A DNA stretch of 64,000 nucleotides, taken from positions 1 through 64,000 of IMG/VR virus record IMGVR_UViG_3300031965_000022; one strand, 5' to 3'. The notes beneath the pieces were generated by a model. It was not told the DNA's origin, did no database searches, and was given only the letters and a program-made list of their open reading frames with translations. The translations under genes were made by a program, and so were the position numbers. How positions within the stretch are numbered: the first letter of the stretch is position 1; every line of letters starts with the position of its first letter. Positions 1-64,000 of the stretch are shown here, in pieces. This DNA comes from a virus.

Positions 1-17
1 CGCTTTTTGGTTTCCAT
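1..17 (-). CDS. 5' end of a gene running off the left edge (METKK...)
   Basis: ATG at 17-15 preceded by GAGGAGGA and by motif near-copy 37-62; only 5 codons visible. Confidence 0.3.
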
Positions 18-36
18 GTTTTCCTCCTCACCCTAA

Positions 37-62
37 GATGCAACCCCAGCTCTAGAGGTTGC
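37..62 (-). promoter_or_regulatory. near-copy of phage bipartite motif (CAACCT-N14-GCATC on minus strand)
   Basis: plus strand GATGC(37-41)-N14-AGGTTG(56-61); one mismatch to consensus; 19 nt upstream of ATG at 17. Confidence 0.4.
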
Positions 63-606
63 TTGTCTCCTCTGCCGCCTCGATCCCGATACAACAGGCG
101 CGTTGCAGCACCATATCGCCCGCCCCCTCCGGCATCGTCCTCGCCACCAGCGCCGCTGCCTCCCCCGCCCACTTTGCCTCCGTTATCCGCGCCGATGTCC
201 ACACCGCCCACAGCGTTGCCAAGGACGCTTCTTCTAGTGTCCGAACAGATCGGCACTGCGTTCGCACCTCTACAGACAACTCAGGTAGTTCTGCGATGAT
301 CTCTCGTACTGTCCGCAGTACAACAATCTGTGTCCACGCCTTCTGTCGTGTCTGCGACCACGCCTGAGAACCCCACAACGCCGCCAACAGCGGAAGCATT
401 TCCCTTGTGCGAATTCCATCATTTGAGAATCCATCATTCAAAAGGCGCACGTCAAACATGGTCACAGGCTGGCCACTCCATTCCCTTCCCTCCACCTGGG
501 AGACAAATTCCAGGGCACAGAACTCCCGACCCGGAGGATGGCTTCCCTTTCGTAACAACCCCTCGTCTAACTCCGCCAACTTCTCACGTAACATTTCAAT
601 TGTCAT
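52..606 (-). CDS. hypothetical protein
   Basis: ORF track 52..666; start moved to ATG 606 (MTIEMLREK) with AAGGAGG 5 nt upstream. Confidence 0.6.
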   Translation of the reverse strand: MTIEMLREKLAELDEGLLRKGSHPPGREFCALEFVSQVEGREWSGQPVTMFDVRLLNDGFSNDGIRTREMLPLLAALWGSQAWSQTRQKAWTQIVVLRTVREIIAELPELSVEVRTQCRSVRTLEEASLATLWAVWTSARITEAKWAGEAAALVARTMPEGAGDMVLQRACCIGIEAAEETSNL

Positions 607-625
607 TCGCGCCTCCTTTGTCAGA

Positions 626-748
626 TTAGGACACAAAAACCGCCCGCCCATGCTCCACAAGATCATCCAGAAACGACCTCACCTGATAATCCATGAAGGC
701 CCACCGCGCCAGCACCTCATCCTGGTCCCCCCGGATGCCCAACCTCAT
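626..748 (-). CDS. hypothetical small protein (40 aa)
   Basis: frame of ORF 626..832; ATG 748 overlaps stop of 745..951 (ATGA). Confidence 0.4.
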   Translation of the reverse strand: MRLGIRGDQDEVLARWAFMDYQVRSFLDDLVEHGRAVFVS

Positions 749-951
749 TTGGCCCCCAGTGCGGCCCTTGCCGCTGACAGCGCCGTGATTAAGCGGTTCA
801 TTTCCGGGGCGCGTTGTAGGTAAATCTCCCACCCCGGCTCCCCATGAAAGGTGCGGATGATGCCGATTGACTCTTCGGAGACTTTGAGCAAATCCGCAAG
901 GGCTTGGGCGAAGTACTCAGGGCTTCCGAGTTGAGGTGATCCTGCCGTCAT
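745..951 (-). CDS. hypothetical protein
   Basis: ORF track; ATGA overlap with stop of 948..1289; G9 run upstream acts as SD-like element. Confidence 0.55.
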   Translation of the reverse strand: MTAGSPQLGSPEYFAQALADLLKVSEESIGIIRTFHGEPGWEIYLQRAPEMNRLITALSAARAALGAK

Positions 952-1289
952 TGCTTTACTACCCCCCCCCTCAGTGCTGCATGGAGCGCCTTAAACTCCG
1001 GCGTGACCCGCAGCACGGTGTAAATCGCCTTGGCTTCGATGCGGTCGCAAAGCGCCTTTGCTAGAGTTTCCAACTGTTCGATTCGTTCCAGGTTGCCCAG
1101 ATAACCTGCCTCTGCGTTTTCATAATCCTGCTTTGTACACTCAACGCATACCGGGCAGAAAAGCTCGTATGCATCCGTGTGCAGGCACAGCTCTTGCCCG
1201 ATCGGGGCAATGCAATCGGGGCAAGCAACATGGCCTGCCCCTGCGGGTTGCGGTACTCTCCGTAATCCGTCACAGGTTCCGCACCTCAT
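948..1289 (-). CDS. Cys-rich zinc-ribbon-like protein
   Basis: CGTC...CPDC...CPVCVEC cysteine pairs in N-terminal half; ATGA coupling to upstream gene. Confidence 0.6.
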   Translation of the reverse strand: MRCGTCDGLRRVPQPAGAGHVACPDCIAPIGQELCLHTDAYELFCPVCVECTKQDYENAEAGYLGNLERIEQLETLAKALCDRIEAKAIYTVLRVTPEFKALHAALRGGVVKQ

Positions 1290-1618
1290 GCCTTTGCCTC
1301 CTTCTGCAAGCTCTTCAAGAGTGCGCAGCGTTCCTTCTCGGCCTTTTCCTCGTCAATCTCGAAGTATTCCGCCAAGAGGGTTGTAATAGGCCGATACACT
1401 GGTTGCCAGTGCGAGCCGGGACAAAAGCTCCCGCCGTCGCAAGGGCACTCTTTGATCTCTACATATTCCGCCAGGTGTATGCCCGCCGTTGGTAGCCACT
1501 CTAAAAACTCTCCAATTGCTTGCGACTCTTTGTGATGCGCCGCAATCTTGTCGAGTGTCGGTGTCCTGGGCGATTTAAGCTTTCCGGGAAGCATTGCCGT
1601 GTCGAATTTTCTTGTCAT
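1286..1618 (-). CDS. hypothetical protein
   Basis: ORF 1286..1741 trimmed to ATG 1618 (MTRKFD), which forms an ATGA overlap with stop of 1615..2445. Confidence 0.6.
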   Translation of the reverse strand: MTRKFDTAMLPGKLKSPRTPTLDKIAAHHKESQAIGEFLEWLPTAGIHLAEYVEIKECPCDGGSFCPGSHWQPVYRPITTLLAEYFEIDEEKAEKERCALLKSLQKEAKA

Positions 1619-2445
1619 GCCGCCACCTCCCGCAGTGCGGAGCCGTCCACGCACACAACCCCGGAGGATAGGCGAACCTCGTACATCCCGGACAACTGCC
1701 CCTCGCACACCTTGCCGATCGCGCCCTCGTAGCCGTTGCAAATAACACGGTCTCCGACGGCCCAGCGGCTTTTGCCGCTCTCTGCTAGCTCAATGGCGGC
1801 ACAGGCTGCGTCAATCTCAGGCCCATGCGTCCGGTTGTCGGTCGCCATGTCAAGCAACCCGCGAATCCCCGACAACAAACCGTCAAGGCGCGCTTGGTGC
1901 TTTCTGTGAATCTCGCCCCAGTTCACGCGGATATGTGCGGCAAGCCAGTGTTGTTTGCCGTCGTTAATATCGCCGGAGCATTCCGGGTTGCAAACCTGTT
2001 TCGGCTCATCCTCAATGGCGTACCTGTAGAGCACGTCGCAGGCTTCCTCAAATGCCTGCATGGATGCGAAGTACTGTCGGGAGGTAGTCGGCAGATCGTA
2101 CAGCCAAAAGTGACGGAATGGCCGTCCGTGCTCGACTGCCTTATTGACGGCTTCCTGGAGGATGCGGAACTTCCGTCCGTCCGCTTCCTTGCCCGTGGGG
2201 TTTACCTGGATAGCGTCTCCGGTCTCGAATTCATACCACTGATTCGAGTGAACCCGTAGCGTATAGGTTCCCTGGCCTGTCAAAAATAGCTTGCCGTCAG
2301 AGTCTTTTTCAAGGATTCTCCGGGCAAGTTCAACGTCCTCGATTGGCTCGGCTACAAAACCTCCATGAAGCGAGAATGAACGAACGTTTACCGCGCTCCG
2401 TAGGGCTGTTTTGGAGTGGCTTGAATTCTTTCGTATGCGTGTCAT
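1615..2445 (-). CDS. hypothetical protein
   Basis: ORF 1615..2613 trimmed to ATG 2445 (MTRIRKN); motif copy 2502-2527 lies 56 nt upstream. Confidence 0.65.
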   Translation of the reverse strand: MTRIRKNSSHSKTALRSAVNVRSFSLHGGFVAEPIEDVELARRILEKDSDGKLFLTGQGTYTLRVHSNQWYEFETGDAIQVNPTGKEADGRKFRILQEAVNKAVEHGRPFRHFWLYDLPTTSRQYFASMQAFEEACDVLYRYAIEDEPKQVCNPECSGDINDGKQHWLAAHIRVNWGEIHRKHQARLDGLLSGIRGLLDMATDNRTHGPEIDAACAAIELAESGKSRWAVGDRVICNGYEGAIGKVCEGQLSGMYEVRLSSGVVCVDGSALREVAA

Positions 2446-2497
2446 GCGTTCCCCCTTTCGAGCAGCAGGCGCTGGCGGATGATCTTGCACACTCAGG

Positions 2498-3061
2498 CTA
2501 GGATGCTTCCACCACCAACGGGGTTGTATCACCCAACCATGCAAGGGGAGGCATCTTTTGTTGTGATACTTCCCGGACGGGAAACCACACCTCCCCCTCC
2601 GGCCACGCCCCACCCCAACCCAGCCCCGGCTTTCCTTGCTGCATCCTTAAATTGCACACCCAACACACCGGCGTTACTTCCAAGGGCTTGAAATAATCCC
2701 GATGATCGTACACCTGAGCACGTTTTCCGCACCCCTGGGAACAAAACCCCCAAACAGTGTTGAGGTTCGGCAGCAGTCCCATTTTCACCGCCTTTGCCAC
2801 GCATTGATGCCCCCAATGCTGTAGCATTCCATAAGTCCACGGAAGCGTTCTCCAGGTGCTCGTCCCCGCTCCCTTACGAGGTACTAGCACTTTTACCTTT
2901 TTCTTGGCCCTCGACCCCCGTGAGGGTTCCATATACTTCACCCCACGCTGCGCGGCAGAAAGCATTTTGGGGGTTATGACAACCCCCTTAGCCTCCAAAC
3001 CCTGAAGCCACTTCATAGCAGCATACTCTCGCCCCCCACAGGGGAACCGAATTTGAATCAT
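2498..3061 (-). CDS. hypothetical protein, possible His-Me finger (HNH-like) nuclease
   Basis: C-x3-C ... DHRDY-x-KPL-x-V-x3-C-x2-CN resembles beta-beta-alpha-metal nucleases (recall only); GGAGG SD; sigma70-like promoter upstream. Confidence 0.45.
   Translation of the reverse strand: MIQIRFPCGGREYAAMKWLQGLEAKGVVITPKMLSAAQRGVKYMEPSRGSRAKKKVKVLVPRKGAGTSTWRTLPWTYGMLQHWGHQCVAKAVKMGLLPNLNTVWGFCSQGCGKRAQVYDHRDYFKPLEVTPVCWVCNLRMQQGKPGLGWGGAWPEGEVWFPVREVSQQKMPPLAWLGDTTPLVVEAS
2502..2527 (-). promoter_or_regulatory. phage bipartite motif CAACCC-N14-GCATC (candidate promoter)
   Basis: plus strand GATGC(2502-2506)-N14-GGGTTG(2521-2526); 56 nt upstream of ATG 2445. Confidence 0.6.
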
Positions 3062-3081
3062 AGATAGGAACCTCCAAAAAC

Positions 3082-3110
3082 AGCATACACCCCTATTTGT
3101 CTAAGATCAA
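3082..3110 (-). promoter_or_regulatory. sigma70-like promoter candidate
   Basis: minus strand TTGATC (3110-3105), 17-nt spacer, TATGCT (3087-3082), followed by GGAGG and ATG 3061. Confidence 0.35.
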
Positions 3111-3212
3111 TATAAGATATATATTGATAACAAAGAGAGTAGGGGTGTCTAAGTCTAAGCATAAACACACAATCAGTGTCAAAAAACTGACACCTGTGAC
3201 ACTTTTTGTCAC
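3106..3212. promoter_or_regulatory. cluster of inverted repeats in an AT-rich intergenic island (operator-like)
   Basis: ATCAATAT/ATATTGAT 3106-3128; GTGTCA-N6-TGACAC 3176-3193; GTGACA-N5-TGTCAC 3196-3212; direct GTCTAAG repeats around 3099-3160. Confidence 0.5.
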
Positions 3213-3304
3213 CCTTTCCGCCTCTGGTTGGGGCTTTGGTTGAAAATCGCTGAGGTTTGGGGGAGCCGAGCCGTTCCAAGGCTAGGCAGGGACGGTCTAA
3301 AAGT

Positions 3305-4120
3305 CTACCCCTCCTCATTCTGAGAGACACGCTCCCACCACGGCGGGCGGTCCCACCATTCCACCTCTTCTTCCCCGTCGGACCAAAAATCGACCGCCGG
3401 GTCACGTACAACAGGCAAAGATGCCCAATCCACTTTACACAAGCGCTCAATTACACATTCCAGATAATCTACCGCAAGGGTTTCCTGTGGCCTATGCTCG
3501 CAAGCATACCCTATACCCAGATTGCTACACTCTGGGATTATCTCGGTGTAGTTCGCAGAGTCAGTGAAGGTGCCGCTCCCCGGCTTATGGCCCAAGCCGA
3601 GAGCCTCTGCCAAGCCGAGGGCAAACTCCAAAGAACAACAAGGCCCATTCCACTGCTCGACAATAACATCCTCCGCCCCGCGACGGTCTAAGGAAAGGCA
3701 AATGTCAAACTTTTCGAGGATATGCGGATAGTGATAAGCCAAGTAATCACTTCCCTTCCCGCCGATTTCTTCTGCTCGGTGAAAAATGACCGAGACCGGA
3801 GCCTCCGCCTGGATCATCCGCAGCGCTGCATACACTCCTGCGCCGTCATCCGCTCCCAGGCAGTTAGACACCCTCTCCTTCGGGTGGAGAGACACAACCC
3901 CCTTGCGCTCCTGAATGCGCTGCATTCCCTCCGAGCGATGGACTGTATCAGTATGGACCGCAATCATTGTGCGGCTACCCTCACGAAGAAACAAACGGTT
4001 CCCATACTCATCCCGCTGGATGCCCGGCACCGAATCAATGAGGTGTCGGACGAACCGCTCCTCAGTTTTGCTGTATGCCGGACGGCGATAGGCAAGAATT
4101 TCAGCTAGTAATGGGTTCAC
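3305..4120 (-). CDS. clan MH (M20/M28/M42-like) zinc metallopeptidase
   Basis: metal-ligand style motifs HTDTV, GADDGAG, AEEIGGKG, later D and H; GTG start in GTGA overlap with upstream stop. Confidence 0.7.
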   Translation of the reverse strand: MNPLLAEILAYRRPAYSKTEERFVRHLIDSVPGIQRDEYGNRLFLREGSRTMIAVHTDTVHRSEGMQRIQERKGVVSLHPKERVSNCLGADDGAGVYAALRMIQAEAPVSVIFHRAEEIGGKGSDYLAYHYPHILEKFDICLSLDRRGAEDVIVEQWNGPCCSLEFALGLAEALGLGHKPGSGTFTDSANYTEIIPECSNLGIGYACEHRPQETLAVDYLECVIERLCKVDWASLPVVRDPAVDFWSDGEEEVEWWDRPPWWERVSQNEEG

Positions 4121-5247
4121 CCAGACACCTCCTCTTCCTCTACTTCCTCTTCCGGCTCACAGGTACAATCCTCTACCAGATTCTCACACTCTCCGCAGCG
4201 CTCACACTCGCAGTCATCCGCCAGCTTTCCGCATTCCCCGCAACGCGAGCATCGGCAAGCGGAGAAACGAGCATCCACAACCTGGTCGCATTCTGGACAA
4301 TACTCGCAGTCACAGATATCGTGGGTGCGGCAATTTTCGCAGTGCTCGCAAATCGTGCAAGCCTCACAGTAAGGGTAGTAGTTCTCCTCGCAGCACTCGC
4401 AAAAACTACACTGACAATCATCCTCATCGCGGTCGCAGCGCTCGCATTGTAGGAGGTCGGCGGTACTAGCTGTACCGTCCGTCCGATCCCCAACATAATC
4501 ACCACCCTCAGATTCCACTACCCAATAACCCCCCCTGAGGGAAACACTCATTCCCCCATTATCCAGGTACGGCAAGACTTCATCTCCGTGGCGCAAGGGC
4601 AGACGATTCAATCGGCTCCCGGTTAGCTCGCCAAAATGATATCCCTGCTCGCCCAAAAGAGTCCGCAGCATAGAACAGTACGCCTCTGCACCTCCGACCG
4701 CATAAAGGCGCACGTATCGACTATCCTTTGTCGATACCACGGACCTGGCAACAATGTTACCGTATTGCATCAGGTACGCGACCGCCACGTCCGGGGAATC
4801 TGCATACACATGGTATGGCCTATGCTCCCAGGACGTAAATTTTCCGTGCATACAGGACACAGTTGTAGAGTCACACGGACACATCGCGGTCTCAAAGATG
4901 CGGTCAATGGTTTCCCTATCACTCGCAAACCGCAGCACGTACTCGTCTGCAGTCTCAACATAAGCCACGGCTGCGCGGAGTGCTACCACCCTCCGTTGTG
5001 TCTCACAGTCGCTCAGAGCGGGGAAGTACCTCTTTAGATACCTCCCGAACTTCATCCTCGTTTGCCGATCCCGCTCGCCATGCGGAGCGGAGGCAGTGAA
5101 GGCGACCATTTCGGGCGCACCATCCGTAGTAGATAGGTGTAGGAAGTGCTCTGGCTCAATTTCCAAACCACCCACCGCCTCCGAGGGAATCGGTTTGTAT
5201 TCCCCTGAGATGAGGCGGGCTTGTTCACGTGCCTGCCAAGGTTCCAT
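4117..5247 (-). CDS. hypothetical protein with extremely Cys-rich acidic C-terminal tail
   Basis: ORF 4117..5283; ATG 5247 (MEPWQ) follows a G10 SD-like run, alternative ATG 5283; last 109 aa hold 26 Cys, mostly as CxxC. Confidence 0.7.
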   Translation of the reverse strand: MEPWQAREQARLISGEYKPIPSEAVGGLEIEPEHFLHLSTTDGAPEMVAFTASAPHGERDRQTRMKFGRYLKRYFPALSDCETQRRVVALRAAVAYVETADEYVLRFASDRETIDRIFETAMCPCDSTTVSCMHGKFTSWEHRPYHVYADSPDVAVAYLMQYGNIVARSVVSTKDSRYVRLYAVGGAEAYCSMLRTLLGEQGYHFGELTGSRLNRLPLRHGDEVLPYLDNGGMSVSLRGGYWVVESEGGDYVGDRTDGTASTADLLQCERCDRDEDDCQCSFCECCEENYYPYCEACTICEHCENCRTHDICDCEYCPECDQVVDARFSACRCSRCGECGKLADDCECERCGECENLVEDCTCEPEEEVEEEEVSG

Positions 5248-5297
5248 TATTCCCCCCCCCCTTCGGTATGACGCTCGTACCATTTAGCGTTGTTGGG

Positions 5298-5357
5298 TTA
5301 TTCACACGCTACTTGCATCAGGGACGCTAGTTCCTTGTAGAGCGGACGTGTCATCAT
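5298..5357 (-). CDS. micro-ORF (19 aa, MMTRPLYKELASLMQVACE)
   Basis: AGGAGGG SD; 37 nt downstream of motif copy 5395-5420; too short to judge. Confidence 0.2.
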   Translation of the reverse strand: MMTRPLYKELASLMQVACE

Positions 5358-5394
5358 TGTTGCCCTCCTACTTTGGCGATTCGGACACCCATAC

Positions 5395-5420
5395 GATGCG
5401 CGGGTGCGTCGTGGGGTTGC
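5395..5420 (-). promoter_or_regulatory. phage bipartite motif CAACCC-N14-GCATC (candidate promoter)
   Basis: GATGC(5395-5399)-N14-GGGTTG(5414-5419). Confidence 0.55.
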
Positions 5421-6001
5421 CCAGGCCGCAGCCGCAGCCCGCCGGCCTGGCTGCGACCGCACCCGCACCCATCTCGTGGCTGCTACTTCGTACCGAAGAA
5501 ACCCCTTACCCCCCAGGAACGCAAAGGTCTAACGTCAGACCTTAGCGGTAGCTGCGATCCCCGGGGCGGTGGCACTCCGGCCTGGTGCAGCCCCGTGGCT
5601 GCGGCCATGCCGAGGCTTCCACCCCAGCCCTTAGGTGTGTGTGTGATGGTACCGCCCCCAGCACCACATGCCATTTTGGGCGGGCAACCTGCTTCAACGG
5701 CCATCACTCCACCTCTCTGGTTGGGACCACAAGATGTTGTGGGTCGACAGAGGCGGTGGCACAACCCGTCCGGGGTCCCAGGGTGGGGGCCGCCCAGCGG
5801 GGGCAACTCCGGGTCCTTCGCGGGACCCCCCGAAGGGGTACCTAAATTGTTACGGGGTGTGTGAGTTGGGGTGGGTTGGTGGAGGTTGCCATCTTTGGGA
5901 GGGTGGTTGGGCAGATTTTGCACCGCCGCTGCACAACTCTGACTGTAAGTTGTTGATAATTGCGGGGGGCTGGAAAGTTGGTGGGGTACCCTGGGAGGTA
6001 C
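5421..6001 (-). ncRNA. candidate large structured non-coding RNA or long structured intergenic region
   Basis: ~580 nt between two complete genes; only Pro/Gly-rich SD-less ORFs open in five frames; at least 7 tight GC hairpins including a nested helix at 5709-5759. Confidence 0.3.
5486..5507 (-). repeat. copy of AAGGGGTTTC-N-GGTACGAAG element
   Basis: plus CTTCGTACCGAAGAAACCCCTT; same element occurs three times at 49861-50003. Confidence 0.6.
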
Positions 6002-6304
6002 CTATGTAGTGGTTGGGGGCGTGTTGGCGATTTCCAACAGAGAATCCCCATGACAAGCCCTAGGAGCACACCAGCATCCAAAGACCTCGTTGGGGCGCTT
6101 TACGATCTCCTCACGGACCTTTCGTCGGTCGTACCCACGAATTACGTCAGGCCCGAAAACACCTGTAATCCAGTGGCGGTGTTTCAGAACGACCTCTTTT
6201 CGGGTCCCATCAACGCCAATCCTAAAGGGATTACCAAAGAGGGTGGTGCGGTCTATCAACAGGTCGTAGGGTTCTCGCTTGCAGTGAACTACTTTGGCGG
6301 GCAT
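6002..6304 (-). CDS. DUF4326-like protein
   Basis: KVVHCKREPYD..GNPF..CWC.P..CHGD pattern recalled for DUF4326; TAATG coupling. Confidence 0.7.
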   Translation of the reverse strand: MPAKVVHCKREPYDLLIDRTTLFGNPFRIGVDGTRKEVVLKHRHWITGVFGPDVIRGYDRRKVREEIVKRPNEVFGCWCAPRACHGDSLLEIANTPPTTT

Positions 6305-6648
6305 TATACCAACCTCCTCGTCGCCTCGTCCGGCACCACTGACTCATCTTGGTGACGCTTGCGCCAATCCCGAGGTGAGACGAACCCGGCGGTCTTCATC
6401 GGACCTTGTTCGGTGAGGATGAATGCCATATCTGTCATGGCGCTCAGACTCGGACCCGACTCCTTACGGCTGTAGGCGCTGCACCGGACGATCTGATCTT
6501 TAATCGGCGCTGGATTATCCCAGGAGACGCCGTGGCACCAGATACGCTCCCCTTGGCTCTCGCCCTGCATAATGACCGCGTGGTTGCAAGAGTCGCAGAG
6601 ACGCTTGGAGGGGGTGGTGCCGGAGCGGACGTTGAAGTGGATGCTCAC
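6304..6648 (-). CDS. hypothetical protein
   Basis: ORF 6304..6705 trimmed to GTG 6648, which forms a GTGA overlap with stop of 6645..6812. Confidence 0.55.
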   Translation of the reverse strand: MSIHFNVRSGTTPSKRLCDSCNHAVIMQGESQGERIWCHGVSWDNPAPIKDQIVRCSAYSRKESGPSLSAMTDMAFILTEQGPMKTAGFVSPRDWRKRHQDESVVPDEATRRLV

Positions 6649-6812
6649 TGGATCGTCTCCTTTTTGGCTCCCGGCGTCATCTTGGTGCCGCAGAAGCAAC
6701 AACAAGTCAACATTGGCGCATCCTCAGCTTGGCACAAGATAAGGCGCGTGCAGTGTGGGCAGAGGGCCGCAGCGAGGTGGAGCAGTCCGATGGGGCGATC
6801 ATCGGTGCTCAC
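6645..6812 (-). CDS. small Cys-rich protein (CPHC...CCCFC)
   Basis: ORF 6645..6848 trimmed to GTG 6812 (GTGA overlap with phosphoesterase stop, GGAGGG SD). Confidence 0.4.
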   Translation of the reverse strand: MSTDDRPIGLLHLAAALCPHCTRLILCQAEDAPMLTCCCFCGTKMTPGAKKETIQ

Positions 6813-7924
6813 TCCGCCCTCCACGCTGTCCAACAAAACGCCCCCCACCGGGGATGACTCAAAAAGCTAACCTGTGCGGGCGCGGAGTGCCGTCCGACCC
6901 CATGATCGAACTCGCTGGTGCCACTTAGCGAGCCGTTCACCAAAATCCCCCCCTCAATGATGGCTGGCACATGAAAGTGCCCAAGGGTGAGGTAGTCAAA
7001 CGCAATCTCTGGGCGGCGCATCCGCTTGAACCCCTCCCGCAGAGTGTGACGTGACATCCCCATATAGGGGATTCCCTGCCACGACTTGATGGTGTCGCCG
7101 TGTTCTGCCAAATACTTCACGCCGTCCAGGTTGACGACGTGCCGGAGCCCAGCGGGGAACTCGATGTCCACATTCTTGAGGGCGCTGAGGCGGGCATTCG
7201 CCACGGTGTAGACAAGGAAGCTCATGTTATTGGCCGACTTCTGTTTGAACTGCGGCTTGGGCTGGAGCCTGCCGTGGTTGTCAGCCCCCACTTCTACCAC
7301 CTTCACGTGCTGGAAGTGCGGGGCTAACTTGATAACCGCCTCCGCGAAGAGGTGTCCTGCGTTTGCGGCTTGCACCGGAAGCGGAAACTCATTGGTCCTC
7401 AACAGTTCGCTGTGGATGTCCCCTGACACCCAATCCCCAAGGCCGAGAATGCACAGGCGGGGGATGTTAAAGCTGGCGCGAAACATCTCTACCTGCTCTA
7501 GGAACTTTGTGGTGATGCGGTCCACCCGCTGTTGGGCGATAGCCCAGTTGAAGGTGCCGAAACCTTCTGTCTCATCCGCCTCGATCACCTCCCCGATATG
7601 CCAATCGGATAGCATCAAGACGGCGGTGAGGGGGCTGTGCTCCGAGGCAGTGGGTGTGAAGTTCAGAGGTGGGGGGTCGGCTGCGGTAACAGCCGATGCG
7701 ATCTGGTCAGTCAACTCACGTAGGAAGCCCCGGCTTTTCCGAAGTCTGGTGTTGTCGGCGGTCAGGCGCTTGATCTCCGTGCGGAGGTGCGCCTCCCTCT
7801 CAGTTGGGGGTAGGGTGTCACTTGTGGCAGATCGTGCAGATGCACACTGCGGACACTTCAGTACGTCCTGACGGAACACCTTTTCTTTATTACAGCTTGG
7901 ACAAAGACGTTTAACAGCTTTCAT
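6809..7924 (-). CDS. calcineurin-like metallophosphoesterase with N-terminal zinc ribbon
   Basis: SDWHIG, GLGDW, GADNHG, GHFH motifs in canonical order; CPSC...CPQC at N-terminus; ATG 7924 in ATGA overlap, AAGGAG SD. Confidence 0.75.
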   Translation of the reverse strand: MKAVKRLCPSCNKEKVFRQDVLKCPQCASARSATSDTLPPTEREAHLRTEIKRLTADNTRLRKSRGFLRELTDQIASAVTAADPPPLNFTPTASEHSPLTAVLMLSDWHIGEVIEADETEGFGTFNWAIAQQRVDRITTKFLEQVEMFRASFNIPRLCILGLGDWVSGDIHSELLRTNEFPLPVQAANAGHLFAEAVIKLAPHFQHVKVVEVGADNHGRLQPKPQFKQKSANNMSFLVYTVANARLSALKNVDIEFPAGLRHVVNLDGVKYLAEHGDTIKSWQGIPYMGMSRHTLREGFKRMRRPEIAFDYLTLGHFHVPAIIEGGILVNGSLSGTSEFDHGVGRHSAPAQVSFLSHPRWGAFCWTAWRAE

Positions 7925-8079
7925 TGGCTCTCCTTTCGCCACGATCCATCCGATTGTACTACATAAACGGTGCCATTGGCGGCTACCACCTGAGCGCCGG
8001 GTGGGAAGCCAGTCCCCTTTAGGGGGTGCCGCTTGGACTTCTTCACGATTTGTGGGGGCTTTGGAATTTTAATGGGCAT
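7921..8079 (-). CDS. hypothetical small protein (52 aa)
   Basis: ATG 8079 (MPIKIPK) with AAGGAGG 6 nt upstream. Confidence 0.5.
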   Translation of the reverse strand: MPIKIPKPPQIVKKSKRHPLKGTGFPPGAQVVAANGTVYVVQSDGSWRKESQ

Positions 8080-8260
8080 TAGGGGCCTCCTTTGCGGCCT
8101 TCCGCCGCACCCTTTCAAGAATCTCTGCGCACGCTTGGCACACCCAGATGGGCTGCCGCATCACCCGGTCCTCTACCACCCCCCAGCATCTCTGGCGAGT
8201 ACCGCAGAGGGGGCAGCGGATGATGCCGAATCGTCGGCCTAGGTGGGCAAACAGGGTCAT
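8069..8260 (-). CDS. small zinc-ribbon protein
   Basis: CPLC...CQAC pairs; ORF track. Confidence 0.55.
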   Translation of the reverse strand: MTLFAHLGRRFGIIRCPLCGTRQRCWGVVEDRVMRQPIWVCQACAEILERVRRKAAKEAPNAH

Positions 8261-8535
8261 GCTTCCTCCTTGTAGACATCATGGCCCCACACCCGCACCG
8301 CCCCGTGGACCTCCACCCCCCTGATGATCTCGCGCCATGCAGCGGCATTTACATCTCCGGTGGGTGAGAGCGTTAGGGGCCGTAGGGTCGGTAGGTCCTC
8401 TTCATAGATGGTGATGCCCGTGGCTGCGAAGCGGGTGGGGAAACGGAGGTTTAGGGTCTCCAACATTTGGGCTGGGGACGCGGCCACCAGGGGGGTGCCT
8501 GCTGGTACTGGTGCGTGGTAGAGGGTGGTCTTCAC
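8257..8535 (-). CDS. hypothetical protein
   Basis: GTG 8535 in GTGA overlap with upstream stop; AAGGAGG 5 nt upstream. Confidence 0.55.
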   Translation of the reverse strand: MKTTLYHAPVPAGTPLVAASPAQMLETLNLRFPTRFAATGITIYEEDLPTLRPLTLSPTGDVNAAAWREIIRGVEVHGAVRVWGHDVYKEEA

Positions 8536-8720
8536 TTGGCCTCCTTTTCGGCATCCGCCGCATCCGCAATCAGCCGTACCAGCGCCGTCCACCCATCAGT
8601 GCGGTGGTGCCCCCTTACGGTCCCCCTCCAGATGGGTGTTTCATTGATCCACGCACCCACTTCGTAGTCGCTCACCTCAGCTAGGTTACTAAGGTTGCGG
8701 GCTGTGATGATAAGGGCCAT
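8532..8720 (-). CDS. hypothetical protein
   Basis: ATG 8720 (MALIITARN) 2 nt after the sigma gene stop. Confidence 0.5.
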   Translation of the reverse strand: MALIITARNLSNLAEVSDYEVGAWINETPIWRGTVRGHHRTDGWTALVRLIADAADAEKEAK

Positions 8721-8722
8721 TC

Positions 8723-9166
8723 TTAGAGACCTCTGCTCTTGATCGATACTGCATCCGCAATCCCCCACTCCTCAAGTGACAACAGCCGCCTACGAGCCCT
8801 GCCCCCTGCATGGGTCTTTGTGCTGTAGAATCTATTTAGGACTAATAGTTTCGTCTGTGTAATCAACACCGCATGTGGGGAACGACCCTCAAATCCTTCG
8901 TCTATGCGCCGCATCGTCTGCAAAAAGGTGTCCTGAGTGATGTCTTCCGCATCTGCCCAATTGTGCGTCATGCTCAGGGTGAAGTGGAGCACCCTAAGGT
9001 AAAGGGGCAGATACCGCACCTCAAACTCCTCACGTCGGCGCTTGTGCAGGCTTTGGGCCTCGGCCTTTCGTTCCAGGCGCTCCAGGTCAGAGGGCGGGGC
9101 GGGGGTAGCCCGACGGGGCTGGTGCTTGGACTTTCGGAGGCTGGCGAGGAAGTCGTTTTGGGTCAT
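8723..9166 (-). CDS. minimal sigma-70 family (ECF-like) sigma factor
   Basis: region 2 signature WADAEDITQDTFLQ followed by LITQTKLLVLNRF; short C-terminal LSLEEWGIADAVSIKSR resembles a truncated region 4 HTH; only 147 aa. Confidence 0.55.
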   Translation of the reverse strand: MTQNDFLASLRKSKHQPRRATPAPPSDLERLERKAEAQSLHKRRREEFEVRYLPLYLRVLHFTLSMTHNWADAEDITQDTFLQTMRRIDEGFEGRSPHAVLITQTKLLVLNRFYSTKTHAGGRARRRLLSLEEWGIADAVSIKSRGL

Positions 9167-9174
9167 CTTAAACC

Positions 9175-9345
9175 TTAGATGCTCCTCGGGGCCGTGGGGT
9201 TGTCTAGCCGAATGACCGAACCGTGACGCTCACACCGCCACCCAATCGGCTCATTGGCGGTGTTGTAGAGGCTGACAAAGCAGGGAGCGCCACAGTGGGG
9301 GCAGGGGCGGGCGTTGGGGTCGTGGACTTGGTGGATTTTATTCAT
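9175..9345 (-). CDS. small zinc-ribbon protein (56 aa, not in ORF track)
   Basis: MNKIHQVHDPNARPCPHCGAPC...WRCERH; TAATG coupling to 9345..9551; its 3' end contains motif copy 9178-9203. Confidence 0.45.
   Translation of the reverse strand: MNKIHQVHDPNARPCPHCGAPCFVSLYNTANEPIGWRCERHGSVIRLDNPTAPRSI
9178..9203 (-). promoter_or_regulatory. phage bipartite motif CAACCC-N14-GCATC directly upstream of the sigma gene
   Basis: GATGC(9178-9182)-N14-GGGTTG(9197-9202); 11 nt upstream of ATG 9166. Confidence 0.6.
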
Positions 9346-9551
9346 TATTCCTCAGGTGGGGCATCTTCCCCCCACTCACCAATGAGATTCCCGCACCAGT
9401 CTACAGAGTACCATATCTTGCGTTGGACTCCACGATGGCCATATGGCTCGGCAGGAGTTCCTGCAAGTGCGTTGACGTGCCACGGGTCATCCACTAACTC
9501 AAAGTGGTGATGGGAAGGACTGAGGCGCTTCATTTTATCCTTGGTGGTCAT
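9345..9551 (-). CDS. hypothetical protein
   Basis: ATG 9551 in ATGA overlap with upstream stop. Confidence 0.5.
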   Translation of the reverse strand: MTTKDKMKRLSPSHHHFELVDDPWHVNALAGTPAEPYGHRGVQRKIWYSVDWCGNLIGEWGEDAPPEE

Positions 9552-9775
9552 ATTGCGTGGCTCCACTCTCCACCTCCTTCGTAGCGCAGGCCGTGCCGGG
9601 TTGCAACCACAGCTAATCGGTCCTCCGCATCCTCCAAGTCGAAGGTCGGCTCACCGACCCAAAAGGTGGCTGCAAACTCCCCACCCACCTGCTCCTCTAT
9701 CAAGGGTTGGTAGCAAGGCGCTTGGCGCACTACTGACTCGTCAATGAAACCGTGGAGGCGACGTTCAGGTCTCAT
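9548..9775 (-). CDS. hypothetical protein
   Basis: ATG 9775 (GTG 9778 alternative) with AAGGAG upstream. Confidence 0.5.
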   Translation of the reverse strand: MRPERRLHGFIDESVVRQAPCYQPLIEEQVGGEFAATFWVGEPTFDLEDAEDRLAVVATRHGLRYEGGGEWSHAI

Positions 9776-9992
9776 CACTTTGCTCCTTGATTACAATAAC
9801 TCGTAGGTCTGGGCCGGGAGATGTAGTTTCTACCAAAAATGTCACCCCCTCCGGAGAACCTTCAACCCCAACCAGGACAGCATCCTCCGGGAATCCCTCC
9901 AACACCTCAGTCCTCTTCTTTGGAGGCCACTTAGCCCCTGTTTGAAACAACTGCCTCAGCAACTCGAACGAGAATCGAAATTTAACGTGCAT
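9765..9992 (-). CDS. hypothetical protein
   Basis: ATG 9992 (GTG 9995 alternative) with AAGGAGG upstream, coupled to ATPase stop. Confidence 0.5.
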   Translation of the reverse strand: MHVKFRFSFELLRQLFQTGAKWPPKKRTEVLEGFPEDAVLVGVEGSPEGVTFLVETTSPGPDLRVIVIKEQSDET

Positions 9993-11005
9993 CACCCCTC
10001 CTTCCGCATCCTCCCACCCCCAAGATCGGTCACCAACCCCAGCCTCACCAGCCGGGTCCGCATGTTGTACGCGCTGGCCCGCGACAGCTTATCATCCCCT
10101 TCTAGGTCAGCGACCGTGAACTCCCCCGGCGGCAACATCCGCCACAGTTCCGCCTGCCGGTCAGTCAGCATCGCCGTGAGATCATCTTCCTCCCGTAGCG
10201 GTGCGGGTTTGAAGCCCGCGAGCTTCGGTTTCCCCTCTTCGTCCGACCCCAGGATCACACTTTCCAGCATCATCGGCTCCATATCCTCACCGCGTCTCCA
10301 CCCGTTGAAAAAGAAGATACGATCCCCTGCATCCCCTTTGTACTCCAACCCCAACCGCACATCGCTGCGGCTCTGAATCTCCATCCCCCCGGATGCCTCC
10401 TCCAGCCAATCCCGAGGGTCCTTAATCAACGAAGGTTGCTGCGCGGCAATCCTAGACTTCTTTCTGGTGTTGAAGGTAAACACGAAGGTCAACCCTGGGT
10501 AGGTGCGGTGCAGCATCCGACACCACTTATACACCACCATAATGTGCATTCCCTTCTTAGTGTCCACCGGAAAGAACATATTGAAGGGGTCTACCATAAC
10601 TACCGCATCGGGTTTTGCCGCCACCTTCGACTCCAGCCACTTCATCCTTTCGTCCATTGACTTTGCCAGCACGTTTAGCAATTCAGCGGTGGAGACGTTC
10701 TCGTCACTACCGGCCTCCAGGAACATCTCCACCGTTGCGGGGTCATCTGGCGGAGTCAAGCTGTGGCGCTCCCCCATTGCAGCCCACCCACGCCAAAAGG
10801 CCCATGCCGGGGTTTCGTGTGCGAGCATCAACACCGGACGGCGCTGCACCCGCCGACCGCACCACCGCAACCCGGTGGTGAGGCAAAAGGCCCACTCCGC
10901 CAGCAACGGCGACTTCCCCGCCCCAAAGGTTCCTGAAATGGTGACAAGCTGGGCCTCTCGAAAGATACCCTCAATCAATTCGATGCGCGGTGGCGGAACG
11001 ATCAC
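9992..11005 (-). CDS. P-loop ATPase, RecA/DnaB-like (AAA_25-type), C-terminal wHTH-like segment
   Basis: Walker A GTFGAGKS in the context typical of RepA/AAA_25 ATPases; GTG start with AAGGAG 5 nt upstream. Confidence 0.7.
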   Translation of the reverse strand: MIVPPPRIELIEGIFREAQLVTISGTFGAGKSPLLAEWAFCLTTGLRWCGRRVQRRPVLMLAHETPAWAFWRGWAAMGERHSLTPPDDPATVEMFLEAGSDENVSTAELLNVLAKSMDERMKWLESKVAAKPDAVVMVDPFNMFFPVDTKKGMHIMVVYKWCRMLHRTYPGLTFVFTFNTRKKSRIAAQQPSLIKDPRDWLEEASGGMEIQSRSDVRLGLEYKGDAGDRIFFFNGWRRGEDMEPMMLESVILGSDEEGKPKLAGFKPAPLREEDDLTAMLTDRQAELWRMLPPGEFTVADLEGDDKLSRASAYNMRTRLVRLGLVTDLGGGRMRKEG

Positions 11006-11021
11006 TCAGACTCCTTAACCC

Positions 11022-11050
11022 TTGACATCTTTGCGGGGATGTGGTATGTT
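11022..11050 (+). promoter_or_regulatory. sigma70-like promoter candidate for the plus-strand block
   Basis: TTGACA (11022-11027), 17-nt spacer, TATGTT (11045-11050), in the gap between the divergent blocks. Confidence 0.4.
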
Positions 11051-11068
11051 TGGGGAAGGTATTTCCCT

Positions 11069-11530
11069 ATGAGCCAACCCCACCTCCCCAGCGAGTGGTG
11101 GCCCGAGACCATCCGCATAATCGTCGAAGAGGGCCTGACGCCCCTTCCCGGTGAAACCAACGGCCAATTTGTCATCCGAGCTAACACCCTTGCAGGCTAC
11201 AACACTCCCGAAGAGGATGTCAAGGCCGCGTCCCGCAGCCGCATGTGGCGTGAGCATCTCGACGCGGCGATGAAAAGCCATTATGTCCACCTCTACCAAA
11301 CCGTGGCGCAGGATAAGGCCATCGCCGTTGGCCGGATGACCGCTCTGTCGATGAAGCTGGAGCGCCAAGGTAAAACCAAGGACGCCCTTGATGGCCTCGC
11401 CAGCGTCATCAAAGCTGAGGGGGCCATCGACTCGGATTCACTGCTCGACGCTTTGTCGGGCACGGCCCTCCAGAAAGCCCTCACCGAGGTCAGGGAGCGG
11501 AAAGCCGTGAAGGTTGAGAAGGTCAACTAA
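11069..11530 (+). CDS. hypothetical protein (small terminase possible by position only)
   Basis: ORF 11039..11530 trimmed to ATG 11069 because 11039 lies inside the candidate promoter. Confidence 0.5.
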   Translation: MSQPHLPSEWWPETIRIIVEEGLTPLPGETNGQFVIRANTLAGYNTPEEDVKAASRSRMWREHLDAAMKSHYVHLYQTVAQDKAIAVGRMTALSMKLERQGKTKDALDGLASVIKAEGAIDSDSLLDALSGTALQKALTEVRERKAVKVEKVN

Positions 11531-11704
11531 TCCTCGCCATAAGTTGAGATGCTGTGTAGGATGTACCACCAGGTATACAGCCACCAATGGCGGCACCTAA
11601 CGCCTCCCAGTAATTGACGAGGGGAGGGCTGTTATATTGTGATGGGGTTGTAGCTGCAAAGACCTCTTTTATGTTTGCCGGGGACAGCCCTCCGGCCTTT
11701 GCAG

Positions 11705-11926
11705 CTAAAAAGGGCGGACGATGATCTCCACCCGGTTGAGCTTGTCGGCGTACTTCTCCGGCACCGCACGGGCCGCCCGCATCGCCACTTCTTCCTGTGA
11801 TTGGGATAGGGTTGCGGCAATAGGTACCACGATCTCCGACGGTGGGGTGGTATCGTTCCCTGCCGCATCTTTTAACTCCTTGTGGTGAAACAAAACTGCG
11901 TATTGAAACAACTTTGACTGTGCCAT
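11705..11926 (-). CDS. hypothetical protein (73 aa), lone antisense gene inside the plus-strand block
   Basis: ATG 11926 (MAQSKLFQYAVLFH...VRPF) with AAGGAGG 6 nt upstream; motif copy 12033-12058 upstream. Confidence 0.6.
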   Translation of the reverse strand: MAQSKLFQYAVLFHHKELKDAAGNDTTPPSEIVVPIAATLSQSQEEVAMRAARAVPEKYADKLNRVEIIVRPF

Positions 11927-12032
11927 TGGGCACCTCCTTAATTGATCTACAAATCCGGTTACACACTCGAACTCGTGAAAGTCAAGGGCCAGTGGCGTCT
12001 GGTGTTGAGGTCGCTGCCCCCAAAGTAACTTA

Positions 12033-12058
12033 GATGCCCCGTTCCCTTTGGGGGTTGC
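12033..12058 (-). promoter_or_regulatory. phage bipartite motif CAACCC-N14-GCATC (candidate promoter)
   Basis: GATGC(12033-12037)-N14-GGGTTG(12052-12057); 106 nt upstream of ATG 11926. Confidence 0.6.
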
Positions 12059-12086
12059 CTTAGACTGCATTTCTGGCGACGACGCC

Positions 12087-12116
12087 TTAGCATCTCAATG
12101 TTTCGTAAAATATACT
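12087..12116 (+). promoter_or_regulatory. sigma70-like promoter candidate
   Basis: TTAGCA (12087-12092), 18-nt spacer, TATACT (12111-12116); back-to-back with motif copy 12033-12058. Confidence 0.35.
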
Positions 12117-12140
12117 CTGGCGAAGAAAGGTATTCTCTCA

Positions 12141-12326
12141 TTGGATATCATACAGGACGGCTGCTCCATCCCCTGGGCCACGCCCTGTCTCCTCTGCCAG
12201 CAAGCTATCCAGCCGCAGGATGATTGGACCTACCTCATCTCCCGAATGCGCGGCATCTATCCCGTCCACGATGCTTGTGTGGGCAGCGACTACACCGATA
12301 AGGGAATCTCTTTAGACACCGCATAA
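12141..12326 (+). CDS. hypothetical small Cys/His protein
   Basis: frame of ORF 12048..12326; TTG 12141 lies downstream of the candidate promoter; weak SD. Confidence 0.3.
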   Translation: MDIIQDGCSIPWATPCLLCQQAIQPQDDWTYLISRMRGIYPVHDACVGSDYTDKGISLDTA

Positions 12327-12407
12327 TTACTCCCCAACAGCAAGAATTGTCCATGTGCTGGGTACAATACGGGAGCCCTCGTCGTTCACGGTTATCGGTA
12401 TTAGGGC

Positions 12408-13952
12408 ATGTTTTCAACCTCCGACTCCGACTTACTTTCGCAAATCACCTCAGGGGCTAAAGATGAGTCCGAAGAGGAAGCTCGACTTATTATAGCCGAG
12501 AGTTTACGCCGTGACAAGAAATTTGTTGCATACTGGGAACCTTGTGGGGATCAGGTTAAGTTCTGGGAGCAACTGAGGCCGGAGCAAAAGGTCTGGTTGG
12601 TTCTTGGGGGTAATCGGGCAGGCAAGTCCGATTTAGGATGCTTTCTTATTACGGCGTGGTTATTGGGGAAAGACTACTTCCGCGACGAGGTAAACTGGAG
12701 GTGGGTAGAGCCTTTACCCATCCCTGAAGGTCCTGTCAACGTCCGCTCTGTTGGACTCAACAGCGATCTTTTGAAGGACCCCCTGTGGGAGAAATTGACA
12801 GCATCCACCGATCATCCCCCATTCTTTCCTAAGAACGCCCTCAAATCTAAATCAGATCATCAAATCAGCGCCCGATTCAAACGCGGCAGCAAATATACAG
12901 GGAAGTCAGCAGATGTAGACCCCCGAACCCACGGTGGTCCCTCGTGTCATTTAGTCCACTTAGATGAGGAATGCACCAAGGCCATATACGACGAATCGTA
13001 CCAGCGTACTGTGTCTACAGGAGGTAAACTTTTGGTGACAGCTACCCCCCTGCTCGATGTTGCAACCACCCAACAACCCTGGCTCTACGATCTCGTTGAA
13101 GAGTGGAAGGTGGGCAATCCCGAAATTGGAGTGGTGCTGATGTCTGCGTTGAACAACCCCCACACCCCTGAGGCAGAAAAAAGGAAACTATTAACCAAGT
13201 GGAGGGGCCATCCAGAGGAACGAGCTAGACTCTATGGAGAGTTTTTCCAACGAAGTGGGAGGTACTATTCAGGGTGGAAGTCCGAACCCCCACTCTGGGT
13301 CCCCGCCCACGACATCCCTCCGGACCACATGCGGGTGGTAATGATCGACCCGGCTGTCACCGGCTACGTCGGGGCGCTATGGGCTGCCATCAGCCCCAAA
13401 GGAAAGATGAGTCTCTACCGTGCCTACAAGGAAAAGGGCCGCACAGTCTCCCAGCATGTGGAGGCTATTCTCACCGAGAACCGGGGCGACCCCATCCGCA
13501 TCTGGGCCTGTGACCCGTTCATGGGCCGCCAGCGGGTCCCCGACGCCCAGCTTAAGGAGGATTACAAAACAGTCCTCCAGGTGTGGCGGGAAGCGGGCTT
13601 GAGCCGCCTCATCTACCCCGATCTCGACTACACCCGCGCCCTTGCAGCCTCTCACGAGTACATGGATGCGGCCTTTGACCCCACACACCCACACCCGCCG
13701 GTTGAGGTTTTCGACCACCTCAGCGAGTGGGAGTGGGAAATCAGCCGCTACGTCATTGACGCTGTGGCCCAGGGGCCGAATCGGGGTGCTGTGCGGGACC
13801 GCCCCCGCAAGGGCCGTGACGGTTCCTCAACCCTCATGGAGTGTTATCAGTATCTCTGTGGGATGCGGTTGCGGGCTCCAGCAGAATCTCCCCGGCCAAG
13901 GCCGCAGCGCCCAATGGTCCGCACCAAACCGTGGGGGGATGAGACGTGGTGA
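12408..13952 (+). CDS. terL: terminase large subunit
   Basis: Walker A GGNRAGKS, Walker B-like HLVHLDEE, C-terminal nuclease-like half; 514 aa. Confidence 0.85.
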   Translation: MFSTSDSDLLSQITSGAKDESEEEARLIIAESLRRDKKFVAYWEPCGDQVKFWEQLRPEQKVWLVLGGNRAGKSDLGCFLITAWLLGKDYFRDEVNWRWVEPLPIPEGPVNVRSVGLNSDLLKDPLWEKLTASTDHPPFFPKNALKSKSDHQISARFKRGSKYTGKSADVDPRTHGGPSCHLVHLDEECTKAIYDESYQRTVSTGGKLLVTATPLLDVATTQQPWLYDLVEEWKVGNPEIGVVLMSALNNPHTPEAEKRKLLTKWRGHPEERARLYGEFFQRSGRYYSGWKSEPPLWVPAHDIPPDHMRVVMIDPAVTGYVGALWAAISPKGKMSLYRAYKEKGRTVSQHVEAILTENRGDPIRIWACDPFMGRQRVPDAQLKEDYKTVLQVWREAGLSRLIYPDLDYTRALAASHEYMDAAFDPTHPHPPVEVFDHLSEWEWEISRYVIDAVAQGPNRGAVRDRPRKGRDGSSTLMECYQYLCGMRLRAPAESPRPRPQRPMVRTKPWGDETW

Positions 13953-13982
13953 TGTCCGCATGGGCACAAAGCCATAACCATC

Positions 13983-14012
13983 TGTCAAGTATTCCTTGAC
14001 ACTTTCTGTCAA
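13983..14012. promoter_or_regulatory. overlapping palindromes TGTCAAG-N5-CTTGACA-N5-TGTCAA (operator-like)
   Basis: 13983-13989 / 13995-14001 / 14007-14012; half-site TGTCA/TGACA also seen at 3176-3212. Confidence 0.45.
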
Positions 14013-14055
14013 ACCCTCGACACCACAACATCTTGCGCCCTTTGGAACTATCCCC

Positions 14056-14084
14056 TTGACAACCCCCAAAATATGTGATACGCT
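14056..14084 (+). promoter_or_regulatory. sigma70-like promoter candidate (extended -10)
   Basis: TTGACA (14056-14061), 17-nt spacer ending TGA, TACGCT (14079-14084); GGAGG and GTG 14117 downstream. Confidence 0.35.
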
Positions 14085-14116
14085 TGGTACTGGGATTGTA
14101 ACAGGGTGGAGGCCCG

Positions 14117-14707
14117 GTGAGACAATTTTTGTCAGCGGTGGCGTTGATCCTAGTAGGCACAGCCCTATTCATTTACCAAGTGACCGCTGCGCCGTCCCCA
14201 ACACTCCGTCAATCCATCTTCATTGTCACAATCGATAATGAGTCCAGGTGTACAGCCTTTGCAGCCGGAGACCAGAAATTTGTCACAGCCTTCCACTGCT
14301 TGCGCAGCCTCAATTCGGTATTGCAGCTGTACGACGCCAGCGGTAACTGGTGGGAAGCCGCCCTGGACTCTGTGGACCCTGAAGTGGATACCGCAGTGTT
14401 CACTTCTGAGATGCCCGCAGAAGCCCTAAGGATAGACACGGCTCTGCCGTTGGACAAAGATTGGGTCTACACCCTCGCCAGCGTCCGAGGGTACACCGGC
14501 CTGTTCGCCCTGCACGGCTGGGTAGCCTATGCAGATGGAAGCACCATCATCGTCCAGATGCCCGGTTGGACCTTCGGCTCCAGCGGCAGTCCGATCATCT
14601 GCCAAAACGGTGCGGTCTGTGGCATGGCTACCCACTTCGACCCGGAACTTCACTTTATCGGTGTACGGCCCACGGTAACGTGGCAGCACCTTTTGACAGG
14701 AGACTAA
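14117..14707 (+). CDS. trypsin-like (S1/chymotrypsin-fold) serine protease with N-terminal signal/TM segment
   Basis: catalytic-triad contexts TAFHC, VDTAVF, GSSGSP; hydrophobic N-terminus SAVALILVGTALFIY. Confidence 0.75.
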   Translation: MRQFLSAVALILVGTALFIYQVTAAPSPTLRQSIFIVTIDNESRCTAFAAGDQKFVTAFHCLRSLNSVLQLYDASGNWWEAALDSVDPEVDTAVFTSEMPAEALRIDTALPLDKDWVYTLASVRGYTGLFALHGWVAYADGSTIIVQMPGWTFGSSGSPIICQNGAVCGMATHFDPELHFIGVRPTVTWQHLLTGD

Positions 14708-14708
14708 G

Positions 14709-14942
14709 ATGGCATTTCCTGGTAAGGTACCCGCAGAAGCCCTGAGTTACATCAAAGTCGGCACCCATGCGACCCGCGCCAAGGTTGCGGCTCAATTCCG
14801 GGACGCCCCCATAGGCACCATTTACATCTCGGCCCCAGCGGTTGGAGGCACAGCCCTCATCTACGTCAAGCTGACTGAAAGTGGAGGGGCGAGCGGTACC
14901 TCCACGGATTGGCAGAAAATCACCACAAGTGCCGCAGACTAA
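14709..14942 (+). CDS. hypothetical protein
   Basis: ORF track; ATG 2 nt after the protease stop. Confidence 0.55.
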   Translation: MAFPGKVPAEALSYIKVGTHATRAKVAAQFRDAPIGTIYISAPAVGGTALIYVKLTESGGASGTSTDWQKITTSAAD

Positions 14943-14958
14943 CACAAAGGGGTAGACA

Positions 14959-15276
14959 GTGGCTTTCACAGAAAGACATATACAGTTAGGAGTTGAAGGC
15001 GGAGGTCTGGACACCTGTGCTTGTGGTGCCTGTGCAACAGACTCACCGGCATCGGTAATGTTAGCAGAAGAACCTACACATACACTCCACAGCTTTAGTG
15101 TGTGTAGCACTATTCACTCCAAACGAATACCCCCAGAATGGGATAGCGGGCACGTTTTGCGATACCTTGAGAAGCATCGAGATGGAAAACAGATAGACCG
15201 TGAGGTGAGTACAGATTGGGGCAATCGTCAGCCTCCCATCAAGTTGCAACCGACAATAGAGAGTGCGTGGAAATAA
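14959..15276 (+). CDS. doubtful ORF
   Basis: GTG start, no clear SD, lower G+C; the region may be non-coding leader. Confidence 0.25.
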   Translation: MAFTERHIQLGVEGGGLDTCACGACATDSPASVMLAEEPTHTLHSFSVCSTIHSKRIPPEWDSGHVLRYLEKHRDGKQIDREVSTDWGNRQPPIKLQPTIESAWK

Positions 15277-15374
15277 CCTATTGTTGTTGCTTTTGTCCTA
15301 TTTGCTCAGAGTGGTAGTTAGTACGACCCGAGGGGTTTGACAGCACCCCGGCCAACACCAAAGGAGAAACCGAA

Positions 15375-16076
15375 ATGTCATTTGCATTCAAGGGTCATGA
15401 ACGTGTATTCAGGAAGGTCACACTGATCCCGGCGGCCAGTTCTGACACCGTGCTGGAGGTCCAGGATGGGGCCGGAAACATAGTATCTACTTATACGGGT
15501 GGTAGCGAGGTCAAGTCGGGCGCAAATCTTAACCTTGACCTAGAGACCCTCACAGACTCCAAGCCCGTTCGCATCAACTCCCGCAACTTCACGCAGACCA
15601 GTGGTGACACCATCGGGTTCCAGACAACCCCCAATCAAGCAGCGACGACCAGTGGTGAGGTATACGGCGCTCAGTTCAAGCCGCGAGTCGCCAACACTTT
15701 TGATGCCCTCGCTTGTACGGGAGTCGGTATTGACTCCGAATTGAAGGGTTCCGGGGCAGGCGCACTAACCGACGACCTGCGCGGCATCAATATGTACCTT
15801 GGAGCAACTGGCACTGGCACTATCGGAGGAAACGTTGTAGGCATCCGCGCTCGTGTCGAGTCAAACATCAATCCCACGGGCAACATTGTCCTACTTCTCC
15901 CGGTCCAGCACGAAGGCACCCAGGGGTGGGATGGACTCATCAAGTTTGACGCTGCGTTGGGTACCCACTCCATGACCACCAACGCCGACAAGACCGCTGA
16001 GGCCAAGTCGGGCACCATCAAGGTGCGGGGCAGCGACGGAACTCTCTATCACATTCAGTTATACGCCGATGCTTAG
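15375..16076 (+). CDS. probable abundant virion structural protein (role unknown)
   Basis: strong AAGGAG SD; Gly/Thr-rich beta-type sequence; short transcription unit that ends at hairpin 16405-16436. Confidence 0.65.
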   Translation: MSFAFKGHERVFRKVTLIPAASSDTVLEVQDGAGNIVSTYTGGSEVKSGANLNLDLETLTDSKPVRINSRNFTQTSGDTIGFQTTPNQAATTSGEVYGAQFKPRVANTFDALACTGVGIDSELKGSGAGALTDDLRGINMYLGATGTGTIGGNVVGIRARVESNINPTGNIVLLLPVQHEGTQGWDGLIKFDAALGTHSMTTNADKTAEAKSGTIKVRGSDGTLYHIQLYADA

Positions 16077-16084
16077 GAGTTTGA

Positions 16085-16315
16085 ATGACCCTAACCAAAG
16101 AACACCTCCAAAGCCGCCTCCAGGGCCTCCAAGAGCAATTCGCTACGGCACAAGCCAATCTTGAGGCCCTGAGTGGAGCGATTCAGATGTTGCGGGCGCT
16201 CCTCCACGACCTGGAGCAGCCCGAGCCTGCGAACGAGGCTCCCGGCCCAAAGCTGGTGAAGCCCACCACGAGCACCACCGAATTGCAGCCCGCCCTTGAA
16301 GGCGAGTCAGGCTAA
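16085..16315 (+). CDS. hypothetical coiled-coil protein
   Basis: AGGAG SD; heptad-like LQxL pattern. Confidence 0.5.
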   Translation: MTLTKEHLQSRLQGLQEQFATAQANLEALSGAIQMLRALLHDLEQPEPANEAPGPKLVKPTTSTTELQPALEGESG

Positions 16316-16404
16316 ACAAGTTCTTCCCGCGTTGAAGTGGCCCTTCAGCGTAATCCTGCCAACGCTGCCCAAAGGAGTGCACCTACCAAGGGTGAGCGGG
16401 AAGT

Positions 16405-16436
16405 GGGGCGGGCGCAATACCCGCCCCGACGTTTTC
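16405..16436 (+). terminator. terminator-like hairpin
   Basis: GGGGCGGG (16405-16412) / CCCGCCCC (16420-16427), then GACGTTTTC; second hairpin CTTTCAGC/GCTGAAAG at 16450-16469. Confidence 0.45.
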
Positions 16437-16495
16437 GCGGCAGGACGACCTTTCAGCACTTGCTGAAAGCATTCTAACTGGCAGGAGACAACACA

Positions 16496-17347
16496 ATGGC
16501 TGGAATTTTGCACGACAATTCGCATCACGCTTCTATCGTCCATGACTCTACACAGCGGTACGTCTACGAGACCTTTAAAGGTCACTTCCACAAGGCCGTC
16601 GGCACGGATGTAGGGGGCGACCCCACCGGCGCGGCGGGCGATGTCAACATCCTCCTCGGAGATCGCAACAGCTTCGAGTGGCATGTCATCGGCACCCAAA
16701 CCATCCTTGCTCCCGTGCGGACCAGCGCGGGTCTCAACTTGGTGTTGGATGCCGAAAACAACGACGGTATCGAACTGACCCTGGGGAATGAGTTCCCCGA
16801 GGGTACAATCATCTCGAACGTGGCAGGAGCCACGCGGGGTACCTTCGTGGTCGGTACGGACGCCCCCTTCTTCATCTCGTTCAAGTTTTCTCTCGCTGAC
16901 GTGTCGGGGGCGGACGAGGTGATGCTGGGGCTGAGGAAGGCCGAAGTCTACCAGGCGGTGATTGAGGATGACTACGATGAGATGGCGGCTCTAGACGTGG
17001 AGTCCGGTGACATCAAACTGCGGACCATCCTGAACGCTGGGACCACCGCAGTCACCGACACGACCGACAACTGGGCCGACACCGAAACGAAGACGCTGAT
17101 GGTAATCTGCGACTCCGACGGGTCGCTCTCCAAAGACGGCACTGTGGGTAAGTGCTATTTCTCCATCGACGGTGTGAAGCCGACGGCGGAGGCGACCTCC
17201 CGGTTCAAGTTCGACAGCGGCGAGATCGTCATCCCGTTCTTCGCCTATCGCCACGATTCTGATGTGTGCGATACCATCATCGCCAAAGAGTGGGAGTCGG
17301 GCCTCCTGATTGACGCCTCGGCCTCCTACGAACTTGGCGCGGCGTAG
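16496..17347 (+). CDS. virion-associated protein, possible ConA/LamG-like jelly-roll
   Basis: segment FFISFKFSLADVSGADEVMLGLRK resembles the LamG/ConA-like core pattern (recall only); AGGAG SD. Confidence 0.55.
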   Translation: MAGILHDNSHHASIVHDSTQRYVYETFKGHFHKAVGTDVGGDPTGAAGDVNILLGDRNSFEWHVIGTQTILAPVRTSAGLNLVLDAENNDGIELTLGNEFPEGTIISNVAGATRGTFVVGTDAPFFISFKFSLADVSGADEVMLGLRKAEVYQAVIEDDYDEMAALDVESGDIKLRTILNAGTTAVTDTTDNWADTETKTLMVICDSDGSLSKDGTVGKCYFSIDGVKPTAEATSRFKFDSGEIVIPFFAYRHDSDVCDTIIAKEWESGLLIDASASYELGAA

Positions 17348-17358
17348 TTTGACTTTGA

Positions 17359-17435
17359 GCCCCGCTAGCTCCAAATGATAGAGCGGGGGTTTTGTAAACC
17401 CTAGGTTCCTGGTTTGAATCCAGGGCGGGGCTCCA
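17359..17435 (+). tRNA. tRNA-Thr (anticodon UGU), CCA encoded
   Basis: hand-folded cloverleaf: acceptor GCCCCGC/GCGGGGC, D stem GCTC/GAGC, anticodon stem GGGGT/ACCCT, loop TTTGTAA, T stem CCTGG/CCAGG, discriminator T plus CCA; D loop lacks GG and T loop is TTTGAAT. Confidence 0.75.
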
Positions 17436-17628
17436 AAGGTTTCCAGGCGACACTCTATCGCTGGACGGCACGGGCCGCAGCCGGAAAAATGGCGGCCCAC
17501 CTTTCTTATGCTTCTCCTTTTCAACGTCAACACGGGCGGCGGTGGGGGAGGAGGCGACAGCCTCACAGCCTATCTCTCCATCCGTATAATCCCTCTATTT
17601 CGGTTCACCAAACTCAACAAAATCTAAC

Positions 17629-19278
17629 ATGGCCGATAACGTTTCCATCACCACCGGGGCTGACGCCTCCGTTGCCACAGATGATGTGGGGGGTGTCCAC
17701 TACCAGCGTGTAAAGTTGGTAGACGGCACCTTGGAATCCTCTACCGCGATTGCAGCGGGTGGAGGTGTCGAGGCGGGTGCGCTGCGTGTCACCATCGCCA
17801 GTGACTCCACGGGTGTCTTGAGTGTTGATGACAACGGCGGGGTCCTAACGGTCGATGGCAGCGGCACCGCAGGCACCGCCGCAACAGGAGTTGTCACCGT
17901 CCAAGGGATCGCGTCCATGACCCCCCTTCTGGTGGATGGCTCTGGCGCAACCCAGCCTATCAGCGGCACCGTGACGGCAAACGCGGGCACCAACCTCAAC
18001 ACCTCGGCCCTAGCGCTTGAAAGCGGCGGCAATCTCGCCTCCATCACCACCTCCGTTCAACTGCTTGATGATGCGGTGTTCGTCGATGACACTGCCACCC
18101 ACTCCACCGGCTCCACCAAGGGGTTGGGGGTCATGGCTACAGCCACCCCCACCGATGGTAGTGTTGATGCCAACGACATAGGCATGTTAGCTATGTCCAC
18201 GGATCGACGGTTGTTGGTCGATGCACAGATCGTCGGTCAAGACGCGGATATTACGATTGCCGACGGCGGGAATGCAATCACAGTCGATGGCACCGTAGCT
18301 GTAACGGCGACGCAGCTAGACGTAGACAACCTCAATGCAACAGATGACGCAGTAGCGATCCACGGAGCCGTTGGCGTCCTTACGCAACTCGACCTGACGA
18401 ACAGCGATCCCCTAACCGTGGCCGTTGTGGACGGCACCGGAGATCAAATCACATCTTTTGGCGGCGGCACTCAGTATACACTGGGGACGGATACATATGC
18501 CGAGGCCACAAGCATAGGGACTCTTGCCGCCGCAGTTAGACGGGACGCAGATACCTCAGCAGTCAACACAGATAATGAAGTTGCGCCGCTGTTGGTAGAC
18601 GCAAATGGGTATCTTAAGGTTGAGATTTTCGATGGTGGGGGCAGTCACACCGTTGATGGAACCGTCGCAGTTAGTTCGGTCGGAGGGACTGTCGCCGTCA
18701 CGCAGTCAGGAACCTGGGATGAAGTTGGTATCAACGATTCAGGCAATTCTATCACCGTTGATAACGGTGGAACGTTTGCCGTGCAGGCTACCGCCGTTGG
18801 CACCGTGGCTGACGACGGAATCACTCCCGGCGCTCCTGTGATGGTCGGAGGCTTCGCCATCAGCCCCGATGGCACCGACCCCGGAAACGTCAGCGCCGAA
18901 GGGGATGTAGCACGATTCCGCACCGACCTCAACCGCCGCTTGCTGGTCAGCGCCGTCAGCCCTCGCGTGTGGAGCTATCACGAAAACTCCTCTAGTGCCT
19001 TAACCGACGCTACTGTGGTGACAGGCGTAGCCAGCAACTCCGTCTTTGTCACAGACATTGTGGTCTCAACCGGCGCGGCGACGGCCATGAACGTCTTTTT
19101 TGAGGAGAGCACCACCACCGTACTTGGCCCTTACTACTTGGAGGCCACGGCGGGGCGCGGCTTCGCTCTGCACTTCAACACCCCCAAAAAGATCACCGCT
19201 GGCACCACCTTAACTGTTACCACCTCGGCGGCCATCGCCCACTCGATTGACGTAACCGGCTACATCGCCAGTGTCTAG
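17629..19278 (+). CDS. beta-rich repeat virion protein (fibre/spike-like)
   Basis: repeated ..TVDGTVAV.. / ..VDGSG.. segments, Gly/Thr/Val/Asp-rich; no SD before ATG. Confidence 0.6.
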   Translation: MADNVSITTGADASVATDDVGGVHYQRVKLVDGTLESSTAIAAGGGVEAGALRVTIASDSTGVLSVDDNGGVLTVDGSGTAGTAATGVVTVQGIASMTPLLVDGSGATQPISGTVTANAGTNLNTSALALESGGNLASITTSVQLLDDAVFVDDTATHSTGSTKGLGVMATATPTDGSVDANDIGMLAMSTDRRLLVDAQIVGQDADITIADGGNAITVDGTVAVTATQLDVDNLNATDDAVAIHGAVGVLTQLDLTNSDPLTVAVVDGTGDQITSFGGGTQYTLGTDTYAEATSIGTLAAAVRRDADTSAVNTDNEVAPLLVDANGYLKVEIFDGGGSHTVDGTVAVSSVGGTVAVTQSGTWDEVGINDSGNSITVDNGGTFAVQATAVGTVADDGITPGAPVMVGGFAISPDGTDPGNVSAEGDVARFRTDLNRRLLVSAVSPRVWSYHENSSSALTDATVVTGVASNSVFVTDIVVSTGAATAMNVFFEESTTTVLGPYYLEATAGRGFALHFNTPKKITAGTTLTVTTSAAIAHSIDVTGYIASV

Positions 19279-19286
19279 GACCCAAA

Positions 19287-19580
19287 ATGACCAAACTATT
19301 CTGCTCGTGCGGCAAAGAGATTAAAGGGGCGGCAGACAAATACCGCATCGACTTCCTGTCCCCTAAGGAACACCGGGGGTTTGACTTCTGTCAGGACTGT
19401 TTCACCACCCTTCAGGAAGCCGCAGCCGTCACCAAGGGGAATCCCGCTGTAGAGGAACTCCGTGCGGCAAATTCTAAACTGGCTCGCCGCTTGGCTGATG
19501 CCGAAGCTATCGTCAAGACTTGTTCAGAGGAGTTGGCGCAGTATCGAAGCGGCCTCCTCCACCGAGTCCTCGGCGTCTAG
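19287..19580 (+). CDS. zinc-ribbon plus coiled-coil protein
   Basis: CSCG...CQDC then heptad region. Confidence 0.55.
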   Translation: MTKLFCSCGKEIKGAADKYRIDFLSPKEHRGFDFCQDCFTTLQEAAAVTKGNPAVEELRAANSKLARRLADAEAIVKTCSEELAQYRSGLLHRVLGV

Positions 19581-19597
19581 GTGCGGCAGGAGCCGGG

Positions 19598-19813
19598 ATG
19601 TCTGTTGTTACATCAACGGAAGGCGTTGCAGGTTTTTGGAGGAGCACACCGTTCATGGCCGCCGCTGGGCTTGCGGCCTCCGCCGCCAATACGGCTCTTG
19701 GGACACTGCTGAGAGTAGCCCCGAGTACCAGCGGTACATTCAACCCTTCTGGACGCTCAATGGCCCCCGCTTCGGCATCACACGATGCAGTGAGTGGCCG
19801 CCACCGGGATTAA
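19598..19813 (+). CDS. small membrane-like protein
   Basis: internal ATG of ORF 19520..19813 with GGAG SD; hydrophobic FMAAAGLAASAANTALGTLL. Confidence 0.35.
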   Translation: MSVVTSTEGVAGFWRSTPFMAAAGLAASAANTALGTLLRVAPSTSGTFNPSGRSMAPASASHDAVSGRHRD

Positions 19814-19837
19814 AATGTGCCGCCTGTGGAGCAATAG

Positions 19838-20404
19838 ATGGCTAGTTTAGGAACCCTCGAATTAGGGACGTTCGCAAACGTATCCAACACTAACATTGTA
19901 GGCACTCAGCCGGTCCTTGAGGCGATTGCGTCCGCGAATGATCTTTCTTACGTCCATGATTCAAGCAACTCAACGCACACGGGGGTAGCTAGTTTTGCCT
20001 TAGCCGCCGTGCCCGCAGACTTCAGTCACGTTGACACCGTTTCGGTTCAGCTGCGTTATGCTTGGGAATCAGGGACTCAGACCAACTCATGGGACACCTT
20101 GACAGCACAAATCGTAGAGTCCGATGGCTCTACGGCCTTGACAGATGAGGTGACCGTCGAATCTGCGATCACCACAACCACGCCGACGGACTCCAGCGTC
20201 ATCCCCATGACGAATCCGAACACGTCGGCTGACAAAACAGTTTGGGATGAAGCCTTGGTGCTCATTAGGTTTGGTATAACCCGCTCCAAGAGTGGAGACG
20301 ATTTTCAGGAGCGTGTCTTCGCCGCCGAAGTAACCGGCACATACACGATTGCCGAACCCAGCACAGGAATCGGGTGGGGATACGCCGTAGGAGGATGGTG
20401 GTAA
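19838..20404 (+). CDS. hypothetical virion-module protein
   Basis: ORF track. Confidence 0.6.
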   Translation: MASLGTLELGTFANVSNTNIVGTQPVLEAIASANDLSYVHDSSNSTHTGVASFALAAVPADFSHVDTVSVQLRYAWESGTQTNSWDTLTAQIVESDGSTALTDEVTVESAITTTTPTDSSVIPMTNPNTSADKTVWDEALVLIRFGITRSKSGDDFQERVFAAEVTGTYTIAEPSTGIGWGYAVGGWW

Positions 20405-20407
20405 CCC

Positions 20408-20506
20408 TTGAACTGCCCCAACTGCAATTCGCGCCTCCAGGACCGCCGCTGCAAATTAGTGTGTCCCCGCTGTGCCTACTTCCAAAGCTGCTCGGAGTTT
20501 CACTAA
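20408..20506 (+). CDS. micro zinc-ribbon ORF (32 aa, CPNC...CPRC)
   Basis: TTG start, weak SD; TAATG coupling to the next gene. Confidence 0.3.
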   Translation: MNCPNCNSRLQDRRCKLVCPRCAYFQSCSEFH

Positions 20507-20838
20507 TGCATGTGAAAATGGCCCCGACGATCTCTCCCGCCTACGAGCGGGTGATGAAGAACGCCACCCACTACCCCGATGGCCGAGTCGAATACCGATG
20601 CAGCATCCACGGCCCCATGTGGGGCGATGCCGTCCGAACCCCCCAACATCCCTGTGAAGAATGCTGGGTGATGTTTGCGAAAAAGCTGGAGGCTTGCACG
20701 CCCCCGGAGGAACGCCAAGAACTTTTTGAGCGCCTCCAGGCCGTGGTTATGGAGGCCAACCGCCTTACCGAGCGCGGCAACTGGGATGTCCAGTGGACGC
20801 CTCCCCAGCATGACCCCATTGCTTTGACCGACGACTAA
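20506..20838 (+). CDS. hypothetical protein
   Basis: ORF 20374..20838 trimmed to ATG 20506 (MHVKMAPT). Confidence 0.5.
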   Translation: MHVKMAPTISPAYERVMKNATHYPDGRVEYRCSIHGPMWGDAVRTPQHPCEECWVMFAKKLEACTPPEERQELFERLQAVVMEANRLTERGNWDVQWTPPQHDPIALTDD

Positions 20839-20849
20839 GGAGACCTGCT

Positions 20850-21140
20850 ATGCAGCCTGACAGAATTTTGAAGTTTAGCAAACTTTTGAGCAACGAAACT
20901 ATAACGGCGGCAGCTGCAGGCACAGATGTCGCTTTGACCCCCCGGAAGGTGATCGCCATCTCCGTAGACGCCAAATGCTTCATCACCTTCAACGACTCTG
21001 GGACAGATGCAGCAGCCACGGACTTCTTGCTTCCCGCCGCAGGCATCTACACCTTCGACACGGGAAACTGGACAACTCTCAGCATCTTTGCGCACTCTGG
21101 CGGCAATGTGATTAGTGCGGTACTGGAGATGGGAAATTGA
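20850..21140 (+). CDS. hypothetical small beta-rich protein
   Basis: TAAGGAG SD. Confidence 0.55.
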   Translation: MQPDRILKFSKLLSNETITAAAAGTDVALTPRKVIAISVDAKCFITFNDSGTDAAATDFLLPAAGIYTFDTGNWTTLSIFAHSGGNVISAVLEMGN

Positions 21141-21325
21141 TTCGCCGCTGGCTCATTGCGCTGGCCCACCGCATCTTGGACCACTATGATGCTTGGCCCC
21201 CGCCTCCACCCCAGATAGTGCGGATCATCAAGCAGTATGTGAAAATACCGCCGCCGTCCCCGCGCCCCAGTCCTCCCGTTCCAAGCAAAGGCGTAATGAA
21301 TGCCATGTCCCGAACAGGCTTATGA
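21137..21325 (+). CDS. hypothetical Pro-rich protein
   Basis: TTG start overlapping the upstream stop. Confidence 0.35.
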   Translation: MIRRWLIALAHRILDHYDAWPPPPPQIVRIIKQYVKIPPPSPRPSPPVPSKGVMNAMSRTGL

Positions 21326-21465
21326 TATGGCTCCTGCAACATCTGGTCGTGTGGCCCTTAATGTTCTGCGCTGCCCTTTTATGTGGCTCTGGGATGCTGC
21401 TCGCTTTCTTGGCAGATGGGCTAAACGACAGAATCGACCCCTTGATGAAGCCCAACGCCAAATAG
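21322..21465 (+). CDS. small TM peptide (47 aa); mutually exclusive with 21327..21551
   Basis: ATGA overlap with stop of 21137..21325; hydrophobic MIWLLQHLVVWPLMFCAALLCGSGMLLAFL. Confidence 0.3.
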   Translation: MIWLLQHLVVWPLMFCAALLCGSGMLLAFLADGLNDRIDPLMKPNAK

Positions 21466-21551
21466 GGTTGGCGTGGATTGAAACCATGCGGGAAGCCACC
21501 GAAGAGGTTCCTGTGCGGCTTGAAGTGACAGTGCGGATATTGCGAGACTAA
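21327..21551 (+). CDS. hypothetical protein; mutually exclusive with 21322..21465
   Basis: ends immediately before the portal ATG. Confidence 0.3.
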   Translation: MAPATSGRVALNVLRCPFMWLWDAARFLGRWAKRQNRPLDEAQRQIGLAWIETMREATEEVPVRLEVTVRILRD

Positions 21552-23585
21552 ATGCCCAAGACACAATTCAGTCATATTGAATCAACCCGATGGCTGAATG
21601 ACATCAACGCCGTGCTGGAGCGGATGTACTCGTTTCGGAGGCCGTTAGAGCCCCGGTGGGCGGAACTTCACCGCCACTTGGATATGTACTCCGCTCCGAA
21701 GACCTACCCCGATGGCTCCCCCCGCTCCAACATTTTCATGCCCTATGGGTTTGCAAATGTGCGTCACGTCACTGCAGGGCTGACGGAATCCCTGTTTGGC
21801 ATTGACCCCCCGTTCGTCACCCTCCCCGCTGGGAAGGCCGACGAGGAAGCGGCGCGGCACATGCAGCCCGTCCTAGAGTTAATGGTCCTGCGGAAGGGAA
21901 GGCTGCGCGGCGCTATTACAGACTTTGTGATAATGCTCGCCACTTACGGGTGGGCGGCCTTTGATGTCGGGTGGGATTGGGACTTCGACCTCGTGTACGA
22001 GTGGCAGGTGAAGCCAATGCAGCCGGGGCCGGACACCCCACCCGCACTCATTGGGCAGAATCCCCAAAACGGTCAACCGTTGGTGCTCCACCCCTTGACG
22101 GGGCAGCCCGCAATGGAGCGCGTCAAGGCGTTGGTGCCGGTGCCCCGGAACCGCCCCCGCTACACGGCCTTGGATGTCTATGACGTGCTAGTGGACCCAG
22201 ATGGCCGCCACGTCGCTCGGTTGTTCGACAAGACTGTGCCCCAGATGCTCCGAGAGAATTTGGTGGCCAAACAGGCCGGATACGACCTCTACAGCCAAGA
22301 TGCGTTGGAGACTCTGAAAGCTAAAGTGATGGAGTCCGGGGATGCGGCTGAGGACCAAAATGCACTGGTGCGCGTAGCTGAGGTGTGGGACACCGTGAAT
22401 GGCACCTTCACCCTGAGCGTCCACGAGCAGGACCAAAACACCCTCAACTACAAAGATCAGCGATATGTCAACCGCGCCAGTCAGTACACACAGTACCGGC
22501 GGCGGATGGCTCAAGTGGACAAAGCGCTGTTGGCGACCGGCCACAACCCCTATGCTCACTGCCGTACTCCCATCCTTTACACATCCTATACCAAACTCCC
22601 CGGAGAGATGTTTGGGATGGGCGTGATTGAGCCCGCCTTTGGACTCAATGAGGCGCTTAACTCCAACCTCAGCCGCCTCAGCGATAAGATGGACCTAGGG
22701 ATCAACCAACGGTTCATTTATGATGCAGCCCGGAATGTGGACCTGGGGGACCTCCAAGACGTAAACGTACCCGGTGCGCTCATCGCATCCTATGGGGATG
22801 CCACAAACTTCCTCCACCCAATCCCGGTGGATGTTCCGACGCCTGGAGACTACGGCCTCCTACCCATCTACCAAAGCGCGATTGAGGTAGCGGCCAGTGT
22901 CAGTGACGCCTTTCAGCGGGGGATTGGCAGCACCTCCGGTAACAAGACTGCCACAGGCATTCAGTCGGTGATCCAGGAGTCCAACCGGGGAATGGGCTTG
23001 GTAGCCCGTCAGATCAGCGAAGACATCTTGGAGCCCACACTCCAAATGACCGCTGCAAACATCCAGCAATTTATCACTGATGATATTGAGATCAAAATCA
23101 CCGACGAGCAGCCGTTTATTCCCAAGGTGCAGTCTGAGTTCTTGACCATTACACCGTCACAGATTGCCGGAAACTACGACTTCCGAATCCCCGGTGCAGC
23201 CTATATGGAGAACAGGTTTGTCCTCCAAAACAACGCCCGGATGATGATGGAGATGGCTGCCAAGATTGCGCCCGAATACCTGAAGCCGGGTGTGGCTGTC
23301 GAAGAGATGTTTACACTCCACCGCATCCCCTACCCGCACCGCTTCATCAAGACCGAGGAAGAGGTGGTGGCCGAACGGCAGCAGCAGTTCCAACAGCAGG
23401 TTCTACTCGCAGCCGTCTCGGGTCAAGCCGATGTGGAGAAGGAAAAAGTGAAGCAACAGGCCAAGGGGGATGGGTCTACGCCGAAGCGCCCCGAGAAAAC
23501 GGTGGATGATGTCTCCGGCCAAGCCCGTCAGTTCGCTCAGCGGATGGGCTCAAATGCCCTCGGCACCGGAGGGTTGACGCAATGA
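21552..23585 (+). CDS. portal protein
   Basis: 677 aa; sits upstream of the scaffold-like and capsid genes; assigned by size and synteny, no motif check possible. Confidence 0.7.
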   Translation: MPKTQFSHIESTRWLNDINAVLERMYSFRRPLEPRWAELHRHLDMYSAPKTYPDGSPRSNIFMPYGFANVRHVTAGLTESLFGIDPPFVTLPAGKADEEAARHMQPVLELMVLRKGRLRGAITDFVIMLATYGWAAFDVGWDWDFDLVYEWQVKPMQPGPDTPPALIGQNPQNGQPLVLHPLTGQPAMERVKALVPVPRNRPRYTALDVYDVLVDPDGRHVARLFDKTVPQMLRENLVAKQAGYDLYSQDALETLKAKVMESGDAAEDQNALVRVAEVWDTVNGTFTLSVHEQDQNTLNYKDQRYVNRASQYTQYRRRMAQVDKALLATGHNPYAHCRTPILYTSYTKLPGEMFGMGVIEPAFGLNEALNSNLSRLSDKMDLGINQRFIYDAARNVDLGDLQDVNVPGALIASYGDATNFLHPIPVDVPTPGDYGLLPIYQSAIEVAASVSDAFQRGIGSTSGNKTATGIQSVIQESNRGMGLVARQISEDILEPTLQMTAANIQQFITDDIEIKITDEQPFIPKVQSEFLTITPSQIAGNYDFRIPGAAYMENRFVLQNNARMMMEMAAKIAPEYLKPGVAVEEMFTLHRIPYPHRFIKTEEEVVAERQQQFQQQVLLAAVSGQADVEKEKVKQQAKGDGSTPKRPEKTVDDVSGQARQFAQRMGSNALGTGGLTQ

Positions 23586-23962
23586 CCTTTTGGCAACGCC
23601 TCCACTTCCTCATCTCTGGTGTGTGGCCGAAGTCCCGCCACGTCACCATCCCCGGCGACGACCTGCACCCTGCCCAGGCCCAGAAAGTCCGCGTTGAGTG
23701 GCTCCGCGCCCTGGCCCAGCACCCCGGCTTCATTTGGCTGATGAGCGACCTCGAAGAGAAGAAGGCGATCCACGAGGAGAGGATGCGACCAAGCGGGGTG
23801 GCCGCTCTGGTCAACCAATACGGCCTTGACGGCCTCCTCCAGTACAGCATCGCTACTGCAAAGGCTGAAGAAGCCTCCTACTGGCTCGGCTACATCCAAC
23901 ATCTGGTACGCCGCGCCAACGCCATGCCTGAGCTTCGCTCACGGCCCAATCAAGTTCAGTAA
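23582..23962 (+). CDS. hypothetical head-module protein
   Basis: ATGA overlap with the portal stop. Confidence 0.55.
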   Translation: MTFWQRLHFLISGVWPKSRHVTIPGDDLHPAQAQKVRVEWLRALAQHPGFIWLMSDLEEKKAIHEERMRPSGVAALVNQYGLDGLLQYSIATAKAEEASYWLGYIQHLVRRANAMPELRSRPNQVQ

Positions 23963-24053
23963 CCAAGTTTGCCGACAACGGCATTAGCAGCGTAGCTGCA
24001 GCGGTCACAAGCCGCAACCCCGATCCAGCGCCACAAGCGCCAAGGAGATGACC

Positions 24054-24899
24054 ATGAGTACCCAACCGATGAACCCCAACACCCCCCAGCCTGCCGCCCC
24101 ACAAAGCGACGACTGGTTTGAACAACAGGAGCAGCCGACGCCACAAGCGCCCCCGCAACCTCCCGCCCCCGATTACTTCCTGAAAGCCGACACGGGAACG
24201 GTCTACAAGACCGCCGAAGACGCCGCTAGGGGAGTCGCCGAGAAGGACCGAATGATCGCCACGCAGAAGCAACAGCTTGAGCATCTGCAACGCATCGCAC
24301 AGGCCGCGCTCGGCGGGCAGACGCCTCAGCAGACCGCACAGCAACAGCAAGCGGCCCTCTACAATGCTCTTGAAACCTCCGTACAAAGGGGGGACATGAC
24401 ATTTGACCAAGCCGTCACCGCTCTTGCTGAACGGACTTCGCAGCAGCAGTATCAACTACAGATGCAGCCGTTGCAACCGCTGATTCGTCATGCCAACCGG
24501 ACACAAGCGTTGGAGATCGCTTCCCAGCAGTTCGACCCGAACATCCGCTCCTTCCACGGAACGGAACGGTACAACAAGGTGTTGGAGACCAACTCGGTGC
24601 TGCGCGACGGCATCAACCAAGCCGAGGCAGACCCCCGTTATGCGGGTGCCCTGCCGGAGCTTTACAAGATGGCCTTTCAGCTTGCGTCCCTCCAGCCTGC
24701 ACCGGCTGGGGCGCAGCCTCCGCAGCAAACCGCCCCGCACTCGTCCAACGCACCCCAGACCCTCACGGCCAACGCTCCGCAGCCCGCCCCCGCTTGGGAC
24801 GACAACCCCTTCGGGCCGGGTGTTCGCAACGCCTTCCAGGAGGCGTGGGCGAATGTGCCGGACATCCGGCTGGACCAAGTGGACTGGTCGCGGCGGTAG
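24054..24899 (+). CDS. scaffolding-like protein (Gln/Pro/Ala-rich)
   Basis: between portal and capsid; low-complexity helical Q-rich; AAGGAG 6 nt before ATG 24054 (24048 alternative). Confidence 0.55.
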   Translation: MSTQPMNPNTPQPAAPQSDDWFEQQEQPTPQAPPQPPAPDYFLKADTGTVYKTAEDAARGVAEKDRMIATQKQQLEHLQRIAQAALGGQTPQQTAQQQQAALYNALETSVQRGDMTFDQAVTALAERTSQQQYQLQMQPLQPLIRHANRTQALEIASQQFDPNIRSFHGTERYNKVLETNSVLRDGINQAEADPRYAGALPELYKMAFQLASLQPAPAGAQPPQQTAPHSSNAPQTLTANAPQPAPAWDDNPFGPGVRNAFQEAWANVPDIRLDQVDWSRR

Positions 24900-24958
24900 C
24901 CTTTCCTGGTGCCAGCATCTTTGGTGCTGAACACTCCTTGATAGAAAGAGGCCCTTAA

Positions 24959-25921
24959 ATGCCTAGCATGAACGTAACGACCGGGACAGCGGGCCAAGCT
25001 GGATCAACTGCAGCCGAGCTAATCAACGTCCTCAAGACCCCAATGCTGCGTGTCGCTGAGTTCGACGCTTCTCTCGAAACGTACTTGTTCGAGTCGGAGC
25101 CCTTGAGCGGCGGCAAGACCATCCAGTGGAACCGCATGGAACGCCTTGGTGTTGCGACCTCCCCAGCGCAACTCACCGAGGGTGTGGCCCCCAAGCCCGT
25201 CCCACTCACCATCAACTCCGTTACCGCAACGGTGGAGGAATACGGCAATGCCGTGTACATCTCCAGCTTTGCGACCTTGACGGCCCGCAACAACCTCGTA
25301 CAGAACGCCGTCCGCATCCTTGGGTACAACAACAAGGAAGTACGCGACCGGCTGCTGTACGCCATCGCTGACGCCGCCACGAACGTCTTCCGGGTCAATG
25401 ACCGCGCTAACGACAACGCTATCGAGGTCAACGATACCATCTCGTTCGAGGAGATTTCCCAGGTGAAGGCGCAACTTCGCGGGGCTGGCGCTCCGACCAA
25501 GCCCGACGGACGCTACCACCTCGTTCTCCACTCCGAGCAGTATTCCAGCTTGGAGACCGATGCCAACTGGCTCGCCGCATCGCAGTTTGCGTATGCGTCC
25601 GAGATTCGGCGCGGCATGGTCAACGAGATTTTGGGGGTGGTGGTCCACGAGACCAACTCCAATTCCTTCGTCAAAACGGCTTCGACGACCTCGGGGAACT
25701 CCGACTCCATCCGGTCGGCGTTCATCTGCGGCGGTGAGGCGGCCAAGGTCACAGACCTCAAGGCCACGGAGATGCATGTGCAGGGTCCCGGTCAGGGTTC
25801 TGACTGGACCAAGCGGCGTACCCAACTCGGCTGGACCGTCACCTTCAAAGGGGTGATTGTCAACGAGGGGTTCCTCCGAAGGATTCGGGCGTCCAGTGCG
25901 GATGCCGCCGCCGTTGCTTAG
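24959..25921 (+). CDS. major capsid protein (HK97-fold type expected)
   Basis: 320 aa in portal-scaffold-capsid order; followed by a strong terminator hairpin. Confidence 0.7.
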   Translation: MPSMNVTTGTAGQAGSTAAELINVLKTPMLRVAEFDASLETYLFESEPLSGGKTIQWNRMERLGVATSPAQLTEGVAPKPVPLTINSVTATVEEYGNAVYISSFATLTARNNLVQNAVRILGYNNKEVRDRLLYAIADAATNVFRVNDRANDNAIEVNDTISFEEISQVKAQLRGAGAPTKPDGRYHLVLHSEQYSSLETDANWLAASQFAYASEIRRGMVNEILGVVVHETNSNSFVKTASTTSGNSDSIRSAFICGGEAAKVTDLKATEMHVQGPGQGSDWTKRRTQLGWTVTFKGVIVNEGFLRRIRASSADAAAVA

Positions 25922-25963
25922 TCTGTAGGGGCTGAGGTCACAAGCCTCGGCTCCCGAATTTCC

Positions 25964-26002
25964 GGTGGGGTGGTCACAACCCACCCCACCCACCTTTGTT
26001 TT
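25964..26002 (+). terminator. Rho-independent terminator
   Basis: GGTGGGGTGG (25964-25973) / CCACCCCACC (25981-25990), then CACCTTTGTTTT. Confidence 0.6.
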
Positions 26003-26014
26003 GAGGAGTTCATT

Positions 26015-26404
26015 ATGGCTACGACAGCAATTCCGATTCCGAACGCCAAGTACGAGATTCGGCCCCCGAAACCGTCCACCAAGCGTAGTCCCACTGCGAC
26101 CTACCTGCTGAACAACACCCCCGATAAGGATAAGGTGTCAGTAACGGTCCCCACAGTCACTCGGGCCTACAACATCGCCCACGAGGCCATCCACATCAAC
26201 AAGAGGAAGTACGAGCCCGGCAAGACTTACCGCCTCCACCCGGACCTTGCAACGGAACTGAAGAAGTCCATCGAGAATTTCGAGGAGAAGATAGTGTTGC
26301 AAGTCACAAAGGGTCAGGGGTCGAAAGCTCAGGTACCGATGCTGGAACTGACCCCTGAGGGGGACTTCCCCGCAAATCACGTCATTGACCACCTTAGCGA
26401 CTAG
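26015..26404 (+). CDS. hypothetical head-associated protein
   Basis: ATG 26015 (MATTAIP) with GAGGAG SD. Confidence 0.55.
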   Translation: MATTAIPIPNAKYEIRPPKPSTKRSPTATYLLNNTPDKDKVSVTVPTVTRAYNIAHEAIHINKRKYEPGKTYRLHPDLATELKKSIENFEEKIVLQVTKGQGSKAQVPMLELTPEGDFPANHVIDHLSD

Positions 26405-26413
26405 GAGGGGCTG

Positions 26414-26749
26414 ATGCGCCTCAAACGTGGCGTGGAATCCCACGACATCTCATGGCAGGTGTGGTACGGCATCGGTGTAGCTGATGCAGTAAGTAGGCAG
26501 GAGGGATGTGGGGAGGTCATCGTTACCTCCCTACGCGACGGCTCCCATCTTCACACCTCCCGGCATTACACCGGGGAGGCATTTGACATGCGGACCCGCC
26601 ATATGCCGCCGGAGGCCGCCAAGGCCGTTTACCACCGCCTTCGGGCCACCCTAGACCCCCAAGGCTTTGACACCGTGTTGGAATCTGACCACATCCATTG
26701 TGAGTGGGACCCCAAGCTAGGGGAGACACTCGGGGAGGAGGTTTTATGA
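26414..26749 (+). CDS. peptidase M15 (VanY/L-Ala-D-Glu peptidase-like) endolysin
   Basis: SRHYTGEAFD (S-x-H-x2-G-x-A-x-D) and DHIHCE zinc-ligand motifs; 111 aa, no binding domain. Confidence 0.75.
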   Translation: MRLKRGVESHDISWQVWYGIGVADAVSRQEGCGEVIVTSLRDGSHLHTSRHYTGEAFDMRTRHMPPEAAKAVYHRLRATLDPQGFDTVLESDHIHCEWDPKLGETLGEEVL

Positions 26750-27045
26750 CCTGGATTGCTGGTCTGTGGACCGCCGCAGTCTTCGCATGGAAGGGCCGCA
26801 GAATATTTTGGGCGCTAAAGGACCTGCCGGGGCTGCTGCAAGAAGCAGAGGGAATGTTTGGCCCCGGCTCGGGGACGGAGAAGAAGCGGCATGTCCTTGG
26901 GACCTTCAACAGGTCGCTGTTGCTGGTTGAGACCGCTTATGGGCGGGATGTCGTCGATGAAGTCAGAGCCTATAAGGCTGCGTCGTGGCTGATCGACGGT
27001 ACAGTCGAAATGTTCAACGCCTTCGGGCTATGGGAGGAGAAGTAA
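26746..27045 (+). CDS. holin-like protein (LL-H family-like)
   Basis: N-terminal TM WIAGLWTAAVFAW, GSGTEKKRHV segment recalled from LL-H holins; ATGA overlap with endolysin. Confidence 0.55.
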   Translation: MTWIAGLWTAAVFAWKGRRIFWALKDLPGLLQEAEGMFGPGSGTEKKRHVLGTFNRSLLLVETAYGRDVVDEVRAYKAASWLIDGTVEMFNAFGLWEEK

Positions 27046-27278
27046 TGACCCTAGATGAAAAAGTTGACATCATTTTGAAGATTTTGCGGAAGCAATTTCC
27101 AGTGGCGGAAGAGGAGAGATTGGATGATCCGATTTCGATTACCCAGGCGGTTACAATTGCGGAGAATCCCGCCGTCACATTCCAACTGGACCCGGTGGCC
27201 CGCGTATTCCATTTCTGGCGGAGCATTGCCGGGATGGGGCTGTCGAAGATGCCGGATCGTCCTTGGGACGGGACTTAG
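27045..27278 (+). CDS. hypothetical protein
   Basis: TAATG coupling. Confidence 0.5.
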   Translation: MTLDEKVDIILKILRKQFPVAEEERLDDPISITQAVTIAENPAVTFQLDPVARVFHFWRSIAGMGLSKMPDRPWDGT

Positions 27279-27287
27279 GAGGCGATT

Positions 27288-27458
27288 ATGGTTTTGGGGG
27301 AATTAGCAATTATCGCCATTGCCAAGGCTGTGGAGGCTGGATTTAACTTCGGCAGCAAGATTTCGGACGGTCAACCACAGGAATACAAGGACCAAGTGTG
27401 GAAGTGGATTGTGGAGGACCAGAAGAAGTTCCGAAGGGTGCTAGGGTTGGAGGAGTAG
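27288..27458 (+). CDS. small protein (56 aa, not in ORF track)
   Basis: AGGAGG SD; MVLGELAIIAIAKAVEAGF amphipathic/hydrophobic N-terminus. Confidence 0.4.
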   Translation: MVLGELAIIAIAKAVEAGFNFGSKISDGQPQEYKDQVWKWIVEDQKKFRRVLGLEE

Positions 27459-27538
27459 TGGACCCCTTCGGCCAATTCTTGTTGGCGGTTATTATCGTCA
27501 ACCTGACCTTGGCGTTAGTGGTGTGGGCACTCTTATGA
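27458..27538 (+). CDS. micro TM peptide (26 aa)
   Basis: GTG overlapping TAG; VDPFGQFLLAVIIVNLTLALVVWALL; ATGA overlap with the next gene. Confidence 0.35.
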   Translation: MDPFGQFLLAVIIVNLTLALVVWALL

Positions 27539-27966
27539 CCGTTGAACAAACAATACGCGCCCGAAAGAACCTGGAGGCGGTCTTCGCCCACTATGGGCTG
27601 CCGCCGCTGCAAATCGCCGCCCGCTTCGACGACAGATGCTTTTGGTACCTGACGGACCCGTGGCTGGCGCGGCTGCGCGACCTGACGCTCACGGGAAAGT
27701 TCCGTAGCTGGGATGCGTTCAGCAATCACGGTGTCATGGCGACAGCCAGTTTCCGGGAGAACGTGCCGCGATATTCAATGCAAATTGTAATTCATGGTCA
27801 GCCGGGAGAGGAAATGGACCGCCTTGTAGAGGCCGACATTGACCGCTGGAACCCGGACTACGGGGCGGGGGTTGCACTTGTTCATTTCTTCGCGGATGTT
27901 TTGGGACCTACTTCCGATCCCTTCAACACCACCAAGGCGCTGCAGAAGCGGGGGATCGAAGTTTAG
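27535..27966 (+). CDS. hypothetical protein
   Basis: ORF 27523..27966 trimmed to ATG 27535. Confidence 0.55.
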   Translation: MTVEQTIRARKNLEAVFAHYGLPPLQIAARFDDRCFWYLTDPWLARLRDLTLTGKFRSWDAFSNHGVMATASFRENVPRYSMQIVIHGQPGEEMDRLVEADIDRWNPDYGAGVALVHFFADVLGPTSDPFNTTKALQKRGIEV

Positions 27967-27974
27967 GAGGCCGT

Positions 27975-28382
27975 GTGCAAATCACCGTCGCCAAGGATGC
28001 GTTGCGGAACTTTCGACGACGGGCTACCCGAAGATACCCCAAGGAGTGTATTGAGACCCTATGGGGGCTCAAGAACGGTCACTGGCGCATCACCGAATTT
28101 CGCCCCATCCCGCATGACGGCAGCCGACGAGCCGTGTATTTCAATGATGACGACGCGAAGTTTGGTGCGCGAGATGGAAAACTGACCCGCGTCGGCACCA
28201 TCCACACTCACACAATTTTGGGCTCCGACTGCTCTCCCAGTGAACATGACTGGGATGATTGTGCAAACCTGAACGAACTTATCACTGGCATCTGCACCGT
28301 CGAAAAGTCCAAGACAGGCCGCCTCCACACCCGCGTCCGCTTCTTTCTTGCCCGAGCCACTTGTGAGGTGACGCTTAAGTAA
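27975..28382 (+). CDS. JAB/MPN (JAMM) domain metalloprotease-like protein
   Basis: upstream Glu (KECIETLWG) and GTIHTHT-x-SPSEHD (H-x-H...S-x-x-D); AGGAGG SD; TAATG coupling to the tail fibre gene. Confidence 0.6.
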   Translation: MQITVAKDALRNFRRRATRRYPKECIETLWGLKNGHWRITEFRPIPHDGSRRAVYFNDDDAKFGARDGKLTRVGTIHTHTILGSDCSPSEHDWDDCANLNELITGICTVEKSKTGRLHTRVRFFLARATCEVTLK

Positions 28383-31369
28383 TGCCTCCGACACGCCTAA
28401 CCCGTTCCGGGACTCCCATCTCGGACCTTCGCCTCAACCACTTCTTCAATGAAGATGGTTCGGTGGACCCAAGAAAGTCAAAGGCGTTTGTGTCTCTTCT
28501 CAACAACTGGGCTGAAGAGGTGGTGAACGGCATCTCCTTTGCGGCTGCCCGTGGCGTCACCGCCGCTCACACCCTGCGAAACAACTTGACGGTAGAAGAG
28601 ATCGCCAGTGGCTTCACCGCAGGTAGCATCATCTTTGCGTCGGCAGGCGGCGCACTGGACCAGGACAATGATGGCCTCTTTTTTGACGCCACGAATGTCC
28701 GTATGGGGATTGGAGAGAATGTCCCGGCTGTGCGGCTGTCACTAGCGGGAACCGGAGCCTCCAACGGTATCAGTTTTGGGGATGATGCAGCCGACCCGGC
28801 CAACCTCTACAGGTCTGCCGCAAATGAGTTGACCACTGACGATGCGTTGATCTCAGGGACCAGTGTGCAAGCGCCCTTCTTTCGGTCGGCGGCTGCGGAT
28901 GTTGCAGACACCGGGGCTGTGCGGCTGGGAAATGGCGCGTCTCAGGGGATATTCTTTGAGAAATCTCCAACGGGAACTGACTTCGGCGTCTGGTCCAACC
29001 TCACCACGTTAGTCTTTGGTGAAACTGGGAGAACAGACCTAGTATTCAATGCTGACATCAACGATGACCTGACGCTTCGTTTTGGGCAGCAGGTTAGCGG
29101 CGCAGAAGACCCACTAGGCTTCTTTGATTTCTTGGTGCATGATGATGTGTCCGTCTCCACGTCGAATGCAGAACCCAATTCATCTAGGCATCAATTTGCC
29201 TTTCGCGGGACTAAAATTGTTGAAGACACAGACACCGGTATATATGGGGGCATCCACGGGGTTGGGTGTCGTGGAACTGATGGGGCAGTGTCTGGGAACA
29301 ATGTTGATTTATTTGGGGTACAAGGAGAAATTGAATGGGATTCCTCCTCCACTGGAACCGGCAACGAAGCAATTGCTTTTGGTTCTATATTAAATGTGGG
29401 GGCTAGCGGCGGCCCCGCCCCTGGAGTTTTGGATAAAATGGTCGCCTTCTCCCACAATGAGGCTTTTGTATTCTCATACACTGTACAAGACCTCATAGCT
29501 TTTTGGGGCCGCGCCATGACGACAAATTCTGCTGTAGATAGCATCTACGGCGTGAAGATTGAGGATGTAAGTGGAGCCGCAACCAATAATTACGCCATCA
29601 AAACAGGCACCGGCCTCGTTGACTTTGGTGATGACGTAAATGTCACCGGCACCCTGGATGCCACAACCTTGACGGAGAGCGGCAACGCCGTCCCAAATGC
29701 GACAGATCACCTGGGCTTTTTTGCCGCAACCACCTCGGCGCAACTTGCAGGAGTCTTATCTGACGAAACCGGGTCTGGTTTAGCAGTATTTAACAATACT
29801 CCAACTTTATTGACTCCGACCATTGCAGATTTCACCAACGCTCAACACGATCATTCAAACGCCGCTGGCGGTGGAAGCATAGCGGCCAGTGGAATATCGG
29901 GCCAAGTATCACCCGCTCAAGGGGGCACAGGAGATGATACCAGTGCCACAACGGGCGTTCCTAGAATCACTGCCGGAAATTGGACATATGATGCCGGAAT
30001 CTCTCATCTAGCGGCTTCTACCTCCGCAGAGCTTGCGGGTGTTATCTCTGATGAGACGGGTAGCAGCGGGGGAGTCCTTGTTTTCAACAATGCTCCATCC
30101 ATCACATCTCCTACAATTGGCACAAGTGCTACGTTCTCCTTTTTAACTGAGGGGTCTGTTCCCTTTGCGGGAACTGGGGGACTGCTTAGTCAGGACAACA
30201 CGAACCTGTTCTGGGATGCCGGAGACGTGCAATTGTTCGTGGGAGGGGCAACAGACATCAGTGGGAGACTTCAGGCAAAAAACGACTCCGCTTCTGTTAT
30301 AGTTGCCGAGCGATCTAGTTCTGCTGCTTCGCCCGCGACGGGGTTTGTTGGCTCTTTTGTTGGTTACAATCCTGACACCACCGATGGAAATGGCTTATCT
30401 TACAACTTCGCCTCTGATACAACGGGGGCCGGAGCGGCTACCGGAACTACCTTCGGGCAAATTGGCTTCCAGTTCACTACCCACGATCATGCCACACGCA
30501 CGGGGGCATTCTACTTTCGAGCCGCAAATTCAGCCGCCTTTCCGTCCAATCTGATTCTCAGCAGTACGGCGATTTTTGGGACAGCGGTGGATGTCCTCTC
30601 TACAGGGGTACGCCTGACGGGGAGCAACGGCACCCTGACGTTCCTTGGCTTGGGAGATGGAGCGGATGAGGACTTAACACTCGATCTGAACACCACAGCG
30701 AACACAGGTATCTTCACTTCTTCTACATCCCTGAACAAACTGACCTTCACCGGGATTACACTGAATACCTCATCGGGATTTGAGGTTGGTGGGGCAGCCC
30801 TAAACTTCTCCCACTTGGCGGGAACAGCTACAGCGGCGCAGTTGCCAATCATCGTAGACACCGCCGACCAAGGATACTTCCTGGGCGTCCAAGTGTTTCC
30901 TGCATCATCCTCGGCTACGACTGCCAGTGTGACAGCGATTGACCAGACCCGCGTGTATCAGTTTGTCCTGCCGTTTCGCGTGACCGTAGGGAACATCGTG
31001 TCGAGGGTGACGACCGGCGGCGGTGCCGGGAAGCTGTACGGCATTGGGCTCTACAACGCGGCGGGGTCACTAGTTCTAGAAACCGGGGCGCTCGACGCCA
31101 ATACGGTAGCTATCAGTAAGACCGCGATTACGCCGGTCACACTTGACCCCGGACCTTACTTTTTTGCGTGGACATCTGATTCGACTTCGACAGCTTTGTC
31201 TGCGTTCTCTGTGACTGTTGGGGGTGCAGCCGACGCAATTCTCAATGCCGGTGCCGTCGAGAAGGTGGGCACTGCGGCTGCGAGTTCTGCGGGGGTATTA
31301 CCCGCGTCGATGGGAACCGTTACGGCACTCAGCATCACCGCGATCCCACTGGTAAGTTTTGAGCGATAA
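28382..31369 (+). CDS. tail fibre / tail spike-like protein
   Basis: 995 aa, Gly/Thr/Ser/Ala-rich; internal repeat TSAQLAGVLSDETGSG..VFNN.P.L..PTI occurs twice. Confidence 0.75.
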   Translation: MPPTRLTRSGTPISDLRLNHFFNEDGSVDPRKSKAFVSLLNNWAEEVVNGISFAAARGVTAAHTLRNNLTVEEIASGFTAGSIIFASAGGALDQDNDGLFFDATNVRMGIGENVPAVRLSLAGTGASNGISFGDDAADPANLYRSAANELTTDDALISGTSVQAPFFRSAAADVADTGAVRLGNGASQGIFFEKSPTGTDFGVWSNLTTLVFGETGRTDLVFNADINDDLTLRFGQQVSGAEDPLGFFDFLVHDDVSVSTSNAEPNSSRHQFAFRGTKIVEDTDTGIYGGIHGVGCRGTDGAVSGNNVDLFGVQGEIEWDSSSTGTGNEAIAFGSILNVGASGGPAPGVLDKMVAFSHNEAFVFSYTVQDLIAFWGRAMTTNSAVDSIYGVKIEDVSGAATNNYAIKTGTGLVDFGDDVNVTGTLDATTLTESGNAVPNATDHLGFFAATTSAQLAGVLSDETGSGLAVFNNTPTLLTPTIADFTNAQHDHSNAAGGGSIAASGISGQVSPAQGGTGDDTSATTGVPRITAGNWTYDAGISHLAASTSAELAGVISDETGSSGGVLVFNNAPSITSPTIGTSATFSFLTEGSVPFAGTGGLLSQDNTNLFWDAGDVQLFVGGATDISGRLQAKNDSASVIVAERSSSAASPATGFVGSFVGYNPDTTDGNGLSYNFASDTTGAGAATGTTFGQIGFQFTTHDHATRTGAFYFRAANSAAFPSNLILSSTAIFGTAVDVLSTGVRLTGSNGTLTFLGLGDGADEDLTLDLNTTANTGIFTSSTSLNKLTFTGITLNTSSGFEVGGAALNFSHLAGTATAAQLPIIVDTADQGYFLGVQVFPASSSATTASVTAIDQTRVYQFVLPFRVTVGNIVSRVTTGGGAGKLYGIGLYNAAGSLVLETGALDANTVAISKTAITPVTLDPGPYFFAWTSDSTSTALSAFSVTVGGAADAILNAGAVEKVGTAAASSAGVLPASMGTVTALSITAIPLVSFER

Positions 31370-31380
31370 GTGGAGTCCAC

Positions 31381-32553
31381 ATGGCGACAGCAACCTTAAC
31401 CGTACAAAACATCCTCGATCTGGTCCAAATCGACCAAGACGATCTGTTGATCTCGGGCGGGGCCGCGAGTGTCACCACCCCGGACCTGCTAATCAACTAC
31501 GTCGATAGGGTCCAGCAGATGATCCTTGGGCACCGCCCCGAGGCATGGGATTGGATGCTATCCACGCCAAAGAAGTTCCTTACCGAACGGGGGCAGACGG
31601 ATTACTGGATTGGGACCACAGCGGGGAACGCCGCAGGCGAAGTGGACACTGCCCTAAACCTCACCGACCTCCGAAGGGTCAAGGCAGGGAGTGTTATCGG
31701 TAGGAGCAACTTCTCCCGACCCTTCAACGTCACTGAGGCCCCATTGGGCTTGTCGTGGCAAAACGAGGATGGTTCCTACAATGAAGGGCCGCCCCAGTGG
31801 TACCGCAACGATGAGCAAAGCCCCAATGTCCTCAGCATCTACCCGGCCCCGGACCAGGGCAGCACCTACGAGATTGTGCCGCCTGCGCCGAACCTCATCA
31901 GTTCCACCTCTGGGGCGCTGTCAGCACGAGTCTACTACGTCCGCACCACCTTCCTAGATGTGCAAGGGAATGAGGGACTACCCTCCACGACCGCCAAGAC
32001 CTACGTGGTTGCCAATAAGGTGCTGGTGGTGGATGCACCACAGCCCAAAATCAGCGGGGCCGCCAGTGGCATCACCTACACTCACTTTAATGTTTATGCG
32101 TCGGAGACAGAGGGGTCTGAGACCCTTCAGAGCGTATCACCCCAAGCCATTGCCACGGATTGGACGGAGCCCGACACCGGCCTTACTACCTCGGGAGCCT
32201 CGGTACCTACTTCCTCAGACATCGAGCCACTGAACGGATACTTGATGGAGTTCCGGTACTTCAAGCAGCATACCACCCTCACTGGCGTCTCTAGCACCCT
32301 TCTGATCCCGAATGACTTCAAAGATGTGGTTGTGGCGGGTGTCAATTGGCTGGCTGCCCGATACCTCAAAAAGGGCGACATGACAGTGTGGGAGCAGGAC
32401 TTCAGGGCTGGAGTGATTCGGATGCAGCAAGCTCAGAACCGCTGGGGTGGGGCGAAGTATCTGCGGCCCGATCGCGCTGCCCAATTCAACCGTTATCCGG
32501 GCGACAGCTATGGGAACTTCTGGAGTGGGGGATGGAACCCGGACCCTTCCTAG
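31381..32553 (+). CDS. virion structural protein
   Basis: ORF track; location in the tail module. Confidence 0.65.
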   Translation: MATATLTVQNILDLVQIDQDDLLISGGAASVTTPDLLINYVDRVQQMILGHRPEAWDWMLSTPKKFLTERGQTDYWIGTTAGNAAGEVDTALNLTDLRRVKAGSVIGRSNFSRPFNVTEAPLGLSWQNEDGSYNEGPPQWYRNDEQSPNVLSIYPAPDQGSTYEIVPPAPNLISSTSGALSARVYYVRTTFLDVQGNEGLPSTTAKTYVVANKVLVVDAPQPKISGAASGITYTHFNVYASETEGSETLQSVSPQAIATDWTEPDTGLTTSGASVPTSSDIEPLNGYLMEFRYFKQHTTLTGVSSTLLIPNDFKDVVVAGVNWLAARYLKKGDMTVWEQDFRAGVIRMQQAQNRWGGAKYLRPDRAAQFNRYPGDSYGNFWSGGWNPDPS

Positions 32554-32657
32554 CCGCACCGCCTGAGTTGTGGTTAGCTATTGCTGCCGTAGGCGCAGTG
32601 GGTCTGCTCATCCTCACCACTCAAGCTGTGGTTGAGAATTGGAAACGGAGACGATAG
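32532..32657 (+). CDS. small TM protein (41 aa)
   Basis: internal ATG of ORF 32346..32657 with GGAG SD; LWLAIAAVGAVGLLILTT. Confidence 0.35.
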   Translation: MEPGPFLAAPPELWLAIAAVGAVGLLILTTQAVVENWKRRR

Positions 32658-32682
32658 TCTACAAAGTCAAAGGAGACACCTA

Positions 32683-33060
32683 ATGGCATCCCCAATACTC
32701 GGAATGATAGAACGGTTGCGAAGCGCCAAGGGGGGTGCAATGGCCGCGCCCCCACCGATGCCGCCGCCACCCGACCCGGCGGGATTTGGCAACATCCCCG
32801 ATATGGCTGCAGCCGTGGGCGGGCCGCCGGAAAGCGGTGTCCGCTACATGATGGCCTCCCCCTTTGGAGACATGCCACTGCCTCCAGACTTGCAGCAATT
32901 GTTTGATGAGGCACGAGAAAAGGAGCGGGGCAGCAAAGACCAGCAGCTTACCAATCCATTGTTGCTGACGCCGACAGCCCCGGAGGAACCCCTGGGAGAG
33001 CCGCAGCCACTACCGATGGATGCAATGGACCCCTCGAAGATGCGGATGCAGGAGTTCTGA
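32683..33060 (+). CDS. Pro/Met-rich hypothetical protein
   Basis: ATG 32683 with AAGGAG 7 nt upstream. Confidence 0.5.
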   Translation: MASPILGMIERLRSAKGGAMAAPPPMPPPPDPAGFGNIPDMAAAVGGPPESGVRYMMASPFGDMPLPPDLQQLFDEAREKERGSKDQQLTNPLLLTPTAPEEPLGEPQPLPMDAMDPSKMRMQEF

Positions 33061-33185
33061 TGAAGCGGTCGCCCAAGAAGCCGAAGGTGGTTGCGCGGCC
33101 CGCTGCGATCTGTGGCGTTTGTGGCGGGGCGTTGACGCCGATACGACCCGCGCCGAGGTGGTTCTGCCCCCGATGCGGGCGCTAG
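33060..33185 (+). CDS. micro zinc-ribbon protein (41 aa, CGVCG...CPRCG)
   Basis: ATG overlaps the upstream TGA; not in ORF track. Confidence 0.4.
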   Translation: MKRSPKKPKVVARPAAICGVCGGALTPIRPAPRWFCPRCGR

Positions 33186-33329
33186 TTACTCAGGACCAGG
33201 ATTCACCTCTTATAATCCCTACAGATATGTTGTGCCATGTAGCCTCCTCATCCCAGCATATCATGGAGGTGTGCCATTAGTCTAACAGTTCAGAATGTTG
33301 CAGATGATATCAGCTTCGAGATTCGCAAA

Positions 33330-33953
33330 ATGATTGATGGTACCAGTGGCTCGGGCGCTGACTTCAACCTGCTTGTGCGGTGGATCGACCAGACCCACAA
33401 AGATTTGCTCCACACAGGCATCTACCGTCATGTGTTGAGGCAGAAGACCGCCATTACCTCCGTAGCGGCGACCCGCAGTTACGTTCTCACCCCTACCGAC
33501 GTGCGGCGGGTAGAGGTAGTCTACAACCAAAAGTTGGAGATGCTCCTCTCACCCATCACCGAAGCGTTTGGGCCGTCATCGCTGGCCGACCCCGCCGACA
33601 TTGATGGGGGAGCAAGGCCGGATCGGTTGGTAGCAACGCACCGGGTCTCAACACACTACCCTCAATTCTACTGGCTTGATACGACTGTCACTGGCGGGAC
33701 ACCCGCCCACACCTTGTATCTGTTTCCACCGCCCGCCACAGCGCAGTTCGCCGGGACCGTGGATGTATATTACATCCAACAGGCCGCTACGGTTTCAGCG
33801 GCGGGCGACACCTTGGCCGCAGGCGAGGACTCACGGGATGCAATGATTGCGGGGGTGTTGTCGAGGGCCTACCGCTACCTTGGATGGATTGAGATGGCCA
33901 CCTACTGGGGTGGGGTGTATGAAGCTATGAAGGTCGGTGAAACCAACCTCTAG
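33330..33953 (+). CDS. tail tubular protein A-like (by size and order only)
   Basis: 207 aa followed by 94-aa and 781-aa genes, as in T7-type gp11/gp12 order; frame stays open upstream to an ATT at 33276 behind GGAGG. Confidence 0.5.
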   Translation: MIDGTSGSGADFNLLVRWIDQTHKDLLHTGIYRHVLRQKTAITSVAATRSYVLTPTDVRRVEVVYNQKLEMLLSPITEAFGPSSLADPADIDGGARPDRLVATHRVSTHYPQFYWLDTTVTGGTPAHTLYLFPPPATAQFAGTVDVYYIQQAATVSAAGDTLAAGEDSRDAMIAGVLSRAYRYLGWIEMATYWGGVYEAMKVGETNL

Positions 33954-33962
33954 GAGCGTGTT

Positions 33963-34247
33963 ATGCCCATTAACTATCGACCACAGGTGAATCCGCTGTT
34001 GACGCGCCTCGGCATCGACCCCGCTGCGAACGCCGATGCAACCAGTTTGGCCTCTCCCCTCGGGATGGCCACCGCAGGGCCTGCGGCCCTCAAAACCTTC
34101 TTAGGGCCGAGAGAAGCGAAGGTGTTTACGACCGCCGAAGAAATACCGCAGATGAACGTGATTCTGGAGTGGATGAAGCGGTTGCCGCTGAGTCGGTGGG
34201 CCGACGATGATGTGCTGAAGGCGACTCGGCAGTGGCGGGGACAGTAG
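33963..34247 (+). CDS. hypothetical protein
   Basis: ORF track. Confidence 0.5.
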   Translation: MPINYRPQVNPLLTRLGIDPAANADATSLASPLGMATAGPAALKTFLGPREAKVFTTAEEIPQMNVILEWMKRLPLSRWADDDVLKATRQWRGQ

Positions 34248-36593
34248 ATGCCCGAGACCAAAATCCAACCCGGCTCCCTCAACCCTCGTGCTTTGGAGTT
34301 GGTGCGTCAGAGTTTCTGGGATGCGTCCGTTGACAACTTTACTAAGCCTCCGGCCCAGAACCCTGACGCCTTTGAGACCCTCAAGGATGTGGAGCCGGTG
34401 GTGGATAATCGCCTCAACCGCCGACGCGGCTACACGCTGTTGTCGAACCCCGTCACCGCCGCCCGTCGGATGTTTGAGACCCACTTCAGTACCACCGGCG
34501 GGACCCGCAACCGCATCATCCTTACAGCGGCGGATGGCTCCGGCGCTGACACCAAGGACAATAACATCACAGTCATCAACGAGAATGGAGACTTGCTCAC
34601 TGACCTATTCAATCCTTCGTCCTCAGCCACAGCCCACCCGTACATAGCTCTGAGTAGGGAATTTGCCTACATCTTAGATGGGGCCTCAGCAGACCAGAAG
34701 AAGTGGGACGGAGATGAGGCATTAACGGCTGGGTCCCTAACCAATTGGGGTGCGAGCGCCAGCGGAGCGGTCTTTGCCGCCGCTACGGGGGCGGGGGACA
34801 TCACTGGAGTTGAGGTGGGACGGCGGTACAAAGTTGCCTTCCTTTACACCCCCACAGGTCATGCGTGGTTGTACGACATTACCTCTGGTGGGACGAATGA
34901 GGAGCACACCACTGATTCGGTGGACTCAGGACCCCTTGACTCTAATGACGTGGACCTCTCCAGCATCCCCACCTTTACAGTTGGGACCACCGGACTCGTC
35001 TCGGCGTCCATCCACCGGGTCATCCTTGCCGCATCGGATGGCGGCCCACTGGATACCCTTTATGAGGTGGGGAGGATCACCGACAACACCACCACGACCT
35101 TCCGAGACAACGTAACGGAGAACGCCCTTCTCGCCTCGCCGGTGTGGTCGGAGCTTGGGGACGACGGACGGGAATACGGCATCTATGACAACACCCCACC
35201 GTCAACAACGATTCCTACCGCAACAATTGTGGTGCCGCACCGCGACCGCCTCGTCGCACTAACCGAGCAGTTTCTGTTCTGGTCCAAAAGCCTCAATGAT
35301 CTAACCACCTCCACAGGCCAAATCACGGGACGTTACGAGGAATGCTGGCCCTCTGCGAACCAGATGCCGGTAGCAATTTACTCAGAGTTCGGGCGCGGAA
35401 TACTCAGCGACGGCGTGCGTCTGTACATCGCTACTGATCGGGGTATCCGCTACGTCACTGACCCCGCAAGCGGACTTCCCGCTAAGACCATCCACCAAGA
35501 AGTGGGATTGATGCGCCAAGATACATGGAAACTGGTATTCCATGGGGGTGAGCAGGTGGGGAGTATCTGGCTGACGCCTGACCGCCGCGTCATCGCCAAT
35601 GACTTCAACACCTATGGAGACATTGGGAGACCCATACAAACCACCCTCGATGCTATCAATGTGGCGCGGGCTCGGCGGATCGCCACAGCGACCTTCGTCA
35701 CCGATGGGCAGTATGAGTTGTATATGCTGGCAGTCCCCGCACCGGGGATTGCGACTGTGACGGCCAACTCCGGCACCTCCACCGCTGGGACCGCCACAAC
35801 CCTGACCCTCGCGGCGGGCGCGTCGGCTATTGACGATGCCTACAACTCTTACACCCTTAACATTACCTCTGGGGCGGCAAGCGGCCTCAGCAGCACCATC
35901 ACAGACTATAACGGCACCACCAAGGTCGCCACGGTATCACCCGCCTTTGCCACGACCCCGAGTGACACCCCAACCTATACGGTGAAGATTCCCGAAAACG
36001 ACACCCTGCTAGTCTATGATGTGGTAAAGCATCGGTGGTTCACTTGGTACCCCGCCGACACCTTAAGCGCCAACACCGGCTACGGTGTCTTCTCCCAGGC
36101 ATACCTCCAGGACATTGTGAACAACCGCTCACTGTGGCTGTTTGCCACCAACAATGGAGGCACCTTAGAGGGCCGTGTCTACCGCTGGCATACGGGCACA
36201 GACTTGGCAACGGCCACGAACTTCCGGGATCGCAACTCAACAGGCGAGACGCCCGTCACCTACGACGTTGATATTATTACCACATGGCTTGACTGGGGCA
36301 CCCCAACTGTGGTAAAATTTCTTAATGACCTCGAAGTCATCACAGGTGACTCCGGGTTGACGGTCGCCGTAGACGGTGCGAATACGGCAGCGCAATTTGC
36401 CTCACCCACCGCAGTCCTTGCGGCGACCGCCGTTACCGCATCACCCTTTGGGAATTACCGCGTGGCACTGGCGGCTGCGACGGCACAGAAGTTCCGGTTT
36501 TACCGCTTCACCTTCAACTCTCCAGCGGGAACCACCCGCGACCTATTAGACTTCCTAAGGGTTGAGGCCGTTCCCCTTACATCGTTAATTTGA
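34248..36593 (+). CDS. tail tubular protein B-like / nozzle-like structural protein (by size and order)
   Basis: 781 aa beta-rich. Confidence 0.6.
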   Translation: MPETKIQPGSLNPRALELVRQSFWDASVDNFTKPPAQNPDAFETLKDVEPVVDNRLNRRRGYTLLSNPVTAARRMFETHFSTTGGTRNRIILTAADGSGADTKDNNITVINENGDLLTDLFNPSSSATAHPYIALSREFAYILDGASADQKKWDGDEALTAGSLTNWGASASGAVFAAATGAGDITGVEVGRRYKVAFLYTPTGHAWLYDITSGGTNEEHTTDSVDSGPLDSNDVDLSSIPTFTVGTTGLVSASIHRVILAASDGGPLDTLYEVGRITDNTTTTFRDNVTENALLASPVWSELGDDGREYGIYDNTPPSTTIPTATIVVPHRDRLVALTEQFLFWSKSLNDLTTSTGQITGRYEECWPSANQMPVAIYSEFGRGILSDGVRLYIATDRGIRYVTDPASGLPAKTIHQEVGLMRQDTWKLVFHGGEQVGSIWLTPDRRVIANDFNTYGDIGRPIQTTLDAINVARARRIATATFVTDGQYELYMLAVPAPGIATVTANSGTSTAGTATTLTLAAGASAIDDAYNSYTLNITSGAASGLSSTITDYNGTTKVATVSPAFATTPSDTPTYTVKIPENDTLLVYDVVKHRWFTWYPADTLSANTGYGVFSQAYLQDIVNNRSLWLFATNNGGTLEGRVYRWHTGTDLATATNFRDRNSTGETPVTYDVDIITTWLDWGTPTVVKFLNDLEVITGDSGLTVAVDGANTAAQFASPTAVLAATAVTASPFGNYRVALAAATAQKFRFYRFTFNSPAGTTRDLLDFLRVEAVPLTSLI

Positions 36594-36599
36594 GGTCCT

Positions 36600-38258
36600 A
36601 TGCCCCGCACCAACATTCCTAACCCGACCGACGACGCTCAGTGGAAGAGGGGGGTTACTGAGACGCTGCGGAAGCTCGCCCGACGGCACATGCAGGTAGC
36701 GGTCGTGGGAGGTGGTGGGGGTTCAGGGCTTGGGGAGAGCGATGTTACCAACCTGATTGACACCAACTCCTATGTAACAATTCAGGATGAAGGGACGCCG
36801 CTCACTCAACGGAACGTCATCAACTTCATCGGGGCGACCGTCACCGCCGCAGATGATGCCGGGAACACGCGGACCAATGTCACAGTCACATCATCTGGCT
36901 CAGGCTATGACACGATTCAGGAGGAGGGTGCGGGTCTTACACAGCGTAGTACCTTTAACTTCATCGGGTCTGCAGTCACAGCCTCCGACAACGCCGCCAG
37001 TACCCGTACAGATGTTAGGGTGACATCCATGCCAGGGCCGGAGTTGAAGGGGGAGGGAGGCATCTTCGGGAGTATCATCAACGCCAAACTAGGGGCTACT
37101 CCATTTCCGCCGTTTATCTCTAGCACCGCTGCAACCCCCGCACCCACCAATCAGGATTACATCTGCCCTGCTACGGGTTGGGTCTATAATCCAGCGGTGC
37201 GGCATGGGGATGAGACCAGCGCCAATGGTGTCACCTACCGGCTGGGATTGCAGGTCAACGGCACTAACTATTGGGGCGGGGTGATTCAGCCACAGGCCGC
37301 CGCTGGAGCCTCAACTATCGACGATGTGGTGGTCACACGCATCCTTCGGGGGGACAACCTCAAAGTGCAATTCAATTCCACTGGAGCCAGTGAGAATACC
37401 TCCTTTGGCCCGTGGTCAGCAGAGTTCTTGGGGGATGGTAGCGAGATTATCTTGGGCGGCCCGATTGTTGGCGCTGCTGGGGCCTCTATCTTCAACCCCA
37501 TTTTCGGGCACGCCGCCAACCCGACAGAGGCTAATGCCCGAACACCTATGATCGCCGGAACGATGAAGTGGCTGTACCTGAAACTCAATGTTGGCTTGTC
37601 AGGAGATGCTGGAGAGAGCGCTACATTTACTATCTACAAGAACGGCAGTCCTACATCTTTGGCTGTAACCGTGCCTGTAGATGGCCTCGCACCCTTTGAT
37701 GGGGGTCTCGACAACACCGTCTGGGCAGACTTGACTAACACTGTAGTCTTTGCAGAGGGAGATACTATCAGTGCCGAAACCACAACCTCACACGCATCTG
37801 TTGGATCACTCGATGCGTTGTGCAGCTTCGCTTTTGTTCCTGACGACGCTACAGAGATTGCTCTATTCGGGACGTACCAAGACAATCTCCAGGTTGGCGC
37901 GACAATAAAATATCTTACGCCCTTCGTAAGAGGCAATGGTACTTGGGCAAATACTGAAGCCAACACCATGCTGGTAATGCCCCGAGCCGGGACCGTCCCT
38001 GCAGATGGTCTACAAGCCTATTTCTATACCGCAACGACTGGTTCTAACGTCCATATCTTTACAGTCAGAAAAAACGGTGTTGACTCCGGCGTCGTCTTAA
38101 CATTCAATGCGGCCTCTGGTACTGGCGTCGTTACGAGTTCCGGGACTCCGGTGGACTTTGAACAGGGGGACGTTCTTTCCATCTCAGCGGATGGCAGTGG
38201 GTACGTCAGTGGGGTGCAAGGTGCTTTAGGAGCTTGGTGCCTCAAAATCACCACATAA
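36600..38258 (+). CDS. tail fibre-like protein
   Basis: 552 aa; repeated ..NFIGATVTA.D.A.NTRT.V.VTS.. segments near the N-terminus. Confidence 0.6.
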   Translation: MPRTNIPNPTDDAQWKRGVTETLRKLARRHMQVAVVGGGGGSGLGESDVTNLIDTNSYVTIQDEGTPLTQRNVINFIGATVTAADDAGNTRTNVTVTSSGSGYDTIQEEGAGLTQRSTFNFIGSAVTASDNAASTRTDVRVTSMPGPELKGEGGIFGSIINAKLGATPFPPFISSTAATPAPTNQDYICPATGWVYNPAVRHGDETSANGVTYRLGLQVNGTNYWGGVIQPQAAAGASTIDDVVVTRILRGDNLKVQFNSTGASENTSFGPWSAEFLGDGSEIILGGPIVGAAGASIFNPIFGHAANPTEANARTPMIAGTMKWLYLKLNVGLSGDAGESATFTIYKNGSPTSLAVTVPVDGLAPFDGGLDNTVWADLTNTVVFAEGDTISAETTTSHASVGSLDALCSFAFVPDDATEIALFGTYQDNLQVGATIKYLTPFVRGNGTWANTEANTMLVMPRAGTVPADGLQAYFYTATTGSNVHIFTVRKNGVDSGVVLTFNAASGTGVVTSSGTPVDFEQGDVLSISADGSGYVSGVQGALGAWCLKITT

Positions 38259-38277
38259 AAATCACACGGGGGCTGCA

Positions 38278-38514
38278 ATGGCAGATGAGCGTCGTACTGG
38301 GCACCTACAACTCGTAGCGGACGTGGCGGTCCTGAAGGACCGAGTAGAGAAGTTGCACGATGCCCTGCTTGGAAACGGCCAGCCAGGGCTCTTACAACAG
38401 CTTGACACACGAGTTTCATCCCTTGAGCACTTTAAGGTGTGGGTGCAGGGTGTTGGGGCGGCTATAGGCGGCGTTTTTGCCATTGCAATGACGGCCTTGG
38501 GGATGAGAAAGTAG
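38278..38514 (+). CDS. coiled-coil protein with C-terminal TM
   Basis: VGAAIGGVFAIAMTALGM at the C-terminus. Confidence 0.5.
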   Translation: MADERRTGHLQLVADVAVLKDRVEKLHDALLGNGQPGLLQQLDTRVSSLEHFKVWVQGVGAAIGGVFAIAMTALGMRK

Positions 38515-38523
38515 GAGGCTAAT

Positions 38524-39888
38524 ATGGGTTGGTTTGATGCAGTTACAGGCGGTCTCAACGCTGCGGGAAACTTCTCCCAGAATCCCCTCGGCGGCTTCAT
38601 CTTCGGCGGGGCGGGTGGATACTTAGGTGGCGAATCTGAACGTGCGCGTGGACGTAACACCTCCAGTGGCTCTGGAACCTCCAACACCAGTTCCACCTCC
38701 ACCAATATCTTCGACCCGAGCGGCTTGGAAACCTACCGGGGGTTGCAGCCTCAAGGCGCAGCGGCGGTCTCAGACTACCTCCGCGACCCCTTTACCGCTG
38801 GGTACTTCAGCCGCCAGCAGCAACGCCTCAACGAGAACATCGCACAGCAGGGGAGGACGGCCCGCCAAGGGCTTCTGTCGCAGGTGGGACAGATGGGGCC
38901 GGGGGGCGTCAGCGGCCTATCGCCCTTTCTAGCCTCCGAATTTGGCCGGATCAACCGCTCCACCCAACGGTCCCAAGCCTCCGGGCTAACCGACCTCCTG
39001 GGGCAGGCAGAGCAGTTGCGAAGGGGCGCGGCAGAAACCGCCCTTAACTATCGCCCGTTGCAGACCGGTACATCCTCCACTGCCGAGGGTCGCACCTCCT
39101 TTGAACAGGAAACCGAACGGGGGTCGCCGCCCGCGTGGCAGAATATTCTAACCGGGGGCCTAGGCTCCATAGGGACTGGTGGGGGTCCTCAACAGACCAT
39201 CAACACCGCCCTCAACAATCCGTTGGTGAATAGCATCCTCGGTGGAGGTGGGGCTGCCGGTGGTGGCCTACCCGCTGTCCCCTCGGGGTTGAATGCCGTG
39301 GCCCCCACACTGGGCATTGGGATGACGGCTGCACCTGCCGCTTTTGGTCTGGCTGGGGCGGCACCCATCGCCGCACAGGTGGGGGGTGTGGCCGCAGGAA
39401 CCGGAGCCCTTACCGGCACTGGCGTAGCCTCGGGGCTTGCGGCTCCGGGGGCTGCGGGGGGCGCAGGAGGCTTAGGGGGTCTCCTAGGCGGTCTCGCGTC
39501 CAACCCCCTTACATGGGCTGGGGCAGCAGGTCTGGGGGGAGCCCTCTTAGCCAAGAAGTATGTCGGGCGCGGACGCCGCACTGCTGATGCTATCGTCCCC
39601 ACGCAGGAGAATGTGGACGCACAACTCCGCGACCTCACCGACAACTTCTGGCAGCAACACGCTGGGGGTAATAATCCCAACTTCGGCGCTCAAGATGTCC
39701 AACAATATCTTAACCAACTTGAAGAGATTCGCAATAACTTCGGCAACTTCCTCGGGAGCGGAAACCTCGGCCCTAACGACCCCCGAGCCATCAATCAGGC
39801 TACCAACGACATCGGCGGCCTTATCTCGCAGTTGCAGAACAACACCCGCAACAACTTCTTACCGTACTACCCAGAGCTTGGAGGGTAA
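38524..39888 (+). CDS. Gly/Ala-rich internal virion (ejection-like) protein
   Basis: long G/A-rich hydrophobic central region; AGGAGG SD. Confidence 0.6.
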   Translation: MGWFDAVTGGLNAAGNFSQNPLGGFIFGGAGGYLGGESERARGRNTSSGSGTSNTSSTSTNIFDPSGLETYRGLQPQGAAAVSDYLRDPFTAGYFSRQQQRLNENIAQQGRTARQGLLSQVGQMGPGGVSGLSPFLASEFGRINRSTQRSQASGLTDLLGQAEQLRRGAAETALNYRPLQTGTSSTAEGRTSFEQETERGSPPAWQNILTGGLGSIGTGGGPQQTINTALNNPLVNSILGGGGAAGGGLPAVPSGLNAVAPTLGIGMTAAPAAFGLAGAAPIAAQVGGVAAGTGALTGTGVASGLAAPGAAGGAGGLGGLLGGLASNPLTWAGAAGLGGALLAKKYVGRGRRTADAIVPTQENVDAQLRDLTDNFWQQHAGGNNPNFGAQDVQQYLNQLEEIRNNFGNFLGSGNLGPNDPRAINQATNDIGGLISQLQNNTRNNFLPYYPELGG

Positions 39889-39890
39889 GC

Positions 39891-41333
39891 ATGACGCCTT
39901 ATCAAACACTCGCAGAGCTATTGAGGCAGGTGCCGAACACGGAACTGCTGCGTCAAGGACTCCCGGACCCCGAGGGTGGGGCGCGGTACGCTACCACCGC
40001 GACCGCTGCGGCTCCCACTGCCCCAACTCCCCAACCCGTTCCCCAACCCCAACCGGCAGCCCCCACCACCCAGCCCGCCAGCCTTGAGGAGTGGATCGCC
40101 CGCCTCCGCCGCATGGGGGCGGAGATGACGCCCCCGTCAGTGTCTACGGACTTCTACGACCCCCAGAGTCAGTTTGGGCAACGTCACCCCACGCTGCGGG
40201 GCGTTTTGGAGCCATTCGTCCAGGGATATCTGGCGACCGCCCCCTCCTCACCCCTCCAGGGTGTGTACCAGCGGCGCATCGCTGGGCGGCAGGCTGAGGC
40301 CACCCGACCCCTTACGGGGATGAAGACTGCCGCTGAGATGTTGCAGACAGCACAGCAGATGCAATCGGCTGAAGCACAAAACCTCGCCCGCCAAACAACG
40401 GCGCAAAGACCCATCACCGCAGGTCCCGGCACTGCATTGTTCCGCCCGAACGAAAGTAAACCTTTTTACACCGTCCCTACAACCTCTTCAACCGAAAGAG
40501 CACCAACTCGCATTGAGTTGTTGTACAAAATGGCAACTCTAGAGCAGATTCCCGAGGCTCAACGCACACCCGAGGCCCAAAGGGAGTATCAGGTCCTTCA
40601 AGACGTATACAACAAATTACAGACACCTGCCACTCCTGCCCAACCCCCCAACCTGCAAAGAGAGGAGGTGCTTGTGCAGCGTCCTGGAGCCACAAAGGCC
40701 ACCCCCGAATTAGCCCTCATTGATCCTTCACCCTCCCCCACAGGGCCTCGTGTCCGTTCACTAACTGGAGAGGATATCACCGCTTTTGTTCAAGGACCCG
40801 CCCAGAACACTTCAAATCTAAGGTATATTGCTGGGTATGGGTTTGTGGACCCCAAGACCGCTGACTTGGTACGAGAACTGGCGGTACCGACCTCTACCAC
40901 TAGAACGATGCAGGAAGCCGCACCCAAGGTGATGAACCTGGCTGATACAGTTCTAAGACAGACACAAGAACAAACGGCACGTCTAGGCCCCCTACGTTCC
41001 CGATGGAATGAGTTCATAGCTGGACAGGTAGGAGCCCCCAACCCCGAGTTTACTCAGCTGCGTACAAACGTTGCCCTCCTCACAACTCTTCTATTGAGGA
41101 TGCACGTAGGGGCTCGTGGAGGGGAGCAAATGATGCAGCACTTCAAGGACTTGATGGATGTATCGATCCAATCCCCGGAGAACCTGGAAGCAGCCGTCCG
41201 TGAGGTGCGTGCATATGCAGAGTCGGTGGGAAAAAGCTCTATTACCGATTCTGGTGTAGCGGGAACCAGCGAAGGAAGTATGAGTCCAGCGGTCCAAGCC
41301 ATCATCGAGGGACTCCGCAACGCCGCACAATAA
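39891..41333 (+). CDS. internal virion protein-like
   Basis: 480 aa, Pro/Gln/Ala/Thr-rich N-terminal half. Confidence 0.6.
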   Translation: MTPYQTLAELLRQVPNTELLRQGLPDPEGGARYATTATAAAPTAPTPQPVPQPQPAAPTTQPASLEEWIARLRRMGAEMTPPSVSTDFYDPQSQFGQRHPTLRGVLEPFVQGYLATAPSSPLQGVYQRRIAGRQAEATRPLTGMKTAAEMLQTAQQMQSAEAQNLARQTTAQRPITAGPGTALFRPNESKPFYTVPTTSSTERAPTRIELLYKMATLEQIPEAQRTPEAQREYQVLQDVYNKLQTPATPAQPPNLQREEVLVQRPGATKATPELALIDPSPSPTGPRVRSLTGEDITAFVQGPAQNTSNLRYIAGYGFVDPKTADLVRELAVPTSTTRTMQEAAPKVMNLADTVLRQTQEQTARLGPLRSRWNEFIAGQVGAPNPEFTQLRTNVALLTTLLLRMHVGARGGEQMMQHFKDLMDVSIQSPENLEAAVREVRAYAESVGKSSITDSGVAGTSEGSMSPAVQAIIEGLRNAAQ

Positions 41334-41342
41334 GGAGAACCT

Positions 41343-43565
41343 ATGGGCCTCAGTCAAATTCTGCCGCTTATCCAAAACCTGCCCAATCCCCAGGACCGGG
41401 AGAATCTGCGTACAGCCCTCAACACCCTTCTACAACAGAATCCTAGCGGCAAGGAGGTGGCGATCTATGCACAGGCACTCCAAGCCCTTGCAGCGGATCA
41501 ACCTGCAGAGCGCCTAGAGGTCACTGCTCCTTTTCAAATGGAGAACCCCCTTGCGCCTGTGATTCGACCAGAACAAATTTATTCCGGTGCCTCCGAAGAG
41601 TTCCGAACCCCAATGGAGGGGGAGAGCCGTCTTGAGGCCGGAGTGCGTCAGTTTGGTCACGGAGTCGCTAGAGATGCCGCCCGCATCGGGTCTATGGCAA
41701 CCTCTGCCGCCCCATACGCGGCAGCAGCAGGAATAGCTGGTGCTCCCGCTGTGGCCGCCGCAGGATTTCCGGGAACTGCCGCTCTCCTCACCCATGCACC
41801 CTTTGTGTATGGCGCGGTAGAGGGGGGCAAGGAGTTGTGGCGTCCGGCAGAACCAGGAGAATCAATTCCCACACAGCTTCAGAATAAGTTGAATGCAGCC
41901 GCCGCCATCACACCCGCTGCCATAACTGCTAGGGCGGGGGTTCAGAGCCTTGGGCGAGGGCTAGAAGCTGTTGGAAGCCCCACAAAGTTTGCGGGACGCA
42001 TCACCCAAGAGGCGATGAACCGGGGGAATGCCTTTGCGCAGTTGCAGGAGTATTTGAATGACCGAGCAATTCTGACGCGGACGCACTTGAATGAAGTAGC
42101 GAGCCGCTACAAAACCTCTGCGGGTGAGGCTATACGGAAGGTCGGCACCCAAGTAGATAAACGGCTTCCAGGGGGGATCACCCCCCGAGCGGAGGTAGCA
42201 GCTAAGGCCCAAAAAACCCTTGCAGACATCATCAAGGTGCCGGAGAACCTGCCCTCCAGTGTACGAGCGTTGCTGCGTGGCGTAGATGAGGGAGCAGGAG
42301 GACTCACTGCTGCTGACCGGGAGTTGATGGCCCGCGCCCCCGCAGCCAAGGCAGCAATTGAAGAACAACTGGGAGCGGGGCAAAACCCCAACTACTCTTT
42401 TGTGGAGTTGCAACAACTCCGCAGCGATCTTGGGAGCCAACTAAACAGTGCCTCTGGGCCGACTCGCGCTGCTATGAGCGCCCTTTATAAGGACTTGTCC
42501 AGACGGCTCGACCGGGGCGCACGGCAGACTAACGTTCGGGGGTGGGGCAGGGCTGAGGCCCGCTGGAAAACCTACATCCAGGATTTTGAGTCGGGTCCGG
42601 TCGCTAAAATGAGAAACGGCGAAAACGCCCAAGAAATTTTAGGACCTCTTAGCGGCAGCACATACCAACAGGTTCGAGATACTCTAGGGAAGTACCAAAA
42701 AGGTTACGGCCTCGACGACAAGCTGGTCTGGAGCACTGGGAAGGAGTTCGATCTGGGTCCTAAATTTGCTAACATGGCCGAACCGACCCGGTGGGAGATC
42801 ATTCTTGCGCCCCTGACAAAAGGATTCAGCTTCGCTAAGGTGGTGCCGGGCAGGATTCTACAGGACCCCAAGAAATTGGCCGCTGTGGCGGAGGCGGGTC
42901 CCAAGGAGTTAGCACGCACCCGCGCTCGGGCACCTGTCACCCCCGAAGCACCAACACTCAGAGATGTGCGTGGACGAAGAGATGCTGAGGCCCGACTCCG
43001 CCGCTATGTCCGAGGCCCCCTGCGCCAGCGGGAGTTAGAAGCAGGAGAGAGAATGGCTCCCGAAGCCACAGCAGAGTCCCAATTGGCGGGGGCCGCTGAT
43101 CGATCACGCAGATCAGTGTTGGAGACTCCTGCAACACTTTTGGAGAAGCCCCCCACTCCAGCCCCCCGCACGATCCTGATACCTGAAGAACCTAGCTACG
43201 CGGGGTTGCAAGAGTTGTTGGAGCCCCAAGGGCGGCGAGTTCCCACTGTTGTAGACCGCAGAGGTATAACTCCCCAACGAGGGGACATCTCCATTCCTGG
43301 GGAGGAAGTACCATCTTCATTGTTGCGGAATCTGTTGCTGGGCGAGAGACCACTGAGATTGGTGCGTCCAGAGGAGGTGACCATGCGTCCTCCTCCACCC
43401 GCACCCTCTGCGCTACCCCCCAGCCCTGGGTTCGTTCGGGGGTTCGAGCAGGCAGCAGAAGTACCCGCCCAGCAGTTTACCCCAACTGTACAGCCTGCAA
43501 CTGCTACACCCTTGAGCCTACAACAAATTTTGGAGAGATGGAATCGGCTCCGTCGCCTTCCCTAA
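41343..43565 (+). CDS. large internal virion protein-like
   Basis: 740 aa; TAAGGAG SD; last gene of the plus-strand block. Confidence 0.6.
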   Translation: MGLSQILPLIQNLPNPQDRENLRTALNTLLQQNPSGKEVAIYAQALQALAADQPAERLEVTAPFQMENPLAPVIRPEQIYSGASEEFRTPMEGESRLEAGVRQFGHGVARDAARIGSMATSAAPYAAAAGIAGAPAVAAAGFPGTAALLTHAPFVYGAVEGGKELWRPAEPGESIPTQLQNKLNAAAAITPAAITARAGVQSLGRGLEAVGSPTKFAGRITQEAMNRGNAFAQLQEYLNDRAILTRTHLNEVASRYKTSAGEAIRKVGTQVDKRLPGGITPRAEVAAKAQKTLADIIKVPENLPSSVRALLRGVDEGAGGLTAADRELMARAPAAKAAIEEQLGAGQNPNYSFVELQQLRSDLGSQLNSASGPTRAAMSALYKDLSRRLDRGARQTNVRGWGRAEARWKTYIQDFESGPVAKMRNGENAQEILGPLSGSTYQQVRDTLGKYQKGYGLDDKLVWSTGKEFDLGPKFANMAEPTRWEIILAPLTKGFSFAKVVPGRILQDPKKLAAVAEAGPKELARTRARAPVTPEAPTLRDVRGRRDAEARLRRYVRGPLRQRELEAGERMAPEATAESQLAGAADRSRRSVLETPATLLEKPPTPAPRTILIPEEPSYAGLQELLEPQGRRVPTVVDRRGITPQRGDISIPGEEVPSSLLRNLLLGERPLRLVRPEEVTMRPPPPAPSALPPSPGFVRGFEQAAEVPAQQFTPTVQPATATPLSLQQILERWNRLRRLP

Positions 43566-43635
43566 AAAGCGTGACGGAGTATGTCTCTTATCAACCACTT
43601 CAACAACAAGCCGCCCACAAAAGCTGTAATCACGC

Positions 43636-44418
43636 CTAAGGTTCCCCCTCCCACACTCTCGGCATCTTCTTGACGCTCTCACCGTCCATTGCAGGTAGCG
43701 CCCACACCACGTCTGCGGAGGCCCGCAGCACCGGGTCGGGACGGATGCCTCGGCGCTGCTTGGCGCACCGGCCCGCCTTGATGATCTCCCAGAACTTGGC
43801 ACCGCCGGACCACGCCGCCCAAGCACGGCGTCCATTCCTCGCTGACAAGCCCATCCACCGCTTTAGCGCCGGGCCGCTCAAGGGCGACGCCTGGGACACC
43901 ACCTCTGCAAGATGGTAGAGGTCGTCACGCATCGGCGCAACCGCAAAAAGGTCGTCCCGCGTCGCCGTTTGCACCCGCCGCAAGTTCCACCCCCAGATAA
44001 AACCGAGTAGGAAGACCAGCCGTTGGTGCGGGAGAGTCATGCGCCGCCCGACGGCTAGGCCGCGTTCCTCCCACTCCAAGGTGTGGTCAGCGGCGCGGTG
44101 ACGAAGCCCAAGGGTGTAGCCGCAGCGCCGTATCTCTGGGATATAAAGAGCCATGCCGAAGCGGATGTTGGACCATTCCAGGAAGGCGCGAAGGTGCTTG
44201 GAGGCTTGGAATTTGGCTGAGGCGGTGGGGTGGCTATCGAGCCAGATGTCGGTGTGGGCCGGGGCGATCTCGTCCATCCACCCAGAGAAGAGGGATTCGG
44301 AGAAGCGGCGGATGGTCGCCCGACGCATCATCTGCATGTAAGGGCTGAGGGGCTTCTGACGACACCACGCGAGGTGCTGGTTGGCAGCGCGGGTGGTGGA
44401 GATGCGGGGGAGAGTCAA
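43636..44418 (-). CDS. hypothetical protein
   Basis: TTG start with GGAGGA SD; integrase-like features judged insufficient. Confidence 0.55.
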   Translation of the reverse strand: MTLPRISTTRAANQHLAWCRQKPLSPYMQMMRRATIRRFSESLFSGWMDEIAPAHTDIWLDSHPTASAKFQASKHLRAFLEWSNIRFGMALYIPEIRRCGYTLGLRHRAADHTLEWEERGLAVGRRMTLPHQRLVFLLGFIWGWNLRRVQTATRDDLFAVAPMRDDLYHLAEVVSQASPLSGPALKRWMGLSARNGRRAWAAWSGGAKFWEIIKAGRCAKQRRGIRPDPVLRASADVVWALPAMDGESVKKMPRVWEGEP

Positions 44419-44471
44419 CGGTGATCCTCCGGGGGATGGTAGATGAACCAGTTCTCTACACTATACTTCAT
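44415..44471 (-). CDS. micro-ORF (18 aa)
   Basis: AAAGGAG SD; TTGA overlap with the next start. Confidence 0.25.
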   Translation of the reverse strand: MKYSVENWFIYHPPEDHR

Positions 44472-44504
44472 TTGTTTTCTCCTTTGGGTTGGGGGATTCG
44501 TCGC

Positions 44505-44732
44505 TCATTTCGGCTCCCAGACTTCCGGCCTTCGGTCGCGCTGTGGGTCATAAACCACGATGGGCCGGATATTCTCCATCTCGTGCATCGTGGCCGCCAG
44601 GAGTGCCGCCGCCCTTATATCGGACGGCGTAATATTGCGCCCGCCAGCCGAATACAACAAGGCTCGGAACTGGTCTGTGAGTGCGTGGAATATCGGGTCT
44701 GTTTGATATCGGGCATAAGCGCTTGGGCTCAC
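44505..44732 (-). CDS. hypothetical protein
   Basis: GTG 44732 in GTGA overlap; AAGGAG 6 nt upstream. Confidence 0.55.
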   Translation of the reverse strand: MSPSAYARYQTDPIFHALTDQFRALLYSAGGRNITPSDIRAAALLAATMHEMENIRPIVVYDPQRDRRPEVWEPK

Positions 44733-45199
44733 GGCTTGCTCCTTTTCAGTGCGGCCTCTGCCTGGAACCACGCGGCATCCCTGGCATCCTTCAATGACTC
44801 GGGGTTATCCTCGTCCTCTGGGTGCCAGCCATCCTCATAGACCAAGCAGAGCCTTTCCAGTGCGGCTATCAAGAACGGGGCGCGCTGGCGGGTTATTTCG
44901 GCTTCGGCCTCGCGTAGCTTAATGGACACCCGGCCCGCAATCTGATTCCAGCGTTCACGCTCCTCTTTGGCGTCAGTAATGGCCTCAACCATGATCTGGT
45001 ACTGGCACGCGGAAGCGTCCACCACCGCTTCGCTATCCTTCGGTATCGTGCTAGAGATCAGCAGTGCTCGGCACCCGCACGTGGGGCTTGCACCCTGTAC
45101 GGCCCGCTTCTCCGCCGCCAGTTGCCTCTCGGCCATCTCCTCGGTTACCTTGTCCTGCCGAAACTGTGCCGGTTCCGTGTCGGGGAATTCGTCACGCAT
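44729..45199 (-). CDS. hypothetical coiled-coil protein
   Basis: ATG 45199 (GTG 45202 alternative) behind AGGAGG. Confidence 0.55.
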   Translation of the reverse strand: MRDEFPDTEPAQFRQDKVTEEMAERQLAAEKRAVQGASPTCGCRALLISSTIPKDSEAVVDASACQYQIMVEAITDAKEERERWNQIAGRVSIKLREAEAEITRQRAPFLIAALERLCLVYEDGWHPEDEDNPESLKDARDAAWFQAEAALKRSKP

Positions 45200-45392
45200 C
45201 ACGCCTGCCTCCTACCTCCCGGAATTTTCTCAGCCCCCGCCTGATGCCATCACGGAAAGCGTAATTGTACCCGTCCCATTGCCCGTGCGGTTCAGCCGTA
45301 ATTTCGTCGAACGCCTCCCGCGACTTCACATCGTTGCGGCGGTCTGGCTTGCTCGGCTCTCGACGATCTCCGCGCATTCGCCTATCGCTCAT
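45192..45392 (-). CDS. basic small protein
   Basis: ATG 45392 in ATGA overlap, GGAGGA SD. Confidence 0.5.
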   Translation of the reverse strand: MSDRRMRGDRREPSKPDRRNDVKSREAFDEITAEPHGQWDGYNYAFRDGIRRGLRKFREVGGRRDA

Positions 45393-45595
45393 TTTTCCTC
45401 CCCGCAGTCGCAATCCTCGATGATTGTATGCCCGCAAATCCTCTCGGTCAGGAAAGGGAAGAGTGCGGCATCCAGACTATTCAGTTGCCACTCGCTCGGA
45501 CGATACCCAGAGCGGAATTGCCCCAACACCTTTTCGGCAGCTTCAACCAGCCTAGAGGTACACCTTGCGACATCGACAGTATTGTTGTCATTCAT
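45389..45595 (-). CDS. hypothetical protein
   Basis: ATG 45595 (MNDNNT) behind GGAGGAGGAGG. Confidence 0.5.
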   Translation of the reverse strand: MNDNNTVDVARCTSRLVEAAEKVLGQFRSGYRPSEWQLNSLDAALFPFLTERICGHTIIEDCDCGEEK

Positions 45596-45731
45596 AACCC
45601 CTCCTCCTCCGCAATCCTCCGGGACACTTCGGACCATCTGGCCAGAGCCGATCTTCCAAGTAGGCGCGGGCCGTCTCTTGGTCCGGGAACAAGTCAAACA
45701 GTTCAAAGGTGCTGATTGTGCTTTTGCTCAT
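45588..45731 (-). pseudogene. fragment resembling the N-terminal zinc-ribbon domain of IS1595-type transposases
   Basis: MSKSTISTFELFDLFPDQETARAYLEDRLWPDGPKCPGG... matches the F..FP.d..a..yLe..RWP.G..CP.CG pattern but stops after the first Cys-Pro. Confidence 0.35.
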
Positions 45732-45736
45732 TTCGC

Positions 45737-45952
45737 TTACCGGTCTCTCCTTACTGGAGCCACGCCACGAATCGCGACAAACCCGCCGCGAAATCCCATT
45801 CGGATCGCAAGGTCCTTTATCGAACCACCACCAATTTTATTTGATGGATAATTGATAACGGAACGCCATAGAAGCTCCCAGTCTTCCTCCGTAAACTTGA
45901 GAGGTCCCGGTTTGCGTCTAGTGGACTTGGCACTGATTGTGGATTTACTCAT
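45737..45952 (-). CDS. hypothetical protein
   Basis: ATG 45952; shares the N-terminus MSKSTIS with the 45588..45731 fragment. Confidence 0.5.
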   Translation of the reverse strand: MSKSTISAKSTRRKPGPLKFTEEDWELLWRSVINYPSNKIGGGSIKDLAIRMGFRGGFVAIRGVAPVRRDR

Positions 45953-46307
45953 GCCCACTTCCCCTCACGAACGGGACGGGGGATAGGAGAGCACGGGCTT
46001 TGGACAAAACAGAATGCGGGACATGCTCATAGTCCGTGGCACTCAACCGTTCATATGACACGGCAGAATCACACACAAGCCGGAGAGCACGTACGGCATC
46101 GTCGTAGGCGGCTTGGAGAACTCGCAACTGGATCGCCAACGCATCGGAAACTCCTTTCCAGTGATCTCGTTGTTCGCGGCACGCGACAATCTGAGTCTGG
46201 AAAATCGCCTCGTTTAATTCATGTGACGGGTCGAATGCTGGGCATTTGTCATCTGGAAAACTGCATTTCAGTCCGCCTTGATGTGTGTGCGTATATTCTT
46301 CGTTCAT
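45945..46307 (-). CDS. hypothetical protein
   Basis: ATG 46307 with AGGAGG 6 nt upstream. Confidence 0.55.
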   Translation of the reverse strand: MNEEYTHTHQGGLKCSFPDDKCPAFDPSHELNEAIFQTQIVACREQRDHWKGVSDALAIQLRVLQAAYDDAVRALRLVCDSAVSYERLSATDYEHVPHSVLSKARALLSPVPFVRGSGHE

Positions 46308-46329
46308 TTGTGGCCTCCTGTTTCGCCGC

Positions 46330-46620
46330 TCATCGCTCACGCTCCTTCCACTCGCTCAGTTTGGCGTCCATCGCCTTATCGTAAGCCGCCTCGTCCTCGT
46401 CTCGGGCGTGGGCGTTGATTTCGTCTGCGACCTGCTCCGGCGTCATGGCATCACTACACTCTTCACAGGGGCAGTAGGACGGGCCGCACAACCCTACATG
46501 CCACGGATGGTCGCACTCGGCGCAAAGTTCCGGGTGCCCATGCGCGTCAAGGTAGGCACAAGCAGGACACCGCTCAATGTGTCGCTGCAACCCCTCGCCG
46601 GTATAGGCTTCGTAACTCAT
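46330..46620 (-). CDS. Cys/His-rich hypothetical protein
   Basis: ATG 46620 (MSYEAYT), GGGAGGA SD; CPAC...CAEC...CPCEEC. Confidence 0.55.
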   Translation of the reverse strand: MSYEAYTGEGLQRHIERCPACAYLDAHGHPELCAECDHPWHVGLCGPSYCPCEECSDAMTPEQVADEINAHARDEDEAAYDKAMDAKLSEWKERER

Positions 46621-46817
46621 CAGTCCTCCCCCAGTATCACATGCCGCCAACCTTCAGCACCAATAAAAAGGTCATCGAGGCCATAGGCATCGAGGGCTAT
46701 TTCTAACTCATCCAAATGCCGAAACACTTTTAATATTTCGGTTGGTGTTGCGGCCCCTACCATTACTTTACCGCGTATAATATTTAAGTCCTTACTTGAC
46801 AAGAATCCGTGTTTCAT
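46620..46817 (-). CDS. hypothetical protein
   Basis: ATG 46817 overlapping the upstream TGA. Confidence 0.5.
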   Translation of the reverse strand: MKHGFLSSKDLNIIRGKVMVGAATPTEILKVFRHLDELEIALDAYGLDDLFIGAEGWRHVILGED

Positions 46818-47212
46818 CACCGCCCCCCGCGCTGCTTGTGAATCTTGAGGATGATCGCATACACCGCAAGGTCCATTAGGTTGTCGGCCTCAGACTCGAA
46901 GTTGTTGGACGCACCATAATGGAGGTTGACGATCCGTTGGAGCTTGTCGGTCATCCGCGTCAGGATGCCGTCAGCGGTGGTCAACCGCCCATGACTGAGG
47001 TGCTCGATGAGACGGAAGTTTGCCAGTGCGTCATCGTCATTAGCGTAGCTGGAGTTCTTACCGTCGGTCAACGCCGCCAGCGCAGTTACCTCATCACGGA
47101 ACAGCTTGGTGTAGTCGGCGCGGGGGATTGTTTGGGACTCTCGCTGGCGCTCCCGGACGGACGCTACCGCCTCACCGTCGGTTAACTTTTCTGCTAGGTT
47201 TCGGTCGGTCAT
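46817..47212 (-). CDS. all-alpha MazG-like / DUF1599-like protein
   Basis: KNSSYANDDDALANF ... DKLQRI ... ESEADNLMDLAVYA pattern recalled for DUF1599/MazG-type NTP-PPase folds. Confidence 0.5.
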   Translation of the reverse strand: MTDRNLAEKLTDGEAVASVRERQRESQTIPRADYTKLFRDEVTALAALTDGKNSSYANDDDALANFRLIEHLSHGRLTTADGILTRMTDKLQRIVNLHYGASNNFESEADNLMDLAVYAIILKIHKQRGGR

Positions 47213-47739
47213 CGAGCCTCCTCCAAAGAAGTAAAGATTAAGTCAGAGGGAAGATTCATCCCCCAGGTGAACCAACAGGAACCCATGTTAGGTGAAGATG
47301 CCCTAGATACCCCTCCACCCGCGAATCTCAAAAACTGAATGCGCTTGTCTGGGACAATAAGTTGAACCCCGTGGACCCTAAAAAGGGCTGTCCTGTGCTT
47401 ATTGACCAGATCACAAGGAAGGAGCAATGCAAACGGACGCCCCAAGGCGTAGCACCGAGCTAAAAATTCCGTCTTTTGTGTATAGGGTGGGTTAGTAACA
47501 ATAGCATCAACCTCTTGCCACTCAAGAGGAAGCGATGACAGAGCATCTAACCCCGTTGAAATATCGGACGCTACAACTTCCCACCCGCCACGCAACAGCA
47601 CAGCAGAAATGGCCCCAAAGCCGCAGCAAGGTTCCCAAATCTTTTTGAACGGCTTTAGATAAGGAAGCAACAGGTTTGTGGCTTCAGGTGGTGTCCCATA
47701 CAAGTCTGTGCTGTTCTTTGCCTTGGCGTTAAAAACCAT
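47209..47739 (-). CDS. DNA methyltransferase (NPPY type, N6-A or N4-C)
   Basis: motif I EPCCGFGAIS, motif IV TNPPY; start 47739 or 47760; low-G+C island. Confidence 0.7.
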   Translation of the reverse strand: MVFNAKAKNSTDLYGTPPEATNLLLPYLKPFKKIWEPCCGFGAISAVLLRGGWEVVASDISTGLDALSSLPLEWQEVDAIVTNPPYTQKTEFLARCYALGRPFALLLPCDLVNKHRTALFRVHGVQLIVPDKRIQFLRFAGGGVSRASSPNMGSCWFTWGMNLPSDLIFTSLEEAR

Positions 47740-47746
47740 AACTCCC

Positions 47747-47998
47747 TCAATAAGCCACATCCACCAAAAATCTCAGCGCCATCGCCGCCACTTGGACGGC
47801 CTCCGCCCGGAGTTTAACCGGGTCGCGCTTGGCGGGGTTCTTCCACACCTCCGCCTTAAGTTCGTCCATCTCCTCAAGAAGGATCGCATAGCCCTCGTGG
47901 GCGGAGCGGAAGGGCGGGAACTTGGACACTGCCGCCTCCAACTCCGCTTCGATGTCCAACAGCCCCCGCTCAACGCGGGCGTTCATGGTATCCTGCAT
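47747..47998 (-). CDS. MazG-like nucleotide pyrophosphohydrolase (small)
   Basis: HEGYAILLEEMDELKAEV motif; ATG 47998 behind GGAGGA and 24 nt below motif copy 48023-48048. Confidence 0.6.
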   Translation of the reverse strand: MQDTMNARVERGLLDIEAELEAAVSKFPPFRSAHEGYAILLEEMDELKAEVWKNPAKRDPVKLRAEAVQVAAMALRFLVDVAY

Positions 47999-48022
47999 AA
48001 TCCAATCCTCCATTGCAAGTAA

Positions 48023-48048
48023 GATGCCCCGGCGCTCAGTGGGGTTGT
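48023..48048 (-). promoter_or_regulatory. phage bipartite motif CAACCC-N14-GCATC (candidate promoter)
   Basis: GATGC(48023-48027)-N14-GGGTTG(48042-48047). Confidence 0.6.
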
Positions 48049-48084
48049 ATCGGTAGCGCTCCTCCCAGAGACGGGAGAGGCGGG

Positions 48085-48792
48085 CTAACTCGACTTTAGC
48101 GCGGGTGCCCATTGGAAGAGGCGCTCCGTTCGATACACAAGAGGTTTGCCCGCACCTCGATTCATATCCAGCTTTGTGGGTATTTCCAAAACGCACACGA
48201 AGTCCTCAGGGGCCGCATACTCTGAAATTATAACGGTGTTGTTCTGTGATAGATACCTTGCGTGCTCCCAAAAATCCACCCAGTTAAACTTGGTCGTGGC
48301 ATCGTATCCCGTTGTTGCGGCGTAAGGGGGGTCACAGTATATTAAGGCATTGGACGCAGTAAAGGCGCGATAGTCACAATGATAAAGTTGTACACCCTCT
48401 AAACGAGGCTTGAGCTTCCTAAACCCATTAACGGCGTTCAGGGCATAATTCCGATAGTGTGTTTTAGCCCTCGCGTAGCCACCAAACCACTTTCCCGCAA
48501 ACGAACACGCAAACCCTACGAAGCCTCGTAGAGCAGAGGGAGGAGCGTTTTTCATCTCGCAGTACTCCTCCTCAGTAACGGTCTCAGGGGGCATCCATCC
48601 CCCTTGTAATGCCTGATACAACAAAATCAAATCCTCACAAAGATCAGACGCTTGTCTAGGGTTCTCCATCAGGACCAGCACACTTGCACCACCTACAAAG
48701 GGCTCTATATATAACTGCCCCGGCTTCCGCACCGACCGGAGGTAAGCGGCGATCTTTTTAGCTATTCGTGACTTTCCACCAAGATACTGCAC
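48085..48792 (-). CDS. dam: DNA adenine methyltransferase (Dam, D12 class)
   Basis: N-terminal YLGGKSRIAKKI, FVGGASV, DPPY motif; GTG start; low-G+C island. Confidence 0.85.
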   Translation of the reverse strand: MQYLGGKSRIAKKIAAYLRSVRKPGQLYIEPFVGGASVLVLMENPRQASDLCEDLILLYQALQGGWMPPETVTEEEYCEMKNAPPSALRGFVGFACSFAGKWFGGYARAKTHYRNYALNAVNGFRKLKPRLEGVQLYHCDYRAFTASNALIYCDPPYAATTGYDATTKFNWVDFWEHARYLSQNNTVIISEYAAPEDFVCVLEIPTKLDMNRGAGKPLVYRTERLFQWAPALKSS

Positions 48793-49226
48793 TACTCACC
48801 CCCACCAACAAGTACCAACTCCACTCCCGCCTCCGCAAACATCAAGGATGCGAGGGCAAAATCCTCCTGCCACCTAGGGTTGTCCGAGGCCGGGGCGACG
48901 CATCTCACGATCCCCACTTGAATGACCATCGCAGCACACGGAGCACAGGACATGAAGGGCCAAGTGTATAGGGTACACCCCCTCAGCAGCTCCCTTGCAT
49001 ACAACATGGCGTTGCGCTCGCAGTGGACCATCATGGCGTACTTTGTCTTTCGGTCCTCAAGGCGTTCAGGGGTGTCAGCCACACCAGCAGCAAAACCGTT
49101 GTACCCCAATGACACCACTTGGCGGCCTTTGGTGATGACGGCCCCAGTCTTTGTGCTGGGGTCCTTAGACCAAAGAGAGACGTAGCGAGCTAGGTCTAGG
49201 AATCGCTGATCCCACTTAGACACCAT
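48792..49226 (-). CDS. dCMP (deoxycytidylate) deaminase
   Basis: zinc motifs VHCERNA and SCAPCAAMV; ATG 49226 behind AAGAGG. Confidence 0.8.
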   Translation of the reverse strand: MVSKWDQRFLDLARYVSLWSKDPSTKTGAVITKGRQVVSLGYNGFAAGVADTPERLEDRKTKYAMMVHCERNAMLYARELLRGCTLYTWPFMSCAPCAAMVIQVGIVRCVAPASDNPRWQEDFALASLMFAEAGVELVLVGGGE

Positions 49227-49314
49227 GATCGACCTCTTTCTTCTGCTTTGGCCCCCCAACCTTCAACCGCGCCATCAGGGCTGAGGCCCGCAATGCAAAG
49301 ATCGCCTGACAGCC

Positions 49315-49340
49315 GGTGCAGGAAGCTCGGGGCGGGTTGG
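49315..49340 (-). promoter_or_regulatory. weak near-copy of the bipartite motif (CAACCC-N14-GCACC)
   Basis: GGTGC(49315-49319)-N14-GGGTTG(49334-49339); 88 nt upstream of ATG 49226. Confidence 0.25.
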
Positions 49341-49382
49341 TGCCGTTGTATCGAGGGTGCTTTTGGCACGAGACTTTGAGAC

Positions 49383-49811
49383 TCATTTGATCTCCACAAG
49401 TGGACAGATTTTACTGTGGCGGGCGGCGCGGTAGTCGCGTATGACTCGGAGAGGTTCTTGAAACCTTGAGAAACCCTCCTCTAGCCCCCACCACAACCCC
49501 AACCCACCCCCAAAAGTCACTGCTACGGTTCCAACTATTAACCCCAACTTCCACCAAAAGGCCCACCCATCTACCCAAGCCGCTTCTACGAAAAGGGCTA
49601 AAAGGATACCTCCCAGTGCTGCACCCAGAAACCCGATATACGGGGGGATGGACCAGCTATTCTTCCCACAAAAGAACCACCGCAGCGGTGCCCACACCAC
49701 TAGCACCCGGACAAAGTGGCATAAGTTCATCTGTGGGGGCCGGACACCTCCACGAGCCTCCCACCCCCCGTACCAGCAGCCCAACAGACCATCTTTGTTT
49801 ATTATCAGCAT
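49383..49811 (-). CDS. integral membrane protein
   Basis: ATG 49811 behind AAGGAGGA; several hydrophobic Trp-rich segments. Confidence 0.6.
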   Translation of the reverse strand: MLIINKDGLLGCWYGGWEARGGVRPPQMNLCHFVRVLVVWAPLRWFFCGKNSWSIPPYIGFLGAALGGILLALFVEAAWVDGWAFWWKLGLIVGTVAVTFGGGLGLWWGLEEGFSRFQEPLRVIRDYRAARHSKICPLVEIK

Positions 49812-49860
49812 CACCGTCCTCCTTCGCCTTTTGTTCGCCCCCACTCTCCGCGTCGCGGGA

Positions 49861-50003
49861 AAGGGGTTTTTGCGGTACGAAGGGAGTAACCGGCTTGTAA
49901 GCGCCCTTCGTACCCCAGGTCGTGAAACCCCTTAAGAAACACGTTGCCTGGCTTTGAGTGACGCTGCATCCGGCTTCCCCTCTTCGTACCACAGAAACCC
50001 CTT
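49861..50003. repeat. three copies (one inverted) of AAGGGGTTTC-N-GGTACGAAG(G)G able to form alternative long hairpins
   Basis: 49861-49884 forward; 49904-49933 and 49977-50003 reverse complement; nested 9-bp plus 11-bp pairing between the first two. Confidence 0.65.
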
Positions 50004-50028
50004 CCTTCAGCGGACCCCATCGACCCCG

Positions 50029-50370
50029 TCACAGATTCTTTTCGATAAGGTCGGCGATTTCCTCGAAGCTGCGCGGAAGTTCATCGCCTATCCCATCGTT
50101 GTACTTTGTTGCCGAACCGCTTGGGCTGATGAGTGGGTCACGGTTTTTGAGCCCCGCCCATACAACCACCTCGGAAGATAACGTGCCGTGTGTGTGGATG
50201 TAGTCCTGGATCACCTTCGACCGCTTCGCCAACTCCATCAGCACTCCGAGGCAACAAAAGGTATCGCCTTGCCGCAGAACCCCACGGCACTGTTTGAACT
50301 TGCCGCTGCGGAGCGCCCGCAACCAACGGGCCTTAACCTTGGGATTCATCGGTGTCAGTTTGGTCTCCAT
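50029..50370 (-). CDS. hypothetical protein (LRSG..Q....L......CCLGVL family)
   Basis: ORF track; similar core (GGCALGAI) in 56775..57320. Confidence 0.6.
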   Translation of the reverse strand: METKLTPMNPKVKARWLRALRSGKFKQCRGVLRQGDTFCCLGVLMELAKRSKVIQDYIHTHGTLSSEVVVWAGLKNRDPLISPSGSATKYNDGIGDELPRSFEEIADLIEKNL

Positions 50371-50394
50371 TTCGTCATCTCCCTTCCTTCAAGA

Positions 50395-50481
50395 TCAGAA
50401 GCCGCAACCCCCAAAACCCCACCACAACCCCACCGCAACTTCAAGGAGCCATGTGGCGATGATGAGCGGGGTGTCGTGCAT
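50395..50481 (-). CDS. micro TM peptide (28 aa)
   Basis: MHDTPLIIATWLLEVAVGLWWGFGGCGF; not in ORF track. Confidence 0.25.
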   Translation of the reverse strand: MHDTPLIIATWLLEVAVGLWWGFGGCGF

Positions 50482-50682
50482 CGCTTATTCCACCTTTGCG
50501 GCCTTGAGCCGCTTGAGTGTCTCGCCGGTTTGGAAGCCAGCAAGATATTGGGTGTCCGAAGTAAATCCCAGCCATTCCTGAACATCCTGTAGAGGTTGGA
50601 AGAGGTTCCTCTCAAGAACGTGAGGAAAAAGAAATTGGCGTGCCTCATAGCTGCCGCGCAACTGCGCGACTTTGGCTGCCGG

Positions 50683-50787
50683 TCAGAGCAAAATCCTTCG
50701 CCCCTCTTTAACCGCCCAACGAAACCTAGCCCTTGTGTCGGTCAGTGTCGCCCGCTTGGCTGCTCGTTTCTCAGCTTTGGTCAGCAT
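50683..50787 (-). CDS. basic micro-protein (34 aa)
   Basis: GGAGGA SD; 20 nt below motif copy 50808-50833. Confidence 0.35.
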   Translation of the reverse strand: MLTKAEKRAAKRATLTDTRARFRWAVKEGRRILL

Positions 50788-50807
50788 GATTTCCTCCTAT
50801 CCCTTCA

Positions 50808-50833
50808 GATGCCCCGGAGGCCGTCGGGGTTGC
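50808..50833 (-). promoter_or_regulatory. phage bipartite motif CAACCC-N14-GCATC (candidate promoter)
   Basis: GATGC(50808-50812)-N14-GGGTTG(50827-50832). Confidence 0.6.
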
Positions 50834-50939
50834 CTCCGCACCCCGCTGTAACTGCTGCACATCTTGTTCCAACATCTCTCGCAAGAGCGCAAACAGTAAC
50901 CCCACCTCCTCCTCAGTCGTAGCCCCCAATTCCTCCAGA

Positions 50940-51005
50940 CTACCACTCCCAAGGTAACTTCTCCTGTTGAGAAGCAGCAGCAAGCATTTCATCTAAACTA
51001 CTCAT
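50940..51005 (-). CDS. micro-ORF (21 aa); alternative is ORF 50771..50992
   Basis: AAGGAGGA 6 nt upstream of ATG 51005; 21 nt below motif copy 51027-51052. Confidence 0.25.
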   Translation of the reverse strand: MSSLDEMLAAASQQEKLPWEW

Positions 51006-51023
51006 GTGTTATCCTCCTTCACA

Positions 51024-53669
51024 TCAGATGCCCCGAAGACCATCCGGGTTGTCCGGCGACCACTCCGCCAAGTTCCGTCCCACCTTGCCCTCCGCGCCGA
51101 TGCTGAGGCCGCCCAGTTGAGGCCACGCTTGGGTGAAGCCTTGTTGCAGGACCGCCACGGCGTCCGGCACCTGTGCGTCCGGCACCTCCGCCGCAATCTC
51201 GTCGTGGATGATGAGCCGCAGCAAAGCCACCAACCAGGGGTGATGCTCTGCGACCCACAGCAGCACCTCTGTCTGGATGCCCGAGGCTGTGCCCTGGGGC
51301 TTGAAGGCGATGCACCGCTTGGCATCGTCGCCTAGCCGCCACTTCCCATACTTCTTGTCATAGGTGAAGACGTTGTAAAACTCATGCCAATAACCCACAG
51401 GAGTCTTTAACACATGCTCCTTATGCGCAAGTGTCAGCGTGGCATTCTGCCAACGTACTACGTCCTTGCCGGGGTCGGTGTTGAAGTACAAGTCCTGAAG
51501 GTCCTTCGCTTCCTTTTCGTTGCGGAAGTGCTCAGGATATTCCTCAAATATGCGCCCCGGCGTACCCTTGTAGTTTGAAAGGTGGACGACACGTTTTATC
51601 ATCTCCCTCTCAACCGGAAATGCCTTCTTGATGGCCTTGCACCGGGCGCGGAGTTCCTCATCCGGCAGATCAAGGGGAATTGGTTGCCCCACCTTCACAG
51701 AAGTAACCCAGTCATGGACGCCCATCTTGGCGAGACGGATGTACCGCGCCGATCCCGCAAAGTAACCCACCAGGACGGCCTCAATGGCTGAGGAGTCAAA
51801 GGCTACAAATTGGTGTCCTGGGGCAGCAACGATCATCCGCCGGAACTGTTGGGCCAAATCTGACCGCTTCGGAATGTTCTGCGAGTTGACCTGATAACTA
51901 TTCTTACGCCATGTACTGGGGTTGAAGCCGTAGTGGGTCCAGATGCGGATGCAGGTCTTGGGGCCATCGGGGGACTCATGGGCCTCCTCGGGGCCGCCCC
52001 AAATGTAGGTGGTCAACATCTTGTTCGACTCTCGACAGTCGAGGAGGGTGCGGAACGCCGGGTGTTTGTGCACCAACTTCTTCAGATGCTTGGCCTCGGT
52101 GGTCGCTTTTTGCTCCCGATGGTTCATGGGCACTGGCAACCTCAGCGCCTTGATAAGCGCCACTACCTGCTGCGACGAGTGGGGGTTAAAGGGCTTCAGC
52201 CACCCCATGTGCCCATCTTGCTCTACAAGGTGGACATGGCTCAACAGGGTATCACGGATTACCGGGGGTAACTCCTTGGCCTTGGAGCCCAAGACACCAA
52301 GCGGAGGCACTGCCCCAGCCTTGGGCGGCTTCTTGTATCCATTCTTGGGGTGGAGGTTGCGAGCCTGAGCAGGCACCATGCTCTGAAGGGCATCCACATC
52401 GGCCACATACCGCGCCTCCACCTTCTCCCGGAACCGATCCTGTTCAGCCTTGTCGATAAGAAATCCAGGCCGCGTCATCTGCACCAAAATCTCATCCGTC
52501 TCTACACAATGCCGCCAGAAGGCTTCCCACCTGCCCTCGGCCCGCAAGCGCTCCTCGGTGTAGCGGCGGATGGCGTTTTGGATAACGTGATCCATTCCGT
52601 TGTAGTAGGCTGGGGACTCCGATGAAAGCTGTTTCCACGGTGGCCCGTTGTGGACCAGTGGCGCAACGAAGCCCAGCGCCTTTGGCAGGTCGCTCTTGTA
52701 GAAGTGCCACATCCACATCCCAGAGGCCCATCGTCGTGCCTTGAGCCCCGCCTTGGTCAGCCGCACAGAGTCGAAGTGGCGGTTGGTCCATTCCCAGCAG
52801 GTCGTGGCCCGACCCATCACCTCTGCAAGGATGTCGATGTACGGCCACTCATAGGGGAAACTGACCGCTACCCCCGGCTCCAGCGCAAACCCAGCGCGGA
52901 TGATGTTAAAGCTGCTGTCGCGGGTCTCCCCCGGAAGCTCATCCTCTTCGGCCTCCACATCTAGGTCGATGTCATCCTCATCCAGGTCAGCAGACTCCGG
53001 GGTCTCAATGTCGATGTCCACATCCCCAAGGTCAACGGGGAAGAGGTCAAGGTAGGTTCTGAGGTCGCTCGGTGTGGGGTCAAGGATCAACTGGTACTGT
53101 GACGGCTCATAGGTGCCGTTGGCGATCCGCTGCGCCCGCTTGAGGGCCACAAGGATCATTGGGGAGAGCTTCTGCTTCCCCTGCAACACATAGCTGGGGT
53201 GGAAGGTGGGGACAGCCGGGATGCCCCACACCGACTCATGGACGTATCCTTGAGCCTTCTCGATGCCGCTGATGCCACAGGCTCGGCCCAGAGCCACATT
53301 ACCCATTGGGACGATCACCCGAGGTTTGCGCTCCTCCACAAGTTGGTCGAGGTAGGGGCGGCAGTGCTGAAGGGAGGCATAGGCGTCGGGGGTGCGGTTG
53401 GCGTTGTCGGTCCACCCTAACTTTGGGGGCTTACACCACATGGAGTTAGCGGTGGTGACAGCCCGACGGTCAAGGCCCAGCCACTTCAGCCACTTTCCTT
53501 CATAGAGGTGGCCCGCCGCGCCGCTGAAGTTACGGTTTGCGGCCATCTCATCCCGCCAAGGGCTGTCGCCCAGGAAGAGGATGCCGCTGGAGCCATCCCC
53601 GTCAGCTTGGATGAACCGCTCACCGTGGGGTTGGTTGGGGCAGCCGCCGCAGATGGGGCCGGTTGGCAT
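51024..53669 (-). CDS. family A DNA polymerase fused to N-terminal UDG-like domain and 3'-5' exonuclease domain
   Basis: pol motifs A (FDSSAIEAVL), B (KRVVHLSNYKG), C (IIHDEIA); exo motifs DIET and WTNRHFD; N-terminal family-4-UDG-like GILFLGDSPW ... FHPSYVL. Confidence 0.9.
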   Translation of the reverse strand: MPTGPICGGCPNQPHGERFIQADGDGSSGILFLGDSPWRDEMAANRNFSGAAGHLYEGKWLKWLGLDRRAVTTANSMWCKPPKLGWTDNANRTPDAYASLQHCRPYLDQLVEERKPRVIVPMGNVALGRACGISGIEKAQGYVHESVWGIPAVPTFHPSYVLQGKQKLSPMILVALKRAQRIANGTYEPSQYQLILDPTPSDLRTYLDLFPVDLGDVDIDIETPESADLDEDDIDLDVEAEEDELPGETRDSSFNIIRAGFALEPGVAVSFPYEWPYIDILAEVMGRATTCWEWTNRHFDSVRLTKAGLKARRWASGMWMWHFYKSDLPKALGFVAPLVHNGPPWKQLSSESPAYYNGMDHVIQNAIRRYTEERLRAEGRWEAFWRHCVETDEILVQMTRPGFLIDKAEQDRFREKVEARYVADVDALQSMVPAQARNLHPKNGYKKPPKAGAVPPLGVLGSKAKELPPVIRDTLLSHVHLVEQDGHMGWLKPFNPHSSQQVVALIKALRLPVPMNHREQKATTEAKHLKKLVHKHPAFRTLLDCRESNKMLTTYIWGGPEEAHESPDGPKTCIRIWTHYGFNPSTWRKNSYQVNSQNIPKRSDLAQQFRRMIVAAPGHQFVAFDSSAIEAVLVGYFAGSARYIRLAKMGVHDWVTSVKVGQPIPLDLPDEELRARCKAIKKAFPVEREMIKRVVHLSNYKGTPGRIFEEYPEHFRNEKEAKDLQDLYFNTDPGKDVVRWQNATLTLAHKEHVLKTPVGYWHEFYNVFTYDKKYGKWRLGDDAKRCIAFKPQGTASGIQTEVLLWVAEHHPWLVALLRLIIHDEIAAEVPDAQVPDAVAVLQQGFTQAWPQLGGLSIGAEGKVGRNLAEWSPDNPDGLRGI
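51027..51052 (-). promoter_or_regulatory. phage bipartite motif CAACCC-N14-GCATC (candidate promoter) inside the last codons of the polymerase gene
   Basis: GATGC(51027-51031)-N14-GGGTTG(51046-51051). Confidence 0.6.
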
Positions 53670-53992
53670 CAATACACCTCATACCAAAAACGTATAATTG
53701 GAGGCTCCATATAGACTGCCACAACAGAGCACGGGGCCTCAACCCGCCGGGAAGCCTTTCTTAGTGTCGCCCCAGTCATCACCGCTGTATCTACAACTAG
53801 GACAGGGTGGAGCTTCGCACTCCGCACGCTGCGGCAAGGAACCCACGGTATCTTGAGGAAGTGGGAGGCGTACACTGAGGCTACCGCGCCGCTTCGACCA
53901 GGACCCGTAACGCACTTGAATCGTCCCCGGAGAGGCTGCAAAACCTCATAAAGAGCCTTACGGAACTCCGGCTCGGAGATGATGAGGGACAT
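53669..53992 (-). CDS. mini phosphoribosyltransferase-like protein (107 aa)
   Basis: PRPP-loop-like VLVVDTAVMTGATL and GPGRSGAVAS; translationally coupled to the polymerase gene. Confidence 0.5.
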   Translation of the reverse strand: MSLIISEPEFRKALYEVLQPLRGRFKCVTGPGRSGAVASVYASHFLKIPWVPCRSVRSAKLHPVLVVDTAVMTGATLRKASRRVEAPCSVVAVYMEPPIIRFWYEVY

Positions 53993-54312
53993 CAGTCGCT
54001 ATACCCCCCGCAGTTGATGCACACCTTGGTCGCGGTCAGTTCATGGTTGGGTGCCTCCCGCACAATCCGCTGGGAATCCACAAAGACGTGGGCACATGCT
54101 TGGAACCAACGGCTGAAGGTGGCGGGCTGCAACCGCCGATGACAAGGCTCACACAGAGGACGGAGGTTATGAATTTTGTCGGAGCCGTTCAACCGCTGAG
54201 GCTGGATGTGGTCAATGGTCAGGGGGGCGGAGGCACCACAAAAGGCGCAGCGTTGGTTCCATAGACGCTTGACGATGTGGCGGCGCTTTTTGTTGACTTG
54301 GTGACTAGGCAT
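53992..54312 (-). CDS. HNH endonuclease
   Basis: CAFCG...DHIQP...N...LCEPCHRR. Confidence 0.85.
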   Translation of the reverse strand: MPSHQVNKKRRHIVKRLWNQRCAFCGASAPLTIDHIQPQRLNGSDKIHNLRPLCEPCHRRLQPATFSRWFQACAHVFVDSQRIVREAPNHELTATKVCINCGGYSD

Positions 54313-54473
54313 TATTTCTCAAACACCTGCTCAATGGACGAGTCAATCAGCGTCCCGTGATTGACGGCTTCAGATATCAGAACCTCCTCAAAAACAGGTT
54401 CCTTTATGACCGTAAACAACTCCAGAGTCAGGCGGATGATGTAAGCACCGGGCTTAAACGGCTCTGCTTTCAT
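54312..54473 (-). CDS. hypothetical small protein (53 aa, not in ORF track)
   Basis: ATGA overlap upstream, TAATG overlap downstream. Confidence 0.45.
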   Translation of the reverse strand: MKAEPFKPGAYIIRLTLELFTVIKEPVFEEVLISEAVNHGTLIDSSIEQVFEK

Positions 54474-55393
54474 TCTTTGACCTCCAGCACCTCAGATGCT
54501 AATCGTTCTTTGTACCACTCCGGCAAACCTGCCACAGTCCCCCGCCGTATCTTCGGCCACGCATATCTCCAGAGCGCATCCTTGATGGCATCTACACACT
54601 CTTTCTCGATATCCTTTGGCACCTCAGTCATCAACTTACCGATATCTCGTGGTGACCCCTCTAAGGTCCCCGCATCTCTTAGATGCTGTACGGCTTTCTC
54701 CCACCGAGCGGGGGTTTTGTAGTGAAGTACAATATCGGTAATTATGTCCTTACTTGAAGGGTTCGCAGCCTTCCATTCCCTGCCATGAATCTCTTTGAAG
54801 GCTTCACTAACATATTTGGCGACAATGGCCTTCTTATCCGGGCCGAATAGGTTCATACCAACCGGCTTCAACACCACCCCTTCAATTTTGACGCCCCCAA
54901 GAAGACTGTCACGGTTGAGCCACTCCTTCAGTTGATCGAGGCCCCCATCCACACGGCCTTGGAATATAAGAGGAACACACTCCAACCCGAGGCTATCAGC
55001 AATTTGCTGTCGCACGAAAGGTGGAGCATAGGTTTCGAGTCCGGTATTAACATCGAATAAGATGAGGTGTTGTTTAGGGACTCTCCCATAGCAAAGGGTG
55101 TTGTGCTTTGGCTTTTGAAGATACTCAGCCCGATAAGTCCACCCAGGCTGGAGATGGGGGGCAAGAGCTTTAGCCGTCTCTACAGCCTTGGTGAACATTT
55201 TTTCGGGAGCCTCTGGAAATATCTGAGCCCCCTTGGAGCGGCACATCAATTCACCACCCGAATTGAGCCCGAAAGAGAATTGACTGCCATCTACCTTCTC
55301 TTCTACGGTGACCGCGTGTTGAAGGATATCAACGGTCATTCGGTGCCCCAGCGCATAAACATCTGGGTAAGACGTAAGACCCTTATCACTCAT
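54470..55393 (-). CDS. ATP-dependent RNA/DNA ligase (Rnl2-like nucleotidyltransferase)
   Basis: motif I EEKVDGSQ (KxDG), EGVVLK, AIVAKYV; ORF trimmed to ATG 55393; low-G+C island. Confidence 0.65.
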   Translation of the reverse strand: MSDKGLTSYPDVYALGHRMTVDILQHAVTVEEKVDGSQFSFGLNSGGELMCRSKGAQIFPEAPEKMFTKAVETAKALAPHLQPGWTYRAEYLQKPKHNTLCYGRVPKQHLILFDVNTGLETYAPPFVRQQIADSLGLECVPLIFQGRVDGGLDQLKEWLNRDSLLGGVKIEGVVLKPVGMNLFGPDKKAIVAKYVSEAFKEIHGREWKAANPSSKDIITDIVLHYKTPARWEKAVQHLRDAGTLEGSPRDIGKLMTEVPKDIEKECVDAIKDALWRYAWPKIRRGTVAGLPEWYKERLASEVLEVKE

Positions 55394-55412
55394 CTTTGAC
55401 CCCCGTCCATGC

Positions 55413-55601
55413 CTAATCCCCCTCCCACTCCCTAAACTTCGTCTCCTGTGCGGCACGCACCTGCTCGGCCTCCCACTCCTCAAAGTGGTGCTGCTGCAAC
55501 CTCTCCACATCCTCTTGGTTGAGGCCGGAGTAGTCCTCCTCCAACTCCTGGCAGAAGGCACAAAGCTCAATGTGGGCGGCGAGGTCTTCAGTGGGGTTCA
55601 T
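55413..55601 (-). CDS. acidic small protein
   Basis: ATGA overlap with upstream stop. Confidence 0.55.
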   Translation of the reverse strand: MNPTEDLAAHIELCAFCQELEEDYSGLNQEDVERLQQHHFEEWEAEQVRAAQETKFREWEGD

Positions 55602-56017
55602 ACGGGTTTCCTCCGATGGTATTCACACCAATTACCTATATAAGTGTAGGGTGGAGGACCCATTGGCCTGTGGGTAATCCTGGTGCAACTATCGTGACCA
55701 TGCCATACTTCTTCACCCGCAGACATAGGTCTCCTGGGGAGGTCTAAGGTTTCGCAAGCACAGGCCGACCGTTGCTGCTTGAAACATTCCTCCGTCCGGT
55801 GCCGCTCCCAGTCCACCGGCCCGACACTGTAGCGGATGATGATGTCCTCGACCCCAGGCTGGATCGGCCAATCGCCGCACGCACACCGCAACGGCTCAGG
55901 AGCCGGAGCCACGGGCATCGGCAACTCCGGGTGGCGCTCCGCCAAACCTTGGAGCCACGGCACCGTGAAGGGGAGAGGCAGGGTTGCGAGGGCGGTGAGG
56001 AATTTACGGCGCTTCAT
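55598..56017 (-). CDS. putative exported protein with twin-arginine-like signal
   Basis: MKRRKFLTALATLPLPFTVPWLQGLA; Cys/His-rich mature part. Confidence 0.6.
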   Translation of the reverse strand: MKRRKFLTALATLPLPFTVPWLQGLAERHPELPMPVAPAPEPLRCACGDWPIQPGVEDIIIRYSVGPVDWERHRTEECFKQQRSACACETLDLPRRPMSAGEEVWHGHDSCTRITHRPMGPPPYTYIGNWCEYHRRKPV

Positions 56018-56261
56018 TTATGGTCCCCCCAACCGCCACCACTCCGAGTCCTGCCTCCCCCGTCTCTACACGACGCGGCCTCACCTCAACGGCCCGCCCA
56101 TTCGGCTTGGCAGCCGAGACTCGCCGGAAGTACCGCAACGTAATCCCCTTGCGTCGGGCGAGGCGCTGAATCTCATCCAGCAGCATGTCTGTGGCGGTCT
56201 GGCTGGTCAGACTCTCGAAGTAGTCGAGAAAGTCTCCAGTGACGTTTCGTTTACGGCTCAT
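56004..56261 (-). CDS. hypothetical protein
   Basis: ORF track. Confidence 0.5.
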   Translation of the reverse strand: MSRKRNVTGDFLDYFESLTSQTATDMLLDEIQRLARRKGITLRYFRRVSAAKPNGRAVEVRPRRVETGEAGLGVVAVGGTINEAP

Positions 56262-56550
56262 TGGGGACCTCCTTGAAGTAGAGGGTTAGGGTCGTCGGCT
56301 TGGCGACCGCATGGTTATCAAACTGAGTGATGAACCTTTTAGCCTTCGTAGGTAGGCGCGCTGCAAAGGTCCGCTTACCTCTTGTGAACGTGGCCCTACT
56401 ATGCTCCACCTCGGGGGTATCTCCCACCGTGCGCCTCAACGCCCTAGCAATGGGGCACCACCTGCTGCGGTCCCGCTTGAGAAAGTTCGTCGTCTCCGCC
56501 CTCCGAATATCATCCTCAGTGACCTCAACAGTTATCTTTTCACCGTTCAT
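56251..56550 (-). CDS. hypothetical protein
   Basis: ORF 56251..56859 trimmed to ATG 56550 (AAGGAG 5 nt upstream); longer forms from 56718 or 56760 are possible. Confidence 0.5.
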   Translation of the reverse strand: MNGEKITVEVTEDDIRRAETTNFLKRDRSRWCPIARALRRTVGDTPEVEHSRATFTRGKRTFAARLPTKAKRFITQFDNHAVAKPTTLTLYFKEVPNEP

Positions 56551-56774
56551 TGTGGCTCCTTTCAAGAAAGTGGATGTACCAGTTTTGGTTCCAGGCTTGC
56601 TGGTGTGCCGTGTGGCCCAGGTCCGCTGGGCACGCCCTACAACCGCCTCGCGGGTTGCTGCGTTTGGGTCAAAAGTCCTCGCCGCTGCGGCGAAGGGGGC
56701 TGCCAGCCTGTGTTTCATGGGGGTGCGTATGGCCCGTCTGCACCTCTCGTGCAGCACCATGCAGGCTGGCAAAG

Positions 56775-57320
56775 TCAAACTTGTTGGTGGACCGGCTCCG
56801 TCACCGCCTCCGGTGCGACCTCCTGGGTGCGCGGCGTCGGGTCCACGCTCTCGATCCAATCCGCAAGCTCCTCAATGGTCATGGTCGGCGGGTCGGCCAT
56901 GACGTGCTGGTTGAATAGGGATGCGATTGCTGTCACCCCTGACACCCTAGAACCTTCGGGACCATAACTGGTAGTCCTCGGCAGTCGCACAGGCTCTCGG
57001 AGCCAAGGGTAATACCTTTCTACGGAGCAGACACCGTCAAGGTATTTCTCCAGGTTCACCCCATGCGCCGCCTGAATAGCTCCAAGCGCACACCCCCCGC
57101 CCCTACCGTCATAGCGGACGCCCGCCACCGGCTTCAACCCACCGATAAACCCCAACCTCATCGCTTCAGCAGCCCTCATACTTCCCTCCTTAACAAAGTT
57201 TGATTCTCGTGGCCGGTTTGCACCACAGGCGACGCAGCGCCAAACACACCCCTGACCTGGGACGTGAACCGTAGGGGTGTGGCAACAACCACACCCCAGA
57301 CGAATCACCGAAGAGGTCAC
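56775..57320 (-). CDS. hypothetical protein (N-terminal Cys cluster; GGCALGAI core)
   Basis: GTG in GTGA overlap. Confidence 0.55.
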   Translation of the reverse strand: MTSSVIRLGCGCCHTPTVHVPGQGCVWRCVACGANRPRESNFVKEGSMRAAEAMRLGFIGGLKPVAGVRYDGRGGGCALGAIQAAHGVNLEKYLDGVCSVERYYPWLREPVRLPRTTSYGPEGSRVSGVTAIASLFNQHVMADPPTMTIEELADWIESVDPTPRTQEVAPEAVTEPVHQQV

Positions 57321-58018
57321 TTCGCACCCTTCGCTTTTATTGCATACACCCGTCCAATCTTCTCTTGCGCCGTTTTGGTATCTCCATCAGCAAAGGTGAC
57401 AGAGATGGGCAGTTGATTATTTTCGTCACGGGGCGGCCAAGGATTCTGCGGGTTCCTCCCCTTCCTCGGGCTTGTGCTGAACACTTGGGGGCCGGTCTCG
57501 AACTTCTTGTACGACTCCCAAATAAGCGACCCCTTGGCGAAGTGCGTGCCACTCCCGGCCTCCAGAACCCGACGCAACATCTCCTTGAAGTCAGCAGGTC
57601 CCTGCTCAGCCAGAAGGCTTTTCCCTTCCTTACGGTGCAAGCCGGCGTGCAACGCAATCAGATCGTAGGGCTTACTCTTAAACTCCTTCGTTTGCGGATC
57701 ACGTTCCGGTGGACGGACCCAAATGCGGTTGTAGGTAATGGGAACCTCAGACTGTCCAGTGTCACGGCGAAGTCGCCCAGGCCCAAGGTCCGCGACCTGC
57801 ACATGAGCCGTGTAAGTGATTTGGTGTGCAGTTTCGCCTTCTTGCGGCTCTTTGTGATCGGTCACTTCAAAGCGGAAGTAAACGGTGCCGGGGAGGATGC
57901 GGGGCTCAAATTCTCCCCCGCTTTGTACATCAGCCTCGGTAAAGATATAATCGGCTCCGAGGTCATCTTGCAAATCTTTCGGGATTTCTTCTGTTACGGT
58001 CGAAAAGATGTCAGTCAT
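57317..58018 (-). CDS. hypothetical protein
   Basis: AAAGGAG SD; 33 nt below motif copy 58052-58077; no diagnostic motif. Confidence 0.6.
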   Translation of the reverse strand: MTDIFSTVTEEIPKDLQDDLGADYIFTEADVQSGGEFEPRILPGTVYFRFEVTDHKEPQEGETAHQITYTAHVQVADLGPGRLRRDTGQSEVPITYNRIWVRPPERDPQTKEFKSKPYDLIALHAGLHRKEGKSLLAEQGPADFKEMLRRVLEAGSGTHFAKGSLIWESYKKFETGPQVFSTSPRKGRNPQNPWPPRDENNQLPISVTFADGDTKTAQEKIGRVYAIKAKGAK

Positions 58019-58263
58019 CGTTGTCTCCTTTGAGTTCGGTCATTTTGGTTTGATGCCCCCACCGCTGCGGGGGTTGCCTTTCTCTCTCTCCAGATTGCAG
58101 CCACCACTAAACCCGATTTAACAGCCCAACACACTGTACGGTACGGCATCGAATACAAAAACCCAAAGTGCATTGGTTTTTGCCCCCACATAACAAACTG
58201 ATTGTGATCTAACCATCGTTGTAGGTGGGCAAGGTCGTCAAATTTAGCCGCACGGGTATACAT
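58015..58263 (-). CDS. hypothetical protein
   Basis: ATGA overlap downstream; its 3' end contains motif copy 58052-58077. Confidence 0.5.
   Translation of the reverse strand: MYTRAAKFDDLAHLQRWLDHNQFVMWGQKPMHFGFLYSMPYRTVCWAVKSGLVVAAIWRERKATPAAVGASNQNDRTQRRQR
58052..58077 (-). promoter_or_regulatory. phage bipartite motif CAACCC-N14-GCATC (candidate promoter)
   Basis: GATGC(58052-58056)-N14-GGGTTG(58071-58076). Confidence 0.6.
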
Positions 58264-58265
58264 GA

Positions 58266-58901
58266 CTACACATCCATTAAAGCCTCTGAGGATCGCGCCC
58301 CCGGTACAAGGTCCTTCTCAGTCTCATCTATCATACCGCTTGCGGTCATAGACATGGTAAGGCGGCGGATCGCCTTAGTCATCGTCTTGTCAATGGCACG
58401 GGCGAGGCCATCCGCTTGACCCACCCCCCCAATAAAGGTGGAGGCACAGTTGATCTCCTCCCGCCCCGTTTCCAACTCCCGCCCCCGTACCCAAATGGTA
58501 AGCATGTCAGCCGTCCGCTCTACACGGATGGGTTCTCCGGGACCAAAATCAATCATCCCAATACCTCGGCGGGGACCGGGAGGGAGCCTAAGCTGATCGC
58601 CCGCTCCTCGATTCGCATATAGGACCGTGCGCTTCTTTCCTGAGCGGTCAGTAGTCTCGATCACATCGAATGGCTTTGATAAGGGGTCCAACCCCATCAT
58701 CTTGCACCGCCACAAATAATATGCAGTGCGTACCTTTGGCGAGAGTACCGCCAAGTTTCCACCCGTCAGAAGTTCGGCGGCGGAGTCGTCGGGGAGGTCA
58801 TCAACCGCCAACTCTAATTGAGTAGCTAACCGCTCTCGCATAGAAAGGGACTCCCTTTTAACCAGTGTTCCCCCGTGAACAACCTCAGCAATTTGAGCCA
58901 C
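58266..58901 (-). CDS. possible single-strand annealing protein (RecT/Sak-like)
   Basis: YYLWRCKMMGLDPLSKPF and TKAIRRLT segments resemble annealing proteins (weak recall); GTG start behind GAGGAGGA. Confidence 0.45.
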   Translation of the reverse strand: MAQIAEVVHGGTLVKRESLSMRERLATQLELAVDDLPDDSAAELLTGGNLAVLSPKVRTAYYLWRCKMMGLDPLSKPFDVIETTDRSGKKRTVLYANRGAGDQLRLPPGPRRGIGMIDFGPGEPIRVERTADMLTIWVRGRELETGREEINCASTFIGGVGQADGLARAIDKTMTKAIRRLTMSMTASGMIDETEKDLVPGARSSEALMDV

Positions 58902-58923
58902 TTTAATTCCTCCTCATTGATTG

Positions 58924-58949
58924 GATGCCCCCAACGCTGCGGGGGTTGC
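58924..58949 (-). promoter_or_regulatory. phage bipartite motif CAACCC-N14-GCATC (candidate promoter)
   Basis: GATGC(58924-58928)-N14-GGGTTG(58943-58948); 22 nt upstream of GTG 58901. Confidence 0.6.
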
Positions 58950-59216
58950 CTAACGCTGTTTCCCAAACGCCTCAATCGCTGCGATATTAACATAAAGATG
59001 CTTCATAGGCAACCGTTGAGCATCCTTATAAGTGGGTGCCGACCACTCTCCTGTCTCATACACAAGGCTCGGGTTCTCCAACTGAACACAGGTTTCATTG
59101 ACCCCTGTGAGAAGCCCGATGTAAATATAGTTGAGGCACAACAAAATGACTTTTTCGTTCAACAATGCCATCAAACCCTCACCTTCAACTTCCTGGATAC
59201 TAACAACCTTTCTCAT
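58950..59216 (-). CDS. hypothetical protein
   Basis: AAGGAG SD; low-G+C island. Confidence 0.55.
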   Translation of the reverse strand: MRKVVSIQEVEGEGLMALLNEKVILLCLNYIYIGLLTGVNETCVQLENPSLVYETGEWSAPTYKDAQRLPMKHLYVNIAAIEAFGKQR

Positions 59217-59240
59217 CTTTGTTCTCCTTTGAAGCTACGA

Positions 59241-59408
59241 TTACCCCGACCGCGACCGCGACCCCGACCCCGGCCCCGACCACGACCACGACCGCGACCG
59301 CGACCGCGACCACGACCCCGACCCCGACCACGACCGCGACCACGACCGCGACCACGACCACGACCCCGACCGCGACCACGACCACTTCTGCCTCTTTCCT
59401 CTACGCAT
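59241..59408 (-). CDS. 55-aa basic leader plus (Ser-Xaa)23 repeat peptide, Xaa = Trp/Arg/Gly
   Basis: ATG 59408 six nt after AGGGGG and 10 nt after the upstream TAA; MRRGKRQK then WSWSRSGSWSWSRSWSRSWSGSGSWSRSRSRSWSWSGPGSGSRSRSG; followed by the SD of the next gene. Confidence 0.45.
   Translation of the reverse strand: MRRGKRQKWSWSRSGSWSWSRSWSRSWSGSGSWSRSRSRSWSWSGPGSGSRSRSG
59244..59384. repeat. hexanucleotide tandem repeat (plus CCNCGA; minus TCG-NGG), ~23.5 units
   Basis: read directly; only one position of the hexamer varies (N = T/C/G on the minus strand), plus one T-to-C change. Confidence 0.95.
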
Positions 59409-59418
59409 CGCTACCCCC

Positions 59419-59778
59419 TTAACGCAACCCCTCATCTGTGGAGGGAGGTGTAGGCTCTGGCATCTTAAGGGCGCGGATTTTCCCAGCAAGTAACAACCGA
59501 TAAGAGTTCCCTTGGGGATTATCGGTATCACCAACGAACTTCGCCGCCGCCTCAATCGCGGCCTCCCAGGTCTCACGGCGGGCTTGAGCTTCGCGTACAA
59601 CCCAACCACTGTCAAAGGCATTCGTGACCTTCGCCTTCCAAGTTTCGTCACGTTCTTCGATGAGTTGCTGCCGCTTGTCGAGCAGTGAACGTAGCCATAC
59701 GCGGCAGCGGTTGGACACTGTGCAATCATTGTCCAGAGCCGCCTCGATCTTCCGCACCATCTCTTCAGTGACTTTCAT
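59419..59778 (-). CDS. hypothetical protein
   Basis: ATGA overlap with upstream stop. Confidence 0.6.
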   Translation of the reverse strand: MKVTEEMVRKIEAALDNDCTVSNRCRVWLRSLLDKRQQLIEERDETWKAKVTNAFDSGWVVREAQARRETWEAAIEAAAKFVGDTDNPQGNSYRLLLAGKIRALKMPEPTPPSTDEGLR

Positions 59779-59915
59779 TTCCGCTCCCTCGCATCCGTCA
59801 ATTGAAACTTGCCAATGAGAACGATGTTGGTAGTGAACTGATCCTCCGAGATGATCTGCAAGTATTCCTGCTTGCCGTCAGAAGTCTTGCTTAAGGTGAT
59901 CCTATACTGATTCAT
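59775..59915 (-). CDS. hypothetical small protein (46 aa)
   Basis: ATG 59915 in ATGA overlap; GGAGGAG SD. Confidence 0.45.
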   Translation of the reverse strand: MNQYRITLSKTSDGKQEYLQIISEDQFTTNIVLIGKFQLTDARERK

Positions 59916-60784
59916 GATTTCCGACTCCTCCCCACTGGCGCGACGCCCCGCTTTCGCCTTCGTCTCCATGCGCCCAGGGCGGCGAGGGCGAATTGCAGAC
60001 CCTCTCTATATGCCAACATTCGAGGCGTAGCCGTCTCATCTGTTAGCACATCATGCCACTGATCCAATTCCTCTCGAATCTTCCGCACGGCCTCGTCGTG
60101 GGCGGCTTCTGCCTTCTCTGCGCGATCAGCAAGCGTGAACACCTCCGCATCGGGCGCACCTGGATTTTGCCCGTGCCACTCACAAATCACCTTATCCGGC
60201 AGGTGGCAAGAGCACAGGGTTTCTTCTGCAATGTAGTACCACATTTGAAATTTATCCCGCTCGGCTTTCAGCGCTTGGCTATAGTTCGTGATCGCATCGG
60301 CCATGTCGGTAGAATCGTCCCGCCAGTCAGGAATCAGCGAGGAGAAATAGTGCCCTATCTTCTCAAGTTGCCCACAGTAGCGGTCCCGCTCGGCTTTCAG
60401 TGTCTCATCCTCGACTTGCACCGTAGCCAGCGCCTCATCGCGTTGTTTTAGCCATTCCTCCACTTGCAGCAAGTTGGCTTTCAGGGCATCCCGCTCCCGC
60501 TGGTAGCGGCAGGCGGAAGGATCGGGTTCCTCTGGCGGGAGCAGGGCCTCGACGGCTTCCTTCGCGGGCCAGCCGTGGTTAATTGGTCTCCCAATCACAG
60601 CCGCAATATCAGCCTCCCACTGCTCATGCTCTGCAATCATTTGGCAAACTGCCTTCCGCAGGGCGCGGAGTTCGGAGACAGCCTCCTTGCACTGTGACAT
60701 CTTTACAGCCCAGTATTCTCCATCTTCGAGTGCTTGGCAAATCTGATTCAGTTCTCGCTCGCTCAACGGTTGCGGTTCACTCAT
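59912..60784 (-). CDS. coiled-coil protein
   Basis: ORF 59912..60955 trimmed to ATG 60784 (AAAGGAG SD). Confidence 0.6.
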   Translation of the reverse strand: MSEPQPLSERELNQICQALEDGEYWAVKMSQCKEAVSELRALRKAVCQMIAEHEQWEADIAAVIGRPINHGWPAKEAVEALLPPEEPDPSACRYQRERDALKANLLQVEEWLKQRDEALATVQVEDETLKAERDRYCGQLEKIGHYFSSLIPDWRDDSTDMADAITNYSQALKAERDKFQMWYYIAEETLCSCHLPDKVICEWHGQNPGAPDAEVFTLADRAEKAEAAHDEAVRKIREELDQWHDVLTDETATPRMLAYREGLQFALAALGAWRRRRKRGVAPVGRSRKS

Positions 60785-60938
60785 TTCGCTCCTTTCAATC
60801 AGCCGCCGACCGGCGCATAGTGGCACTAGCCTTTCGGCCCCACAAGTTCTGCTAACCGGATCGGCGGCGTCACATCGCTGGCCCCTGGATGCCGGGGAAC
60901 GCGAAAGCCGCAGCGATGATCCCGATGATCTTTGCCCC

Positions 60939-61124
60939 TCACCGCAACCTCTCATCCAACCAATCCCGCACAGACCGCAGGCTCTCTAATGACATCTCCA
61001 CACCCAACCGCAAGTCCACCACCGTCTCTTCATCCAAGGGGTGCATCAACGCCTTTTGGTGCATCTGACACGCCTCTATCACCTCCCGCATAGTCCCCCT
61101 AATCGCAGCTTGGTCATCCGGCAT
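60939..61124 (-). CDS. hypothetical small protein
   Basis: ORF track. Confidence 0.5.
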   Translation of the reverse strand: MPDDQAAIRGTMREVIEACQMHQKALMHPLDEETVVDLRLGVEMSLESLRSVRDWLDERLR

Positions 61125-61163
61125 CCCGCACCTCCTGTTCCCTCAACTCATCCAGCAACCTAG

Positions 61164-61712
61164 TCATTGTACCCCCATTGCTAAGACTCGGCACACCAGC
61201 CCGCCGTACACCAGCCCACTGTCAAGTTCCACCCACAGGGAGGGCAGCAGCGTTGGGTTGTACGGATGCCCCTCGACCGGGTAGTGCCAATCCAACCACT
61301 GCTTTGCAAAAATAAAATGCGGATCGTCTGGGCCTCCGTGCCCAACAGCGGCGCTCTCCGCTAACGAGTTCCACCTATAGAGCATGTGACCGAGTTCGTG
61401 AAACACCACTCCCCGGCTCTCCTCCAATGATCCCACGTAACGCAAGGTCATAACGCCCAAGAAGTTTGAGAAGTTTCCGGCGCAGAGATAACCACCGCCA
61501 CACGGGAACGGCTCCTGCTCCTCAATTACTTTCAGCAGCCTTCCCAGACCAACAGTCTCTTCCAGCGTCTTTGGATCATTCGGCAGGCCGCGATAGAATC
61601 GTTCAACCGCCCGTGAATGCTCAACCTTCACAACCTGCGCTTGAAGATGCTCATAGACGGCGCACGGCTCAGGCGCGACAATCAAGAGGAAAAGTGGGAG
61701 GATGCAGTTCAT
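61164..61712 (-). CDS. putative secreted zinc metalloprotease (HExxH)
   Basis: VVFHELGHMLY motif; hydrophobic N-terminus MNCILPLFLLIVA. Confidence 0.6.
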   Translation of the reverse strand: MNCILPLFLLIVAPEPCAVYEHLQAQVVKVEHSRAVERFYRGLPNDPKTLEETVGLGRLLKVIEEQEPFPCGGGYLCAGNFSNFLGVMTLRYVGSLEESRGVVFHELGHMLYRWNSLAESAAVGHGGPDDPHFIFAKQWLDWHYPVEGHPYNPTLLPSLWVELDSGLVYGGLVCRVLAMGVQ

Positions 61713-61714
61713 AG

Positions 61715-62065
61715 TTACTCCGTAAACCGCCTCATCTCCAATTCCCGGTCAAACAGACGACTAAAAGCCTCACTGGCCTTGACGAAGTGATCTCTAAAGT
61801 GAAAGGAACCCCGGCGCAAAAGCACGTCCCGCTGCGTTATTTCCGAGTCTAACAAGTTCGCCTCTCGTATGCAAAGCATCTCATATCGGGTAAAACCGAT
61901 CTCATGCCTCAACCGCGCCGTGCTCAGCAACTTCAAATCTTCCGTCCCACCGTCTGGGCCGCGCAGCGCCGAAAGAATGTGCCATAAGTCCTGACAGTTA
62001 GCGGCATTGAGCCGCTGCACAACAAGATCAAGTACCTCTCTGTCAGTCATTTCAGCGCCGCTCAT
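61715..62065 (-). CDS. hypothetical protein
   Basis: ATG 62065 behind AAGAGG (62050 alternative). Confidence 0.55.
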   Translation of the reverse strand: MSGAEMTDREVLDLVVQRLNAANCQDLWHILSALRGPDGGTEDLKLLSTARLRHEIGFTRYEMLCIREANLLDSEITQRDVLLRRGSFHFRDHFVKASEAFSRLFDRELEMRRFTE

Positions 62066-62249
62066 CAATCACCGCCTCTTTCGCATCCCGCAGCGGCGCT
62101 TCCCGCAACCACCGCTGCCTCTCCTCTACCGCCAACTTCCGGGCGTGTTCGGCAGAGACGCAACTTATGACGCGGCTTATCAATGCGTGGGCGTAAAACG
62201 GCACTGCTACAGCACTCTGGACGACCCGGCCCCGGAAGGGCACAACCAA
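62052..62249 (-). CDS. doubtful ORF
   Basis: TTG start only, no SD. Confidence 0.3.
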   Translation of the reverse strand: MVVPFRGRVVQSAVAVPFYAHALISRVISCVSAEHARKLAVEERQRWLREAPLRDAKEAVIDERR

Positions 62250-62321
62250 GTCAAGATACTCCCCATCCTCTAGAATTTCTCCATCCTTGAGGCGAATGGC
62301 ACAACGCCAAACGGTACAGTT

Positions 62322-62495
62322 TTAGGTGTCCTTTAGTGCATCTACCTCATGCTCCTCTACCCTAGCGCCGTTGGCCCAATACTCCTCGGCCCGCTTTGCC
62401 TTTTCGATGTATTCTTGCGCTAGAGCCTCGGAGGAGAATACACCGTGGTATCTGAAGTCAGAATACTCTCCCGAACTGATGATGTAGACCTTCAT
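62322..62495 (-). CDS. hypothetical small protein
   Basis: ATG 62495 (MKVYIISS) in ATGA overlap with the nuclease stop. Confidence 0.5.
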   Translation of the reverse strand: MKVYIISSGEYSDFRYHGVFSSEALAQEYIEKAKRAEEYWANGARVEEHEVDALKDT

Positions 62496-63754
62496 TTCAA
62501 GCCCTCCTTCGGATGGTTCGCCACCCTTACCGGCCACCCGCTCGGGTCGGCCCCCGCGTGACAAATCGAAAAGGCGGGGCACCTACCGCCATACATCTTA
62601 ACACAATTCCCGTGGGCCGTGTGCTTCGGCCACTGAGACCTAAGATGCCGCTCTAGGGCCTCCGGGTTGCCCGCCCGCCGCAGCTTCTCCGCATCGATTG
62701 CAGCCCCGTCAAGGGCCGCAGCACGAGGTAGCCACATATCCACCCACTCTTCCATGAGGTAGTCACTGGGTCGCGCCATCGGCCCAAGGATTACATGATA
62801 ATCCTTGAGCAACTCCGGCTCCTCGGCACGGATGCGCTCAAAGTGGGCCGCTTGACCCCCCGGTTGATCCCGCACCGGCACCCGCTCAAAGTCATTGGGG
62901 AGCTTGTGCCACTTATCCCCCGTACACAGGTCTGGCTTCTTCTTGTGGGTGTTCTCGTGGGAAGCGTGACAGTGCCAGGACCGTTGTAGGAAGCTCTGGC
63001 CCGTCGCGGGGTTGCGAAAGTTCCACACCAACGGATGATCCTCCTTAACAAGAATCTGGTACACCACCCCCATGAATTGCTCCCCTAGGCGCTTCTCAGC
63101 GCCTAAAAGTTCGGTGAAGGTCTGGGCGTCGGTGTGCAGCGCTCGCTGACGGCACCCCCGGCACCACCCACATTTCCCACCTCCACACGCAGGGCCGCAG
63201 GACCGCCACGTCTTGAGGTTCCAGTTGTAGAGACCTGGGGCCACGGCCAAACCGTTGAGTGCCCGCCCCACAGGATCATGCACCGGGTCTGGGGCACGGG
63301 CGATCAGGTCGGAGCGGCTTTGGAAGCGGACCATTTCGTGATCGGCCTCAGTATGCTTATAACCCAATCCAGTGTGGAAGTCAAACACCTCTTCCCTCTC
63401 CACATCCTCCACCTTCCAGCCCCGTAGCACCGGCAGCCCCTCGGCCCACCACGTCCGCACCAACGCCGTCACGAGGTCGCGGTCGTCCTGGGACTCCAAG
63501 GTCGCGTACTCCGGGGAGGCAGCGGCAGCAGTTAACCCAAGAGCCAACAGGGAGTCCTGGTCAGGACCGAACTCCTGTTGGGCACGAAGTATCTGCTCCA
63601 CCGCTCCGTGGACCGCCGACCCAATGTTCAACGCCGTGGCGCTCATATCAAGGTCCAGCCCACCCTCCAGGACATACTCCAAGTAATACTTCCTGGGACA
63701 CGCCTGCCAAGACTCTAACTGCGACCGCGAGGTGTAGATCATATGGTGACTCAT
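62492..63754 (-). CDS. PD-(D/E)XK nuclease, Cas4/RecB-like with Cys cluster
   Basis: N-terminal SRSQLESWQACPRKYYLEY and C-terminal C-x8-C-x5-C resemble Fe-S Cas4/AddB-type nucleases; ATG 63754 behind AAGGAGGAG. Confidence 0.6.
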   Translation of the reverse strand: MSHHMIYTSRSQLESWQACPRKYYLEYVLEGGLDLDMSATALNIGSAVHGAVEQILRAQQEFGPDQDSLLALGLTAAAASPEYATLESQDDRDLVTALVRTWWAEGLPVLRGWKVEDVEREEVFDFHTGLGYKHTEADHEMVRFQSRSDLIARAPDPVHDPVGRALNGLAVAPGLYNWNLKTWRSCGPACGGGKCGWCRGCRQRALHTDAQTFTELLGAEKRLGEQFMGVVYQILVKEDHPLVWNFRNPATGQSFLQRSWHCHASHENTHKKKPDLCTGDKWHKLPNDFERVPVRDQPGGQAAHFERIRAEEPELLKDYHVILGPMARPSDYLMEEWVDMWLPRAAALDGAAIDAEKLRRAGNPEALERHLRSQWPKHTAHGNCVKMYGGRCPAFSICHAGADPSGWPVRVANHPKEGLK

Positions 63755-63987
63755 TGGTTCTCCTCCTTCAGAATACCCTCCAACCAATGCCGCATAAAAG
63801 CATAAAGGCGGTCACGGCCCAGGTTGCTTTTGGTGTTCAACCTACGGGCGAAGCTTGGATTCCGCTGCACCACATGATCTGCTCGTTGCACGAGCAAGGC
63901 GGCAAGGCGGTCCTGTACATCCGTGGGCCGTTCCCGTGTTCTCTCATCCCGCCCCACAACACAAGTAGCTACTACATGCGGGAGCAA
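63751..63987 (-). CDS. hypothetical protein (start uncertain, near the window edge)
   Basis: ORF track, TTG start; ATGA overlap downstream. Confidence 0.45.
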   Translation of the reverse strand: MLPHVVATCVVGRDERTRERPTDVQDRLAALLVQRADHVVQRNPSFARRLNTKSNLGRDRLYAFMRHWLEGILKEENQ

Positions 63988-64000
63988 CCCTGTGGAGGCC

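Follow-up and report, generated by a model that had tools for sequence, protein, structure and literature searches.

A TCGNGG repeat in a tailed phage as a probable gene for a serine-tryptophan/arginine/glycine peptide adjoining a predicted Sm-like protein

A run of TCGNGG hexanucleotides in a phage genome is very probably part of a real gene, read in the frame in which Ser alternates with Trp, Arg or Gly (the Ser-X frame), as comparison with arrays from many other phages indicates. The gene adjoins a second one encoding a small protein with a predicted Sm-like fold, and the regularity with which the two occur side by side makes it probable that their products work as a pair. The best explanation overall, favoured here with some reserve, is that repeat gene and Sm-like partner constitute a two-gene module, which may act on RNA. 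The module is rated as new in kind, with a putative function. A full-text search of the literature, with subscription-only papers outside its reach, returned no description of the peptide, of the repeat DNA or of the pairing with DUF6948 discussed below. An earlier sequence-only reading knew of no phage function described for such a peptide.

The window (the whole stretch of DNA analysed, 64,000 nucleotides) comes from a tailed phage with a large terminase and an SU10-type portal, which also encodes a family-A polymerase carrying a UDG-like domain at its N-terminus, together with an RNA ligase and a nuclease of the PD-(D/E)XK type. The features of the repeat locus are collected in Table 1. On the minus strand the TAA of the upstream gene is followed by GGGGG, TAGCG and the ATG of the repeat ORF (59408-59406), which lies 10 nt past that TAA, and the first base of the SD-like AGGGGG is the last base of the TAA. 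The leader codons after the ATG are CGT AGA GGA AAG AGG CAG AAG, followed by TGG and by 23 TCG-NGG units that span 59381-59244, one of which is CCG-GGG. The peptide therefore reads MRRGKRQK, Trp and (Ser-X)23, where X is Trp, Arg or Gly and one unit is Pro-Gly. The stop TAA (59243-59241) comes directly after the last unit and AAGGAG (59229-59224) lies between it and the next ATG at 59216, the partner starting 24 nt past the repeat-peptide stop.

Table 1. Coordinates of the repeat gene, its partner and associated signals in the window
Feature	Position	Strand	Basis or remark
Partner gene, 88 aa, type 2, predicted Sm/LSm fold	58950..59216	minus	alignments, AF2, Foldseek, linkage
SD of partner gene, AAGGAG, 7 nt before ATG 59216	59224..59229	minus	sequence
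Small repeat ORF, 55 aa	59241..59408	minus	sequence; frame validated by family comparison
Hexanucleotide array, TGG + (TCG-NGG)x23, N = T/C/G	59244..59384	minus	TRF, sequence, codon counts
Basic leader MRRGKRQK	59385..59408	minus	resembles the basic ..KQK[YW] class, which pairs with type-2 Sm-like partners
SD-like AGGGGG, 5 nt before ATG	59414..59419	minus	sequence
Upstream gene, 119 aa, context only	59419..59778	minus	not conserved with the module

TRF placed the repeat at 59243-59385 (period 6, 23.8 copies, 88% matches, score 174) and found no second long or comparable array in the 64-kb window. The sequence-only reading had given about 23.5 tandem hexamers at 59244-59384, in agreement with TRF and with the TGG plus 23 units counted here, and its figures of 22 Ser, 9 Trp, 8 Arg and 7 Gly were matched exactly by the codon count of the core (TCG x22, TGG x9, CGG x8, GGG x7), which also holds one Pro (CCG x1). 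TCG is the rarest Ser codon of the phage (12.5%), and under the phage's own codon usage the exclusive use of TCG, CGG and GGG has a probability of P ~1e-28; the repeat is far beyond chance. The peptide has a net charge of +13 and a pI of 12, with 9 Trp, 11 Arg, 2 Lys and no acidic residue. Modelled alone from its single sequence it gave an AF2 pLDDT of 62 with no secondary structure predicted, and on inspection the sequence has neither a hydrophobic stretch nor a signal segment. Searches of Pfam, PHROGs, NCBIfam, PADLOC and Rfam yielded nothing for it; a weak NCBIfam match to ClfA (E 0.41) reflects only the likeness of dipeptide repeats. A protein search with the peptide gave 369 candidates with common short words, none of which passed HMMER because of the low complexity.

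The same phage was assembled from three samples, with an identical 23-unit array in two of them; the third contig stops inside the array. Breaks at arrays are seen in many other contigs of the family. Megablast against phages found no relatives and neither did a scan of the flanking proteins against IMG/VR. The sole relative that was found, with 83% identity in a 211-aa protein, is without the whole module, which is therefore dispensable.

Similar arrays are widespread. At least 120 stretches of IMG/VR contigs contain (TCGNGG)x8, in arrays of 8-41 units, and the family as a whole extends over hundreds of viral contigs as well as MAGs that have been assigned to many different bacterial phyla, some members being in GenBank as hypothetical proteins. 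Family members consist of a short leader followed by (Ser-[Trp/Arg/Gly])n, reach a total of 30-100 aa and are often tandem-duplicated. The leader, ~6-15 aa long, stands directly before the array and in frame with it, and belongs to one of two classes, MNxAxLRxG[YF][DE] or M.xSKQK[YW]R. The ORF in the window has the traits of the family: an ATG with an 8-aa leader, a TAA directly after the array, NGG codons for X, TCG as the dominant Ser codon and an adjacent partner. Codons were counted in 106 arrays that had been retrieved via the partner protein, blind to the repeat DNA. Ser was encoded by TCG (782), TCT (414), AGC (276), TCA (90) and AGT (28), with a single codon nearly uniform within each array and the codon differing among phages. 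The X residues were Gly (650), Arg (425) and Trp (414), with ~7% other residues, and their codons were nearly always NGG (GGG 616, TGG 414, CGG 211, AGG 204).

The window alone leaves the frame undecided. The variable base is codon position 1 in the Ser-X frame, position 2 in a Val-rich frame, and the synonymous position 3 in two others, (Gly-Arg)n (GGT CGN) and the antisense (Pro-Arg)n (CCN CGA). The frames were therefore compared across 89 distinct arrays for a stop no more than four codons after the array and an ATG no more than 25 codons upstream with no stop between. The Ser-X frame had the stop in 74/89, the ATG in 70/89 and both in 60/89. The corresponding figures were 5/89, 14/89 and 1/89 for the Arg-Gly frame and 9/89, 10/89 and 3/89 for the X-Val frame. 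One GenBank entry (MW202573.1) already annotates the Ser-X frame (UOF78858.1). The use of AGC, TCT or TCA for Ser turns the Gly-Arg frame into Ala-Gly or Leu-Gly and introduces stops into the antisense frame, and since Ser is kept across both of its codon boxes, dual coding and the alternative frames are rejected, as is any structure that depends on the exact hexamer. Dual coding with a +1 (Gly-Arg)n or an antisense (Pro-Arg)n product was considered in its own right, and neither frame is conserved under AGC, TCT or TCA or has starts and nearby stops; within the window array it would account for all five fixed positions. The suggestion that the ORF is a genuine cistron, equipped with SD and ATG and encoding a cationic (Ser-Trp/Arg/Gly)n peptide, was thus supported by the conservation of ATG, leader, stop and Ser across the family.

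The composition of the arrays also bears on how they change. Position 4 of the unit is fully variable, whereas each other position departs from the consensus of its array in only 2-4% of units, and this low figure includes the synonymous third base of Ser, which indicates that the arrays are of recent origin and are kept alike as units are gained and lost. Where near-identical flanks enclose arrays of unequal length, the difference is always a whole number of units, and can be as large as 15; the sequence-only reading had proposed the keeping of the frame among such variants as a test, and the frame is kept, though with a unit of 6 nt this is automatic. Slippage that adds and removes units probably underlies this evolution, and would account for the single Ser codon that dominates each array and for the differences in this codon between phages. 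The persistence of a mixture of Ser-Trp, Ser-Arg and Ser-Gly is not expected of drift and suggests selection for a mixed Trp/Arg/Gly composition or against arrays of complete uniformity. A is scarce at the variable base, and DNA-pattern arrays that are rich in A at this position have almost no C, as would be expected if AGG and CGG stand in for each other in encoding Arg. Selection on the peptide does not fully account for the strict restriction to NGG, with Gly almost never encoded by other GGN codons and Arg almost never by other CGN codons, and a mutational or nucleic-acid component may have a share in it; the best guess is that NGG codons interconvert frequently via single changes at N. 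A diversity-generating retroelement was considered as a source of the variation and discarded, there being no second or template copy of the array in the 64 kb and the variable base being depleted in A rather than derived from it.

From the window alone it had been stated that synonymous variation was absent and that the one-base variation pointed to recent slippage, to selection on the peptide or to constraint on the nucleic acid. The absence of synonymous variation holds within the window array but not across the family, where the Ser codon varies freely. Recent slippage is borne out by the near uniformity of each array for one Ser codon, and selection on the peptide by the conservation of Ser and of the Trp/Arg/Gly set across phages; a family-wide constraint at the level of nucleic acid did not stand, for reasons given below.

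Neither the partner gene nor the extent of the family figured in the sequence-only reading. With the partner as bait 175 relatives were found in IMG/VR, and a (S-X)n ORF adjoins the partner in ~74 of the best 80 of these, by a reading of the listing. In the reverse direction an Sm-like partner was present on the same strand within 900 nt at 79 of 87 array loci, the test being limited to loci with enough flank. The usual order has the (S-X)n ORF 30-90 nt downstream of the partner; the order in the window, with the repeat ORF before the partner, is a minority arrangement that was also seen at two other loci (L203 and L204). Partners are of two types, those of type 1 ending in W.H.LP..QK with a stop that overlaps the ATG of the peptide (ATGA), and those of type 2, including that of the window, ending in AIE[SA]FG. 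Profile comparison shows type 1 and type 2 to be homologous (hhalign 94%, E 1e-7), and the leader classes split cleanly between them, the window having a basic leader with a type-2 partner. At 50% identity the type-2 family falls into 553 clusters within a set of 1.84 billion representative proteins, and its named members are all called hypothetical and carry no Pfam domain.

The AF2 model of the window partner, built on a 47-sequence alignment, has a pLDDT of 89.7 and a pTM of 0.79 and consists of a short helix and strands. The top 50 PDB matches to this model in Foldseek were nearly all Sm/LSm chains, with target-normalised TM-scores mostly of 0.6-0.8 and modest E-values from ~2e-3, and matches in BFVD include entries named DUF6948, 'Sm-like domain' and 'RNA binding protein'. 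The partner is accordingly predicted, from the model, to have an Sm fold, i.e. an N-terminal helix and a strongly bent five-stranded antiparallel sheet. At the level of sequence Sm1 and Sm2 motifs are not detectable, Pfam (including LSM), NCBIfam, PHROGs, PADLOC and Rfam gave no match, and a sequence search of the PDB gave nothing relevant. Fusions of an Sm-like protein and a repeat were absent among 242 homologues of the partner. The partner is mildly acidic (pI 5.3, charge -2), and charge complementarity between peptide and partner amounts to a weak trend.

A sister module was recognised through one array locus (L099), where the neighbour of the (S-[WRG])n ORF is a true DUF6948 protein (E 1e-32). 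The window partner itself does not match the Pfam model of DUF6948 (PF22253) at E <= 1. By hhalign DUF6948-like proteins are related to type-1 partners (80%, E 1.4e-5), with no significant match to type-2 partners, and the link of DUF6948 to the window partner would therefore be an indirect one, via the type-1 partners and the predicted fold. IMG/VR contains at least 569 DUF6948 loci, and of the best 80 among them 78 have an adjacent (Gly-[Ser/Tyr/Asp/Asn])n ORF, which is made from a different hexanucleotide repeat and lies mostly after, occasionally before, the DUF6948 gene. This pairing is present in Ralstonia phage NK-7, where the repeat ORF is annotated as 'fibroin heavy chain-like protein', in Pectobacterium phage Koroua, in Iodobacter phage PhiPLPE, where it is unannotated, in Vibrio phage IKEMa6-1 and in Chlorobiaceae phage CV-1-33, where it is annotated in the wrong frame ('MAMAMA...'). 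The (Gly-Ser/Tyr/Asp)n sister peptides have charges of -7 to -15, so that the repeat is acidic (Tyr/Asp) in the DUF6948 branch and basic (Trp/Arg) in that of the window. The general picture suggested by sequence comparison and models is of a small Sm-like phage protein accompanied by a dipeptide-repeat protein of aromatic, charged and small residues.

Under the preferred explanation, the ORF at 59408-59241 (minus) would be translated as a small gene with a 23-unit (Ser-X)n core, forming a two-gene module with 58950-59216. Slippage would add or remove units, and selection would keep Ser at odd positions and a mixture of Trp, Arg and Gly at even positions. The product would be an intrinsically disordered, polycationic, Trp-rich chain that may act with the Sm-like protein in the manner of an Arg/Gly-rich Sm tail supplied in trans. 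The target would be nucleic acid, most likely RNA, and the action, possibly early in infection, might consist of RNA binding, annealing or condensation or of a takeover of host RNA metabolism. Of the two activities raised by the sequence-only reading, RNA binding gains indirect support from the predicted Sm-like fold of the obligate neighbour, and membrane activity gains none; a mechanism directed at RNA is put forward only tentatively. Family modules occupy variable accessory regions near integrases, repressors and replication genes, with no third gene conserved beside them across loci, and in the window the upstream 119-aa gene had no match in Pfam, PHROGs, NCBIfam or PADLOC. The location of the module in accessory early or replication regions and its dispensability fit a role in host takeover or anti-defence. 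More speculative still is the idea that throughout the superfamily an Sm-like ring protein and a disordered dipeptide-repeat protein of fast-changing length build or disrupt RNA-protein assemblies. If true, the module would be a viral, split-gene counterpart of eukaryotic Sm/LSm4 proteins with low-complexity tails, and could be a condensate scaffold or a takeover or anti-defence device against host RNA metabolism.

Several other roles were weighed. The peptide could be a RiPP-like precursor, a modified peptide or a decoy or anti-defence substrate, with the leader as recognition element and a repetitive core that would undergo modification or cleavage or would serve to saturate an enzyme or sensor of the host, for example through Trp flanked by Gly/Ser in the way of Argonaute-binding GW hooks. 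The combination of a conserved short leader with a hypervariable repetitive core would suit such a role, as would the variable accessory regions in which the module is found, since anti-defence genes are often located in regions of this kind. However, no modifying enzyme or other third gene is conserved beside the module, PADLOC and NCBIfam gave no matches, and the Trp-binding pockets that receive GW hooks in eukaryotic Argonautes are not known in prokaryotic Argonautes. This role is consequently regarded as rather unlikely.

A second possibility is that the cationic chain permeabilises the membrane as an antimicrobial-like or lysis peptide, a disruptor replacing spanins or a toxin. Peptides of the (RW)n and indolicidin type are membrane-active, and the cationic Trp/Arg composition, the lack of acidic residues and the pI of 12 point in this direction. 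Half of the residues are Ser, though, and ~13% are Gly; there is neither an amphipathic or hydrophobic segment nor a signal peptide, and the ORF sits amid replication and early genes (PolA, RNA ligase, nuclease) rather than within a lysis cassette. Its obligate partner is soluble and predicted to be Sm-like, and the sister family is acidic, a kind of peptide from which lysis of membranes would not be expected. An action on membranes is on these grounds quite improbable.

It is also very improbable that the repeat matters as nucleic acid, whether as a slipped hairpin or G-quadruplex in DNA or RNA, as a locus for recombination or contingency or as an array of protein-binding iterons, with an ORF that is incidental. 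Five of the six positions are invariant in the window array, synonymous sites included, GG recurs every 6 nt throughout the family and many contigs are broken at arrays, and a long G-U hairpin can be formed with an MFE of -83 against -73.4 +/- 3.7 kcal/mol for shuffles (z = -2.6). Against this, Ser is kept through codon changes, including that from the TCN to the AGY box, which destroy the register of the hairpin, and only a single frame has a conserved ATG, leader and immediate stop. The centroid fold lacks structure, the hairpin is weak and ambiguous in register, and there is no Rfam match. The G4Hunter score of the array (mean 1.13, maximum 1.92) is ordinary for a GC-rich window in which the 99.9th percentile is 1.96, and the G-runs, being mostly GG, have two-tetrad potential only. 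The constraint on nucleic acid proposed from the window is thus not supported across the family, as both the G-U hairpin and the Gly-Arg frame vanish in arrays of the AGC or TCA type and the G4Hunter values are unexceptional. Hairpin and G-quadruplex alike are disfavoured as the selected feature, neither being exceptional nor conserved. Finally, the notion that another frame yields the real product, be it the 61-aa Val/Ala/Gly-rich ORF (GTG 59385 to 59200), a +1-frameshift (Gly-Arg)n or an antisense (Pro-Arg)n, can hardly be right: automatic gene callers did choose the Val-rich frame in the ENA and JGI contigs of the window phage, the variation in the window is all synonymous in the Gly-Arg and antisense Pro-Arg frames and the TGA of the Gly-Arg frame overlaps the ATG of the partner, but the Gly-Arg frame has no start codon after the TAG at 59413-59411, start and nearby stop come together in just 1/89 and 3/89 arrays, and the meaning of these frames is lost under AGC, TCT or TCA codons for Ser.

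The preferred reading, a repeat gene with an Sm-like partner, has a number of implications. If the peptide is made, it represents a widespread class of phage proteins for which no description was found, and one whose ORFs are often missed, mis-framed or mislabelled by automatic annotation (as a Val-rich ORF, as 'MAMAMA...', as 'fibroin heavy chain-like' or not at all). The module would pair an ancient RNA-binding fold, that of Sm proteins, with an extreme low-complexity polypeptide, a combination otherwise known from eukaryotic RNP biology. It would also offer a natural system for the evolution of sticker-and-spacer disordered sequences, in which length and the order of Trp, Arg and Gly change fast and composition stays the same. 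Cultured phages of Pectobacterium, Ralstonia, Iodobacter and Vibrio carry the sister module, which is thus directly testable.

Comparison with known systems begins with the eukaryotic Sm and LSm proteins, whose Arg/Gly-rich tails help in RNP assembly and granule formation. SmD1 with its (GR)n, SmD3, SmB and LSm4 with its RGG resemble the phage pair in joining an Sm fold to a disordered, low-complexity, Arg/Gly-rich polypeptide, but the 'tail' of the phage would be made separately, from an ATG of its own, and has Ser as half of its residues together with much Trp. The phage pair is moreover viral and without sequence homology to the eukaryotic proteins, and its Sm fold comes from prediction. 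The RS domains of SR proteins and the RG/RGG motifs share the low complexity of alternating Arg-Ser or Arg-Gly and are known to bind RNA and to drive condensates, whereas the phage peptide is a free-standing chain of 55 aa with ~16% Trp, without an RRM and without a kinase or methyltransferase context. Indolicidin, tritrpticin and synthetic (RW)n peptides are likewise cationic and Trp-rich; the phage peptide differs from them in being 50% Ser and lacking an export signal, in its cytoplasmic gene context and in having an acidic sister family. A 6-nt repeat that gives a dipeptide repeat with a length varied by slippage is found both in the staphylococcal Ser-Asp proteins (Sdr/Clf) and in the poly-GR and poly-PR of C9orf72, but the Ser-Asp repeats are stalks inside large surface adhesins, unlike the phage peptide, and the C9orf72 products arise by non-AUG translation in several frames, as opposed to the single AUG-started frame of the phage array. 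Among phages, GoF, MotB.1 and Frd.2 of T4, the subject of the nearest paper that the literature search returned, are small early proteins with a predicted LSm-like fold, and a GoF mutant stabilises an mRNA (PMC12152347); they are unrelated in sequence to the window partner, and the abstract of that paper mentions no repeat-peptide partner for them. A parallel in arrangement is provided by the DUF6948 modules, in which a small, putatively Sm-like protein also stands beside a dipeptide-repeat ORF encoded by hexanucleotides, the repeat there being acidic and Tyr-rich where that of the window is basic and Trp-rich.

The module formed by the repeat ORF and its Sm-like partner gene (predicted fold) sits in a mosaic, exchangeable region. 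The nearest relative of the window phage (L006 / L007; ENA ERZ27250609, JGI 3300031237) is 83% identical to it in the 211-aa protein (window 58266-58901), has wholly unlike genes upstream and carries neither the repeat ORF nor the Sm-like gene. Tandem duplication of repeat ORFs was frequent, with 2 to about 8 copies, the leader being identical and the array different in each copy; about eight were found in L215, which comes from a Patescibacteria MAG. Some partner homologues (P0093, P0096 and P0147, of 186-218 aa) have two tandem predicted Sm-like domains, and most of the partner homologues in Nitrospinaceae MAGs (L223-L230), among which is a 3.4-Mb contig, are without a clear repeat ORF.

Many assembled contigs end in the interior of an array, and an IMG/VR scan (at least 120 stretches) gave many (TCGNGG)x8 loci whose match lies at positions 2-60. 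This reflects either the breaking of short-read assemblies by repeats or variation in unit number within populations. A few arrays change register internally (L052, L214 and L221), a single ORF there passing from Ser-X through Val-rich to Gly-Arg stretches; these changes are either true indels of 1-2 nt or errors of assembly, with a stretch of N additionally present in L214. The window's (Gly-Arg)n frame (+1, minus strand) opens after a TAG (59413-59411) without a start codon, and its TGA (59213-59215) overlaps the ATG of the partner as ATGA. This overlap was judged to be coincidence because the frame is not conserved across the family.

Elsewhere in the window, a GC hairpin lies just 3' of the partner's stop and 5' of the Shine-Dalgarno sequence of the 211-aa gene. 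It lacks a U-tract and is absent from the output of the terminator scan. The family-A DNA polymerase carries a uracil-DNA-glycosylase-superfamily domain at its N-terminal end (Pfam UDG, 3e-15).

Coordinates of features in the window and in the compared loci
Feature	Locus	Position	Strand	Remark
Mis- or unannotated repeat ORF	window	59200-59385	-	
Mis- or unannotated repeat ORF	L001	1995-2180		
Mis- or unannotated repeat ORF	L237	1480-1725		
Mis- or unannotated repeat ORF	L233	1200-1403		
Mis- or unannotated repeat ORF	L234	1475-1888		
Contig end in array	L005	1-62		Logan SRR9008719 contig
Tandem repeat ORFs	L018, L080, L092, L111, L128, L212, L215			
GC hairpin	window	58928-58945	-	CCCCC-GCAGCGTT-GGGGG
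Family-A DNA polymerase	window	51024-53672	-	
tRNA-Thr(TGT)	window	17359-17435	+	single gene, amid structural genes

Repeat ORFs are poorly served by automatic annotation. The automatic call over the array of the window phage is a 61-aa Val/Ala/Gly ORF. Among phages with the sister module, the repeat ORF of Iodobacter phage PhiPLPE is without any annotation, that of Chlorobiaceae phage CV-1-33 is annotated as 'MAMAMA...' and that of Ralstonia phage NK-7 is labelled 'fibroin heavy chain-like protein'.
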